DNA from: Caecitellus pseudoparvulus
Lineage: Eukaryota; Protista; Bigyra: Bicosoecida
NCBI GenBank assembly: GCA_965644315.1
Contig: CBFFRQ010000056.1
Coordinates: 434,001-498,000, forward strand
DNA length: 64,000 nucleotides
Reading direction: 5' to 3'
The position numbers and the translations under genes are program-made. The notes beneath the pieces are model-generated. The model was not told where the DNA came from. It saw only the letters and a list, made by a program, of their open reading frames with translations, and ran no database searches. How positions within the stretch are numbered: the stretch's first letter is position 1; each line of letters begins with the position of its first letter. This document shows, one piece after another, positions 1 to 64,000 of this stretch.

Positions 1-781
1 GACAGGCGAGCCGCAAGGCAGCCTCAGGCCCGTTCTCGCCTGCGGCGTGCACATCTACCGTTCGGTGTCCGCTAAGTGCCAGCAGCTCATGCACCACATC
101 TAGGTGTCCGTGCTCACAGGCGAGCCGGAAGCCAGCCTCAGGCCCCTGACCGTCTCCTGCGTGCACATCCACAGCCTGGGGGCCGGTTCGATCCAGCAGC
201 TCACGCACCACCTGCACATGTCCCTGTTGGCAGGCGAGCTGGAAACCGTCCAGTGGAGAGGCCCTGCTGCTCGCGTGCACGTTGACGGCACGGTCTCCGC
301 CCAGCCCCAGCAGCTCGCGCACGAGATCCAAGTGGCCATTGCGACACGCCTCCCGGAAGCCCGCTTCATCCTGAGAGTGCACGTTCACGGCACAGGCCCC
401 ACGCAGCGCCAGCAGCTCACGCACGAAGGGCAGCTGGCCAGCGCCACATGCTGCTCTAAAAGCACAGTCAAACACGCCCCGCATGCCCCCGCGCCGGTCC
501 TCGGCAATGCCAAACAGCCCACCCAGCCAATTGATGAGGCTCTGCTCGGTGCTGTCTCGGCTCTCCGCCACGCTGAAGAGCCCGCGCAGCAGGTCAAGGC
601 GAGCTTGCTCCGTGGCCAGGAGCGCAGCCAGGGAAATGTCAGACCACGCAAGTGACTCCCTCCCGGACACTGCCCACTCTGAATCCTCCTCCAGGAGTGC
701 AAGTAAGCCAGTTCCATCCTTTGCCGTGCGGGTAGCTCGCCAACGGCTCAGCCAGGCGCCAGAACCGCTCTGCTCAGCCAT
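1..781 (-). CDS. Ankyrin-repeat protein (3' end runs off the window)
   Basis: Not in the ORF track; translated by hand. The frame is open from ATG 781 (gccATGg) to base 1: MAEQSGSGAWLSRW...AFRAACGAGQLPFVRELLALRGACAVNVHSQDEAGFREACRNGHLDLVRELLGLGGDRAVNVH...GHLDVVHELLALSGHRTVDVHAAGENGPEAALRLAC. These are clear ankyrin units, and the DNA at 1-60 resembles that at 115-175. Confidence 0.9.
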   Translation of the reverse strand, partial: MAEQSGSGAWLSRWRATRTAKDGTGLLALLEEDSEWAVSGRESLAWSDISLAALLATEQARLDLLRGLFSVAESRDSTEQSLINWLGGLFGIAEDRRGGMRGVFDCAFRAACGAGQLPFVRELLALRGACAVNVHSQDEAGFREACRNGHLDLVRELLGLGGDRAVNVHASSRASPLDGFQLACQQGHVQVVRELLDRTGPQAVDVHAGDGQGPEAGFRLACEHGHLDVVHELLALSGHRTVDVHAAGENGPEAALRLAC

Positions 782-1242
782 GGCGTGTTGGGTTCAATTT
801 CCGCGTGCCTCTCTCGCTGCAGAAGGCCTGTGGCACGCACCACGCTCACCCCTGAGCTCTCACACACATTTCTCAAGCAACAAGTAGCCATATGCACATA
901 TGTGTCCTGTCACGGCTGATTTGAATTCAGTGGTGTGGGTTGTGGTTCCCAGGCATGACACGCCCAGCCGTGATAATTCCCGTGCTGCGCACCACCGTGA
1001 TCGCGCTGCGTCCGACCGTATCAAGGCCCTGCCAGGCCCAAACTGTGCATGCATAGCCTGTCAATGCTTCCCTTCTCCAGGTGTGGGCCGCGCGCCCGCC
1101 GCCACTGGCGCCCACGCAGCAGTCACTCGGACGCACTCCTACAAAACCCAGGGACCCGGCGAGCATCGCCCTCCCGCCAGATGCTGTCACCTTTCACCTA
1201 GACTCTGCACGCGCAGCACCGCACCCTTTCCTGCGGCCCGGC

Positions 1243-1905
1243 ATGGGGTGTGCGGCCAGCTCCAGCGCAGCGGGTGCCGACGCCGGCCAGTCCCCGCAGC
1301 AAGCGGCAGCATCGGACATTGCGGCGTGCGAGCCCGAGGCGCCCGGCGCCTCCACAAATAGCAACACAAAAAGTGTTTCCTATGGGAGCGCAATTTTGGA
1401 CAGCGCAGCCGGGGACGACGTGGAGGGGTTGGCGGAGGAGTTGCGGAAAATGAAGGCAGCAGCGCAAGACGACCCGACGGCGCCCTGGTGGGGTGCTACA
1501 GCTGATGGCCAAGGGCACAGCCTGCTCATGATCGCTTGCAAGCACGGGAGCCTTGGCGCAGCGCAGCTTCTGTGCGTGGAAGCTGGGATGGCGGCTGAAA
1601 CGGCAGCTGCGCCTCCTGCACACGACCCAAGCCAGCCAGTGGACTTGCAGGCGCAGGCGGCGCCGTTGAGAGACTTGCTGACAGCGACTCGGAGGGGGAC
1701 CCTGGATACGCCGTTGCACTATGCGGCACGGGTTGGGGACGAGGCGTTGTGCCGCGCACTGGTGCTGCTGTTGCTGGCAGGCGGAGCTTCAAAGTCCGCA
1801 AAGAATGCCTTTGGTTCCACGCCGGGGGGGGTGTGCGCCCACGCCGCCGTGCAGGCTCTGTTGCACGACCCCTTTTCCGACATCACTGTGATGGGAGCAG
1901 TTTGA
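1243..1905 (+). CDS. Small ankyrin-repeat protein with N-terminal MGC acylation motif
   Basis: Ankyrin motifs GHSLLMIACKHG and DTPLHYAARVG...LLLAGGASKSAKNAFGSTP. The ATG at 1243 gives MGCAASS, which fits the myristoylation/palmitoylation consensus. Confidence 0.8.
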   Translation: MGCAASSSAAGADAGQSPQQAAASDIAACEPEAPGASTNSNTKSVSYGSAILDSAAGDDVEGLAEELRKMKAAAQDDPTAPWWGATADGQGHSLLMIACKHGSLGAAQLLCVEAGMAAETAAAPPAHDPSQPVDLQAQAAPLRDLLTATRRGTLDTPLHYAARVGDEALCRALVLLLLAGGASKSAKNAFGSTPGGVCAHAAVQALLHDPFSDITVMGAV

Positions 1906-1918
1906 ATTCCAGCAGCGT

Positions 1919-4900
1919 TCAGTTGCCTGGCCGAGGGCGCTTGGCAGAGGGGGTCGGCCCGCTGCGTTGCCGAGGCCGCTTGGCGTTGCTGCCTCGACCC
2001 GTGCCGGGGCGGGCAGGGGGGGAGGCCATGCCCTGCTGCGCCTGTGCTTCGCGCTGAGCCCGGCTGGCCAGGAGCATGGCCAGGGCGGGGGAAGCCCCCC
2101 CGCCGCCCAGCGCAGGGGGGGGCTGGGCGGGGGAGGCTGATAGCCCCTTCAGGGACAGACGCAGCCCCCCCCCTGGCGTGGTGGGTGCTGCCGCCAGGAG
2201 GCGGGCCAGGAGGCCTTGGGCGTTGGAGAGGAGGGGGGTGTACTGGGTGTCGGGGATGAGGTGGGAGGGGGGCAGGGCGGGGGTGGAGCCCCCCCCCCCG
2301 CCGATGAGCACAGCCGGAACACCCACCCCTACACAGGCGGCGGCGTCGAGTGCCACTTCCCAGGGGGAGGGGCCGGTGCGGCGGCGCGTGGATGCGACGA
2401 AAGATCGCATGCGGGCTTTGAGGCTGGCGGGGTGCTTGACGCGGTAGTAGAAGGCGATGACGTCAGGGGTGGCCTTGTTGGGCAGGTGCGCGGCGATGCG
2501 CCGGAACACCTTGCCGTACACCATGAAGGCCATGAAGAACACGAGTTTCTCCAGGTCCGCCCACGGCGCCGCCAATTCAACGCCTGCCTCGTCGCACTGG
2601 GCCCAGGTCGGAACACGCGGACCGCAGTCGGCAGGTCCAATCGGAACACCCTCCCAGGTCACCTGTGTTCCGCCCACGCCGGGGCGGCGGCGGCGTCCAG
2701 GCGTCTTGAAGGTGGGGCGGGGGGGCACCTCCACGCCGCCCAGCTGCAGAACACTGGTGATGGTGTTCTCAGCTGGGCACTGCAGGGCCAGCGGCAGGGG
2801 GGGTGCGGCCTGTGTGTCAGTGGGGGACACCGCCGCCGCCCACCGGTCCCCTGCCCCGTGCAGCGCAGAGGGGGGGGACACCGTGCCGGCCAGGGCGGCA
2901 GGGGAGGGGGGTGGCACCCGGCTGGCAACCCCCCCCCCGCCTGCGACACCTGCACCCCCATGCACGGTGAGTGCGGAAATAGCTGCCGCATGTGCCGAGG
3001 GCAGGAGACCCCGCCCCCCCGCCGCCAGTCGAGTCGCCTCCGCTGCCAGTCGCGAAACGCCCTCCGCATGCAGCAGAGCGGCGGCCGTCCAGGCAGTGCG
3101 GGAGGAGGGGGGTGCGAGGGAGGGGGGTGTCCGCAGGGACGCGAGGGGGGGCGGTGTCCGGACCAGGCCCCAGTGGCGCGCCCCTGTCCCCCAGGCGGAC
3201 CCCGCCCCCGCCGCAGCTGGGGGTGCGGCGGCGCCCTCATCCACTGACACCTGCAGGTGCAGGTGTGGGTGCAGGGTGCGGAGGAGGTGCCAGGGCGATC
3301 TTTCATCGCACGCGCTGTGCCGCTGGGCACGGGCCTGGAGGGGTGTCAGGGGGGGGGTGCAGGAGGGGTCGCGGAACCACCCCGCGCCCCACCCCCCCGG
3401 ACCCGCCCGCCAGGCGCGGGCTTGGTGGGCCCACCCCGGGTCACATTGCCCCACCGCCAGCATGGCTAGGGCTGTCGCCTGGTCCGCACTGGACCCCTGT
3501 CTCGCCCACGCCGCCAGTGTCCCCTCCAGGCCGGTGGAGGTGCGGGCGCCGCCGGCTGTGGCGGGGGCGGCGGGGGCGGCGGAGGGCGCGATGCGAGATC
3601 GCGTCGCCCGTGTCCCCCCCCCTCCCGCCTCTAGCCAAGCCAGTGTGCCCTCACTGCCCAGGGCCACCCCCACCAACTCAGCCTCCACGGTGCCCAGGCC
3701 GCCGTCAGAGGAGGGGGTGGCGAGGCCCGGCGTAATACGCAGGGCGCGCTCCCGCCGCGCCATGGCAGCCAGGGCCGGCCGCCGCATGAGGCAGTACCCC
3801 GCAGCCAGGGCACGCCGCGCCGCGACACGCGACCGCACACGCGCAAGTATTGCTGCGGTCATGGCCGGCTGCAACGCAGCATGGCTCGCGAGCGTGACGG
3901 CCATGTGCGGGGCCTGGGCGGGGCAGGCGTACAAGGGGGTCTCCCCCGCGGCGGGGTGCAAGTGAGGCAAGTGCGCGGCAAGTGCTTCCACCGACACCCC
4001 CGGCACCCGCACCGCCTCGCCCCCGCACGCCCCCACGCTCCCTGCGAAGGTGGGGTGGTCCCCGCCCCCCCGCGACAGGCCGCGGGTCGCAGCGACGTAC
4101 GATGGTCGCAGCGACGTCGGTGTCGACCACGGAGTCACTGGTGACAACAAGTGCGTCGCTGCGATGCGGGGGAGGGTGGCGGCGGGCACACCCAGCAGAG
4201 CCACTGCGGGGGCGGCGGTGTCCCCACCCCCTGCTGCGTTGCCGCACACGCCCCCCGCAGTGACTCCCGCCTGCCAGCTGAGGCGCAGCAGGGGGTGTGC
4301 CGCCACCACCGCCCGGGCGCGGTTTTCCGCACACACGGCCCGCCAGTCGCCGGCGCACGCGACGTCGCCCCGACCAGAAACGCTCAAGAGACTGGCCACG
4401 GCGCCGCTGACACTGCTGCTGCCGGGGGGGCGAGCCAGAGTGCGGGCCGACCACACTTGGCCAGCGGCACGGCAGGTGCGGAAATAGGTGCGCAACGCCG
4501 CACCCATGCACCGCTCGCTCTCCAGGGCCGCGGCGGCAGCAGCAGAGCGTGCGGCAGCGACAGCCTCTGCTGCGCTTCCAAATTCCGCACCGTACCTGCG
4601 CAGGCGTGCCGCCCACTCGCCCCAGGCCACGGGCGTGTCGCCGGCCTGGGCGGGGGCGTCTGCTGCGTTGTCAGATTCCGCAGGCGCGCCGCCGGCTCCC
4701 GTGCGCCCTGTCAAGCCGCGCGCCCGCCGCGCCTTGCTGCGTTTCAGGGAGTGTTCCAGCCGCTCAGACAAGTCCTTCCGCGCGGCCAAGGCCGCGGCAG
4801 CCGCCGCTTCAGCAGCGGCAGCTGCCGCGCGTTTCTCGGCTGCAGCCTGTTGGCGTTTCGCCCTGCGTTGCAGCGTTTCGCGTTTCGCGGCGAGGGCAGC

Positions 4901-5899
4901 GCCGACTGTCGCCTTGGCGCTCTCGAGCCGCCCCCGCGCATCACGCAATGCAGCGGACAATTGGCCCAGTCGCCGCATGCCTTCCATGACAGCGTCGGAG
5001 GAGGGCGGCGTGATGGGCCCACCCTCCGCCGCCCCCGGCAGCAGGCGCAGGATGCCCGCCGCCTCGCCCTGCACTTGCTCCACCTCTGCCTCCAAGGCGG
5101 AGCGGAGGGGGTGTGGAGGGGGGTGAGGGGGGGGCTGGGGGCACCCCCGTCCCCGGCGCCGTGCTGGGATGGTGCTGGGGAGGGGGCGGCGGGGGGGGCG
5201 CCTGGGGCTGGCCTGCGGGGGAGATGGGCCCACTGCCGCGGGGGTGGGCCCACTGTGGTGGAGCATGGCGCCACGTGCCCCCCCCCGCATGGGGCGGGTC
5301 GCGGGGGGGCTGCGGTGCGTAGGCCCACGCCCCCGCTGGGGGGACCGCATCCACTGGTCCCGCACCGTGGGAGGGGTGTGAGGGGGGGGGTACCGCGGAC
5401 GCCCCCGGGGGGCACCCGCCCTCCACCCCATCGTGGGGGGGTTCGACGGCGGCGGGGGGGGTCCAGGGGGGGAGCGTGGACCCCGCCCCCACCCCCCCTC
5501 CCCGCCACCCAGACGACCCCTTGCCCATCCAAGCGCGAGGGGGTGTGAGGGGGGTCGTGGAAGGGCCGCGGGGGGGTGCGGGGGGGGTGGACCCGGCAAC
5601 ACCTCCCCCTCCTCTGACCCCGAGCGGGGCCGCGACACCACCAGCCCCCCCCTGCGCCCCCCCTGCATGTACTGCCGCCCATCACCAGGCGGCCCCTGTC
5701 GGGGGTGTGGAGGGGGGGGTCCCTGGTGTCCGCGGGGGGGATGCTGGCGAGGGGGCGGGTGCGCCGGCGTGTGCCCCATGTGGGGTGGGCCAGGCCCGTC
5801 CCCTGCCCACCCCCCGTCGCCGCGGGGTGCTCGAATGAACGGCAGCGCCGCCACAAGACCACCTCCGCGGGGAGGCCCTCCCCGCCCGCGCCCGCTCAT
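1919..5899 (-). CDS. NCoR/SMRT/Snt1-like corepressor with SANT (DAD) domain
   Basis: SANT domain PWADLEKLVFFMAFMVYGKVFRRIAAHLPNKATPDVIAFYYRVKH. Upstream segments resemble the NCoR N-terminal GPS2/TBL1 region: VCAENRARAVVAAH ~ IYDENRKKAEEAH and ETPLYACPAQ ~ ELPLYNQPSD. Start placed at MSGRGRGG (5899), because the ORF further 5' overlaps the next gene. Confidence 0.75.
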   Translation of the reverse strand: MSGRGRGGPPRGGGLVAALPFIRAPRGDGGWAGDGPGPPHMGHTPAHPPPRQHPPRGHQGPPPPHPRQGPPGDGRQYMQGGRRGGLVVSRPRSGSEEGEVLPGPPPPHPPAALPRPPSHPLALGWARGRLGGGEGGWGRGPRSPPGPPPPPSNPPTMGWRAGAPRGRPRYPPPHTPPTVRDQWMRSPQRGRGPTHRSPPATRPMRGGARGAMLHHSGPTPAAVGPSPPQASPRRPPRRPLPSTIPARRRGRGCPQPPPHPPPHPLRSALEAEVEQVQGEAAGILRLLPGAAEGGPITPPSSDAVMEGMRRLGQLSAALRDARGRLESAKATVGAALAAKRETLQRRAKRQQAAAEKRAAAAAAEAAAAAALAARKDLSERLEHSLKRSKARRARGLTGRTGAGGAPAESDNAADAPAQAGDTPVAWGEWAARLRRYGAEFGSAAEAVAAARSAAAAAALESERCMGAALRTYFRTCRAAGQVWSARTLARPPGSSSVSGAVASLLSVSGRGDVACAGDWRAVCAENRARAVVAAHPLLRLSWQAGVTAGGVCGNAAGGGDTAAPAVALLGVPAATLPRIAATHLLSPVTPWSTPTSLRPSYVAATRGLSRGGGDHPTFAGSVGACGGEAVRVPGVSVEALAAHLPHLHPAAGETPLYACPAQAPHMAVTLASHAALQPAMTAAILARVRSRVAARRALAAGYCLMRRPALAAMARRERALRITPGLATPSSDGGLGTVEAELVGVALGSEGTLAWLEAGGGGTRATRSRIAPSAAPAAPATAGGARTSTGLEGTLAAWARQGSSADQATALAMLAVGQCDPGWAHQARAWRAGPGGWGAGWFRDPSCTPPLTPLQARAQRHSACDERSPWHLLRTLHPHLHLQVSVDEGAAAPPAAAGAGSAWGTGARHWGLVRTPPPLASLRTPPSLAPPSSRTAWTAAALLHAEGVSRLAAEATRLAAGGRGLLPSAHAAAISALTVHGGAGVAGGGGVASRVPPPSPAALAGTVSPPSALHGAGDRWAAAVSPTDTQAAPPLPLALQCPAENTITSVLQLGGVEVPPRPTFKTPGRRRRPGVGGTQVTWEGVPIGPADCGPRVPTWAQCDEAGVELAAPWADLEKLVFFMAFMVYGKVFRRIAAHLPNKATPDVIAFYYRVKHPASLKARMRSFVASTRRRTGPSPWEVALDAAACVGVGVPAVLIGGGGGSTPALPPSHLIPDTQYTPLLSNAQGLLARLLAAAPTTPGGGLRLSLKGLSASPAQPPPALGGGGASPALAMLLASRAQREAQAQQGMASPPARPGTGRGSNAKRPRQRSGPTPSAKRPRPGN

Positions 5900-6444
5900 G
5901 TGCCTGTGGCAATGCGGCAGACGCGGCAGCGTGCGGTGCGGAAATTGGTCTGCCGCCCTCCGTGCACGCGGCCACTCACCTGCCGCCACCCCATCGAGGC
6001 CCGCCGCCACGACGACTGCCTTGAAACCTGCCCTGACGAGATGGATGCCCTCCCCTGCCTCTGGCACCTCGGTCCCTGTGGGGGGGGTGAAGGGGGGCGC
6101 CCGCAGTGTGGAGGGCTGCCTGCGGCATTTGAAGCATCTGCGCCCTGCAGTTGCCACTCGTACATGTCCAGGAGTCCACCTCAGCCAGCACGCCGTGCTC
6201 CTGATCCTTTGCAAAACAGCTCTCCGGCGTGGTGTGGCCTCGAAATTCGGTGTAGGGCGCCGCTGGTGGCCCTGCGCGCGTTTTCCCAAGTTGGCGGGGG
6301 AGCTGCCTGGTGCAGGGCGGTCACGAGTGCCGCCACGCCTGCCCAGGCTCAGCGGGTGGGGGCTGTGCTCTGTTGGGGGTTGTGCTGCGTGGCGTGGCTT
6401 GCATTCGCGCGGTGCACACGGGGGGGGGGGGATGGGACCCCCCC

Positions 6445-9400
6445 TCAGCTGGACGTGTGAGGGGGCTTCACCTGGCGCAGGGTGAGGGCGAGGCGACCCC
6501 CCCCCACGACGGCAGCGGCCCCCCCCGGAGCCTTGCCAGGCAGAACACGCACCATGCCCATCAGAACACGGGTGGCGGGCCCCCCCCACACCAGCGCATC
6601 CCCCGCGCCCACCTTCACAGTGGGCGCCTTGCGGGCCCCACCGCCGCCGCCCGCGGCGCCAGGAGTCACCAGGCTGTAAGCAATTTCCGCAGTCGCCCCG
6701 AAGCTGATGCTGACACTGGGCGCACCTGCACGGGTGGCTGCGGGGGAGAGGGCGGGCTGGGGGGCCAGTGACTCCCGCCCCGTGGACGGAAAGTAACGCA
6801 CCAGGCCGACGGTGGGTGTGAACGCACGAGGCCCCCAGTCCCCCGCGCACGCCCCCTCATCCGCCGCCGCCGCCGCAGCCACCGCCACCGCGCCCAGGCC
6901 TGCCAGGGGGGGGGGCAGGGGGGGGCAGGGGGCCCCATCCACTGCCCGTGTGTGTTCCACCCTGAGGGACTTGGTGTTCCAGGTGCCCCCCAGCGGCAGG
7001 TCGTGCCACGGCTGTGGCTCAGCACCCCGGTTCAGGGGGCGGTACCACCCCCCCCCGACACCCCCCCTGCACCCCCATCCCCAGCCCCAGCACGCGGCAC
7101 GCCTCCACCACCACCCCCTGCACCGCCCGAGGCACCAACCCCCTCACCAGCACTAGCCCAGGCAGCAACACCTGTGTGCGGGGAGCTGCACTGCCGCTGG
7201 GCTGATGTGCTGCTGATTGCAGCCAGGCCTCCAGTGGGCCCATGAAGTCAGGGGGGGGCAGGGGGGGTGCTGTCGCCGGCCAGGGGATGCTGCCGCCGCC
7301 GCCGGCACCCCCCCGAGAGTGCCTGCGCAGGTACACCAGGAGATCGGGGTGGGGCGCTGCGCCTGGGGCGGTGGACCGCAGGTCCAGGGTGGGCCCACCC
7401 TCCGCCCCAGGCGCATCCCCCCCTGCCACCCCCGTAATGGGCGTGCTGGCCTCGAACCCCGCAGCGCCAAGTGTTGCCCACTGCTGTGATGTGCGGATGA
7501 TGTCGGGGCGGCCGGGGGGTGGGCCCACCTTCCCCGCCCGGGCCTGCCCCAGGCGCCCCGTGTCCCCCGGCAGCGTCCAAAAGTCCGCACCCCCCACCGC
7601 ACTGGCCACCGCACAGGCCCGCAGTTGGGCTGGCGGCAGTGTCCCGGCGACCGCCCCAATGGGCTGAGCACCCCCCTCCGGCCGGGGCACCATGAACGCA
7701 CCAGTGTGGGAGGCGGGGGATGCGGGGATACGGGGTCGGGGCCGGCGCCGGCGGGGGGCCTGGGGGGCGGGGTCCTCCCCCGCACCCTCCGCACCCCCCC
7801 CCTCTAGGGGGTCACCATGCTGCAACGCAGCAGACCGCCCAAAGGCGCCCCCCCCTCCAGCACGGCGGGGGGGCGACGGTGGCGCCACCCCCGCCGCAGC
7901 GGCCCTTCGCTGCATGCGTTTCTGGGCGTCTGCGGAAATTGCAGCGTACACATCCGCCGCCCGCCCCGAGAGGGTCGTGTTCGCAAAGGCGCCGCCGCCC
8001 ACGCCAGGCGTCGACTTGCCGGTGTGCGCCAGGTCCGGGTGTTCCGCCTTCGTGTTCCGGCTCGGCGGCGGCAGCGCCTCCGCTGCCCTGTGGGCATGTT
8101 TCCCCACTGGCACGCCCAGGCGCTGCAGGCCGGCCACCGAGCCCGCCGCCGCGACGCCCCCCCCCACCACGCCACTGCGCCGCACAGCCGCCTCGCTGAC
8201 GCCGTAGCTGGCGGCAAGGTCCGCGGAGGAGGCGTCCTGCTGCGTTTCGGAGATGGCCAGGGCGCCGCCGGTGAGGGTGAGGTCCAGGGTCATGCCGCGA
8301 CCCGCCTTGCGGGCCATGAGTGACTCCTGGCGGGCGGCCTCTGCGGCGGCGGCGGCGGCCTGTTCTGCTGGGGACAGCCACATGGAGGTGGCATCGGAGA
8401 AATAGTCCGCACTGTCGTCGAACACCTGCGACCGCGCGACGGCGGTGCGGTCGAACTCCAGCAGGCGGCTCTTGCGGGCGAGGGCGGCGGTGTACCCGTC
8501 ACCCCCCCCCTCCTCCCCCCCCGCATCCCCCCCTCGGCTCATGTACGCCTTGTCAGCCTCCTTGGACAGCGCTTCCGCGTGCTGGCTGGACACCTCTGCG
8601 GCACGGGCCCGGGCGCCCTCAATTCTCCGCCGCCCCATGTCTGCGGCGAAATGCAACGCAGCACCGCAGAAGGAGCACAGGCGCCCCGCCTCACGCTCAC
8701 AGATGACCTTGCCGCAGGCGGTACAGTTGCCCAGCAGGGCGTGGATAGTGCCCATGCAAGGGCAGTACGTACCACGGGAGGCGGCGACACCCACCCCCTC
8801 GGCACCCCCCACCCTGGCCCCCGCTGCCTCAGCGCCAGCGCCCTGCAAGGAGCCCTGCCGTGAGACGCGGGGGGGCAGGGGGGCGGGGGCGTGCTGCGTT
8901 GGGGCGACGCCGGTGGAGGTGCCGAGGCCCCCCCCCCAACCACCCCCCCCCTGTCCCCGCACCTTGCCCGCCATCACGTCCGCATCATCCGCACTGAGAA
9001 CACGGGGTCCGCTGGACGCCGCGGTCTGTTCCGCCCCCACCACCCGCACAGAAGCCAGGATGGCAGCCGCCACATCCTCGCCGTCCTGAGGGGGGGGTGA
9101 GGGGGGGGTGGCGTCACCATCGCCACCGTCCCCCCCTGCGTGCGCCGAGGGGGGGGGGGGGCTCCGAGGCGCCTTGCCCCCCCCCATGAGGCTCGCAAAG
9201 GCTGCCATGTCGTCATCGCCCCCCTTGCCGTGCCGCTTCACACCAGAAGTAGCCATGCCCGTGGGGGGGGCGTGTGCGGTGCTGGAGGGGGGTGCCTTGT
9301 GGCCCGACACACCCCCCCCTCCGACACGACGACCCCCCCCCTTCCGCCCCCGCTTGCCCTTCACCACAGTCACCTGGCGCCCCCCCCGGCGCTCCAACTG

Positions 9401-9643
9401 GGCCGCTGCCTCCACCGCTGGGGCGGGGGCGGGGGCAGGGGCCTCCTCCGGCAGTGCCGCAGACAGCCCCGCCACCAGCTCACCCACGGCAGGTGCGTCG
9501 CCGAACATGGACGCCGCGTACTCGCGCAGGTCTGCTGCGTTTCGGAAGGTGAGCAGGTAGTCCACTGTCTCGTCGCTTTCGAAGCCCAGGAGCAGGCTGA
9601 CCTGGTTGGCCAGCCAGGCGCGGGAGCCGACGACGCCAGCCAT
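6445..9643 (-). CDS. TRIP4: ASC-1/TRIP4 (RQT4)-like zf-C2HC5 protein fused to a degenerate ASCH segment and an inactive AlkB-like domain; 1-nt frameshift in a G-run at 7048-7067
   Basis: Contains a PWI-like N-terminus, the C2HC5 finger CPCMGTIHALLGNCTACGKVICEREAGRLCSFCG, and the TRIP4 motif KSRLLEFDRTAVARSQVFDDSADYF...WLS. The AlkB start LLPGLVLVRGLVPRAVQGVVVEACRVLGLG continues, after removal of one G, as GGWYRP...LGGTWNTKS...PSVSISFGATAEIAY...GDALVWGGPATRVLMGM...GRLALTLRQ to the TGA at 6445. Confidence 0.85.
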
Positions 9644-9789
9644 GCCTTGGCGTGGTGGCGACGCAGGTTCAGGTTCCGCACCTGACGCGAGGCGGCGAGG
9701 GTGCGCGCACAGGGAGACTCGGACGAGGGGAGCGTGTGCGAGGACCACTGCACGTGTGCATTTGGGTTGGGTTTATTACTGGCTGCCCT

Positions 9790-11927
9790 TCACATGTGCT
9801 GCAGGTAGTGCTGCAGGGTGACGCGCAGTTGGGCGACAGAGGCGGGAGGGGGGGCTGACCCCCCCTGCGTCACCGCCTCGCCCTGCAAGGCGCGGGCCAC
9901 CCCGTGCAGCAGGCGCACGTTGTCCACCCCCAGGGTGCCGCTGCTGATCAGCTGCACAGTCTCCATGGCAGCCTGCAGGGCGGTGAGGGGGGGGGCACCA
10001 CCCCCCCCCTCCCCGCCGGGAGCAGCTGACCCCGCGCCACCACCCTCCAACACCCCCTCCGGCATGGGCACGCCCAGCACACAGGCCAGCAGTGTCTTGT
10101 GTGCCAGGAGGTGTGGCACAAAGGCGGGCATGGCCCCCTCCAGCCCCAGCACCACGCGGCACATGCGGCGATGCAGCGCGGCATGCTGCCCCTTCAACGC
10201 CGCCACCGTGCCGGCCAGGGCATGCAGGTGGGCGGAGCTGAGCATGCCCTCGCGCAGGAGGCATGACAGGACGTCCTCCAGGGCACTGGTGAGGGCCAGG
10301 GGCACGCTGTCGGGGGCGGCATCCCCCCCCGACGTGGGCGTGGAAGCTTGCAGCTTCAACACATCCAGGGTGGTTTGCAGAGCGAGCGGATCGGCCACCA
10401 GCTGCTCGATGGCCGCTGCAGGCAGCACCATGGACACATCTCGCACCAGCTGGAAGCTGTGCATGGACAGGGTGGCGCTCGACGCAGCCTGCGCCGCGGA
10501 CAGCAGGCTGCTCCACGTGTCAGCGGAAACTGCAACCCCATCCGCACCCACTGCAGGCAGGGACTTGAGCAGAGCCGAGGGGGCAGCCGGCTGGGCCCCT
10601 TGGCCCACTGGGACAGGGGGTGTGTCACCCCCCACCGCCTCCTCCCCCCCCTCCTCCTCGGGTGGGGGCTGCTCCCCCTCCTCCTCCTCCTCCTCGCTGA
10701 ACGGTGTGTCAGCACCCTGCTCGTCGGGTTGCTGGGTGTCCACATTGTCGTTTGCGGCGCCGGCGGCGCCCCCCAGCGCGGAAATCGTCTCGATCATGCT
10801 CTCCAGGATGCCCGACGTGGCGATGAAGGAGCAGGCCTGGCGCCGCGCCTCCACTCCGCCGTCGCCGCCCGTCAAGCGCGACACCAACCGCTGCGCACCC
10901 AGTACCTGCACATCGGGCGCCCCATGCGTCAGCTGCAAGTGGGCCATGGTCAGGTGGTGCTGCAGCACCATGCGTTTGAACGCGTGTGTCTTCACACCGC
11001 CGAAGCGCGACTCAGCCTTGTCCGTCACCGCCACGATCATTTCGTGCACCGTGTTGGCAACCGTTAGCAACTCGCACTGCGCAGAGGGCAAGGAGCCGGG
11101 CATGGTGGCGCCACGCTGCAGGCGCAGCAGCATGGCCTGACACAAATCAATCAGGGTGCCCTGCGCAAACGCCTCCGTGCAGGTCCACCGCGCCTTGTCC
11201 AGAATGGACCGCGCGTAGCAGTCCAACTCCGCCAGCGGCACGGGCTCCACGCTCTGCCGTTGCAGGCGGTCGATGGCCGCAGCATAGCCCCCGGCATCTG
11301 CAAAGGCATTGGCGGCCAGGATCCAGTACCGGCTGGCGCCGCCGGCGGGGATTTTGAAGCTGGCGCCGTTGTACTGGTCGGCCTCCGGCGTATCACCCCG
11401 CAGGCCGTGGGCGGGAGTGCAGAAGAACTTGCTGCAGTCCGCAGTTGCCAGAAACACGCGGGAAATCTGCAGCAGCATGACTTGCGGCACGTTGCCCTCG
11501 ATGTTCTGCATGTACCACACCACCAGCTGCGTGACGGGGACCGGGACGGGGGGTTTCCGGAGTGGCTAAGCGGCAGCGCACGAATGTGGTGCAGGTCGAG
11601 TGCTGGTCACCGCCCCACGCACCTTCAGCAACTCTTGCACGAACTCAGTGATGGCAATGGCAAAGGGCTCTGTGGAACTCACGGCGCCCATCATGCGGCG
11701 CATGGCAGGGGACAGCACCTCCTCCAGAAATTCCTCCTGCTTGCGTTGGCGTGGTGGTGTGCCTTGACTGCATGTGCATGCGCTAGGCCCCTGCTCCAAC
11801 GCACCCGCGCCTCGCCGTTCAAAGACCCCGACCGAATGGCAGACAGGCGTTCCCTCAGCACCTGCAGCTCCTCCAGGTTTTCGTACGGCGGCAGGGAGGT
11901 GTCCTGCTCAGACTGCTCCGCTGCCAT
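9790..11927 (-). CDS. Helical-solenoid protein resembling the USP9/USP24/USP34 N-terminal region, with no catalytic domain
   Basis: Three exons joined in phase 0 by GTGCGT...GCAG introns (about 11737-11804 and 11527-11622). SRYWILAANAFADAGGYAAAIDRL and LQHHLTMAHLQLTHGAPDVQVLGAQRL resemble USP9X [22 protein letters not shown] and [28 protein letters not shown]. The gene is well supported; the family call is tentative. Confidence 0.55.
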
Positions 11928-12469
11928 GGCTGGTGCGCAGGAGGCGGTGCGTGTTTGAAGCGGCTGGCGCGCGTGGGTAGCAGCGCAGGGTGCTACACGG
12001 AACCGAGGCGCTCGATTCTCGCACGATTGGTCGTGTGTGCCAGGCGTGCACGATGTGCATTCCCGGAGGCACTGCGAGAGGCGTGTGCTGACCCTGCAAC
12101 GGAAGGAGCGTTGGCAGGGGGGGGTGCGCCGGCGCGCACCCCCCGCTGTCGGTTCCAGATGCCCGTGCGCACAACAGACAAGTCACTGAACTTGCACCCC
12201 AGCAGTCGACGCCCGGCAGGCACTCGCTCCCCAGCTCGCGACGCTGGCCTGGAGACGGCGTGTCGCGCGCGACGGGTTCGCACAGAGCCGATCCGCCGCC
12301 CCTCCCCGGCGCCCGCCTGCCAAGCGGCCACCCACTGCCCTGCCCGTGCTCCAGCTTGCCCTCTGCATTTTCCCCCAGGCTGCCCCACCTCCAGCGCCAC
12401 GCACTGCCGCATTGACCCTTGTCCGCTGGCCAGGCCTGCGGCAGAAACGCTCGGCGGCCACCCCACGCC

Positions 12470-13459
12470 ATGGCGCACTTTGACATCGACCCCAAGACGG
12501 GGGAGCCCTTCTCCCTCGTCGAGTACACGGTGCCACTGGCCGTGAACCCCAGCACCACCCTCGTGGACGCGTTTGGCCGGCGGGAGGCAACGCAGCAGGC
12601 TGCCGGCGCAGCCACCCGCCTGGCCCCCCCTGGCTCAAAGCACACCTCCGTGAACGACGGGCAGAGCGAGCCCACGCACCGGCGGCGGAGGGCTGGGCGG
12701 GGCAGTGCGCCCACCACTGCCTCCTCCTCCTTCATGCCTTCGGGCGAGGTGCTGCGTGTGCTGCATTCCGTGCTGCCGCCGCGTGAGTGGTTGGACGGCG
12801 ACGGCACGCTGTACTCCCAGCACGCCGTGGACAGCGCCCGCCCCACGCGGGAGGATGTTCTGGAGCTGGAGGAGCTGCTGGACCACGAGCTGCGTGCACG
12901 GCAGGCACGGCCCGCCACGTGCATTGCCGTGGCTGGCACAGCTGCCGCACGGGCCGGGTCAGGCGACGGCGCTGCCCTGCTGCGACATGGCTGCCTGTGC
13001 CCCGTGCGAGAAACGCTCTTCTCGCAAACCTACGACGAGCTCATTCGCCAAGTGTGTCTGCTGGAGCCAGCACGGGGACTGCTGCTGGCCCGGGTGCGGG
13101 ACCAGCACCGCATGGTCCTGGCTGCCTACGCGTCCCTGGCGCAGAGCGGCGTCAAGTACGCCGCTGACAAGGCCAGGGAGGCGGAGGACGGTGACGCTGT
13201 GGCGGCGACCCTCGCGCAGGACACACAGCGCCTGCAGGCGGAAGTGGCGAGCTTACGGCGGGAAGCAGCCCGTCTGCAGCTGCGCCTGAGCAAGGCCAAG
13301 GAGCGGCATGCTGGGCAGGGCGCGGCGCGGCGGGCGGCGCAGGCTGCGGAAATTGCCCACCTCACCGCTCAAAACGACATCTTCCGCACCTTCCTGCAGC
13401 AGGCGGAGAGCGCCGACATTGAGTTTGGCGTGGTCTCGGCGCCTCCTGCACACAAGTGA
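12470..13459 (+). CDS. DNALI1: Axonemal inner-arm dynein light chain p28 (DNALI1)-like protein
   Basis: LHSVLPPREW, PTREDVLELEELLD, LCPVRETLFSQTYDELIRQV, RGLLLARVRD, followed by a coiled coil. Confidence 0.85.
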   Translation: MAHFDIDPKTGEPFSLVEYTVPLAVNPSTTLVDAFGRREATQQAAGAATRLAPPGSKHTSVNDGQSEPTHRRRRAGRGSAPTTASSSFMPSGEVLRVLHSVLPPREWLDGDGTLYSQHAVDSARPTREDVLELEELLDHELRARQARPATCIAVAGTAAARAGSGDGAALLRHGCLCPVRETLFSQTYDELIRQVCLLEPARGLLLARVRDQHRMVLAAYASLAQSGVKYAADKAREAEDGDAVAATLAQDTQRLQAEVASLRREAARLQLRLSKAKERHAGQGAARRAAQAAEIAHLTAQNDIFRTFLQQAESADIEFGVVSAPPAHK

Positions 13460-13471
13460 CCTGTGCTGCGT

Positions 13472-14359
13472 TCACTTGCGTTGGGCAGCCGCCTCGGCGT
13501 CTGCCGCCAGCAGCGCGTCGCGTTGCTTGGCGTCCAGCACGAACTGCGCCACGTCAGCGTCCAGGTCCAGGTGGCCGCCGCCACCCTCCTCCTCATCGTC
13601 GTCATCAGCGTAGGGGTCCCACTCGCCCTCCCCTTCCTCGGCATCCTCATCGCCGTAGTCAGGCGTCAGCGCCCCCGCTGCGATCAGCTCAGCCACCTGG
13701 TCGGGGGACGCCCCCGCCAGCGTCTCCTGCTCCGCCTCAATGAAGCTCTGAATGCTGCCCCGGTCCACGCCTGTCATGGCGGTGAGGTCCAGCGCCGCCT
13801 GCTTGCCCGCCGCCGCCCGCGCCTCGGGGCTGGCGCCCTCGCCTGCCATGGCCGTCGCAGCTTGGTCCTGCAGGTGGGCTTTGAATTTGGGGTCACTGCG
13901 TGTGCGTTCGTAGAAGAGGTACTGAGACAGGGCACGCTCCGCTCTGCGCAGGGTGTGAAGGGGGGAGGTGGTGGCTGTGCTGCTCACCGGCGCTGCGCCC
14001 AAGTGCAGTGCAGCAGGCGGCACACGCACCGCTCCCGCAGCTGTTTGGCCAACTCCGGGTTGGTTTCGAACTTGTTCGCGCGGAATTGCGTGCGCACGAC
14101 CGCTCGGAGTGTGGCTGCCTTGCCGCTCTGTAAGCAATGTGCGCCAGAGACAGTGGCGGGGGGCGCAGGCGTGAGGGTTGGCGTACCGGCGCTCGCTCAC
14201 CTGCACACCAGCCATGTGCTTGACGAGCCGGAGGCAGTCGCGGTACACCTGTGGCGGGGGACGGTGGCAGGGAGGCGTGCGCGGTGTCAACATGGTCTGA
14301 AGCGGAACTTGGTTTGGCAGACGGCGCACCTGAAGCGTCGTGCGCTCAGCCACAGACAT
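13472..14359 (-). CDS. LYR-motif (Complex1_LYR) protein with acidic C-terminal extension, multi-exon
   Basis: Spliced reading MSVAERTTLQ|VYRDCLRLVKHMAGVQ|SGKAATLRAVVRTQFRANKFETNPELAKQLRER|AERALSQYLF. VYR plus the downstream F-R-x-N-K match LYRM proteins. Confidence 0.75.
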   Translation of the reverse strand: MSVAERTTLQVRRLPNQVPLQTMLTPRTPPCHRPPPQVYRDCLRLVKHMAGVQVSERRYANPHACAPRHCLWRTLLTERQGSHTPSGRAHAIPREQVRNQPGVGQTAAGAVRVPPAALHLGAAPVSSTATTSPLHTLRRAERALSQYLFYERTRSDPKFKAHLQDQAATAMAGEGASPEARAAAGKQAALDLTAMTGVDRGSIQSFIEAEQETLAGASPDQVAELIAAGALTPDYGDEDAEEGEGEWDPYADDDDEEEGGGGHLDLDADVAQFVLDAKQRDALLAADAEAAAQRK

Positions 14360-14736
14360 GGCGCTGGGAAGGCAGGCGGTCAGAGCATACAACACTGGCG
14401 ATGGTCTCAAGATGCCGAGGTGTGGGGCGCGAGGGTGGCGTGTTGTGCCGGGCAGGCGCAGATGAGCGTGGGGCACCTGCGGAATCTGAACGGCAGGCAG
14501 GTCTTGCAGAGCATTGACAGGCAGCAGTGCGCCGCCGGCAGCAATTTCGCCAATCTGAAGAAACGCACCAGCCTGTCACCTCCAACGGGCGCACCTTGTC
14601 CAGACCAGGCCCCCGCCAAACGTGCCCGGCGCTGCCAATCGCCGCACTGCCAAGCTTGCGCATGCGAGAAGCCGTGTCAGCTGACGTCGCCGGCACTTCG
14701 CAGGCAGCCGATGGGGAACAAGTGCCCCGAGCAGCG

Positions 14737-15243
14737 TCAACATGACAGATTCCAGTGCGCAGGGGTGTCCGTCATGAGTGGGGCAGGCTGCCGCGGCCGG
14801 CGTGTCGCGGCGTGGGTGCGCTGGAGCACCTTGCCCCACGCCGACAGGTGCGGGATATTTCCCCGCCGCCCACGCCCGGCGGCGTTTGAAGCGGCCCATG
14901 CCGACATGGGCAGCAGCTTCCCCGCCGCGGCACGCCGGACGCCGTGTGCTGGCCCCACCCCTGCCAGACTGCCGCCTGGTGACTGGACCTGCCCAAACTG
15001 CCCGGCAGGCTGGGCGGTTCCGGTCCTACCACGGTTGCGGTTGCGGGCACTGCCGCGCCCCACTGCTGCACTGCTTTGCGGCCCTTGTGGCGTGGCCGCC
15101 CAGCCACTCGCCCGCCCTGCAGAGCCATGGCATGTGCGCGCAGACGAGGCGCTTGTCCTTTGAACCCTTCCTCCACCCCGCTTTGCCGCTGGCCCGGCCG
15201 TGGGGCGGCGCAAACTCGCTGCAGCTGCGCGGAAATAGCTCAT
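14737..15243 (-). CDS. Possible hypothetical gene; exon structure unresolved
   Basis: ATG 15243 starts MSYFRAAAASLRRP, which looks like a mitochondrial presequence, and there are exon-like segments down to about 14480. No domain is recognisable. Confidence 0.25.
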   Translation of the reverse strand: MSYFRAAAASLRRPTAGPAAKRGGGRVQRTSASSARTCHGSAGRASGWAATPQGPQSSAAVGRGSARNRNRGRTGTAQPAGQFGQVQSPGGSLAGVGPAHGVRRAAAGKLLPMSAWAASNAAGRGRRGNIPHLSAWGKVLQRTHAATRRPRQPAPLMTDTPAHWNLSC

Positions 15244-16193
15244 TCTCGACAATGGGAATGCAGGCTCCCTAGCACACCATGGGGCTGCATGCGCCAAGTG
15301 TTCGAGCGCATTCAAGTGGGGAGTGCGATTCTCGCTTCGGGGCCCTGCTGACGGCAGGGGGAGCGCCGCTGCGCTTGCAGCACGCAGCGCCTGGGAGCAG
15401 CAGCACCTGCAGCGTCAGCCGCCGCGGCGCACACGCTCCACGTCAGCAGGGCGCAGCTCGCTGCTCGCGAGGCTCCACGCTGCGACAGCACCCTGCATGG
15501 CATGGCATGCATGATACCTATGCGTGAAAGCTGCTTTAGCCGGCACAGAACGGCAGACGGCGGCATACCTTCGCCTCGAAAGTGCCTGCTGCAACACGCA
15601 GCGGCGTGATGGCGCGTGCGCCGGAGCAGCGCCAGCACGGCCCCACCGCGCTGGAAACGCAGGCAGCGCACTGAGCACACGCCAAACTGTTCCGCTGTGT
15701 TGTTTTCGGGCACCTTCCGCGCGTGCTCTCTGCAGCGTGGGCGAGTTCGGAGCGGCTCGGTCGGGCGGCGACACGCGCCTTCGCAGGGACTCTCCCCACG
15801 AGGTCAAAGCATGAGTGCAGTGCTGAGCGAGGTGTGCCGTCCGTGTGGGTGTCGACGGGGCTCGCCGGGGCGCCAGGGCTGCCTGCGATGGTGCTAGGCT
15901 GCGGAGGCCAAGCTGGCGCCAGCCCCCCCAAACACCCTTGGCTTCCACCCAGTCACTTCGGCGGCCGCCGCGGCATGGCACAATTGCGAAGGCTCCCACT
16001 TTGCGCACCAAAGCATGAGTGTCGGCGTTGACACGGCAGGTGCTGCAGGTAATTCAGTCAGGGGCCGCCACAGCCCGCCACCGGCCAACCGTTTTGCCGC
16101 TTCTGGAGAGAGGCGCAGAGCATCGAGCTGCCCCGCACCTGCCAAGCGCGTGGGCAGCCAGCAGCGCAAGCCACGCGCGCGCCAGGAGTAGGC

Positions 16194-18188
16194 ATGAACA
16201 AGAGCACGGGGCCTCGTCCGCCTGTGCGGCCAGGATACGCATGGTGCGTCGCGCGGGGCGCAGGCCGGTCTGGGAAGTGCTGGTCGTTGTGCTGCTGCCC
16301 GCAGGCATCCACACCTGCCCTGGCACCTCGCTGCACACGCTGCCCCGCCCCCTCCACAGCACCCTTTGCGCCAAAGCCAAGGTGCGCACGGCTGCCTGCC
16401 CTGCTCCCCCGCCTAGTGGGGGTGCCCTGCTCACGCCCCCGCCCCCTGGCTCCATGCTGCTGCCTTAGCAATGCCCGCACGGTAAACTCCCGACGCCCCT
16501 GCACGCACTGCAGAGGCGCTGCTCCGGGACGACGGGGGCCGAAGCCTGCGACCGGTGCAAGAAGAACAACTGCGAAGACAAGTGCATCCCCGTCTCCACC
16601 AAGCGCTCGCTGTCAGGTGTGTGTGCGCGGCAGGTCGACCCCGCGCTGTGCAGGCTGTGTTTCACCACCGTCTCCGCACCGGCCTCCCGTTCCCCGCCGC
16701 CGGCACAGGGCCCGAGAAGGACAAGCTCCGCAAGCACGACGGCGTCAAGTTCCACAACAAGCCCTTGGGTGCACGGACGACTTCTGCCGGCGCCTCGCAA
16801 GATCAGGTCAGTGTGTCGGCGCGCGTTGCGTGGTTGCACGTGGTTCTCGGCAGGCTCCGCACAGCCAAAGCTGCCGACAAGTGCCACAGACGCCCCACCC
16901 AATGTGCCGCGTACCATGCATGTGCCAAGGTGCCTACATGGGGGGCAGCGCGTGCCTTCGCGCGTGGGGGCGCGGCCTGCCCTGGGGCAGTGCAGCGGTA
17001 AAACTTTGCCGCTCCTGCTAGCGACAGCCCTGCACACGTTGCCCACGGGCTAACTGCCTGCACGCACGCCACCACGCGATCACCATGCAGGTTCCCATTC
17101 GACGATCCAAGCGCAAGGCGGCTGCAGCATCCACGGAGAAGATGCGTGCTACAGTGCTCGAGGAAAACGCGGACGGCGCGGCGGAGGGGTTGGCGGCGGA
17201 AACGCAGGGCGTCGGGAAGAGTTCAGGCGCACAACCTGCCGCCGCCCTCCCAGCACCCCAACGCGGACACGACTCACGCGGCACCCAACCAGCAGCCCAG
17301 GCACCCGCAACGCGTTCAGAACACGCTGCCTGGCCAGTGCAGCGAGCGCCTGCCCCCGGCAACGCCGGTACCAGCAGCGCTGCTCCCAACTCGTCATGTG
17401 CGCCAGGGCAAGTGCACCCGCCTGGGCAGACGGCTGTACAACCAGGCTGGCAGCAGCCTGCGCAACCATACGCGCCGATGCAGAGCATGTACCAGGCACA
17501 TGCTCCCCTCCTGTATCAATACGGAGGCCCCAACCAGCTGCCAAGCGCCGCATCTTCAGGCTTCACCACGCCGCTTGCGGGGTCCGCGTGGGACAACTCA
17601 CCCCCCGCGCAAAGCCCACAAACAGGCGCCAACCCGGGCATGGGGCGCCCATGGCCTGCCTTGGGGGCGCCAACACACAGTGTCCCAAGACTGGGTCCGT
17701 GGGCAGCCCCCCCTCACCCTGCGCAAACTACCTACAAGCCCTACTTACCACACGCGTGGGGCGTTGTGGGTGCAACCCTCCAGCCCCACGCGCACACACC
17801 GCCAGCACCCGCGACACTGGGCGGCCGCGTCCGCCGTCGGTCTTGTCCCGATGACACTGCCCAAGTGCACCCGGGGGCTGCCTCTGGCGCCGCTTACTGG
17901 TCAGCTGACGGCGTGTCTGCCCCCCCACCCCAGCGCGCTCGTGGGCTGGAGTCCGCAGAACCACAGGCACACCACACCCACCTCGCCACACAGCCTGGGA
18001 CGGCCGCACCGTTGATATCATCGTGGTCACAGGCTGTCTCTCGGCCGATGGCCGGCCTGTCCCCCTCTGCAAGTGCCGGGGGGGCGCAGGAGCCCGCTTG
18101 CAGTGCTCTTGGCGGTTCGCGAGCCGGCGCGCAGGCGGTGACACCCCGCGCCCCCAGCGCCGCTCCCTACCAGGCCACCATGGTGTGA
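16194..18188 (+). CDS. Zn(II)2Cys6 (GAL4-type) binuclear-cluster transcription factor, 5 exons
   Basis: Exons 16194-16243, 16360-16381, 16514-16616, 16709-16806 and 17091-18188 are all GT-AG and phase-compatible. They give MNKSTGPRPPVRPGYACTLCAKAKRRCSGTTGAEACDRCKKNNCEDKCIP (Cx2Cx6Cx8Cx2Cx8C), a basic RRSKRK patch, and a Pro/Gln-rich tail. Confidence 0.85.
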
Positions 18189-19182
18189 AATCGACTGCAT
18201 TTGCCCTGAAACTTCTCATTGTCAACCTGGCTGCCACCTGCCGTGCCTGTGCAGCCTGTGGAGCCCGCCGCCCCTGCCGAGCCTTCCCTTGCTGGGGCGC
18301 TGTGCGCCTCCCCGGGCAATGCAGCGGCAGCCACGCCTGCAGCTGCCGACAGCAGTGTCGGTCACCGGCTCACTGCTCTGCAAGCCAGTGCCTCTGCTTG
18401 TAGTTGCAGGCGCAGTGGGTGGTGCCGGCGCACCGCGTCCCCTTTTCCGCCCCTCAGCCGTGGGTGGTGGAATGTGCGCCAACTCGCTCTCGCTGTCGGC
18501 GGAGCCGCGCCATGGCACGCACGCCCACCAGTGGAACGGCACCGTGTTGCTGGGGGCACGACAATGTCATGTGCTTGTCTGTTACCCCGTGTGAGGCATT
18601 CGTCGTTGTCTGCGTTCTGCACAGGCTCGCCCACGGCGGGTGGGGGATCAGGGAGCTGTCGGCCGTTTCCACGCCCGCGCAGGCCCGGCCCTGCACCCCG
18701 TACGGCGACCATGCTGAGAGCCATCACCCGCCATCACGTGGACAGCACTCCTCCCACTTAGCTGGCTGCTGTAGAGCTTGGTGGGTGCTCGCACAGCACA
18801 ATCTTTCGCTGCCTCCGGCTCAACTGCCGCTGCACAGGCCAATGCTGCCGACGCCCCCCTCACGCAGTGAGCAAGGCAGTTCCCGCGCTGCAAATTGCCA
18901 TGACATGTGTACACTGACTACACATTGTAAATGTAGATACTGTATCCCGATAGGATGCGTGTGCGGTGGGGTTGTGTCGAGGCACGAGGCGGCAAACGGC
19001 GGCACCCACCACGCTCTCACATGCAGCACCAACGCGCCGCCCCACAGCACGCACTGACAGAGCTCCGGTGCACAACACAACTGCAGTGGCCTGTAGATGT
19101 ATCTGGTATTGGGACGTGGTACCTGTAGCTCCCGCTGCCTGCGCAGTCGCCGCTGTCGGTGCGCCTCTCGGGTGCCCGGCGC

Positions 19183-20199
19183 ATGGCTCGCCCTGCCGCA
19201 GCTTGGCTGCGTGGGGCATCGGCGCAGGGCGATGGCGGCTTGGCGAAGTTCGCCCTCATCACGGGGGCAAGCCAGGGCTACGGGCGGGAATTGGCGTGCA
19301 TGTGTGCTGGAGCTGTGGAGGGGCCCCTGACCATGCTGCTGTCTGCCCGCAGTGAGGCGGGGCTGCGGGCGACGGCGGCCAAGGTGCAGCTGGTGCGGAA
19401 ATCGAGAGCAGCAGTGCCCCCTGGAAGGCAGGCGGCACTGCCACGCAAGCACCCCCCTCCACGAGCAGGCGAATGGCGACGTTGATGTGCACTGCCACCC
19501 CTGTGACTTGTCTGCTGACTCTGGCCCGGAGTCCCTGCAGGCTGCCATGCGCGAGCTCGTGCGTGCAAGCGCCCCCTCGCCCCCCCACCAACTGCCCTGT
19601 GCGGTGCCGCGCACCCGCCCGACCTGCCGCAACCCCCGCCACAGCTGAGGCAAGAGACCTACTCCACTGGACTGTTCCTGAGTAACGCCGGCTCCCTTGG
19701 GCCGCTGGGGCCTTCGCACGCCCTGCACACGGCTGCAAGTTCCGCGGACGTTGCACGCTTCTTTGCGCTCAACGTCGCCGCGCACATGTGGCTGTCCAGC
19801 GCCGTCTCCCAGGCGTTCCACGCAGAAACCAGGCATGGCGGCGTCATAGTTAATGTTTCTTCTCTCGCGGCAGTGCAGCCTGTCGCGCAGTGGGGGGCCT
19901 ACTGCGCCGCGAAAGCTGCCCGAGACATGGCTGCTGCAGTTGCGGCTTGTGAGTCGCCGACGGGGGCAGTGGAGGTGCTGAATTGGGCGCCGGGGCCCAT
20001 GCCAGGCGCCATGCAGACAACTCTAGCGCAGGCTGGCTTGGGATCTCCCGTCCTCGTGCCCATGGCTGACTCTGCTGCCGCCCTGGGCGCCCTGCTGTTC
20101 ACGCGCCACGGCCAGGCGGCGTGGGCGTCTGGCGCACATGTGGACGTGTTTGACAGCGCCCTGCAGAGCCTGCGCGCCACGCCTGCCCCCCCTCGCTGA
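19183..20199 (+). CDS. Sepiapterin-reductase-like short-chain dehydrogenase, 3 exons
   Basis: ALITGASQGYG, SNAGSLGPLG, IVNVSSLAAVQP, WGAYCAAKAARDM (YxxxK) and VLNWAPGP. Introns at 19384-19468 and 19559-19644. Confidence 0.85.
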
Positions 20200-20212
20200 G
20201 CTGTGCATTGTG

Positions 20213-21111
20213 TCACTTCTTGGCCTTCTTCGTCTTCTTCCCGCTCTTGGCCTTCTTGGGCTTCTTGCTGCTTGACCTTGCGCCGCCGTCGCTGCGGCTG
20301 CCAGGCTGCACTGCACTTGAGCCGCCACGCACAGGCTCTGCGCCGGCCGGGGCCTCCTGCACACCCGCGCCACTGCTGCCGGGGGGGGTGAAGTACCCCG
20401 GCAAGCTGGGCGCCTGCGGGATGGGGGCCAGGCGGCCCAGCTGTGGCACTGCCGCAGGCTTCAAACTGCCCATGGCGCTGCCGACTGCCTCGGCAGCCTG
20501 CGCACCCGGCACGGCGGCGTCAGGCACGCTGAGGATGAGGGAGGCACTCAGAGGGGGGGCTAGTAGCCGTGTGCCGGGGGGGAAGTCACTGCGCTTGGCG
20601 GGGGTCACCGCTGCTCGTGCGTTGTGCGTCGCCGGCAATGCACTGGCCACCACGGAGAATAGGGGGCGAGCCTTCTTCCCAGGGCCACGCACGGAGCCGG
20701 TGCCTTGCCCAGACGCCGGCAAGGACATTTTGCTGCCCTGCAGGGACTTCAGCTCCGCGCCGTGGGGCAGCTGCAGCAGCACCAGGCGCTTGCCTGGCTC
20801 CGCTGTCGTGAGGGCGCCGGAGGAGGGCTTCACCACGGCCCACTTGCCCGAGCTCAGGGTGAGTGTTGTGCGGCTGCCGGCGGTGCTGCCAGTGTCGCCT
20901 GTCCCCCGCACCACTGTCGTTGTGTCGTCAGCGACGCTGCCGGTGCTGTGCGGCAGGCGTGGGCGTGGGCGTGCGCAGCCTGCGGAAATTGCAGGCAGCC
21001 CTCTCTCACGCACCCAGTGGAGCCCTGCGCAAAGCTGACAGACTTGCGGCGCGCATCGGAGCCATCCCGCCTGCGCTTCTTGCTCTTCTTTGTCGTCCCT
21101 TGGCTGTCCAT
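20213..21111 (-). CDS. RPA34: RNA polymerase I subunit RPA34 (A34.5/CD3EAP)-like
   Basis: KRLVLLQLPHGAELKSLQGSKMSLP ~ ELWLIQAPADF..F.G..V.L, PIPQAPSLPGYFTPPG ~ PPPQIPPGLRPRFCAFGG, and a Lys-rich C-terminus. One intron at 20946-21013. Confidence 0.6.
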
Positions 21112-21605
21112 GGCCGGTGCTGGACCACTGCTGCTCGGGGGGGGGGCGCCTGCTGGTCAGGCGACGAACACCCTGGCGCTGGCGGGGGCGGTGTGCCTGG
21201 CAGGCTACTGGGGGACAGGCACGCCTGGCGCAACGCCGCAGGTGTGCAGTGAGGTTGAGTGACTCGTGGGGGGTGTTGTGTATCGCTGGCGCCTGTGCAC
21301 GGACCCCGCCCCACAGTGGCAGTGCTGCAGCTCAAGCCAGGCATCGCTGGCCGCCCCTCCACGGGCACCCCTGGCACTGCACAATGCCGGCGCCAAAACA
21401 CCCCAAGCGCACAGTACGCACGTGCAAGCTGGGGCTTGGTCTGGTGCCCCTCCCCCCCACTCCCAGGCGCCGTGGCCGACGCCCCTGACTGGCTTACGCC
21501 CGGGTGCGGAACTTCGCACCTCCCCACGGCGCTGGCCCGCAGCGCCCCGGACGGCCCCCACAGGCGCAGGCAGTGGCACAGCAGCCACACACAGCTCACT
21601 GCAGC

Positions 21606-24600
21606 ATGTCGCATGGAGGGCATCGCGGCGGGGGGAAGCACTTCCCCCTCAAGAAGGCCGTGAAGGGTGTGTCCGCGGGTGCCCCAGCGTTTCGCCGGTG
21701 CAGAGCGTGAAACCCCACCACTGCCCTCCGCCCCGCTCGCAGAAAGCGCGCCCCTGAGCAAGCTGGCGCACATCCAGTTTGGCATGTTCACGTGGCACGA
21801 GATGGCGCGTGCGGCAGAGGTGAACGTGTCGCACCAGGGCCTGTACAACCTGGTGTCCCGCGTGCCCGTCGCGCACGGCGTGCTGGACGGGCGTCTCGGC
21901 GTCAGCGACAAGTCCAGCATGTGCGCGACGTGCGGCGCCGTGGCGGCGGACTGCCCCGGGCACTGGGGCGTCATCGACCTGCACTTGCCCGTCTTCAACG
22001 TCGGCTTCTTCAAGGAGATCATCGGCGTCGCGCAGAGCGTGTGCAAGGTGTGCGCCCGAGTGCTGCTCAAACCCAAAGACCGCAAGCGCTTCCTGCACCG
22101 CATGCGCAGCCTGCGCCTGGGCTCCCTGGAGCGCACCCGCACCCGCACAGCCATCGTGGACGCCTGCAAAAAGGTCAAGCTGTGCCCCTGGTGTGGCGCC
22201 CACAACGGCACCGTGAAGCGTCTGCCTGCAGCACCCACCATGCACATCGTGCACGACAAGTACAAAGACAAGGGGCGCTCCAAGGCGGCGCTGGACGACC
22301 TGCACGAGCGCATGGCGGTGGCGGCGGCAGAGGTGTCGGACGTCGCGGAGCACCAGGGCAAGGCGACGGAGGACCTGACGCCCTTGGTCCTGTACAAGCT
22401 CTTCAGTGCCATCCCCGACGGGGACCTGGACCTGCTGTACATGGCGCAGGCGGGGCGCCCCGAGAGCATGATCCTGCACAAGGTCATGGTGCCGCCCGTG
22501 TGCATCCGGCCCTCTGTGTCCACCGACGGCGGCGGCGCCACGAACGAGGACGACCTGACGGTGAAGCTGCGAGAGGTCATCGAGGTGAACAACGCCATCG
22601 CCCTGGCCATGGAGCAGGGCACCACCACCTCCCGCCTCATGACGGGCTGGGACATCCTGCAGAACCTGGTGGCGGAGTACATCTCGGGGGACGCGCCGGG
22701 GGCATCCCCCCCCGGGCAGGTCAAGAAGCCCATCCGCGCCCTGGCCAACCGGCTGAAGGGCAAGCAGGGGCGTTTCCGAGGCAACCTCAGCGGCAAGCGC
22801 GTGAACTTCTCCGGGCGCACGGTGATCTCCCCCGACCCGCTGCTACCCATCTACGAGGTGGGCGTGCCGGAGCTGGTGGCGCAGGTGCTGACCTTCCCCA
22901 CCCTGGTCACGGAGAGCAACTTGCACCGCATGCGGCAACTAGTGCTGAATGGGCCCACCTACCCCGGCGCCAACAAGGTCCGCAAGGCCAATGGCATGGT
23001 GCGGTCCCTGCTGTTCGGCGACCGCAGCGCCGTGGCGGCGGAGTTGCAAGTTGGCGACGAGGTGCAGCGACACATGCAGAACGGCGACTTCGTCCTGTTC
23101 AACCGCCAGCCCTCCCTGCACAAACTGTCCATCATGGCGCACCAGGCGCACATTTTCCCCCACCGCACCTTCCGCTTCAACGAGTGCGTCTGCGCGCCGT
23201 ACAATGCGGATTTTGACGGGGACGAGATGAACCTGCACCTGCCCCAGACGCTGGAGGCGCAGGCAGAGGCGGCGCAGCTGATGGAGGTGCGGCACAACGT
23301 CGTCACGCCGCGCTCAGGCGAGCCCCTCGTCGCCGCCAACCAGGACTTCATCTCCGCGGGCTACCTCATCACGCAGCGGAACCTGTTCTTCGACAGGGAC
23401 ACCTTCATGCAGATCGTCGCGTCGCTGTCCGACTCCGTGGAGCGCGTGGAGGTGCCGCCGCCCGCCATCCTCAAGCCCACGCCCCTGTGGACGGGCAAGC
23501 AAGTCACCACCATGCTGCTGCGCCCCAACGCAGCAGAGGCCCTCACGCCCACCCTGGAAGTGAAGGCGTGTGGGTACGCCGGCAAGAAGGCCGACGGCAG
23601 TCAGTGGGGCATCATGTGCCCTGAGGACGGCTACGTCGTGGTGCGCCACGGCGAACACCTAGCCGGAACACTGGACAAGAAGTCCCTCGGCGGCTCCAAG
23701 AACGGCCTCATCTACATCCTGTACAACGACTTTTCCCGCGACGCCGCGGCGCGGTTCATGAAACGCATGACACGCATGCTGGTGCGTTGGCTGTCGAACT
23801 GGGGCTTCTCCATCGGCATCCAGGACGTGCTGGCGTCGCAGCACGTGCTGCGGGAGACCACCTCGCTCATCCAGGGCGCCTACGTGGAGAGTGACGAACT
23901 CATCGCGCAGTACCGGCAGGGCACGCTGCCGCTGCAACCCGGCTGTGACCTGCTGCAGTCCCTGGAGGCCAGCATGAACGGCCTGCTGGGGCGGGTGCGC
24001 GACAAGGCGGGGCAGATGTGCATGGCAGAGCTGCCCTTCCACAACACGCCCCGCGCTATGGCGGACTGCGGCTCCAAGGGTGGCTCTGTGAACATCTGCC
24101 AGATGATGGCGTGCCTGGGGCAGCAGAACGTGTCGGGGGGGCGCATTCCGGAGGGCTTCGTGAACCGCACCCTACCCATCTACGAGCCAGGGTCCAAGGA
24201 CCCCCCCGCCAAGGGCTTCGTCATGGCCTCCTTCACCACCGGCCTGAACGCCGCTGAGTTCTTCTTCCACACCATGGGCGGACGAGAGGGGCTGGTGGAC
24301 ACCGCCGTGAAAACCGCCAACACCGGCTACATGCAGCGCAAGCTGGTCAAGGCGCTGGAGGACCTGTCTGTGCGGTACGACGGCACGGTGCGCACCAGCA
24401 CAGGGCAGGTGGTGCAGTTCGTGTACGGCGACGACAACCTGAACCCCGCCCACATGGCCCGCGACGGGTCCCCCGCGGACTGGGACCGCCTCATGGCGGC
24501 TGCCGTCGCTGACATCCGCTGCCAGGGGGGCGGGCACGCCGGTGTGCCGTTGACCGGGGACCAGCTGCGCACCATGGCGCAGCGCCTGCCACGGCACCCC

Positions 24601-26520
24601 GCCCTGGCCAAGCTGCTGCCTGTGGCGGCAGGGGATGCGGCGCCGACGGCGGCGGGGGTGCCCCAGCCCCGGAGCAAGTTCCTGGAACTTGCTTCGGGCT
24701 GGCTCCTCCGCCTGGCGGAGGCCGCCGACGCCCAGGTGGCGCGGGTCACCGCCACAGCGGGGGGGCGGCCGGATGTCGTGGAAGCACTGCTGGACAGCAC
24801 CGCCCACGTGACCTTCCGCACCGTGAACAAAGTGCTGTCCACGGCCCTGCGCAAGTTCCGCGACGCGCTCATCGAGCCGGGGGAGGGCGTCGGCGCCGTG
24901 GCGGCGTCCTCCCTGGGCGAGCCCGCCACCCAGATGACGCTGAAAACCTTCCACTTCGCGGGTGTCGCCAGCATGAACGTGACACTGGGCGTGCCGCGCC
25001 TGCTGGAGATCATGAACGCCAGCAAGGTCATCTCCACGCCCATCATCGAGGCGCCCCTCGTCTCGGACAACTCCGAGGTGGCTGCGCGCATGGTCAAGGC
25101 ACGGCTGGAAAAGACCACCCTGGGCGAGATCGCGTCCAGCATCGCTGAGGTGTACTCGCCCTCGGGCGCCTTCGTGCGGGTGGAGCTGGACCTCACCACC
25201 ATCCACCGCCTGCGCATGGCCATCGACTCCTCCACCGTCGCGGCAGCTATCATGGCCCACAAACCCCTCAAACTCAAGGACGTGCATGTGTCCGTGCAGG
25301 GCCCCGAGCTGCTACTGGTGCGCCCCCCCACAGAGGGGTACAAGTTGAAAGGCGCCCAGTTCAAGGCGGCTGCCGACGCCATGGACACCCGGGCGGCGGT
25401 GTACTTCGCCCTGCAGCGGCTGAAGCGGGACCTGCCGCGAGTTATCATCGCAGGCATCCCCACCGTCGTGCGAGCCGTCATCTCACGGGGGGAGGTGGAG
25501 GGCGACCCTGACTACAAGCTGGCCGTGGAGGGCACAGGGTTGCTGGAGGTGATGGGCACGCCCGGCATCCGCGGCACCGCCACCAAGTCCAACCACGTCG
25601 TGGAGGTGCAGGGCGTGCTGGGCATCGAGGCGGCCCGCACGCTGATCATGGACGAGATGAACAAGACGTACAGCAACTACGGCATCGAGATCGACCGCCG
25701 GCACCTCATGCTGCTGGCAGACGTCATGACGTACCGCGGGGAGGTGCTGTCTGTGAACCGCTTCGGCATCTCCAAGATGAAGGACTCTGTCCTCATGCTG
25801 GCGTCCTTCGAGCAGACCAACGACCACTTGTTCCACGCCGCGGCGCACTCCAAGGTGGACTCCGTCGAGGGCGTGTCCGAGTGCATCATTACGGGGCAGC
25901 CCATGAGCATCGGCACAGGCTGCTTCGACCTGCTGCAGGAGACGCCCGATGCCGCCGCGCCCCCCGCAGAGGCCCTGCCCTCCGCATCCGTGGCAGGGGC
26001 CCCCTCCATGCTGGCGCAGGGGGGGGGTCCTCCCCACACAGGCGCTGCCAGTGGCGCTGCCAGTGGCGCGGCGGGTGCTGGTGGGCCGGTGTCGTCATCC
26101 CCCCTCGCACAGTTCATGCAGCCCCCCCCCGGGGCCAGGGCCACGGGGGGCCAAGGGCGCTCCACGGACCCGGCCCCCTCCGTGGCCTTTGCAGAGGGGT
26201 GCAAGGGCGCTCCGGAGGAGGAGTGGGTGCAGGGGGGTGCCGCCTTCCGCCCACCGCCGCCCCTGCTGACACAGCTGTCAGGCGGCGCAGGCAGCCTGCC
26301 CCCCCCCCTGTGGGAGGTGCCGCCCCCCCTCACGCTGCAGGCGCCCGGTGGCGGCGGCAGGGCGCACCACCCCCGCAGTGCCTCAGACGCCTCCTCAGTC
26401 ACCAGCCGCCGCAGCCGGCAGAGCAGTACATCCAGCTTTTCACCCCTGCCCCAACAAGCTGCCCGGCAAGCATCCACAGGCAAGGAGGGCAGGCGCAAGC
26501 GCACCCGCAAGGCGCGGTGA
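21606..26520 (+). CDS. RPC1: RNA polymerase III largest subunit
   Basis: Catalytic NADFDGDEMN and the RPC1-type TQMTLKTFHFAGVASMNVTLGVPR...IMNASKVISTPII and KDSVLMLASFEQTNDHLF; no YSPTSPS heptads. The first exon 21606-21666 (MSHGGHRGGGKHFPLKKAVK) is joined by intron 21667-21742. Confidence 0.95.
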
Positions 26521-26686
26521 AGCATGGCGGACCACACACGCCGCCTCGCCCACAATACAACGCACGATCAGTGATTTCTACGTGTTTTCCCTGCATTGCG
26601 CTGGCCGCACGTGTGCGAGCACGCCTCTACTTCGCGGCCCAGGAGCGGTGGCACAAGTGCTTGAGGGGCCTCAAAATCCGCACGTC

Positions 26687-28183
26687 ATGGCAGCTGCTGC
26701 GCCAGCCGCCAGCGCTGGCACCCAGTACAAATTCATGCCGCTAGGGGCTGGACAGGAGATCGGACGGTCCTGCTTACTGCTGCAGATGGCAGGCCTGAAC
26801 ATCATGTTCGACTGTGGCGTGCACATGGCGCAGACTGGACCAGAGCGCTTTCCCGACTGGTCCCGCATCGCAGCCTTTGCCGGGGCAAGCACCGGCGACG
26901 AGCCAGTGCAGCCGTCAGAAGCTGTGCGCTGCCTAGATGCTGTGCTGGTGTCCCACTGCCACCTGGACCACGTCGCAGCGCTGCCTGTGCTCACGGAGCA
27001 GCTGGGGTACACGGGGCCGGTGGTGATGACACCCCCCACAGCGGCACTTGCACCCCACTTGGTGGTGGACTACCACAGCATGGTGCGCGGCAAGCGCCGT
27101 CGAGCAGGCAGTGGGACCCCCGCGTCACCCCCCGGCTCCCTCTCGGCCGAGGCGGTGAAGGCCTGCTTCGCCAAGGCCCAGCATGTGCGTGTGGGCGAGC
27201 CGCTCAACCTGCACTTCCCGGCGACTGACAGCCGCCCAGCTCGGGACTTGACCGTGACGGCCTTCCACGCGGGGCATGTGCTTGGGGCAGTCATGCTGCT
27301 GGCGCAGTGTGCTGGGCACTCGGCGCTGTACACGGGGGACTTCAACTGCACACCGGAATGGCACCTGCCCGCGCTGGCCCTGCCCGCTGACCTGGCCCCG
27401 GACATCATGATCTCAGAGAGCACCCTGGGTGTCACATCCAGACACGCGACGGGAAAACAAGACACAGACATGCTGCAAGTGGTCCGCGCCTCCCTGGCCC
27501 GGGGGGGGCGCGTGCTCGTCCCCGTGCACGCAGTGGGGCGCGCGCAGGAAATCTTGCTGCAGGTCGCAGCGGACTTGCGGGAGGCCACGGCGCCCCCCGC
27601 CTCCCTCCTCCTCGTGCAGGGCCTGGCTGTGACAGCTCTTGAACAGTACGCAGCTTTCGCAGACTGGTGCAGTCCTGAGGTGCGCTCGCTGCTGCCGGCA
27701 GGGGCGAAGGAGTGGACCAGCCTGGCAACCATCGTGTCGCTGCAGGAGGCGCTGGAAGCTCCTGGCCCCAGCGTCATCTTTGCTGGACCGGGGAGCCTTG
27801 GAGGGGGGGCCTCCCAGGCACTCCTGCGCAGCATCCTGCCAGACCCCGCGTCCCTCGTGGTGCTGCCATCGTTCTGCATGCCAGGCACAGTGGGGCAGCG
27901 GCTCTCCGCAGGCCAGCGCCGGATCACCCTCGCAGGCAAGGCAGAAACAGTGCAGTGCGCCGTGCACAGCATGTCATACTCTGCACATGTGGATGGGGCT
28001 GGCATACTGCACACCATTCAGGCGGCGGCGCCTCGTGCTGTGCTGCTGGTGCACGGCGAGCCCGGGAAAATGGCTGTTCTGCACACCATTCTGGCGAAAC
28101 ACATGAACATCCCATCGGCCATGCCGGAAAATTTTGAAGTGCTGGACCTTGCATTCGATCCCAAGCCACAGAAATGCAAGTAG
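26687..28183 (+). CDS. INTS11: Integrator subunit 11 / CPSF73-II-like metallo-beta-lactamase beta-CASP nuclease
   Basis: PLGAGQEIGRSC...DCGVHM...RFPDWSRI (INTS11-type), SHCHLDH, AGHVLGA, YTGDFN, SYSAHVD and LVHGE. Confidence 0.85.
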   Translation: MAAAAPAASAGTQYKFMPLGAGQEIGRSCLLLQMAGLNIMFDCGVHMAQTGPERFPDWSRIAAFAGASTGDEPVQPSEAVRCLDAVLVSHCHLDHVAALPVLTEQLGYTGPVVMTPPTAALAPHLVVDYHSMVRGKRRRAGSGTPASPPGSLSAEAVKACFAKAQHVRVGEPLNLHFPATDSRPARDLTVTAFHAGHVLGAVMLLAQCAGHSALYTGDFNCTPEWHLPALALPADLAPDIMISESTLGVTSRHATGKQDTDMLQVVRASLARGGRVLVPVHAVGRAQEILLQVAADLREATAPPASLLLVQGLAVTALEQYAAFADWCSPEVRSLLPAGAKEWTSLATIVSLQEALEAPGPSVIFAGPGSLGGGASQALLRSILPDPASLVVLPSFCMPGTVGQRLSAGQRRITLAGKAETVQCAVHSMSYSAHVDGAGILHTIQAAAPRAVLLVHGEPGKMAVLHTILAKHMNIPSAMPENFEVLDLAFDPKPQKCK

Positions 28184-28261
28184 CTGCTCTTCCATCTGCG
28201 CACAGTGCCTTGCGTGCTCGCCCACTGCGTTGGTTCAGCAAACAAGCCACTAGCTTGAGCG

Positions 28262-28267
28262 TATATA
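28262..28267 (+). promoter_or_regulatory. TATA-like element upstream of the 5S rRNA gene
   Basis: TATATA lies about 28 nt upstream of the predicted 5S start, in otherwise GC-rich DNA. Confidence 0.55.
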
Positions 28268-28289
28268 CTGTGCTGGCACCTCCCTTTTC

Positions 28290-28409
28290 AGCAGCGGTCA
28301 CATCGCCCAGGATATGCCCGGATCCATTCCGCACCCGGAAGCCAAGCTGGGCCGAGCTCGGTTAGTACTGTGGTAGGGGACTACACGGGAATCCCGAGTA
28401 CTGCTGATT
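28290..28409 (+). rRNA. 5S rRNA (single dispersed copy)
   Basis: A 120-nt sequence colinear with eukaryotic 5S: AGCAGCGGTCACATCGCCCAG...GATCCATTCCGCACCCGGAAGCCAAGC (box A)...GGTTAGTACT...GGGGACTACACGGGAATCCCGAGTACTGCTGAT. The 5' and 3' ends pair to form helix I. Confidence 0.92.
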
Positions 28410-28410
28410 C

Positions 28411-28415
28411 TTTTT
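28411..28415 (+). terminator. Pol III oligo-T terminator of the 5S gene
   Basis: TTTTT immediately after the 5S 3' end. Confidence 0.8.
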
Positions 28416-29023
28416 CGCCCCTCGTTTTTCCGCATGCGGGTACTCGCAGCAATCGCTGCAGAATGTCGTGATGCAGAGCAGACATCACCGTGCAGCAATG
28501 ACAGAGTGCTGCCACATCCAACTCTTCATACGTTTCCTTCCGAACCCCCAACTTTCCTTTGCACTTCTTCTTCACGAAGCCACGCACAGTGAGTACACAG
28601 AGCACCGCACGCTGCTTTGCGTCGGCAACTCGACGCCGCGGCCTTGTGGCCTTCGGCCTTGTGCCTGCACCGCGGGAGTGCCTGCAGCGCATCTAGCTAT
28701 GCCTCGCAAAGCATGACATCATATTGCCTCATAATCGTTGTTCTTTGCCCTGTTTAGTGCGCCTGCCGCGTGTGTGGGTGCTCGGGGCGCAGTTGATGCG
28801 CGCTGGGATGGCCACATCAACCACCACGCCAACGTGCCCGAGGCTGCCACAGCGCCTTGGCGCCGCGGCAAGCCCACTATGTGCATACAAACCGAGTTTG
28901 CGTCCAACTTTCATTCAGTTGCTTTTGCCCTACGCGCCCTGTGCTCCCTGTGCGCCGCGTAGTACGGCACATCACTCACGCTCACCACTTCCCGCTCCTC
29001 CGCAGATCACCACCGCATCAGCC

Positions 29024-30163
29024 ATGGCCATGTCCCAATCCACCATCGACATCGTCAAGAAGACGGCCCCTGCCGTGGCCCCCCACGCCAAGACCATCGT
29101 GACGAACTTCTACAAGAAGATGCTGGGCAGCCACCCTGAGCTGTTCCAGTTCTTCAACAAGTCTCACCAGAGCTCCGGCCGCCAGGCATCTGCCCTCACC
29201 GACGCCGTCCTGGCGTACGCCACCAACATCGACAACCTGGGCGTGCTGGGGCCTGCCGTCGGCATCATGGCCACCAAGCACTGCGCCCTGCAGGTGCAGC
29301 CCGAGCACTACCAGATCGTGCACGACAACCTCATGGCCAGCATCGCCGAGGTGCTGGGACCCGACGTCGCCACCGCAGAGGTCGCCGGCGGCTGGAGCGA
29401 AGCCGTCATGTTCCTCGCCCAAATCCTCATCGACGCCGAAGCGGAGCTGTACACGGCAGCTGCTGAACGCCAAGGCGGGTGGCGCGGGTGGCGCGATTTC
29501 GTCCTTGACTCCAAGACGGAGCACGGCAAGGACATCGCCACCTTCACCTTCAAGGCTGCCGACGGCTACACCGGCGGCTTCGACTTCACCCCCGGCCAGT
29601 ACATGTCCCTGAACCTGCACATGAAGGATGCCGAGGGCGACGCCATCTCCCCCCGCCACTACACCATCACCTCTTCCCCCGGTGACTCCACGCTCTCCTG
29701 CACAGTGAAGCGCATCCCCGGCGGCGTCGTCTCCAACGCACTGCACGACATGCCCCTCGGCACGACTGTGGGTATGTCTCCTCCCTTTGGCGTGTTCACC
29801 GCCCCCGAAGCCGCTGAGAAGACAGTGCTGCTCAGCGCTGGCGTCGGCGTCACGCCCATGTATGCCTTCCAGAAGCAGCTGGGGGACAAGGTCACCCACG
29901 CCGTGCACGTGGACAACAAGGCTGAGGACAACCCCTTCCACCAGTACTTCTCCGACTCCTGCCCCTCCTACTCCGTTGTGGAGACCGGGGACGGCATGGC
30001 AGACATCCCGGCAGTTGTGGCTGCCATGGCGGAGGCCACCCCGCTGCAGGGCGCAGACGTCCTGCTCTGCGGACCTGCCGACTTCATGCACGTCGCAAAC
30101 GAGGAGTTGACCAAGGCTGGCGCCAAGGTGTCCTACGAGAACTTCGGACCCCGCTCAAAGTGA
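29024..30163 (+). CDS. hmp: Flavohemoglobin (NO dioxygenase)
   Basis: Globin with Tyr-B10 (NFYKKM), Gln-E7 (GRQASAL) and His-F8 (KHCAL); FAD-binding FTPGQY...RHYTITS; NAD-binding SAGVGVTPM and LCGP; C-terminal YENFGP. The CDS is intronless with strongly C-ending codons. Confidence 0.95.
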   Translation: MAMSQSTIDIVKKTAPAVAPHAKTIVTNFYKKMLGSHPELFQFFNKSHQSSGRQASALTDAVLAYATNIDNLGVLGPAVGIMATKHCALQVQPEHYQIVHDNLMASIAEVLGPDVATAEVAGGWSEAVMFLAQILIDAEAELYTAAAERQGGWRGWRDFVLDSKTEHGKDIATFTFKAADGYTGGFDFTPGQYMSLNLHMKDAEGDAISPRHYTITSSPGDSTLSCTVKRIPGGVVSNALHDMPLGTTVGMSPPFGVFTAPEAAEKTVLLSAGVGVTPMYAFQKQLGDKVTHAVHVDNKAEDNPFHQYFSDSCPSYSVVETGDGMADIPAVVAAMAEATPLQGADVLLCGPADFMHVANEELTKAGAKVSYENFGPRSK

Positions 30164-30374
30164 GCGCTCGTCGTTGCGTTGGCTGGCTAGGCCAGCTCTG
30201 CAGCCGGCGGGGGGGGGCTGCAGTCGCTGCGCGCGTGCTGTAAATTCCACCAATTCATGGGTGTTACAACACTTCCCCGTTTTCGTGCACCTTGTGTGCT
30301 CTCCGATTCTGCGTCGTTCGGTCCAGCCACGCGGCGCCGCTCCGCGCTCACGTCGCCGCGACCACGGGAAAGAC

Positions 30375-33300
30375 ATGGCCCATCACTCCGTGGCCAGCAC
30401 CAACACCAGCTCCCTGCTGTCAAGTGACGATGACGCTGCGCTAGATGACATGCAGCGACGCATAGCCGAGGCTCTTGCAGCCGTGGCTGCCCCTGCGCCG
30501 CCCTACGCGGAGCAAGCACCAGCACCAACGCAAGCCACACCAACACCAGCGCCAGCGCCAGCCGCCACGGAGGACACCTCCCCCAGGCAGGAGCAAGGTG
30601 CACCGTCCACACCACCAAAAGAGGAGCTTCAGTCGTTCCATGCTGAACCTGCCCCTGCTGCCTCGACTGCGGACGCTCCGGCAGCAGCAGCGCCTGCGCC
30701 GACCACACCAAGCCCTCCGGCATCGCAAGAGAACAAGCCAGCCACGCACCGTCACCGGAGCTGCAGCTGGGTGGATGACGATGACACAACGATTGACAGC
30801 GACTCGCTCTCACAGCCCGGACATGAGCCGGCCGAGCCCTCTGCCCCTGACGTACCTGCAGCTGCATCGCACACCCAGATCCCCGCAGCCCGCCAAGGCT
30901 CACCGGGGCATGGGTTCACCACAGCTGCGTCAGCCAGCCCTGCATCTCTGGGCGGCAGTAGCAGCGGTGTGGGTGGGGCTGGGGAGCAGGGTGCTGCGTC
31001 GGCCAGCCCTGCATCACTGGGCGGCAGCAGTGCAGGCGGGGCTGGGGAGCAGGGTGCTGCGTCGGCCAGCCCTGCATCTCTGGGCGGCAGTAGCAGCGGT
31101 GTGGGTGGGGCTGGGGAGCAGGGTGCTGCGTCAGCCAGCCCTGCATCTCTGGGCGGCAGCAGCAGCGGTGTGGGTGGGGCTGGGGAGCAGGGTGCTGCGT
31201 CAGCCAGCCCTGCATCTCTGGGTGGCAGTAGCAGCGGTGTGGGTGGGGCTGGGGAGCAGGGTGCTGCGTCAGCCAGCCCTGCATCTCTGGGTGGCAGTAG
31301 CAGCGGTGTGGGTGGGGCTGGGGAGCAGGGTGCTGCGTCAGCCAGCCCTGCATCTCTGGGTGGCAGCAGCAGCGGTGTGGGTGGGGCTGGGGAGCAGGGT
31401 GCTGCGTCAGCCAGCCCTGCATCTCTGGGTGGCAGCAGCAGCGGTGTGGGTGGGGCTGGGGAGCAGGGTGCTGCGTCAGCCAGCCCTGCATCTCTGGGCG
31501 GCAGCAGCAGCGGTGTGGGTGGGGCTGGGGAGCAGGGTGCTGCGTCGGCCAGCCCTGCATCTCTGGGCGGCAGCAGCAGCGGTGTGGGTGGGGCTGGGGA
31601 GCAGGGTGCTGCGTCGGCCAGCCCTGCATCACTGGGCGGCAGTAGCAGCGGTGTGGGTGGGGCTGGGGAGCAGGGTGCTGCGTCGGCCAGCCCTGCATCA
31701 CTGGGCGGCAGCAGTGCAGGCGGGGCTGGGGAGCAGGGTGCTGCGTCGGCCAGCCCTGCATCTCTGGGCGGCAGTAGCAGCGGTGTGGGTGGGGCTGGGG
31801 AGCAGGGTGCTGCGTCGGCCAGCCCTGCATCTCTGGGCGGCAGCAGCAGCGGTGTGGGTGGGGCTGGGGAGCAGGGTGCTGCATCGGCCAGCCCTGCATC
31901 TCTGGGCGGCAGCAGCAGCAGAAGCGTGGGCAACGCCTCCATGATTGAACCTAGTTCCCAAGTTGCTCCTGCCACACGAGAACAGGAGCCCAGTGCATTC
32001 CCCTTCGCTGAACCTGTAGCATCGCAGCCTGTCACACCAGCAGCCGGCGGCAGCACTGCGCAGTCCGCTTTCCCGCGTGCGGAACTGCCGCTTGAGCCCG
32101 GCGCAGGTGCGCAAGGCACGCCAGAAGCCGTGAAGAATGCCTCTACGCCCAGTCAGTCTCGTTTTCCGTCTGCATCGGGTGCCTTCGCCACGCCATCTGC
32201 TCGCCAGGGCGGCCGCCGAAGGAGGGTGCAGCGACGCGCACTGCCCGCCGCTCTGCAGCGCGCAGCTGCAAGCCAGCAAGCCACGCCATCTCGCCGAAGT
32301 GCCCCGAGAGGTTTCGGCAGCTCAACAAAACGATCGGAGCGGGGTGCAGGTGTGTCGCCGACGGCACTTCGGGCTCCCATTGGCGTTCCTGTGACCCCTG
32401 ACGGAGTGGTGGCAAACGCAGCAGCCAGGGACCGCGAACGGCAGGCGCGCTTGGACACGCTGAAGGCCCAGCTGGAAGCCGAGGAAGCCGCAGACTTGAC
32501 GTTCCGGCCGAAGATTTCGCCTTTCGCGCAGCGCTGGGCAAAATCCCGCGACGAAACGGACGTCGTGCAGCGTCTCTCGAAGCAGCCCAAGCGGGTGGTG
32601 AAGGGGTGTGGCGGCATTCCCGCAGCACAGGCCCCACTGCGCGGCAAGGCTGCCGAGGAAGCTGCAGAGCGCGAAGCGGAAGAAGCCCGCAACCGCATTG
32701 CAGCACATGCTCGGCAGTACATGAAGAAGCATGCTGATTTGGCTGCGGAGCGCACTGCATTTGTCCGTGCTCATGGCGGTGTTGGCCCTGCGCTGTTTGC
32801 AGAGGCGCAGGTGCGGCAGCAACGCCAGCGCCAGCGCGAAGCCGACGCTGATGCCAACGCAAAGGCTGCCTCGCTGCGCAGCACGCCGGGCGCCGCCACC
32901 CTGCGTGTTGTGCCCTGCTCAGTGCAAGGCAAGTCTGTGAAAACTGAGCCCTTGCCTCCCAGCACGGCAGGCTCAGTGGCCAGTTCGCTGTCGGCAGGCT
33001 CGGGGCCGTCCAGCCCCACCACCATCTCTGCGCGGTACTTGCACCTTTCCTGCCCTCGCCAGCGCAGCGCCAAGGCCCTCACCCGCGCGCAAATCGAAGC
33101 AGCTGCGCGGCAGAGCAAGCTCTCCCCCTCCTCCAAAGCCGCCCGTGCCAAGAGCGTTGCCCGCCGGCAAGCGGAAGCCGTGCAGGCGGTGAAGCAGCGG
33201 CACCAAGCTGCCGCCTCCATGCGCGCCAAAGTGCCAGACATAGGTGCCGCGCCGCCCCCACTGCCCTTCACCGCCACTGGCCCACACTCCCTCACAGCCC

Positions 33301-34031
33301 AGTCCCAACCTCACAAGCAGGCCGTTTCCGCCGCCGACGCTGCCGCACACGCCGCCTCCATGCAAGCCAAGTGGCAAGCCAGCCAGCAGCGGCTGGAAGG
33401 CACCCGCCAAGCGGCAGCAGCCGCCTCCCCAGAAGGCTGTACCTTCGCCCCCCACATCAACGCCTTGCCAGCGTACCTGCGCGAGGCACCACGCAGCTCC
33501 AGGCGGCAGTCTGGGGGGGGGACCCTTGACCAGGGCTCTGCAGGGGCGGATGAGGGGGCGCCGCGCCAACTCCTGGCGCCCCACCCCGCGGGCTGGCAGG
33601 CCGCCGTACAGCGGTCCAGCAAGGGCCTGCAGGAGCGGGCTCGCTCCCGTGCTCGGGAAGCCATTGCCAGTGGCATGTTGCTGCGCGGGTCGCCCGCTGC
33701 GGCCCTGCCCAGCTCCCAGCACGACGCCTTTCCCCAGCACAAGGCTGTCGCAGTGCGACCAGTGCGACACTTGGCAGACGATGCCGACGACCTGGCGCAG
33801 CTGTACATGACCCAGGTGTACGGCGGGGGGGGTGCACGCGCACCCGTGCCAGGCCCAGCAGCCGCGACAGCGTCAGAAGCAGAGGAGGGTGAGGCAGCGG
33901 ACCCCCCCTCACCGTCGGAGGGGACCCCCCCCGGCGGCGAACTGGAAGGCAAAGCTGCAGGCTCTGCTGCGGGACCAGGCTCGTGGCAGGCCCTCCTGCA
34001 ACTTGCTATGCAGGATGGCAGTGGCTCCTGA
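30375..34031 (+). CDS. Large low-complexity protein with a 23-aa tandem repeat and two TFxPxI motifs
   Basis: Single long ORF from MAHHSVAS. Motifs DLTFRPKIS and GCTFAPHIN lie among coiled-coil segments, a pattern I associate with protist cytoskeletal or ciliary proteins. Confidence 0.75.
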   Translation: MAHHSVASTNTSSLLSSDDDAALDDMQRRIAEALAAVAAPAPPYAEQAPAPTQATPTPAPAPAATEDTSPRQEQGAPSTPPKEELQSFHAEPAPAASTADAPAAAAPAPTTPSPPASQENKPATHRHRSCSWVDDDDTTIDSDSLSQPGHEPAEPSAPDVPAAASHTQIPAARQGSPGHGFTTAASASPASLGGSSSGVGGAGEQGAASASPASLGGSSAGGAGEQGAASASPASLGGSSSGVGGAGEQGAASASPASLGGSSSGVGGAGEQGAASASPASLGGSSSGVGGAGEQGAASASPASLGGSSSGVGGAGEQGAASASPASLGGSSSGVGGAGEQGAASASPASLGGSSSGVGGAGEQGAASASPASLGGSSSGVGGAGEQGAASASPASLGGSSSGVGGAGEQGAASASPASLGGSSSGVGGAGEQGAASASPASLGGSSAGGAGEQGAASASPASLGGSSSGVGGAGEQGAASASPASLGGSSSGVGGAGEQGAASASPASLGGSSSRSVGNASMIEPSSQVAPATREQEPSAFPFAEPVASQPVTPAAGGSTAQSAFPRAELPLEPGAGAQGTPEAVKNASTPSQSRFPSASGAFATPSARQGGRRRRVQRRALPAALQRAAASQQATPSRRSAPRGFGSSTKRSERGAGVSPTALRAPIGVPVTPDGVVANAAARDRERQARLDTLKAQLEAEEAADLTFRPKISPFAQRWAKSRDETDVVQRLSKQPKRVVKGCGGIPAAQAPLRGKAAEEAAEREAEEARNRIAAHARQYMKKHADLAAERTAFVRAHGGVGPALFAEAQVRQQRQRQREADADANAKAASLRSTPGAATLRVVPCSVQGKSVKTEPLPPSTAGSVASSLSAGSGPSSPTTISARYLHLSCPRQRSAKALTRAQIEAAARQSKLSPSSKAARAKSVARRQAEAVQAVKQRHQAAASMRAKVPDIGAAPPPLPFTATGPHSLTAQSQPHKQAVSAADAAAHAASMQAKWQASQQRLEGTRQAAAAASPEGCTFAPHINALPAYLREAPRSSRRQSGGGTLDQGSAGADEGAPRQLLAPHPAGWQAAVQRSSKGLQERARSRAREAIASGMLLRGSPAAALPSSQHDAFPQHKAVAVRPVRHLADDADDLAQLYMTQVYGGGGARAPVPGPAAATASEAEEGEAADPPSPSEGTPPGGELEGKAAGSAAGPGSWQALLQLAMQDGSGS
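30924..31919 (+). repeat. Coding minisatellite: 69-bp unit (AASASPASLGGSSSGVGGAGEQG), 14 full copies plus one partial
   Basis: Twelve 69-bp units and two 63-bp variants (units 2 and 12). Differences between full-length units are synonymous. Confidence 0.95.
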
Positions 34032-34293
34032 CGGTGCGGGGTGTTGTAATGTACAGGATCATGTTTCGGCAAGCGCGTGCGGCAGAGGCGAGCCAACCCC
34101 CCCATAGGGACTGCTCTCCCCCGAGCAGAGATCCCGAACCGACACAGTTCCCCAGGGCAAACGAACAAATCCACGTAGATACGAGCTCTGCGGGTTCCGC
34201 CTTGCCCCCTGAGCCCAGAGCTCCCGTGCCCGCGAGACACGTAGCTTGTCAAGCTGCCTGGCTCAAGTTCCGCTCTGAGGCACTTCGTCGCCC

Positions 34294-37200
34294 ATGAGCG
34301 AAGACGACCCCGCCCAGACGCCCTCGCAAGGCCCGACACGGAGCCATGAGTGTTGTGCTTTGACATCACCCCGTGATGCCGGCCTCCTAGACGAGTACTC
34401 CTGGTATTGGTGTAGCTGTCGCAAGGGGGCTCCAGCGTCCCCCTGCGACGAGGCCTGCACCCGGCTGAACCCCCAACGCAAGCTGCTGGTCAAGCACCTG
34501 GGTCTGTTGGGGAACAACCCTGAGTTCATTCTCTGGCATTCCTTGTGAGTCGTGGGGGCCCCCTGCTTGGGAGCCGGCCACAGCGTCAGCTCTTCACCCA
34601 CTTCCCTGCTGCTGCGAAGGGCGTGCATCTTCGCCCATGCTGCCTTCGACGCACACTTCCTTCCCCCTCCCGCCACCACCTGCGCAGCATGGACGTGGTG
34701 GAGCTGAAGCTGGAAGGTATTGGGCTGGCTCTGATAGGAACCCTGGCTGTGATGATGCAGGCGAACTGGCTCATGGAGAAGTGGAAGCTTGCAGTGGGTG
34801 CGTTCTTGGCGCCCGCCCAGCTCACCACCCCCACGGCCTCGCAAGCTCCTCCCTGGGCTCTGCCATGCGCAGACACTGGAATTCGCTCTGTCTCTGTAAA
34901 TGGCACCTCTGAGCAGTTCATCACCTACCAGCACGAGGAGTGGCCTCAGGTGCGTTCCGTCGATTCGCCAGCAGCAGGCACGAGAGAGAACGGCACGCGC
35001 AGTCAGCCCACCCCACCCCTTCCCCCCCACACACACAGCAACCTACGTGGTGGTACGGTTTTTTGTTTCACTGGGCACTGGGCAGCGTCTTGAGCACGTA
35101 CACGTTCATGGTGCTGCCTTGGCACTTCTTCGTGAACTGCAGGACGCACAACCGCCCTCGCTGGTGCTGCACCATGCTGTCCACCCTCGGGCCTCAGTTC
35201 CTGGCGTACATGGCAGTGTACACGTACTCCTCGACCTACGGAGTTTCACTGGGCCTGAACATGGTCATCGTCGCCTTCTTCTTCTTCATGAATGTGCGTG
35301 CTGCGTGCCTGCCCCGCCACACGCCTCGCTGCATGTCCACTTCCCACGTCCACCTCAGGTGCCCATCGCCGGCATGGCAGCGTACTCAGTCTCAGACACG
35401 CTCTCGCAGCACATCAGCTGCGGCTTCCACCTCTCAGCAGTCATCTCGCTGCTGTCCAGCGTGCTGGGGACTGCCATGTTGCTGTACCTTGCGCCACTCT
35501 TCTACGCCAGTGACACGGGCGGGCGCCTCTTCTTGCGGCTCGTGGTGTTCACGATCTTCCTGGAGCTGCCCGCAGCCGTCATTCGCGGCTGCTCCCGTTT
35601 TTGCATCTCCACGACGTACCCCACCGATCGCACGCTGTCGCTGCTGAGCATCGTCATGATGACGTCGGCTGTCTTTGGTCGCTTCCTGTCCACCAACATG
35701 CGCACGACGGGGGAAACGGTGCTGGTGTCTGTGCTGCTCATGTTCCTGGAGATGGGCCTGCGCTTCTCCCTCGTGCAGAGAGACAATTTCTTCGCCTGCT
35801 GCTGCTCGGGCTGCTGCGGGCCGCTCGTGCGGGACTGCCAGTGCGGCTTCCAGCAGCGCGAGCAGGAGCGCGACCGAGCCAACACGCGCATGTGGACGAG
35901 CTTCATGCTGCTGGACACGCTGCTGGAAGATGTCGCCATCCTCCTGGCTCTGCCGCTGTCCCTCCTCATCAGGCAACCCCCCGCACCTGGCGAGGCGCCG
36001 CTGGACGCGGGCACCATCGTCTTCCGCGTCTTCATCCAGTGGTTCCTGGAGCTCATCGTGGACCTCGTCCCCGCCATCGCCTACTTTGTCATGGCGCGCT
36101 GCCTGAACTTCCGCACGGTGTACATCGGCAAGGACACTGCAGATGACTTCGCGCTGTCCACGCGGCAGCTGCTGCCCCTGGTCGGCACCCGCTCCCCATC
36201 CACTGACTCATCCACCACCAACCGCGTGGGCGCAGATGTCGCCTCTAGCTCCAGCAGCCCCCACCCCAGTCGGAGTGTTTCCCCTGCCTGGCGGGCCACA
36301 GCCGTGGCCACGGCGGTGGATGCGCCGGGGGACCCCGTGACCCAGGCTCCTGGCTCGGCGGCTGTCGGAGCAGACAGCGCCCTGGGAGCTGCCGAGCGAG
36401 GGCAGGCGCCTGCACCGCCGTCCCATGGCCCGCCAGAGAGCGCTGCCCCGGACCAGGAGGAGGTGCCCTCTGCCTACCCGGAAGCCACTCTGGCTGTGGG
36501 GCAGCCACGCCGGCGTTCCACGGGCAGCAGGGGCAGTGAAGGCCTCATGCTGGCGGCAGGCGGCGCGACGAGCGGCACGGGGGGGGGTGAGGGCGACGAG
36601 GAGGACGACGGGTTCGACCCGCTGGATGACATGTGCTTTGCTGAAGGGCCGGACACCTACCAAGGGCAGGGCGGCGGCGTCCCCTCCGCTGCGGGAGCCA
36701 GGCACGCCGAGTCGGCGTACGTGCAGGCGGCGTATGCGGGGGAAACCACAGTGGGGGTGCCCAACATCTCCGTCGGCATGGAGACTTCAGAGGGGGGTGG
36801 GGTGTCTGCCAGGCACGACACGGGCGGGGGGGGAGCCAGTGGCCAAGCCCCCTCTTCGCTGTTGACGGCTGGCACCGAGGCAGCCAGTCGCCCGAGAGGC
36901 CAGGCTGCACCGTTTTTCGACGACACTGGCTTCGACTTCAAGGGCTCCGCTGAGCGCCTGCGCCAGGGAGACAGCGACATGGACGAGACGAACACCTCGA
37001 ACATGCGCCCGAGGCGCCTGCAGGCCGGCTCGGACACGCACTCGGGCCCCCGAGCACACACGGGCGCGGGGCGACCCCATGTGGACACATCGCCGCCGAA
37101 TCGGACCGGCACAAGCTATGCGTCGCCGCCTGGCTCCTCGGCCTCTGGTGTCGCCCCCGGCGTGCATGGCGTGCAGTGGGAGTCTTGTCTGTTCCGGGTA

Positions 37201-38385
37201 CTGTGCTGCTTCGCCAGGCAGACCTGCGTGCCTGGCAAGGACGGGCAAGACTGCTGCTGCTACGCCTGCGAGCGTTTCTGCTGCTGCTGCTGCCACGGCA
37301 AGTCGGCCCTCTGCTGCATCCAGCACCTCACCGCCAAGCAGCTGCGTGCGCGCAACGCGACAGCAGAGCGTCTGCGCAGTGAGTTGCTGCCCGAGGCGCT
37401 GGCGGAGCGCCACCCCGTGTGGATGCTGTACCGCATTCCCACCATGCGCTACCTGCACCGCAAGGTGGCGCCTTCGGAGCGTTTCTCGGTGTTCATGCGG
37501 TACGGCGGCGCAGCTTTGCAGGCGGCCTACATCAAGGCTGCCGAAATGGGAGATTTGGAGACGAGGGTGCCCCGCAGAGCCTCTGGGTTCGTGGACGCGG
37601 CGCCTGTGAGTGACAACACCGAGTTGGACGAAGCCGCCAGCTCGGCGTGGGTGCACGAAGCAGTGCGCATTCTCATGGTGGAGGCGCTGACGGGGCGGCA
37701 GGTGCAGAAAGGCAGGTGGGTTGTGCCTGTGCGTGAGCAGGACGCAGACCAAGACCGGCTGTGGGCGGAAGTGCCGTATGGTGCCACTCCGCCTGAGGTG
37801 CAGGCGGCACTGGACGAGCAACGGCAGGCGAGCGAGGGTGGGGGGGGGCTCAGCAGTGGCCGCAGCGAAGACCCTGTGCGGTCTGAGACTGTGATGGCTC
37901 TGGAGGAGGAAGCGACGCGAAGTCGCTCGCGCGGTGGCGGCTCGGCGATTCGCATGCAGGCCTTGGCTGACGTACAGTCTCAGTCTTCTGGGCGGCGGGT
38001 GCCGTTGCCACAGGACTACTCATGCGGACTGTGTGGCCTGAGCACGAGCCCGCTGCGCCCACCAGCGTACAGGTACGTGGCAGGCAAGGTGACCATGCGT
38101 GGGGCGCCTGCCTACCCCTCCTACATCAACCTGGAGGACTTCAGCCACCGACTGTTGCTGTATTCGGAGCTGATGGCGGTGCGGCACATCCATGCCTGGC
38201 ACAGCAGGTTCCCGGGGTACTTCCCGCTGTTCGGGGTGCTGGTGTTCTCCTTCATGCTGTACGCCCTCCGCACGTACTACTCCGTGTTCTGCCCCACCGG
38301 CGACCCGGACCGCCCCACTGAGTGGGTGTGGGACTTCTGCAGTGCCACGGCAGACGACTTGCAGGGGTGGAATTTGGGGGGGTGA
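34294..38385 (+). CDS. Uncharacterised ~11-TM membrane protein, paralogue A (5 exons)
   Basis: Spliced GNNPEFILWHSF|MDVVELKL..., then LELPAAVIR, FGRFLSTNM, DTLLEDVAILL, IQWFLELIVD, a very long low-complexity insert, and ELMAVRHIHAWHSRF-TM-CPTGDPDRPTEWVWDFC. These motifs are shared with the two other paralogues. Confidence 0.8.
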
Positions 38386-38570
38386 CGCGATGCCGCGCGG
38401 CAGCGGCCTGCGGCATGTGCCATAATACAGACTACGTGACCACCCCGCACGCCCCAGTGCTGTGAAGCACCGCCTCTCCCAACCTGTGCCGTCGTGGAGT
38501 CAGCCCAGCACGCACAGCTGTAGTGCCGGCAAGGCGCCTGCAAGGCCAGGCGCTGGTTTCGTGACGCAGC

Positions 38571-40208
38571 ATGGCTGCAGAGACGCTGGCAACCCTGTAC
38601 ACCACCCCTCCAGATATCATCTATCGAAGTGACCGAGATGCTGAGGGCAGGTGCGTGTGTCCGGCCTCTGTCGCGCTGGAAATCGTGTCACAGCCGTGCT
38701 TTCCCGCATGAAACGCTGATGGCACGCCCGCCGTTTACGTGGCGTGCCCGACAGCTGGCCTGCGCATGGGACTTTGCACAGTTTTCCGCTTCCACTTTGC
38801 AGGTTGGATTCCAGCACGCCCATCCAGTTTGTGCTGACCAACATCAACCCTGAGCTGCGCAAGAGCATCACGGCGCACGCCAAGAAGCTGCGGGCAGAGG
38901 GGCAAGACGACGACCAGAGCATTTCTGACGCGTGCAAGCAGCACGTGTGGGTGGAAATCGTCTACTTTGACGGCGAAACGCCTCAGCGCTTCGTCCAGTC
39001 TGCCGTGCCGTCCACCTCCCCCTGGCCGCTGCCTGACGTGGACATGGCCCTGGACGCCGTCGGCATCCGGGCGTACCTCCGCCGCACCTCCCTCATGATC
39101 TCCTCCGCCCACGCCAAGCGGCCCTTCCGCGTTGCATTCGTCGTCGTGTACGGCGACCGCTGCACCACTGTGAGTGCGGGCTACACGGCGCAGGCTGCAG
39201 CACGGCCCCTCAACACCCCCCCCTCCACCCCCCTCACAGCTGCTCTCCAAGCCCTTCCGTGTGCTGGAGAAGCGCGCGAAGAAGGCCTCCTCCGAGAGCA
39301 AGGGGCAGACGCTGGAGCCGCCTGTGGAGGTGCCGGGCGAGCGCGTGGCCATGCTGCGCCGCATCCGCATGGCATACGCGCTCCTGCGCAGCGTGGCACT
39401 GGAGAGCCACAACGCCAGCATGACCGCCACTGCCGTCACGCCGACGTCTGCACAGGACGCCAAGCGCGGCAAGAAGCGCCGTCTGGGCGGCGGGGACCTC
39501 AGTGACGACCCCGCCGTGGCCGGCGCCCAACGCAGGCTGCTCGCCGCTGGCGCCACGCTGCACGAGAACCTGGCATTGAACATGACCACGGGGGACATGC
39601 CGGAGGCAGATCCGAGCATGTTCGGCGGCATGATGGGCGGCATGTTCGGTGACAATGGCTCTGCCATGGCGGCAGCAGCGGCGGCGGCGGCGGCAGCAGC
39701 AGCGGCCGCCTCAGGCAGTGCCACCGGCGCCAAACGCCAGCGGCTGGAGGGGGCAGGGGGTGATGCCGCCGCCGCTGTGGGGGCGGCGTCCGCCCCCATG
39801 TACTGCATGACGGCGCTGCCGGGCATGATGGGCGCCTTCCCGCAGTACGCTGCGGGCATGGCGGGCATGCCCATGTACGTGCAGCCCGCATCCGACGGAC
39901 ACAGTGCCGGCCCCTCAGACGCGCCAGTGAGCGTGGGCATGGCAGGGCAAGGGCAGGGGGGGGGGGGGCACGAGGTTGGGGAGGGTGGGCAGCCCCCTGC
40001 CTTCGCCCAGCCACAAGTCTCCCTCATGCCCCATGCGGGGGCCATGTTCCTGCAGAGCATGCAAGGACGGCAGGACTCGCTACAGATGGGCCCATACACC
40101 TGGTCCGGCCCGGGAGGGGAGGGCGGTGGCGGGCTGCCCCTGGCTGGCGTGGAGAGCGCCGTCTCGCAGGCGCCATCTCGGGCGGCGGAGCCAGCGCCCC
40201 AGGAGTGA
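38571..40208 (+). CDS. Putative transcription factor with a beta-sandwich (p53/STAT/CudA-like) N-terminal domain, 3 exons
   Basis: Exons 38571-38650, 38803-39169 and 39240-40208 give MAAETLATLYTTPPDIIYRSDRDAEGRLD...VWVEIVYFDG...ISSAHAKRPFRVAFVVVYGDRCTTLLSKPFRVLEKRAKK. NLS-like KRGKKRR and a Met/Gly/poly-Ala tail follow. The gene is well supported; the fold is an inference. Confidence 0.6.
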
Positions 40209-40222
40209 GCAATGCAAGCGCA

Positions 40223-41344
40223 TCATGTCGCCCCCCCCTCCCGCAGCTCCGCCGCCGCCACCTCCTCCGCCACCGCCGCATCCAGCCCTGCCGCCATGAG
40301 GGCTGCCCGCCGCGCGAGAAAGGCTGCCGCGGCGGCCTTGGCATCCAGGGGCTTGGGCGAGGGGGTCTGCGTGGCGGTGTCTGCCGTGACCGGGTCCTGT
40401 GCCACGCTCCCGTCCCCCTGCACAGAGGCGGTGGCGACGCCCTCGCCCTGCACCTGCTCCTGCCGCCGGGGACGCACGTGGCCCAGCTTGGCGTGGGTGT
40501 ACTCCTGGGCCTTGGCCTGGGACTTGGCGGCGGCATCTGGGCCGACGGGGACCCGGGACACCACCCCCTCCCCTGAAAACGTCCACCTGTGGGACTCCAT
40601 GGCCTGTGCCTGGCGCTTGGCGTGTGTCGCGGCCATGGAGTCCAGGTCCAAGCCACGTGTGGTGAAGCGGTCAATGAGGCTGCGGCGCTCCGCTGGGCTG
40701 CCGTGGAAGTACTTGTTGTACACGTCTGCGTCCTCGGGCAGGCGGCCCTGGGGGTCGTACACGGGGAGGAAGTGGTTGTGCACGGGGGAGCGCGTGTACG
40801 CCCAGCTGCGCGCCGCGGCGTCCTGCACGGCGCCCCACGCCTGCCTCAGCAGGGGCATGCTGTGCCCCACCTGCACCACGTGGAACATGTTCAGCAGCGC
40901 CAGGAGCATGATGCACCACAGCAGCACAGTGCAGGTGTTGCGGACACACGTGTCGAAGCTGCCCTCCTCATCAGGGTCGTCGATGTGGGTCTTGCTCATG
41001 AGCCGCAGCCGTCGAATGCGGGCCCACTCCTCAATGCTCACGCCAGGTGGCGGGTCCAGCGGCAACTCGTCGTCCTCGGTGAATGACACCCAGTCGTCGT
41101 CCTCCTTTTGGTCATCTCCACCCTCACCCGCGTCGCTGTCGCCCTCATCATCATCACTGTCGGCACCGGCAGCGCTGGCGCCTGCGCCCGCTTGCGGTAA
41201 TTGCCGAGCGTCAAACAGCACCTCGTCGCTGGCGTCCAGCACTCCCACAGGACTGCCGTCGCTGCTCAAGTCGGAATCGTGCTGCACTCGCTTTATGCCA
41301 GGCATGTCCAGCAACTCCTCCAAGTCGCCATCTGAATCGTCCAT
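40223..41344 (-). CDS. Hypothetical single-pass membrane protein with acidic N-terminus
   Basis: 373-aa ORF with coding-like codon use and one hydrophobic helix (TVLLWCIMLLALLNMFHVV). Confidence 0.75.
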   Translation of the reverse strand: MDDSDGDLEELLDMPGIKRVQHDSDLSSDGSPVGVLDASDEVLFDARQLPQAGAGASAAGADSDDDEGDSDAGEGGDDQKEDDDWVSFTEDDELPLDPPPGVSIEEWARIRRLRLMSKTHIDDPDEEGSFDTCVRNTCTVLLWCIMLLALLNMFHVVQVGHSMPLLRQAWGAVQDAAARSWAYTRSPVHNHFLPVYDPQGRLPEDADVYNKYFHGSPAERRSLIDRFTTRGLDLDSMAATHAKRQAQAMESHRWTFSGEGVVSRVPVGPDAAAKSQAKAQEYTHAKLGHVRPRRQEQVQGEGVATASVQGDGSVAQDPVTADTATQTPSPKPLDAKAAAAAFLARRAALMAAGLDAAVAEEVAAAELREGGAT

Positions 41345-41640
41345 GTCTGGACGACGGGACGAACTTCCTGCCGACCAGCTGTCGAGCTGGCCTCGCAGCG
41401 CCCGCAGACTTCAGCACCTGTTCCCACGTGCTGCGCTGACACAGCTGGTGAGACAGGGCGCAGGGTCTAGGCATTGCTGTCCTGCTTGTGGTGGGTATTG
41501 CACCTGCTGGAAAATGAAACAGCTCAGGTCAGTGTGCGAAAACAGCAGCAGAGAGATTACTGGTGGCCATTTCAACCAACTCGACCGGAGTCTGGCCTCA
41601 CGGTCTATGGAAAACTTAGCGTTTCTCGGGCCTGCATTGC

Positions 41641-43851
41641 TTAATCACCAGCCAGCTGCTTCCGGCATCGCTCATCCCCGTACTTTTGCCTGTATGCTGC
41701 AAGCAAGTGCGCAAAGGAGCCGCCACGGGGCGCTACTTCGCTGCTTGGCTCGTGCCTGGGGACGTACGCAGCTTTGCGGGCAGGCGAAGGAGCAGGAGGC
41801 TTGCGTGCGGCTGGTGTCGCAGGTTTGGCAGAACCACGGCTGATGTCACGTCGACGTGGCGAGTGCAGGGCCGCGTCTATGTCCAGAAGTTTGCCCCGAA
41901 TGCAGGGTGTGGCAGATGCAGCGAAGGCGGTGAGCGAGGCCTCGGCACCCACCAGCAGCGCCGGTTCCCTGTGTGGAAGTCGCGAAGCAGGAAGCCCAAC
42001 GTGATGTTCACGCACTGCACTAGCGGGTGCTCTGCGGGCCCGGTCCACGACTATGGAACAGGACTGCTTTGCTACCGAACCAGTTTGCCTAGCCTGCCCC
42101 GGTTGAGCGGCGTCGGCACTGCGTTCGCGCTGCCTGTGTCTCCACGCGACCTGCAGCGCCGGCCCAGCAGGGGCAAATTTCAGCGGCACAGCGGCGATGG
42201 ATCGCCCCAGGCACGCGACGGCGCTGGACACGGCGGCCCCCCACGCGCCCCACTCGACATCCGAAGCGTCCCCGCGAAACGACACTGTTTGCTGGCAAAA
42301 CCACACCTGCCGCACTATGGGCGCGGACTGCAGCACGCCTGCGCTGGCATCCACCAGGCACCTGCACGGCGACCTCCGCCTGGCTTGGGCGGAGCTCCTT
42401 TGGTGCAGAGCGGTGGAGCCCTCGGCACGTCCCCCCGTCGTGCTATTGATGAGTTCCTCGCAGAAGGCTCGCTGGCTGTCACGCAGCCAGTGCAGGTCTG
42501 CCTGCGACAAGGCGCCGGCAGGGGTGTCTGCCGCCCACACGTGGCTGGTGGTGACGGCGATGACCAGCGCGCCGCCCTGTGCTGGAGAAGAGTGGCCGTC
42601 TGACCCCGGAAAAGGCTCAAGGCGCACGGCTAGTTGACACGGCTGGGCCGCGTGGCACTCCCGCACCGCCTCAAGAAGCCCCGGCAACCGGCCCTGTGAC
42701 GTGACAGGAACCGTGCCGCTTGTGCTGTCCCACTGCAAAGCCGGGCCGTGAAGTGGCACGAAGCGTGCCAGAGGATCAGCTTCCCGGTGCCCGAAGGAGG
42801 CGCTGGCCCCCACGAGCAGCTTGCCGTGCCAGGCGTGCAGGAGTTCCCGCATGCATGCTATGAGGATGCCATCCTCCCCGAACAGTGGAGCGGCGCGGTG
42901 GCCACCCGGGGGCGGCGGCAGGACATCTGCGCAGTGCAGCACACCTTGAGCGCCCCCCGCAACACTCAAGCAGAGCGGTGCAACACACTCCAAGAAGGCG
43001 CGGCCGGGACTGTGGAGTGCTGACGTGAAGTTTGGGCGAAGGGAGCTGGCTTGCCGCGCGACTCCGCGCATCCCGCCCCATCGCAGCTGCAGTGCACCAT
43101 CAGCACAGCGCTTCGCACTGGACATACAGGCACTGCTGTCCCTGCTCCAAATCGGTGCTGGGTGCAGGTATACGTAAGTGTTGAGCAGGCCACGAGCATG
43201 GGACACCTCCACCTGCAGGGCAGCCCGGTCCGCCTCTGCAGCCAGGACTGCAGACGCGGCAGACTCAGTCCATGCTTGCGAGGCCGCAATGGTTTCACCA
43301 AGGGAGTTCACTCGTTCCTGGACAGCTCTCACAGCGGCACTGAGCTCCGCAGCCGCGGCACTTGCGGGCGGGCCAGGCGAGGCCACCGGAAGTGAAAGGC
43401 GGCGGGGTTCGTCTGCTGCAACCGCAGCGTCAGCTTGCTGAGAGCAGACGATCGGCGAACTTTCCGCAAGCCGAGTTTCGGAGGTTCCTAGCAAAGGAAT
43501 GCTGACGCTGAGGCTCTCGCGCTGGACGCAAGGGGAGGTGGAGCGGGGTCCAGGAGCAGGGCTGCCGAGCACCAGCTGAAAAGGGTGCTGCCTCGCTGCC
43601 AGCTTCAAGTCACGAAAGGACTCCTTGCACGCTGAAAAGGGCATTCGCGTGAAGTCATGGAGCACCTCACCGTCTATGGTTTCTGCACGAAGCAGCACTG
43701 CGCCAGGTTGCACCCCTGCCCCAGGTTCATGCAGGTTGGAAGCACATGCTGCGACGCAAGCGCCATTGGAACACCTTCCTCTGGATGAGAGGGATATTCC
43801 CACCTGGTCATGCTGCACAATGAGCCGCGTCTCGTGCGTGAGCAGGTCCAT
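41641..43851 (-). CDS. Hypothetical protein with a PDZ-like N-terminus and a coiled coil
   Basis: 736-aa ORF. VGISLS...GVQPGAVLL...DFTRMPF...PFQLVL resembles a PDZ fold. An AATGCA motif lies just after the stop. Confidence 0.6.
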   Translation of the reverse strand: MDLLTHETRLIVQHDQVGISLSSRGRCSNGACVAACASNLHEPGAGVQPGAVLLRAETIDGEVLHDFTRMPFSACKESFRDLKLAARQHPFQLVLGSPAPGPRSTSPCVQRESLSVSIPLLGTSETRLAESSPIVCSQQADAAVAADEPRRLSLPVASPGPPASAAAAELSAAVRAVQERVNSLGETIAASQAWTESAASAVLAAEADRAALQVEVSHARGLLNTYVYLHPAPIWSRDSSACMSSAKRCADGALQLRWGGMRGVARQASSLRPNFTSALHSPGRAFLECVAPLCLSVAGGAQGVLHCADVLPPPPGGHRAAPLFGEDGILIACMRELLHAWHGKLLVGASASFGHREADPLARFVPLHGPALQWDSTSGTVPVTSQGRLPGLLEAVRECHAAQPCQLAVRLEPFPGSDGHSSPAQGGALVIAVTTSHVWAADTPAGALSQADLHWLRDSQRAFCEELINSTTGGRAEGSTALHQRSSAQARRRSPCRCLVDASAGVLQSAPIVRQVWFCQQTVSFRGDASDVEWGAWGAAVSSAVACLGRSIAAVPLKFAPAGPALQVAWRHRQRERSADAAQPGQARQTGSVAKQSCSIVVDRARRAPASAVREHHVGLPASRLPHREPALLVGAEASLTAFAASATPCIRGKLLDIDAALHSPRRRDISRGSAKPATPAARKPPAPSPARKAAYVPRHEPSSEVAPRGGSFAHLLAAYRQKYGDERCRKQLAGD

Positions 43852-43973
43852 GGGGGAAAGTCACCGCTGAGCAACGCAGGCGAAACGCAGCTTCCTGCAA
43901 CGCTTCGTGGCGTGGCTGGTCGAGCAGAGAGCAGTTTGGGCCAAGGTGAGGCTTGCAGATGGAAAAACAAACT

Positions 43974-46900
43974 TCATTCGACGAGGGAGTATCCAGCCGT
44001 GTCCAGGGTGAGCTTGCCACTCTTGACCAAGCTGCGCAGGAATGCCCGCAATTCGTCTTGGGAGAATTGGTCTGTGCAAGGGGGTGTGCGGCGTGCCTGG
44101 TGCGAGGCATGCGATGGACAGAGAGTAGGGGGCTCCGTCTTGGCACGTACAGGCACTGCTGTCCATGGATAAGAACATTTTGAGGTTGTTGTGGATGCTG
44201 GCCAGGGGCAGCGTGCCCATGTTGCGCAGCATGCCCTCCACAAACTGCTCGCACACAGACATGTGCTGCATGGTCTCTGCATCAAGCTCGTCTTCGTCCT
44301 CTTCACCCGCGGCGGCGGCGGCAGCGGGAGCCGCGTCATGGGCTCGTGCAGGGCGCAGGGTGCCCCCCTCGCCCGCCCCGTCCAACACCAACACGCCAGC
44401 TCGAAGCCACACGCCTGCCAGCTTCGCCACCGTGGCGGCCTGCAGCGCCATGCTGGAGGCGATGGCACCCACCTCCATGCCCTGCTCCTGCTCACCTGCA
44501 AACATGAGCACAGACGCCTCCAATGGGGACGCCTGCACGGTCAGGGGCTCACTATGTCCTGCCGGTGTCACACGCAGGCGCATGCGGCCCAGGTGGTGCT
44601 GCCACCGCAGGTGCCGCGGCGCCTTCAGCCGCTCGTACGCCTTTGTGTACGCTTGGACATGGACGGCCAAGGATGGGTGTAGTCTGGGTGCGGGGGGGGG
44701 CACGGAGTGGTCGTCCTCCGGCGCCTGCACTGGCTGCCCCGCCCCATCCACCACCGTGGGCCCTCGCCTCAGCGCCGGCCAGTAGTGCTCTGACAGCAGC
44801 TTGGGGCCGAAGTGGGGCAAGGTGTCGCTGGGCTGCAAGGCCTGTTCTGCCTCCTGCACCGTGGCAGTGCTGCGTTTGGACTCAGCGATGTCCATGAGCA
44901 TGACTTCAGCCTCGTGCATGACGGCGCCGCCGAATCGCACCTTGAGCAACTCCAAGGTGCCCACCTCCGCCTCCACGTCGTAGCCGTGCGCAGACAGCAC
45001 CCGCTTGCGCAGCTGGGACCGGAACTCCGTCGCAAACACCTCCGGCGAGCCGTACAGCGCGATGAGGGTGGCCATGAGGTCGCCGCTGGCCGACGCACGC
45101 ACGCCGTCTGTAAGGTGGTCCCGGCTGTCTGGCTGCCACAGGCCCGCGTGCATGGCAGGCGCCGCCTGCGCCAGGGCCTCCCGCACCCAACGTGCCTCCC
45201 AGCCGGTGGCCGGCAGGCTCAGGGCCAGCACTGCAGGCCCCTTGCGGGTGAGGGGGGCAGGGAGGGGGCCGGCCTGCCCCCCGGGCCTGGCGAAGGCTGC
45301 GTCCTCCCGTGTCAGGGCGCCAGGCAGCGCGCCGCTGGTTTTGGGAGCTGCAGCCTGCAGGGCGCGTCGCAGCTCGGCTGCTGCCTCCCCTGGCGCGCTC
45401 TCAGCGCTGAGGGCACTGTCGTCCAGGCCGGGCGAGGAGGGGCTGGCTGTGAGGGCGGTGACGATACACTGCACTGTGTCAGCGCGGCCCCGGAGGTGGC
45501 GCTGGATGCAGGCAGTGGCCGTGTCTGCCACAATGCCCGAGGGGTCCACGTGCTGCAGTGCCTTGAGGGCCATGCTGTACACGTCCAGCACGGTGGGTGT
45601 GGGCACCGCCAAGCGCAAGAGGCGTGCTTGGAAGCAGCCCTCCACCTCCCGTGCGATGGCTTTGCGCAGGCTTGGCACCTGCTGCACGCACGTCCTCAAG
45701 GCCTGCAGCGTGGCCATGCACTCCGGCCACCCCTTGATGGCATCGAACGTACGAGGCAGGAGGCGCCTGCCCAGGCAGCGAAAGGCCGCCGTGCGCAGTG
45801 CGGCGGCGAGGCGGCCTGTAGAGCCCTGCACGGGCTGTGAGGAGCTCCACGTCCTGGCCGTCTGCGGCCACACGCACACTGGCGTGACCAAATCGGGGTT
45901 GGCGGCGTGCTGTGCCGATGCCGTGGCTGGACATGGCTCCTCGTGCACTGGTTGGGGCACGTCGGGCAGCATGTCACACAGGTAGGGCAGGGCAGTCGAA
46001 TCCAGCCAGGCGCCCAGCTGGTCAGCCACACCATCCTTGACCTCACTGTCACCGTCCCCAACGAACTCGTCGACGATGGACTGCACCGCTGTGCAGCTGC
46101 CTTCTTGCACTGCCGCCTGCAAGCTTGGGCCGTCTCGCACCACCGTGGCAGCTGCCGCCACACACTGCTGCAGTGCGGACAAGGGGGGCGGCAAGGGAGC
46201 ACCGGGTGGTTGTCTGCTTAGTTCACGGAGGCTGTGCTCTGCGCAGACCCGCGCGGCTTCCAGCACAGCCTGCGTACGGGGGGGCGGTGTGTGCTGGATG
46301 GCGTTACGGCCGAAACGCTCAATGGCGCACCTTTTGCAATGGGTGGTTCCCTCCCTGAGGCCATTCCCGGCTGCTGAGGGCGTGCAGCAGCTCAACCACA
46401 CAGCTGTGATCATGCACCGCCTCGACCACGCCCTCTGCAGCTGTGACCGCCCCACGGCACTCGTCTTGCTGCTGGGCAAAGGCGACCAGATCCATGTCCG
46501 TGGTTCGCCGCCGCACCGGTCGAAGCTGGCAGTGGTGGTTGGGGGAGTTTCAGCCGGCACAAGCCCTGGGGCGGGTGGTGACTCTGTCTCACCATGGCCA
46601 TTGTGCACAGCATTCGTCGTTGTGTTCGCCTTGCCGCGCTGCCTGCGTGCGGCCGGGCTGCGCTTCTCTCTCCCGCTGCTATGTTGCGCGTGCACATGAC
46701 TGCTTCCCGTGTCTGGGGTCCACCGGGCAGTCTGGCCAGACAGGGCACCTCCTGCCCCCTCCCAAGGCGCACTGATGCACCCCACCTCCAGCAGGTTGCC
46801 TCAAGGCGCCCCACGGGCCGTGTTTCGGAGGCTGTCGCCGTCTCGGCAGAGATGCTGCCACCACATCCTCCGCAGCTGCGTTGCCGCCCCAGCCCAGCCC

Positions 46901-47187
46901 GCTGTGCCACCAAGAGCATGGTAGGACGTGCCCGAAGTCCTCACTTTGTTCCTGTTCCGCACATGTGCGTATCTGGCCGAGCACGCGAGGCTGGGGCGCA
47001 GGCACAGCTTGGCGTGGTTGCAGCATTGTAGCAGGAAACGCTGCTGGCCAGCTCAGCAACCGGCCACGCTTGCCTTGAAACCCCTCAGCAACGCCTCTGC
47101 AGCGCGCCGCCGCGCGGCGGCCACCTGTGCCGAGGTCAAGGCCGAGTCACTGCCCCACCCCTGAGGATGCTCAGCCGCTATTGCCAT
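43974..47187 (-). CDS. ANAPC2: Anaphase-promoting complex subunit 2 (cullin-like); 5' exons uncertain
   Basis: RLLRLAVPT..VLDVYSMALKALQHVDPSG, LRGRADTVQCIV, WQPDS, LIALYGSPEVFATEFR, LELLKVRFG, EVMLMDIAESKR, LSEHYWP, RHLRWQHHLG and the WHB region FVEGMLRNMGTLPLASIHNNLKMF. The last exon reads DQFSQDELRAFL...YSLVE. The start at 47187 is tentative. Confidence 0.9.
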
Positions 47188-47517
47188 GCTTTTGGGGCAG
47201 TCCGCGTTGGAATGGGCGTGGAATGAGCATTTGGCGGGCCAGCTGCAGCTGAACCTTGAGCCACAGCGTCGCCCCCGCCTCAATTCCAACTCTCCTCCAG
47301 CCGTGTCCGCACCTTGCGCTGCGCAGGAAGTGCAAGGGCGACCACTTCAGCCACCACCACCAGCTGCACCGCGCCCAGTCCCACCTGGCACGTAGCCTGG
47401 TGGGGAGGCGCCTTGGGAGCAGCGTCGGGCCGAGGTTGGTGCAGTGCCTTTCAGTGACAGACGGCCCCTTGCGGCTTTCGGTTGGGCCTTCGCACGCCTC
47501 ATTCGTTGAAGAGCAAG

Positions 47518-50025
47518 ATGAAGAAGGCAACGACGCTGTACTATGCCGGAAACTCGCCGGGCGTCCTGCTGTGGATGACCATGTGAGTGGGAGTGAATGC
47601 CGTCGCCCCGCAGAGGCACGTCGCTGCCACCGCGCCTCTCATGCCCTCCAATCCGCGCCAGGTGGCACACTGTCGAGTTGAAGCTGCTCACACTGGGCTT
47701 GGGATTGCTCGCCACAGTGGCGGTGATCAGCCAGCTTGGGTACAACAACACGATGTGGGGGCTGGCCGGTGCGTGGCTGGCGCTTGCACAGAGGGACGCT
47801 GATGGCGGCATTTCCCCCGCCGCCGCATCGGCCACCAACCTGGCCTGCTCACTCGGCGCTCAGCATCCCTCCTGCGCTCCCGCCGCGCAGTTTCGAAAGG
47901 CATCAACGTGACTGCCAACTCCACCATGTCATACGGCTTCCGAGAGGGCCTGCTGGCGTCTGACAACCCCCTGGGGGAGCCGTACATCTGGTATGCCTGG
48001 ATTCACTTCGGCTGGTCCAGCGCCTTTTCCGGCATCGCGCTCACCTCCCTCATTACGCTGCACTACGCCAACTTCAAGCTCGTGCGCTGTGACCGACTGC
48101 TGTACACTGCCCTGTCAGGGGTGGTGCCCACCCTCGTGGTGTTCTTGGCATTTTTCTACTTGTTTGCCATCACCGGCGGGACGGGGGGGCGCAACCTCGT
48201 CACGCTGTACCTCATCTGTGCCTTCTTCGTGCAAGTCATCCCAGCCTTCGTGACGCCCTACGTGTACAAGCCCATCTTGCGGGATCTGCTGTACAGCCCC
48301 ATCAAGCTGTCCATCCTGTCCATCGTGCTCACCGTCATCGTGGCCCTGGTGGTGCTGGACGTCATCACGCCCATCTTCGCCAACAGCTCCAGCCTCACCC
48401 GCATCCTCATCCGCCTGGTGGCCTTCCCCCTCCTCATCGAGCTGCCCGCCGGCGCAGTGCGCACGGCTGCTCGCTTCTGGATGAAGGAGGACTTCCCCCT
48501 GGACCGCGTCCTGACGGCCCTCCTGGGCCCCGTCGTCCTCTCCTCCATGGTGGGCCGCTTCCTGGCCACCAACATGGAGACGGTGTGGGAGACCATCGGC
48601 GTCTCCGTCCTCCTCTCCGCCATCGAGCTGCTGCTGCGGGTGACCATGCTGCTGCGGGATGACTTCTACGTGCAGTGCTGCGGCCGCCCCTGTGGCGGCA
48701 AGTCTGCCAAACGCAAGAAGGGCCGCTCAGAGAACAGGGCCTGGGTGCAGTTCATGCTGTTCGAGACCATTTTCGAGGACGTGGGCATCTTCCTGTCCCT
48801 GCCCGTGGCGCTCATTTTCCGCATCCCACCCATCCCCGGTGGCACGCCGCTGCCTGTCTGGGACGTCATCATTCGCGTGCTGATTCAGGTCGCCATCGAG
48901 ACCCTGACTGACATTTGCTACGCCCTGGGGTACTACTTCATGGTGTCCTGCTGCGGTGTGCGGTACAACGCCATCACGCCCGTGGAGATGCGCAACCGCC
49001 GGCGCACCACCATGATGCGCTTCAGCGAGAACCGCCGCTTCCTCTTCCTGCCCAAGTCCGTGCGCAAGCTGGCCCGCAAGAGCACTGGGGGCGCCTCCTC
49101 CGCCATGTCCTCCTCCACGGACGACCAGTCTGGGCCCGGCGTGGACACGCCCAGCAAGGCCCTGTCCAAGAAGGTGTCCAGCTCCGTGCCCATGCTGGAC
49201 GACGCACCCCACTCCAGCGGGGCAGGCACGCCCGTGTCCGCTTCCACCCAGCCGCCTGCCCTGCAGGTCGAGACGGAGCTGGTCCGGGTCAAGGAGGGTA
49301 GTGCCTCCCCCACCGTGGCAGGCTCCATGACGCCTGGCCCGTCGGCACAGGGCCCGTCCATGCCAGAGGCACCAGGGGACCTGCCAGGCTTCTTCTCCTG
49401 CAGCCCGTGCTGCATGCGGGAGGACCACCCCTCCGCGGCCTTTGCCCGCAAGCAGCTGGCGGCGGAGCTGTACAAGGAGGTGCGGTGGGAGGACGAGTTC
49501 ATGTGGGAGCCGGTGCCGCTGGGGCTGGTGGCGTACCAGACCACCTGCAGCTCTGTGAACGTGCAGGAGCCGTCAGCCTACGGCGCACAGCTGGAGGACA
49601 CGCAGGACAAACGCCTGCGACGCGAGATCGCGCGTTCCAGTGGCTTCCCTGGCTCTGCGGTGTCTTCATACCAGAGCAGTGACGGCGCGTCAGCCGAGAC
49701 GCCTGCGGGGGCGGGCACGGTGGATGCAGAGGCTGGCCTGGCCTTCGACACGGCCATCGCCGCTGCCAACGGCACCGAGCCCGAGCAGAGCCTGGACGAC
49801 GGCTTCGACCCGTCCCTGTCCATGTTGCTCACGCTGCGCATGGAGCTGGTTGCCCTGCGCTTCCTGCGCGCGTGGGAGACCCGGTTCAAGTACTTCACGG
49901 TGATCCTGGCAATTGGCGCCTTTGGCGGCAGCCTGTACGTCATGCGGACATTTGTCGGGGGTCTGTGCCCATATGGTGATGCTGATGATCCCAGCACATG
50001 GATTTACGACTACTGCACCACGTAA
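47518..50025 (+). CDS. Uncharacterised ~11-TM membrane protein, paralogue B (3 exons; start tentative)
   Basis: MKKATTLYYAGNSPGVLLWMTM|WHTVELKL...WGLA|VSKGINVTANST..., IELPAGAVR, VGRFLATNM, ETIFEDVGI, IQVAIETLTD, an insert, then MELVALRFLRAWETRF-TM-CPYGDADDPSTWIYDYC. Confidence 0.85.
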
Positions 50026-50066
50026 TGCACTGTGCATTGCCGCTCAGCCGTCCAGGGCAGACACCG

Positions 50067-52874
50067 TCACAGAGCGCGCAGCGCCAGGGCAGGGGGTGTG
50101 CTGGGCGGCGGCACCGGCACCACCCGCACCGGCACGTCCACTGCCCCCAGAATGGCCCACTCGGCAGGCACCAGCCCGCCCAAACACAAGACGGTGACGG
50201 GCCCCTCCGCGCCCAGTCGCTGCACACACTGCACGAGTTTCTTCAAGGCGGCTTGCCGGGCCTTGTCCTCGGCAGTGCTGGTCGTGCCCCCCCCCCGTCC
50301 TCCCAGGAGTGAGCCCAAGGCTGTGCCGCCCCAGGCGCCGAGGGAGGTGAGGCCCCCAAGCACACGCCCAGCAGCGTCACTGGCAGCCTGCTGCACGGCA
50401 TCCAACACGGAGCCACAGCGGTTGTCCAGGACGTGAGACAAGGTGCAAACTGCCGCATGCAGGGTGCGTGTTTGCACGTCTTGCGCGGAGGCTGGATCGA
50501 ACACGATGCGACGCCCCAATGCCACGGCGCCCAGGACACGTCCCAGAACGCGAGGACACGCCAGCAGGTCCTGAGGCGCACACGAGCCGTTCAGGGGAGG
50601 CATGGGCCCATGCACTGCGCCGAGAGGGTGCGGCGTGCCCCCTGCCAGTGCTGGCAGCAGGCGAGCCGACCCGGCTTCCCGGACCCGGCGCACCAGGCGC
50701 ACTGTCGCCCGGTGAACGGCGCCCTTGTCCAGGCAGGTGTCCAGCCCGCGTGCTGGCTGCACTTCCGAGGGCAGCAGCACCCCCTGCGCCAACAGCTGCA
50801 GGGGAGCAGGATGCCGGGCCAGGGCGTCTGCCACAGCTAGCACCAGGGCCTCTTCCCCCACCAGTGGGGTGCCGGGGCCCACCAAGGCAGGCGCCAGGGC
50901 GGGGGGCAGGGGCATGGCCTTGCTGCCGTGTTCACCGGCAGCGCGCTGCGACGCCGCCACCGGCCCCAGCTGAGCATACGCCTCCTCCGCTAGCACCAGC
51001 GCCTCGGATAAGGACACACCCTGCTCCGCGCTGCCTGGTGCCAGCAGCGCTGCGAGGTCGGGCAGTGGTGCCACGCTGCCTCCTTCTGCTGCCAGGCCCA
51101 CCATCGCCGCCAGAGTCGGCAGCGTGGCGCGCGCGGCAGTGGAGGGCTCTCGAAGTGCCTCCCAGGCCTGCAGCAGCTGCTGCTGCAGGGCAGGCTGGCG
51201 TGCCACGGGGTGGGCCCAGCACGGCACATGCAGCAGCGCCACAATCGCACCAGCGGCCATGCACACTGCTGCGTGGACATCCGGGTCCAGGATGCCGCCG
51301 GCAACGGCGGCTGCGGCACAGAGGAGGTCCAAGGCGGCCTGGCGCCGCTCTGCATGTGGCTGCAGAGCGGAAGCTGCGGAATTCAGGCTGGCCAGAGGCA
51401 CACACACCCCCTCTTCTCCGGGCGTCGTGCGTACGGCAAGGACGGCGCGCCTGGAGGGGCACAACTGCACGTACACGTCACAGGCAGCGGCAACGTGGGC
51501 GTGGGCTTCCCCCCTCAGCCCCTGCAGCAGCAACAGCAACGCCTGCGCCCCGGTGGGGGTGCCCAGGCGCTGCATGTGCGCGGCTGCGGCGGCCCAGGCG
51601 GCTGACGGGGGCTGGTCCGTCCTGCGCCCCCAGCCCAGCCCGAGGGCGATGGCGTGGAACAACGCGGCTGCTGCAGAGAGAGACGTGTCGGTGGCCTTGA
51701 GCACGTCAAGAAGGGTCGGGGCGGTGTCCCCCAAGGCGGGCATGTCCGCTGGTGTGCTGTGGCGCACCGCCGCCTGGAAGGAGCCGTGCAGGGCACGGTG
51801 TCTGGCGACGGCGGCGGGCAGGCAGGGCGGCTCTAACGCCCCCGCCGCACCAGCTGGGTCCCACGTTCGGTCCAGGAGCAGGATGGCCCCTCCGGCCTCT
51901 GCAGGCTTGGGCTGGGGCGCATCCGCCACAGCCTCAGCGGCGATGTCCTCCACCTCCCGGGCCAACTCCTGCCCCATGCCTTCCAGCAACTCACGAGCAC
52001 TGTGCACGAGGGCCAGGCGCAGCGAGTTGAAGCCTGGCCACGTGCCCAGCAGGGCTTCCTGCCCAGACTCTGCCGCTGCGGCGGCAACAGCGGCAGGCAG
52101 CGTGGCCACAGGCGCCGCTGCGGCCGCCGCCTCCTGCTCAGACGCTACCACATGCCCCAGCAGGGAACTGGACCTCCCCAGCGCGAAGACCGGCTGCATA
52201 TCGGGCTCTGGGAGGGTTGCAGCCACCCAGGAGGCGGCCAGGCGCAGGCGCTGTCGCCAGGGACGCGGCATGTCGGATGAGTCCACCTCGCTCACGTGCT
52301 GGGGTGGCGGGGCGTCCGTCTCAGAGGGGAGGTCGCTCACCGCCAGGGGCCGTGGGAGGTCCTGCGCCGAAGCAGGCAGGGGCAGCACGCTCAGTGCCCC
52401 GGCAGGTGAAGGGAGCGTGGCTGGCGTTGCGGCAGTGAGGCCCGGCACATGCATGACGTGCAGGCGCTGAAGCGCCGCGAGGGCGAGGGCTGGAGGGAGG
52501 GTGTCGCCCTCCACATCTTCCTGTGCACATGATGGCGTGGCGATGCGTGCCATGATGCCCGCCAGCCGCTGCAGCGGCTGCAGGCAGTGCAGCGCTGCCA
52601 GGTGTTGGTTGGCCGACGCTGCCGTGGACACCAGCACGACACGGGGCGGCTTCAGCTCGCGAAGGGTATGCAGCAGGGCGCTCAGATGCACCCAAATATA
52701 AGAACTGTACACCACAACAGCGCTGCACCCCACCAGCTCCGTGGGGGGAGTGCCTCCCACTGGCAGGGTGGCATGCGGAAATTGCCCGTCCACACACCGC
52801 TCAGCTTCCCCCTCGCAGCCGGGGAACGGCAGCAGCACCAGTGTGCCGAGCTTGGCTGCTGCACTGGAATCCAT
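50067..52874 (-). CDS. Divergent Sec1/Munc18-family protein, SCFD2/MIP3-like
   Basis: ILLLDRTWDP (Sec1 DRxxD), VFALGRSSSLLG, and C-terminal TVLCLGGLVPAE ~ IxFVxGGxTxxE. Confidence 0.6.
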   Translation of the reverse strand: MDSSAAAKLGTLVLLPFPGCEGEAERCVDGQFPHATLPVGGTPPTELVGCSAVVVYSSYIWVHLSALLHTLRELKPPRVVLVSTAASANQHLAALHCLQPLQRLAGIMARIATPSCAQEDVEGDTLPPALALAALQRLHVMHVPGLTAATPATLPSPAGALSVLPLPASAQDLPRPLAVSDLPSETDAPPPQHVSEVDSSDMPRPWRQRLRLAASWVAATLPEPDMQPVFALGRSSSLLGHVVASEQEAAAAAAPVATLPAAVAAAAAESGQEALLGTWPGFNSLRLALVHSARELLEGMGQELAREVEDIAAEAVADAPQPKPAEAGGAILLLDRTWDPAGAAGALEPPCLPAAVARHRALHGSFQAAVRHSTPADMPALGDTAPTLLDVLKATDTSLSAAAALFHAIALGLGWGRRTDQPPSAAWAAAAAHMQRLGTPTGAQALLLLLQGLRGEAHAHVAAACDVYVQLCPSRRAVLAVRTTPGEEGVCVPLASLNSAASALQPHAERRQAALDLLCAAAAVAGGILDPDVHAAVCMAAGAIVALLHVPCWAHPVARQPALQQQLLQAWEALREPSTAARATLPTLAAMVGLAAEGGSVAPLPDLAALLAPGSAEQGVSLSEALVLAEEAYAQLGPVAASQRAAGEHGSKAMPLPPALAPALVGPGTPLVGEEALVLAVADALARHPAPLQLLAQGVLLPSEVQPARGLDTCLDKGAVHRATVRLVRRVREAGSARLLPALAGGTPHPLGAVHGPMPPLNGSCAPQDLLACPRVLGRVLGAVALGRRIVFDPASAQDVQTRTLHAAVCTLSHVLDNRCGSVLDAVQQAASDAAGRVLGGLTSLGAWGGTALGSLLGGRGGGTTSTAEDKARQAALKKLVQCVQRLGAEGPVTVLCLGGLVPAEWAILGAVDVPVRVVPVPPPSTPPALALRAL

Positions 52875-53404
52875 GTCGTCAGGCCCCCTTGCCCAGAAAG
52901 TGGTCTAAGAGGCTGGCCCACGGGGCGAGCGCGCTGCCTTGTGCTTGCCCGGGAAGGTTGCTTGGCTGGGGGCGATGCCGCTGGGCGTGTCAAGCGCCAT
53001 CAAGGCGGCGAACGTGTGGGGGAATGCCCTGCCAGCTCCTGCCCCTCGCGGCTGGTCGACAGGGAGAGGATTCGTTTTGCACGATGCTTGTGTATCCCTA
53101 CCCTCCACTCCTCATTTCCCTATTGCGGAGGTCGCCGTCGCTTCGCCCTGCGCCTGCTTTTCCCGGCATGCCACGTGCACAGCGGGAGGTCGGCGGGGCA
53201 TTGCCGCTTGCAGCGCGGGCGTGTGCACCGCGCAAAACCCTCGCCGTGCCATACACCGCCGGCGCCAAGCCCCCACCGTCCATACTCAAACCCACACTGC
53301 TTCGTTGCTTTGCCGTGCACGGCATTTGACCCGCGCAGAGGCTGGGTTTTGCGAGGCAGCTGCACAGCCCGCTGACGGGCACCGCCAACAGCGCTGTGCC
53401 CAGC

Positions 53405-56400
53405 ATGAAAGACTCCAGTGCACTGCACTATGTCGGGAACAACCCCGATGTCGTGCTCAGCATGACCATGTGCGTGGGCCGAGGTCCCGGCTCATGCTGT
53501 GGGCAGGCGTTCTAGCGCTGGGTGTCGCGCTGCGGCCGCCCGACATGCACCTGCAGTCATCCCCCCCCTCCGCCTCAGGTGGCACACGCTGGAGCTCAAG
53601 GCACTGACCATTGGTCTTGGCGTCATTGGTGTGGCGTGCACCATGTACCAGTATGCTTACCAGCGCACTTTTTGGGAGATGGCGGGTGCGTGGAGGAGTT
53701 TCTTGCTTTCCCAGCACGGTTCGCCACGCCAAGCTCTTGTGAAGGGCAGCAACTCCTCGACGAGTGGCGCGTCTTGGCAGGCATGTGCAGTGCTCGGCAG
53801 GCCTGGTCAGGGGCACGAATGGGCCATGGCTGCGTCGTGCAGGGCGGCCTGGTTGCCTGTCTGGGGCCACGCCCTTTCACCGCTGACGGCAGCCCGTGGA
53901 CACTCTCACCTTTCCCCTGATCGCAGTTGACCGAGGCGCAAATGTGACCCCCACTGGAACCAACTACACAACCTTTGCCACTGCAGAGTTGCACGTCTAC
54001 CCAGCTCTGGAGGTGAGCGCCCCTTCCGCACGGGCCGCTTGCCCGGCCACTGCAGCACCTGCAGTGCCCAGCGCCACGCGTACCTCTCGGCTATTTCCCC
54101 CCGCAGGACCCTCTGTACTGGTTGTCGGGCTTCCAGTTCGGCTTTGGCAGTGCCTTGACGTCCTTCCTGCTGAGTTGCATCATTTTCCTGCACTATGCGA
54201 ACTTCAAGTTCTTGCGTTGCGACCGCATTACGTACTTGTCTCTCACGGGCCTGCTGCCGTCGACGTTGGTGTCGCTGGTCTCAGGGTACATGCTGTGGGG
54301 GGCTTCACAAGCGACCCTGGACTTTCTCGTCCCCATCACAGTGGTCTTGCTCTTTGCACTCGGCGCCGTCCCGGCGTGTGTAACGCCCTACGTGTACAAG
54401 CCGTTGTTTCAAGGCGTCATGTCGCATCCCATGTACTTGAGCGTGCTGTCCACCATGCTCACCATGGTCGTGGCGTACCTCGTCCTGAACATCATCACGC
54501 CCGCCTTCCTGACGGGGGACACCACCACGCGCGTCATCATTCGCCTCATCGTGTTCCCCCTGTTGATCGAGCTGCCTGCCGGGGCGGGCCGCTTGGTGGC
54601 ACGGTACTGGATGGGGGAGCACTACCCCATGGACCGCATCCTTATTTCCCTGGTGGGGCCCCTCGTTGGCTCCTCGCTCATGGGCCGCTTCCTGGCGACG
54701 AACATGGAGACGGTGTGGGAGACCGTCGGGCTGTCCATCGCGCTGTCCGTGGTGGAGCTGCTCATGCGCTCCACCATGCTGTGGCGGGATGACCTGTACA
54801 TCCAGTGCTGTGGACGGCCCTGTGGTGGCAAGAAGGTGGGTGTCCCTGCCCACGCCGCAGTGTAGTCGCACCCGTCACTCGCGCCACGCACCTGCACTGC
54901 AGGGCAAGAAGAAGGAGCGCAGAGCAGAGACGAGGGCATGGGTCATGTTCATGTTGTACGGTGCGTTGCGCGTGCCCTGAGATGTCGCCGCCATGCACAC
55001 ACCTTGCCATCGCCCACCCCCTCCTCGCCCGCCCCGCCCTCAGAGACCATTTTCGAGGATGCTGGTATTCTGTTGTCTCTCCCAGTCAGCTTGGTGTTCC
55101 GTGTGCCGCCCACCCCGGGCGCAGCGCCGCTGAGTGTCGCCGACCTCATCACCCGTGTGCTCATCCAGATGTTCATCGAGATGTTCACAGACATCGGCTA
55201 TGCCGTGGCGTACTGGGGCATGGTGCGCATTATGGGCGTGCGGTACGGAGCAGTGACTATGACCGAAATGCGCATTCGTCGACGCAGCACCATGCTGCGT
55301 GTCACAGAGACTCGGCGGTACCTCTTCCTGCCCAGGCCGATGCGCAGCATCAGTCGGGCATTGAACTTCAGCAAGAGCACCCTGGACCACACGACCCTGT
55401 CCACCGCAGACGACCTCAGCGCCGCTGGGGGCCCAGCCGCCACTGGCACCTCCACCGTCAGCACCGTCTCCTCGGGGCCGGACGGCACGCCCTCCTCCCC
55501 GCCCCCCTTCACGGTTGTGCCGGACCTGGACACGGGAGCTGACACTGGCGCAGCACGCGGCACGAGCTGGGGCGAGGGGTCCTACAAGGCCGCCAGCACG
55601 CCCACTGGCAAGTCAAAAGTGACGCCTTCATCACGGCAGGCTGCCAGTAGCTTCATTGACGACGCTGTGCCTCATCCCAGCGGAGCAGCCACCCCCCAGC
55701 GGGAGCCTTCCTCTGCCGACCACGCAGACCACAAGTCCATGTCACCGTCCAGTGACACGCCTCTGCCACAGGCACAGCTGATGCCCTCCCCTGCGACATC
55801 CCCTGCTGCTGGGGGCCGGCCAGGTCGCATTGCCTCAACTGCGAGCTCTGAGGCCACCAGCATGGCGTCACACCCAGGGCGACTCGGCACAGACCTCACG
55901 ACGGGGGACCCCCATGTGAGGCAAGGCACTCCCATGGCAGCCGACGCGTCAGCGGGGGCACTGCCTCAGGCGCCGAAAGTCGGGCCCATCTCTGTAGCTG
56001 CTCCAGGCTCGCCTCCCCGCCCCGTGACTCTGACCATCCCAGCCGGCGCGGACAGTGACGGGGGCTCCTTGCCGGGGTCTCCCCACCCCGTGTCTGCCAG
56101 GCGCGTGCAGGAGGTGGAGGACGTCTCGGACATCGCACACGTGAAGGACAACTTCTGGTCCTGCTCGCCCTGCTGCCTGAGGCCCGACACCGCCATCGTG
56201 CGGCGTAGCCGTGCAGCCTTGGTGCAGGAGCTCAGGCGGGAGCGGGTGTCGGAGCAAGAGTTCATCTGGGAGCCCATCGCACTGGGCCTCATCGCATACC
56301 AGAGCGGCCGCTCCAGGCGCGACCTGCAGACTGGCCCAGGGGCAGAGGCGCAGTGGACGCATGTGAGAGCGATGGAGGCTCCCACCTCCCCCACCGCTGC

Positions 56401-56893
56401 GACGGACGTGTACGGCAAGGAGGCGTTTACAGGTGGTATGAATGCGTCTGCCTATGAGATGACGCTCAAGGCAGCCCCTGCACCGGCGTCGGGGGCACAG
56501 AGCCCTGGTGCACCCAGCATGGAGCTGCCACCTCGCCCCCCCCTGCACCACTCCACCAAGTCCCAGGTGGAGGCAGGCAAGCGGGAACGCCAGGTGCGGG
56601 AGCAAGTGGAACAGGCGGTGGCGATGGGCACGGAGCCCAGTGCAGGCCTGGAGGATGAATTCTCGCCTCCACTGCTCACGCTCATCGCCATGCGCATGGA
56701 GCTGGTGGCTCTGCGCTTCCTGCGTGGTTGGGAGACCCGGTTCAAGTTTTGGAACCTGACCATTGCGCTAGCCATGCTGGGAGGGGCCTTGTACACCCTC
56801 CGCACCATGAACGGGAACTTCCTGTGCCCAGTCGGGGAACCGGACAGACCAGACGACTGGGTGTTCGACTTCTGTGTTAACCTACGTGACTAG
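53405..56893 (+). CDS. Uncharacterised ~11-TM membrane protein, paralogue C (6 exons; start tentative)
   Basis: MKDSSALHYVGNNPDVVLSMTM|WHTLELKAL..., IELPAGAGR, MGRFLATNM, RAWVMFMLY|ETIFEDAGI, an insert, then MELVALRFLRGWETRF-TM-CPVGEPDRPDDWVFDFC. Introns include 54836-54902 and 54961-55043. Confidence 0.85.
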
Positions 56894-56952
56894 CTGCTGC
56901 CAGTGACAGCTGAACAGCTCATCGGCAAAATGCAGTGTGCATGCTTGGCACT

Positions 56953-58461
56953 TCAGCAGCCTGGTGCGAAGATGATTGACCACACTGACGGAAGCCACGC
57001 CACGTCCGCCGCCACCACCGCCACCTCTGCCTGCGTCGGCTCCACCTTGTGCGCCTGCGGAGTCTCCTCTGCAGCTGCCATCGCTGCCTCCTCATCCGTC
57101 AGCCACCGCGTGAACAAATGCACGCACTCATCACGCTGCTGCACGTGCTTCTTGCCGTGCGAGATGCCTCCCCCGTACAGCCCGTAGTCCGACACCACAC
57201 GCATCCCCTCCGCACTCGCACTGTCCCCCACCATCACACCCCTCGAACCACGCCCCTGCAAGTGGAGATGAAGCCAGGAGGAAAAGCGCAGCTCGACGGG
57301 GCCCAGCCCTGTCGCGTGGCTGGCCACCAGCTGCATGCCAATGTCCTCACAGTTGCGGCCTTGCTTGACATGGCGGCGAATGGCCACTGTGGCGGCCGAG
57401 TCACTCCAGTACAGTGAGAGCATGGAGTTTGGCACGAAGGCGTTCTTGGTGAGGGCGATGGAGTTGGGACGCCACAGGAGAAAGGTGGGCGCGTAGCGAT
57501 AGTGGTGCCTGGCGCACCCTGTGCCAGCGTTCTTCCGTGGCTTGGGCGGGCTGGAGGTGCCAAGCCAGGCACTGGCCCCGTCACCGCCGACCGTATCTCG
57601 CGGCTGGGCTGCGCCAGAGGGAGCTGTGGGCATGAGGCCCCCATCCCGCTGGGCACGGCGCAGCGGCGCCCATGCCTCTTCCTCCCAGCGCTCAGCACAG
57701 CGACCCTGACGCCCCTCGAAGCCCACCAGCCGACGAGGGTGCCGCTGCGCCACGGCCGACCCACTGCACAGCTCCATGCACCGCATCCGCATGTCGTCGT
57801 CCACGTGGAACATCGACCCATGCACCCGCACAGGCGCAGATGTCACGCCCGCCGGACCAGATGCGCCCTCCCACGGGCCCTGCAGCTGCAGCACTCTCGG
57901 GTGCGGCACAAACCGCTCATTCAGGCCCATGTCCCCCGCCGCGTGCAGGACCACCGGCACTGCCAACAGGCGGTTGATGGTGGCGGGCTGCAGATCCAGC
58001 TTGGACCACAGCTCAGCATCTGCGTCCTGGATGGCACCCGCGACGAGGTGCCCCACCGATACCGGCAGGGGGCGCTCATTGTCTCCCCACACGACGTGCA
58101 CCACACCAACACAGCTGCAGCGAGCGTAGTGCAGGATGGCGTCGGCCATGAGGACGTCATTCCGGAAGCCGTTCAGGACAATGCCCATCTTCACACCGTC
58201 TGTCAGGGACTGGGGCTGTGCGTCCCCCGGCGGGTGGGTGCCTCCTGACCGCAGGGTTTGTGCCAGGGCCTCCAGCACCAGGTGCGGAGTTTCGATGCCC
58301 GCCACATGGTATTGATAGGGCACCGGGCGCGTGTTGGTGGAGTTGCAGGCGAAGCAGGTGAGCCATGTGGAGAGGGCACAGGCCAAGGCAATGGTGGCGA
58401 TGGAGGCCAGGGCCACCCGGCACAGTGGTAGGTGCCTTTTATTCCTGTTGCGAGGTGCCAT
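56953..58461 (-). CDS. Glycosyltransferase family 64 (EXTL2/EPC1-like), copy 1
   Basis: Type II signal-anchor, VHVVW, LNERF, FHVDDD (DxD), PRRLVGF, SIALTKNAF and RNCEDIGM. Confidence 0.85.
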   Translation of the reverse strand: MAPRNRNKRHLPLCRVALASIATIALACALSTWLTCFACNSTNTRPVPYQYHVAGIETPHLVLEALAQTLRSGGTHPPGDAQPQSLTDGVKMGIVLNGFRNDVLMADAILHYARCSCVGVVHVVWGDNERPLPVSVGHLVAGAIQDADAELWSKLDLQPATINRLLAVPVVLHAAGDMGLNERFVPHPRVLQLQGPWEGASGPAGVTSAPVRVHGSMFHVDDDMRMRCMELCSGSAVAQRHPRRLVGFEGRQGRCAERWEEEAWAPLRRAQRDGGLMPTAPSGAAQPRDTVGGDGASAWLGTSSPPKPRKNAGTGCARHHYRYAPTFLLWRPNSIALTKNAFVPNSMLSLYWSDSAATVAIRRHVKQGRNCEDIGMQLVASHATGLGPVELRFSSWLHLHLQGRGSRGVMVGDSASAEGMRVVSDYGLYGGGISHGKKHVQQRDECVHLFTRWLTDEEAAMAAAEETPQAHKVEPTQAEVAVVAADVAWLPSVWSIIFAPGC

Positions 58462-60124
58462 CTCGCCGTCTGCATCTCGGGACGCCGAGCATGGCAGGCG
58501 TTCCAACATGTTCTCGGCTGAAAGCCACTGACACGGGGTGGGACCTCATGAGCGATGTGGTGTGAAACATACATTCTCTGGTCGGGTTTTGAGCTGTGCA
58601 GTCGCTGGTCGCGCCGCTGTGAGGCGTGTGGTGCTCTGGCAACTCTGTTGCTGCGGCGGGGGGCCAGGGAAGCCGCGCCACAAAGCGTGAACACCTGGAC
58701 AAAGCAAACAGCCTGGTGCAAGGCAACCAGGGCCACACAAAGCTGCTCCAGCATGCGCTGGGCGCGGCTTGCTGCGGCGGCTTCAGGGGGGGTTTGGTCA
58801 GGCTAGCATCCAGGCGCAGTGACGGCTCGTGACAGGAACGGAAGCCACGCCACGTCCGCCGCCACCACCGCCACCTCTGCCTGCGTCGGCTCCACCTTGT
58901 GCGCCTGCGGAGTCTCCTCTGCAGCTGCCACCGCCGCCTCCTCATCCGTCAGCCACCGCGTGAACAAATGCACGCACTCACCCCGCCGACGAAAGTGGTC
59001 CCCTCCGTGCGAGATGCCTCCCCCATGCTCACCATAGTCCGACACCACACGCATCCCCTCCGCACTCGCACTGTCCCCCACCGTCACACCCCTCGAACCA
59101 CCCCGCTGCAGGTATTGGTGCAACCAGGAGGAAAAGCGCAGCTCGACGGGGCCTAGCCCTGTCGCGTGGCTGGCCACCAGCTGCATGCCAATGTCCTCAC
59201 AGTTGCGGCCTTGCTTCACATGGCGACGAATGGCCAGTGTGGCGGGTGAGTCACTCCAGTACAGTGAGAGCATGGAGTTTGGCACGAAGGCGTTCTTGGT
59301 GAGGACGATAGAGTTTGGACGCCACAGGAGGAAGTGCCCAGGAAAAGAGTACTGGTGCTCCAGGCACCCTGTCTGCGGGGCCTGTGCTGGCCGAGTGCAC
59401 TTGGCTTGTCGTCCATCGAAGCCCACCAGCCGACGAGGGTGCCGCTGCGCCACGGCCGACCCACTGCACAGCTCCATGCACCGCATCCGCATGTCGTCGT
59501 CCACGTGGAACATCGACCCATGCACCCGCACAGGCGCAGATGTCACGCCCGCCGGACCAGATGCGCCCTCCCACGGGCCCTGCAGCTGCAGCACTCTCGG
59601 GTGCGGCACAAACCGCTCATTCAGGCCCATGTCCCCCGCCGCGTGCAGGACCACCGGCACTGCCAACAGGCGGTTGATGGTGGCGGGCTGCAGATCCAGC
59701 TTGGACCACAGCTCAGCATCTGCGTCCTGGATGGCACCCGCGACGAGGTGCCCCACCGATACCGGCAGGGGGCGCTCATTGTCTCCCCACACGACGTGCA
59801 CCACACCAACACAGCTGCAGCGAGCGTAGTGCAGGATGGCGTCGGCCATGAGGACGTCATTCCGGAAGCCGTTCAGGACAATGCCCATCTTCACACCGTC
59901 TGTCAGGGACTGGGGCTGTGCGTCCCCCGGCGGGTGGGTGCCCCCTGACCGCAGGGTTTGTGCCAGGGCCTCCAGCACCAGGTGCGGAGTTTCGATGCCC
60001 GCCACATGGTATTGGTAGGGCACCGGGCGCGTGTTGGTGGAGTTGCAGGCGAAGCAGGTGAGCCATGTGGAGAGGGCACAGGCCAAGGCAATGGTGGCGA
60101 TGGAGGCCAGGGCCACCCGGCACA
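57716..60124. repeat. Tandem duplication: 57716-58424 is nearly identical to 59416-60124 (offset 1700); about 56990-57480 is similar to about 58840-59330 (offset 1850)
   Basis: Direct line-by-line comparison; I saw only two substitutions in the 709-bp block. Confidence 0.95.
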
Positions 60125-60365
60125 AGTTTACTTGTCTGCGCAGGCCCTTGGCGTTCGGACCATCGGTGTCTGTCTTCCCTCCGCAGGTGGGTAGACACCC
60201 CGTGCCATTCAAGAGCATGGCTGCTTCAGCTTCCAAGTATGGACTGCGATCCTCGTACGAACAACGAACAAGCCAATGGCAGTCTCTTGTTGCCGTTTCA
60301 CGTTTGTCATGTGGGGATGATTGCTCAGATGTATCTGCGCGGGCAAGTACTGCTGGCGCTCCCAT
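58803..60365 (-). CDS. Glycosyltransferase family 64 (EXTL2/EPC1-like), copy 2
   Basis: Same motifs as copy 1, with a different N-terminus. Start tentative. Confidence 0.85.
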   Translation of the reverse strand: MGAPAVLARADTSEQSSPHDKRETATRDCHWLVRCSYEDRSPYLEAEAAMLLNGTGCLPTCGGKTDTDGPNAKGLRRQVNLCRVALASIATIALACALSTWLTCFACNSTNTRPVPYQYHVAGIETPHLVLEALAQTLRSGGTHPPGDAQPQSLTDGVKMGIVLNGFRNDVLMADAILHYARCSCVGVVHVVWGDNERPLPVSVGHLVAGAIQDADAELWSKLDLQPATINRLLAVPVVLHAAGDMGLNERFVPHPRVLQLQGPWEGASGPAGVTSAPVRVHGSMFHVDDDMRMRCMELCSGSAVAQRHPRRLVGFDGRQAKCTRPAQAPQTGCLEHQYSFPGHFLLWRPNSIVLTKNAFVPNSMLSLYWSDSPATLAIRRHVKQGRNCEDIGMQLVASHATGLGPVELRFSSWLHQYLQRGGSRGVTVGDSASAEGMRVVSDYGEHGGGISHGGDHFRRRGECVHLFTRWLTDEEAAVAAAEETPQAHKVEPTQAEVAVVAADVAWLPFLSRAVTAPGC

Positions 60366-60871
60366 GATTGGGTCGGAATGGCAAGCTGGGGCGCCAATGG
60401 ATTCTTCAAAGTCTCCACACGGATTTTCTCTGCTATCCCAGTGGCTACCAGCCGTGGGCGTGGAGTGTTTGAGGTGGTTTTGTTTCGCTGTCGCCGTTGG
60501 GCAACGTGCCGGGCAACGCGCCACACGCTGCATTCGCACATGTGAGGGGTGCATGGCAGCTGAAAACCTGTTGATTAATCATTTATCCCGTTCATGGTTG
60601 AGGCAAGGCCTCCCTGGAAGTCCGCAGGCGCCGGCAGGTGTCGCGCCGAAGCCATGTGACCCCCCCCCCCCGGCAACCCTGTGAGTATCCCAACAAGTAT
60701 ATGACTAAAACATTCGGTCTGCAATGAATGAAGTGCACTTCACCTGTGAACACTGTCGCTCGCTGCCGGAGCCTGGCGTTGATTCCGAGAAAGGAGCCGG
60801 TGTCCAGACCATCCTGGCTCACTGAGCACAAATTGCGCTGCCGTTCCGGTTCTATTCGCGGCCTAAGCAGC

Positions 60872-61196
60872 ATGGCATCAAGTGAGCGAAGAACGGTACT
60901 ATCAGCATCCCACCAGAAAGATTTGGATGAGGCGAAGGTGCGTGCCAACGCTGTGAACGAGGGCGAGTATTGGGTAGGTCGCTGAGCGACGTCGCCCGTT
61001 TCCGCAGACCTCACTGCGTATGAAAGACAGCGAGTACCTTGAGAAGCACCCGGAGGCGCAAAAGATGGTGGAGGCCTTTGTGTCCCATCTTTTGGCAACC
61101 AAGCCTGATGACACGATCGCTGCCGCGGTGCAGTTCTTTCAAGACACAGACAGGGTGAAGGCCTCCGTGCTCAAGCAAACGAAGCTCCCAAAGTAG
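60872..61196 (+). CDS. RIIAD1: RIIa-domain protein (RIIAD1-like), 2 exons
   Basis: Exons 60872-60937 and 61008-61196 give MASSERRTVLSASHQKDLDEAK|TSLRMKDSEYLEKHPEAQKMVEAFVSHLLATKPDDTIAAAVQFFQD, colinear with RIIAD1 LS..Q...L...K...R..NE.YL..H.E.....F...I....PD.I...A..YF.D. Confidence 0.8.
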
Positions 61197-61645
61197 GCTG
61201 GGGGGCATGTAGAGGGTACCCTACTTGAACTGGCGTATCTCTCTGGGCGCCTCTGATCCTGCACCTCGGCTGGCGTTCTTTGGAGGGGCAGCTTGAGGGG
61301 AGTCGAGGACTCCCTGCGTGCAGCGTTGCAGCGTCCGCTGGGCATGCTGTCCTTCAAAGCTAGCGGAGGATCTGCATCGTTTGTATGCCTTTTCTGGTGC
61401 TCGCCAGCTCTCCTGTTTCCGACCCTTGTGCTCCGCACTGCCGGAGAAGAATGCACGTTGGAGCTAGCTGGGCCAAGCGACGGGCTCGATCAAAACTCAT
61501 CGCACCCTACTCTCTGCCTGACGACAGAGGAAGGTGCACTTGCTTCCACAGCTCCCTTCCGGCAGCAGGGCTTGCGCATCGGCCTGTTTGACCAAGGGAG
61601 GAGCTCCTCTGGTCGCAGGTGGAGAGCAATTTCCGCCGCCTCACC

Positions 61646-62376
61646 ATGGTGTTTTTTCAGGTGCGACAGCCGCCAGCAGTGTCAGCACGCCGCTACACTC
61701 ACACGAAGCAACACTCACAATCACACAGAAGACACTGCGGCACACAATCCAGCTGCACCCCAGGTACTTGGGGCAGAACTTGCGTGACACGTTGGAAACC
61801 CAGCTGCGCAGGGATGTGGAGGGGACGCTGGAGGCAGATGCTTTCGTCATCACCGTCATGGGCATGAACTCTGACAGCTCAGTGCAAGGCACAGTGAACG
61901 CTCAGTCGGGCTTTGTGACGTTCGAAGTGACGTACGATGCCATTCTCTTCCGGGCCTTCAAGCACGAAGTGCTGCTTGGCGAAGTGTCGGCAGTGACCAC
62001 CCAGGGGATCTTTGTGGACTCTGGTCCCCTGTCCACCTTCATCATCAGCTTGGTACGAAGCTCGTTTTCGCGGTAGCGGCCATGCATGCGTGACACACTC
62101 TTTTCTGCGTCCTGCAGAACTTGCCCGAAGGCATGGAGTTTGACGCCGCAGAGAGCTGCTACAGGAACGCGGAGACTCAGGAAAAGATCGCCGTTGGGCA
62201 GTCAGTGCGGTACCGAATCCTGACGGCAGATCACGGGACTGGTCAGGGTGTACGTGGGGGCTCCTAGCCATTCTGCTCGCGTGCCGTGTGTCGAACTCAC
62301 CCTCGCCCCGCTTCCGCCACAGGGTGCCATCGGGAACATGAGCAAGCCTTACTTGGGCACCATTGATGCCTCGTGA
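61646..62376 (+). CDS. RPB7: RNA polymerase II subunit RPB7 (divergent), 4 exons
   Basis: MVFFQ|KTLRHTIQLHPRYLG...DVEGT...YDAILFRAFKHEV...GPLSTFI..|NLPEGMEFD...|GAIGNMSKPYLG. Confidence 0.85.
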
Positions 62377-62432
62377 GCGAATGAATGCATTGTCCAGTGT
62401 GGTGCCCGCGGGCTGCACGCCCACGCACCGCT

Positions 62433-64000
62433 TCAGAACTCCTGCGGCTCGTCTTCCTCCCCCTCCGATTTGGCCTCCACAGCCTCCAGCATGCCCATCA
62501 GTTCCTCCGCCGTGCTCAGACTCTCAGCCAGCTCCTGCTCCTTTGTTGCCAAGTACGCGGCAGACGCCTCCAGCTCTGCCTCCAGCTCTGCCACCCTGCT
62601 GCGAGCGGTCTGGGCCTCGGCGGCTGCAGCTTGCGTCGCAGCAGTCGCCTCTTCAGTCGCCTGCTTGGCAGCGGCCACCTCCTGCTGTGCACTGGCCACT
62701 TCAGCGGTCCGTGCTTCCAAGGCGCTTTGGGCCTTGGCCAGGAGCTTCTTGGCGGTGTCCAGGTCCTTCTTCGCAGCCGCCTCGCCCGCCTCCGCCGCCG
62801 CCAGTGCTTCCTGCAGGCTGGCTGCCTCAGCCCTGGCTTCTTCGCACGCAGTCTCAGCCCGCCCCTTGGCCAGTTCACTCTGTTTGGCAGCTTGCTTCGC
62901 AGCCTGCAGCTCAGTGCGGGCGGTTGCCAGGTCTGCCTTGATGCCAGAGTACTTGGCGTCGAATGCCTTGAACTCCTCTGCGAACTTGTGCAAGTGTGCG
63001 GACTTGGCCTCCAGCCGCTCCCGAGCACTGGCTGCTTCAGCTTTGGCTTCCTGCAGCCGACTGTCGGCCAGCACGGCGGCGGACGTGGTGTCCGTGCGCA
63101 GAGCAGTGAGCTCCGCCCGCACCTCCGCCAAGGCGTCTTCCGCCGCGTCAGCCCGAGCCGAGGCCTCGGTCGAGCTCGCAGCTGCGGACATGAGGCTGCG
63201 CTGGGCCTTGTCAGCGTCCGCCTTGTGCTGCTCTGCGGCAGCCTGAGCGGCAGACAGCTGGGCCTGCAGGGTCGCTGCCTGAGCCTCCAGCTCGCTCATG
63301 CGCCCTTCAGCTTTCTCCAGCAACGCACCAAAGCGGCCTCGCTCGGCAAGAGCACGCTCAGCTCGTGCGTTGGCAGCCTCAAACTCACTGCTCAGCGCCT
63401 CCAGCTGCTCCTGCAGTGCTGCCTTGTCGGCGTCCTCGCGAGAGCTCGCCTCTGCCTTGGCAGCACGCCGGGTCTCCAAGGCCACCTGCTTGCGAATGAC
63501 CTCCACCTGGGCCTCGGAATACTTTGGCAGGTGCCGAGCTGCACCTGGGCTCAGTGTGGCGCTGCTGGAGGGAGTGGACGTGGGCCGAGGGCGAGGCTTG
63601 TCCACGCCAACGCCAGCGACCTCGTCGCTTGGCTCAGCTGCATCACTTGCGTCACTTGGCGCAGCTTCCGCGGGCTGGCTTGAAGTCTGCGCAGTTCTTT
63701 CAGAGGAGACTGGTGGTGCAGCATGTGTCACTTGCAGCTGTGCAGTCAGAGATTGCGCATTGCTCACGCTTGCAGACGGCGCCAGGCTGCGCTTTGCGGA
63801 AGTTGACAGTGGCGCGCCTGCATTCGGGTCACGTGTCCCCAGCGTTGCAGGCGTGGACCGCTCACTTCCCGTGCTGGATTGCCCCGGTGTAGCAGAGGAG
63901 AGTGGAGTGCTACTATCCTGGCTGCGTTTGCGGCTTCGCCGGCGCCCTTTGGGGATCATGAAGACGATGCCATCGTCCACCTCAACTCCTGCCGTTGCGG
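62433..64000 (-). CDS. Long coiled-coil protein (5' end outside the window)
   Basis: Ala/Glu/Lys heptad-rich frame that stays open to the window edge. Confidence 0.8.
   Translation of the reverse strand, partial: ATAGVEVDDGIVFMIPKGRRRSRKRSQDSSTPLSSATPGQSSTGSERSTPATLGTRDPNAGAPLSTSAKRSLAPSASVSNAQSLTAQLQVTHAAPPVSSERTAQTSSQPAEAAPSDASDAAEPSDEVAGVGVDKPRPRPTSTPSSSATLSPGAARHLPKYSEAQVEVIRKQVALETRRAAKAEASSREDADKAALQEQLEALSSEFEAANARAERALAERGRFGALLEKAEGRMSELEAQAATLQAQLSAAQAAAEQHKADADKAQRSLMSAAASSTEASARADAAEDALAEVRAELTALRTDTTSAAVLADSRLQEAKAEAASARERLEAKSAHLHKFAEEFKAFDAKYSGIKADLATARTELQAAKQAAKQSELAKGRAETACEEARAEAASLQEALAAAEAGEAAAKKDLDTAKKLLAKAQSALEARTAEVASAQQEVAAAKQATEEATAATQAAAAEAQTARSRVAELEAELEASAAYLATKEQELAESLSTAEELMGMLEAVEAKSEGEEDEPQEF

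What the first reader, a model, noticed from the sequence alone, without database searches (positions are those of the whole stretch)
6445..9643. TRIP4/RQT4 fused to a catalytically dead AlkB domain: a candidate damaged-RNA reader built into the ASCC/ribosome-rescue complex
Seen: one gene carries a PWI-like domain, zf-C2HC5, the TRIP4 'LLEFD..DDxxDYF' motif, an ASCH-like remnant (RTSQQWATLGAAGF ~ SVHQPWASLLVRGI) and a full-length AlkB fold. The fold is colinear with ALKBH1/plant ALKBH1D-type proteins: LPGLVLVR, GGWYRP, LGGTWN, PSVSISFG, GDALVWGG, GRLALTLRQ. All three Fe(II) ligands are gone (L-H-Q-D becomes L-A-P-Q; the distal FHGV becomes LMGM), while both Arg of the RxxxxxR 2-oxoglutarate motif are kept. 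Established: TRIP4/ASC-1 is a subunit of the ASCC/RQT complex that splits collided ribosomes, and in animals ASCC3 works with the separate dealkylase ALKBH3. Inference: this is a Rosetta-stone fusion in which a pseudo-enzyme binds alkylated or modified nucleotides, or senses 2-OG, and has taken over from a decayed ASCH module. I know of no description of this architecture.
Basis: partly seen in the sequence, partly recalled or inferred. Interest (0 to 1): 0.85.

Follow-up and report, generated by a model that had tools for sequence, protein, structure and literature searches.

The report
TRIP4 fused to dead AlkB
This marine protist's only copy of TRIP4, a subunit of the ribosome-rescue and DNA-repair helicase complex, carries an AlkB repair-enzyme domain that has lost its iron-binding residues; the fusion itself is widespread in plants and protists and is almost unstudied.

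Summary
The gene at 6445-9643 (minus strand) is real and is the genome's only TRIP4/Rqt4 homologue. It has TRI4_N, zf-C2HC5 and the TRIP4 third domain, followed by an AlkB-type domain.

A single AlkB domain straddles a frame break in G-runs at 7048-7098. Contigs from two independent public runs carry five more letters there, which restores the frame. Three relatives have one uninterrupted ORF. So this is one gene.

The AlkB domain has lost both iron-binding histidines and the aspartate (A-x-Q...M), and also the N-x-Y 2-oxoglutarate contacts. The two arginines remain. It still models confidently as AlkB, closest to rice ALKBH1.

The fusion is not unique. At least 15 further 50%-identity clusters carry it (a liverwort, a fern, an alveolate, many uncultured protists), all with both histidines. 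A 2026 Ginkgo survey lists it without comment.

The claimed ASCH remnant is not supported. A TRIP4-type ASCH sits in another gene, behind a SLOG-like domain, both here and in a relative.

The dead domain has the longest branch in its tree, yet strain differences are mostly synonymous.

Best reading: a TRIP4, presumed to dock on ASCC3, carrying a non-catalytic AlkB remnant. The scan had not reported this on other DNA.

The parts
6445..9643 (-). Whole coding region of the TRIP4-AlkB gene (Met at 9643, stop at 6445-6447). As assembled it is interrupted by a frame change at 7048-7098.
   Evidence: ORFs and translations. Pfam on the two pieces. Orthologous uninterrupted ORFs P0001, P0002 and P0133.
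9509..9619 (-).
   Evidence: Pfam PF23135, 20.3 bits, below the 27.8 cut-off. The same domain scores above or near the cut-off in fusion relatives.
8648..8767 (-). zf-C2HC5 zinc finger (residues 293-332). In human TRIP4 this is the module that docks on ASCC3.
   Evidence: Pfam PF06221, 37.1 bits, above the cut-off. It is the only zf-C2HC5 match in the 30.6-Mb genome. The docking role comes from PMC10076317.
8276..8416 (-). TRIP4 third domain, holding the LLEFD...DDSADYF motif (residues 410-456).
   Evidence: Pfam PF23134, 22.5 bits. A family HMM of zinc finger plus third domain built here scores 172 bits.
7469..8275 (-). Linker conserved with the relative P0001 (residues 457-725).
   Evidence: BLASTP gives 48% identity over 564 residues to P0001. 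The ASCH profile finds nothing here.
7076..7219 (-). N-terminal part of the AlkB domain, read in the TRIP4 frame (frame A).
   Evidence: Family AlkB HMM positions 11-58 match here, 22 bits.
7048..7098 (-). Frame-break zone: runs of G (G9 at 7048-7056, G7 at 7061-7067, shorter runs up to 7098).
   Evidence: Sequence and three-frame translation. Contigs of runs X3 and X6 have one more letter behind 7047. Over spans that include this zone, X3 has a net five more letters than the window. X6 has eight more, three of which lie at 6419 after the stop. That leaves four letters unplaced in each contig, and read laying masked 7063-7098 as repeat. Five extra letters carry frame A into frame B.
6472..7056 (-). 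Core of the AlkB domain (double-stranded beta-helix), read in frame B.
   Evidence: Family HMM positions 58-250, 108 bits, starting exactly where the frame A match ends. Pfam 35.3 bits. AlphaFold2 model with pLDDT 87; best Foldseek hit is OsALKBH1 5XOI, E 4e-14.
6790..6798 (-). R-Y-F where the family has N-x-Y (2-oxoglutarate contacts in E. coli AlkB).
   Evidence: Alignment with 19 fusion relatives. The role of N120/Y122 is from established knowledge of E. coli AlkB.
6757..6765 (-). A-P-Q in place of the H-x-D iron ligands.
   Evidence: Alignments with 5XEG and with relatives. No difference is listed at these codons in the X3 and X6 contigs that span them.
6559..6561 (-). Met in place of the distal iron-binding His.
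   Evidence: His is nearly invariant at this column in alignment A1.
6475..6495 (-). R-x5-R motif (RLALTLR), retained.
   Evidence: Both Arg are invariant in alignment A1 and in the alignment.

Best explanation
This is the organism's single TRIP4/Rqt4 gene. It belongs to a widespread but essentially unstudied family in which TRIP4 carries a C-terminal AlkB-type dioxygenase of the rice-ALKBH1/E. coli AlkB kind.

Shown:
- One AlkB domain spans the frame break, so the two halves are one gene.
- The break is absent from two related populations and from three more distant orthologues. It is therefore either a homopolymer error of this assembly or a very recent lesion of this strain.
- In this lineage two things happened in order. 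First, the ASCH domain left the fusion and now sits in a separate gene behind a SLOG-like domain; this state is shared with the relative that encodes P0001. Later, the AlkB domain lost both His, the Asp and the N-x-Y contacts.

Inferred:
- The protein still docks on the ASCC3/Slh1 helicase through its zinc finger, as human TRIP4 does.
- The AlkB domain can no longer bind Fe(II) or oxidise anything.
- It persists as a folded, non-catalytic appendage, most plausibly a single-strand nucleic-acid-binding or structural module held next to the helicase.
- Dealkylation, if needed, is done by intact stand-alone AlkB paralogues.
For: One gene:
- The family AlkB HMM matches frame A at positions 11-58 and frame B at positions 58-250, abutting at the break.
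- The X3 and X6 contigs have +1 letter at 7047. They carry a net five extra letters in the junction zone, which equals +2 modulo 3.
- P0001, P0002 and P0133 are uninterrupted ORFs of 1003, 972 and 997 residues with the same domains.
- The upstream neighbour is orthologous.

Sole TRIP4, with a partner helicase present:
-.

Dead enzyme:
-. All 19 other fusion proteins keep both His.

Fold kept:
-.

Still constrained as coding sequence:
- Of 7 strain differences in the AlkB half, 5 are synonymous in frame B, against 1 in frame A and 0 in frame C (P about 0.04).
- In the TRIP4 half, 23 of 31 are synonymous.

Altered constraint:
- The AlkB end branch is 1.54, the longest of 120 rows (median 0.34).
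- The TRIP4 core branch is 0.16, shorter than its sister's.

ASCH relocated:
-.

Intact AlkB paralogue:
- L001.
Against: - No transcript evidence links the halves in this organism. The only run on record as RNA covers 8231-8471 alone.
- The contig letters inside 7063-7098 were masked. The restored frame is therefore deduced from length arithmetic, not read.
- The selection test rests on 7 sites.
- The AlphaFold model leans on an alignment of active homologues.
- Binding to ASCC3 was not shown; complex prediction gave no verdict.
- No residue-level evidence shows that the dead domain binds nucleic acid.
Confidence: 0.6

Rival explanations
1. Decaying relic. The AlkB domain became useless once its catalytic residues were lost and is now being shed. 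The frameshift in this assembly is real, and this strain makes a TRIP4 truncated at the start of the AlkB domain.
For: - The frame break is in the assembly.
- The Pfam score has fallen to 35 bits, against 97-159 in most relatives.
- It has the longest branch in the tree.
- Cofactor and base-contact positions have been lost.
- Low-complexity Ala/Gly inserts are present.
Against: - Two related populations keep the frame.
- Strain differences in the AlkB half are mostly synonymous in frame B only.
- Fold-determining motifs and both Arg are retained, and the model is confident.
Confidence: 0.2
2. The dead AlkB is a dedicated reader of alkylated or modified nucleotides, or a 2-oxoglutarate sensor, that replaced a decayed ASCH module within the ASCC/RQT complex.
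For: - The fold and the R-x5-R motif are retained.
- In humans the ASCH domain sits at the nucleic-acid exit of ASCC3 (PMC10076317). A C-terminal domain in its place could contact the substrate.
Against: - No ASCH remnant is found.
- ASCH persists in trans in L009.
- Sister lineages lack ASCH in the fusion yet keep an active-looking AlkB, so the two losses are uncoupled.
- The N-x-Y 2-oxoglutarate contacts and the D/E after the H-x-D motif are changed.
Confidence: 0.12
3. Two adjacent genes, a TRIP4 without ASCH and a separate AlkB-like gene.
For: A stop at 7019-7021 ends the TRIP4 frame, and a 171-codon ORF follows.
Against: - The first quarter of the AlkB domain lies in the TRIP4 frame, and the rest begins at the same profile position in the next frame.
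- Frame B has no ATG before the domain's last third.
- Orthologues are single ORFs.
Confidence: 0.03
4. The domain is still an oxygenase that uses unconventional metal ligands.
For: Gln and Met can ligate metals in other proteins. This is general knowledge and was not tested here.
Against: - Both His are gone, along with the 2-oxoglutarate contacts.
- No AlkB-family enzyme is known to me to work without the two His.
Confidence: 0.02

Closest known systems
TRIP4 / ASC-1 (human) and Rqt4 (yeast), a subunit of the ASCC/RQT complex
   Same: N-terminal TRI4_N domain, zf-C2HC5 zinc finger and third domain, in the same order. It is the only such gene in the genome, and an ASCC3 orthologue is present.
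   Different: The C-terminal ASCH domain is missing and an AlkB-type domain is present instead. In human TRIP4, ASCH is needed to stimulate the helicase (PMC10076317).
TRIP4-AlkB fusion proteins already in public databases: Riccia sorocarpa KAL3691554.1, Psilotum nudum EP00249_P020410, Digyalum oweni EP00916_P014990, an MMETSP transcript, Ginkgo GbALKBH1B, and the relatives P0001, P0002 and P0133
   Same: Same domain order. The nearest relatives P0001 and P0002 also lack ASCH and share gene neighbourhood.
   Different: All of them keep both iron-binding His, and all but three proteins (two lineages: P0007, P0037/P0134) keep the Asp. Seven checked here still have ASCH between the TRIP4 part and AlkB.
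Rice OsALKBH1 (PDB 5XEG/5XOI) and E. coli AlkB
   Same: Best sequence and structure match. Same double-stranded beta-helix and R-x5-R motif.
   Different: H-x-D...H is replaced by A-x-Q...M, and N-x-Y by R-Y-F. The domain is fused to TRIP4.
The human ASCC3-ALKBH3 repair partnership
   Same: It links the ASCC helicase with an AlkB-family dealkylase.
   Different: In humans the link is in trans, uses a different AlkB subfamily, and is mutually exclusive with TRIP4 on ASCC3 (PMC10076317). Here the AlkB domain is covalently joined to TRIP4 and, in this organism, is inactive.

Membership tests
TRIP4/ASC-1/Rqt4 | zf-C2HC5 zinc finger | tested here: met
   PF06221, 37.1 bits against a cut-off of 25.8. 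It is the only match in the genome.
TRIP4/ASC-1/Rqt4 | TRI4_N and TRIP4 third domain flanking the zinc finger | tested here: inconclusive
   Both are found in the right order but below Pfam's cut-offs (20.3 of 27.8 bits; 22.5 of 27.7 bits). A family HMM of zinc finger plus third domain scores 172 bits.
TRIP4/ASC-1/Rqt4 | C-terminal ASCH domain | tested here: not met
   No Pfam ASCH hit. The TRIP4-type ASCH HMM finds nothing at E<=100. ASCH is encoded elsewhere, in L009.
TRIP4/ASC-1/Rqt4 | Binds the C-terminal cassette of ASCC3/Slh1 | tested here: inconclusive
   An ASCC3 orthologue exists. Complex prediction gave no verdict, which is evidence neither for nor against.
AlkB family of Fe(II)/2-oxoglutarate dioxygenases | AlkB-type double-stranded beta-helix fold | tested here: met
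   PF13532, 35.3 bits against a cut-off of 31.2. Model pLDDT 87; Foldseek 5XOI E 4e-14, TM 0.75.
AlkB family of Fe(II)/2-oxoglutarate dioxygenases | H-x-D...H iron-binding triad | tested here: not met
   A-P-Q and M stand at the aligned positions.
AlkB family of Fe(II)/2-oxoglutarate dioxygenases | 2-oxoglutarate contacts: R-x5-R and N-x-Y | tested here: inconclusive
   R-x5-R is kept. N-x-Y is changed to R-Y-F.
AlkB family of Fe(II)/2-oxoglutarate dioxygenases | Oxidative dealkylation activity | not testable with these tools
   Needs an enzyme assay.
TRIP4-AlkB fusion family (unnamed) | TRIP4 N-terminal modules and an AlkB domain in one reading frame | tested here: inconclusive
   The domain order is met, and one AlkB domain spans the break. 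The window assembly has a frame change. Two related read sets appear to restore the frame, and orthologues are single ORFs.

The most novel reading that the evidence does not exclude
The TRIP4-AlkB fusion is an old and widespread eukaryotic arrangement that wires direct dealkylation of RNA or single-stranded DNA to the ASCC3/RQT helicase. In these organisms, clearing of collided ribosomes and repair of the alkylated template would then be one machine. This protist would be a natural separation-of-function variant: the AlkB part is kept only as a substrate clamp, and ASCH works in trans on a SLOG-domain protein.
Probability: 0.2. Interest if true: 0.8.

Novelty: new variant of a known kind. Interest (0 to 1): 0.55.

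Why it matters
In human cells TRIP4 and the dealkylase ALKBH3 bind ASCC3 in a mutually exclusive way and are assigned to different jobs: ribosome rescue or transcription for TRIP4, alkylation repair for ALKBH3. A natural fusion of TRIP4 with an AlkB enzyme, present in land plants, alveolates and many marine protists, argues that the two jobs are joined in much of eukaryotic diversity. It also offers a direct way to test whether alkylated mRNA is repaired at stalled ribosomes.

The window's gene adds a lineage in which the enzyme part is dead but still kept, and in which ASCH has moved to another protein. It is therefore useful as a natural control, rather than being the primary discovery. The fusion family as a whole deserves a proper survey. 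The only mention in the papers searched is a domain table for Ginkgo.

Tried and rejected
- Word-indexed protein search with the AlkB piece found nothing. The query is probably too low in complexity for the word filter. The exhaustive search did the work instead.
- Two scans of JGI metagenome contigs found no near-identical strain: one by back-translated peptides and one by an exact 26-mer. I therefore could not read the junction of a related strain letter by letter.
- Complex prediction of the zinc-finger region with the C-terminal cassette of the genome's ASCC3 gave no verdict (score 0.00; the partner's fold was uncertain). This is evidence neither for nor against binding.
- An intron across the break was considered and rejected. 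The only GT..AG pair there spans 27 letters, which is a multiple of three, and related DNA simply has more letters.
- Reading the H-x-D region in the other two frames does not recover the motif, so its loss is not a local frameshift.
- Literature searches for a description of the fusion gave only the Ginkgo domain listing.
Each piece was searched by reference on its own.
- GC by codon position in frame B (0.76/0.67/0.81) equals that of the TRIP4 frame, but it differs too little from nearby non-coding DNA to count as evidence.
Full report
WHAT IS IN THE WINDOW

The region is about 74% G+C. On the minus strand, an ORF runs from a Met at 9643 to a stop at 7019-7021.

Pfam finds three TRIP4 modules in it:
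- zf-C2HC5 above the curated cut-off (37.1 bits).
- The TRIP4 third domain, below the cut-off (22.5 bits).
- The TRI4_N domain, below the cut-off (20.3 bits).

They stand in the order seen in TRIP4. The next reading frame is open from 7143 to the stop at 6445-6447. From 7065 onward it scores above the cut-off for the AlkB family, 2OG-FeII_Oxy_2 (35.3 bits).

ONE GENE OR TWO

I built a profile from the AlkB ends of 19 fusion relatives. It matches the tail of the TRIP4 frame at profile positions 11-58, and the next frame at positions 58-250. A single AlkB domain is therefore cut by the frame change. The change lies in a cluster of G-runs at 7048-7098.

Logan contigs of two public runs from different studies span the break. 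One run is a marine metagenome (X3) and the other is labelled with a different organism code (X6). Both contigs are 1-2% different from the window.
- Both have one more letter behind 7047.
- X3 has a net five more letters than the window over its span.
- X6 has a net eight more, of which three lie at 6419, after the stop.
- That leaves four letters unplaced in each contig, and the tool masked 7063-7098 as repeat.

Five extra letters equal +2 modulo 3. This is exactly what carries the TRIP4 frame into the AlkB frame. I could not read the masked letters, so this rests on arithmetic, not on a read-through.

Independent support comes from relatives:
- P0001, P0002 and P0133 are uninterrupted ORFs of 1003, 972 and 997 residues.
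- They are 48% identical to the window in the TRIP4 part and 38-41% identical in AlkB, and have the same domains.
- The gene upstream is orthologous.

The gene is single-copy in its genome.

IS THE AlkB DOMAIN DEAD

I aligned the domain with rice ALKBH1 (5XEG) and with 19 fusion relatives. A further 29-row alignment, A1, mixes fusion and non-fusion AlkB domains.

| Position in the family | Window residue(s) | Status in relatives |
|---|---|---|
| H-x-D iron ligands | A-P-Q | both His kept in all 19; Asp kept in all but P0007 (Ser) and P0037/P0134 (Gly) |
| Distal iron-binding His | Met | kept in all 19 |
| N-x-Y (2-oxoglutarate contacts in E. coli AlkB) | R-Y-F | mostly conserved |
| R-x5-R | both Arg kept | invariant in A1 |

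The X3 and X6 contigs cover these codons. No difference is listed there apart from a Pro-to-Ala change next to the motif. The loss is therefore real and is shared by related populations.

The piece still models confidently (pLDDT 87). Its best structural matches are OsALKBH1, E. coli AlkB, and then ALKBH1/2/3. The caveat is that the alignment guiding the model consists of active homologues.

IS IT STILL UNDER SELECTION

Strain differences listed by read laying:

| Region | Differences | Synonymous |
|---|---|---|
| AlkB half, frame B | 7 | 5 |
| AlkB half, other two frames | 7 | 1 and 0 |
| TRIP4 half | 31 | 23 |

The probability of 5 or more synonymous changes of 7 under no constraint is about 0.04.

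In a tree of 120 AlkB domains, the window has the longest end branch (1.54, median 0.34). In a tree of the zinc-finger-to-third-domain core, its branch (0.16) is shorter than its sister's. The domain has therefore evolved fast since losing catalysis, but frame B still looks like coding sequence. This is weak evidence, since it rests on seven sites.

THE FUSION IS WIDESPREAD

The exhaustive search with the AlkB piece returned 131 representatives.
- All ten long hits that I scanned carry zf-C2HC5, TRIP4_3rd and AlkB.
- A TRIP4 HMM built here finds five more.

Named sources are the liverwort Riccia sorocarpa, the fern Psilotum nudum, the alveolate Digyalum oweni and an MMETSP transcript. The rest come from metagenomes.

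Seven of the checked proteins have ASCH between the TRIP4 part and AlkB: five by Pfam's cut-off and two more by my profile. The likely older form is therefore full TRIP4 plus AlkB.

In the AlkB tree the fusion proteins cluster but are not one clade (12 changes against 18.6 for shuffled labels). Fragmentary proteins may account for part of that.

I found no paper that discusses the fusion. A 2026 survey of Ginkgo lists a zf-C2HC5 domain in GbALKBH1B without comment (PMC13296198).

THE ASCH QUESTION

A TRIP4-type ASCH profile does not detect it, even with all filters off.

The genome has one ASCH match, on another contig.
- It is a 472-residue ORF whose C-terminal half aligns end to end with the ASCH of fusion relatives.
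- After its own orthologues and a few short ASCH-only proteins, its next hits are TRIP4 proteins: Trypanosoma rangeli TRIP4 and a zf-C2HC5/TRIP4_3rd/ASCH protein.
- Its N-terminal half has no Pfam or PDB match. By language-model features it resembles SLOG domains, with a score of 0.85, which is a lead only.
- An orthologue, P0137, lies in the same assembly as P0001.

ASCH was therefore relocated before the AlkB triad was lost. The idea that the dead AlkB 'took over' from ASCH is not supported.

CONTEXT FOR FUNCTION

- The genome encodes an ASCC3/Slh1 orthologue distinct from Brr2.
- It also has at least one AlkB paralogue with intact motifs.
- In humans the TRIP4 zinc finger docks on the C-terminal cassette of ASCC3 and ASCH sits at the nucleic-acid exit. 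TRIP4 and ALKBH3 bind ASCC3 mutually exclusively (PMC10076317).

By inference, the fusion family tethers a dealkylase to the helicase. In this organism only a folded, inactive domain remains there. A structure-based binding test gave no verdict.

THE ORGANISM

The genome is 30.6 Mb in 215 contigs, and marine metagenomes hold the sequence. Other notes of this scan call it a marine heterotrophic stramenopile. I did not test that.

VERDICT

The architecture is not new to the databases, and the ASCH part of the story is wrong. The more interesting object is the fusion family as a whole.

Noticed in passing
L009:640-2058 (G000:C13, about 631561-632979): A 472-residue gene joins an unannotated N-terminal domain to a TRIP4-type ASCH domain. 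The N-terminal domain has SLOG-like language-model features (score 0.85) and a GGG...E motif. Orthologues are P0136 (99%), P0137 (51%, same assembly as P0001), P0138 and P0139. TRIP4 appears to have been split between two genes in this clade.
   Followed up: partly
P0037/P0134 and P0007 (fusion relatives; alignment): These TRIP4-AlkB proteins keep both iron-binding His but have Gly or Ser in place of the Asp (H-Q-G, H-Q-S). Among 2OG enzymes, this pattern is known from halogenases. It could also be a first step of the same decay seen in the window.
   Followed up: no
L013:5792-6061 and L014:5792-6061: In the relative that encodes P0133, the TRI4_N domain lies in a separate 89-codon ORF that overlaps the start of the 997-codon ORF. 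There may be a frame change or a small intron there too.
   Followed up: no
window 9790-11523 (minus strand): The upstream neighbour, a 577-codon ORF of unknown function that another note calls USP9/24-like, is conserved in position and orientation next to the TRIP4-AlkB gene in L010 (34% identity, E 6e-42). An axonemal dynein light chain gene also lies upstream in L010 and L013.
   Followed up: partly
window 1919-6850 (minus strand): A 1643-codon open frame runs from the downstream gene straight through the AlkB half in the wrong frame. At 74% G+C, long open frames are common, so an open frame alone is no evidence of coding here.
   Followed up: no
L007 (G000:C56:512730-513110, about 15 kb beyond the window's end): A second weak AlkB-like match (30 bits, just under Pfam's cut-off) lies on the same contig. 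Six further AlkB loci sit elsewhere in the genome (L001-L006).
   Followed up: no
window 6784-6904 and 8236-8477: Run X9 piles up very high word depth here (up to about 2400). These are GCG/GCC-rich poly-Ala-coding stretches that contigs of other organisms also match. This is not a sign of expression.
   Followed up: no
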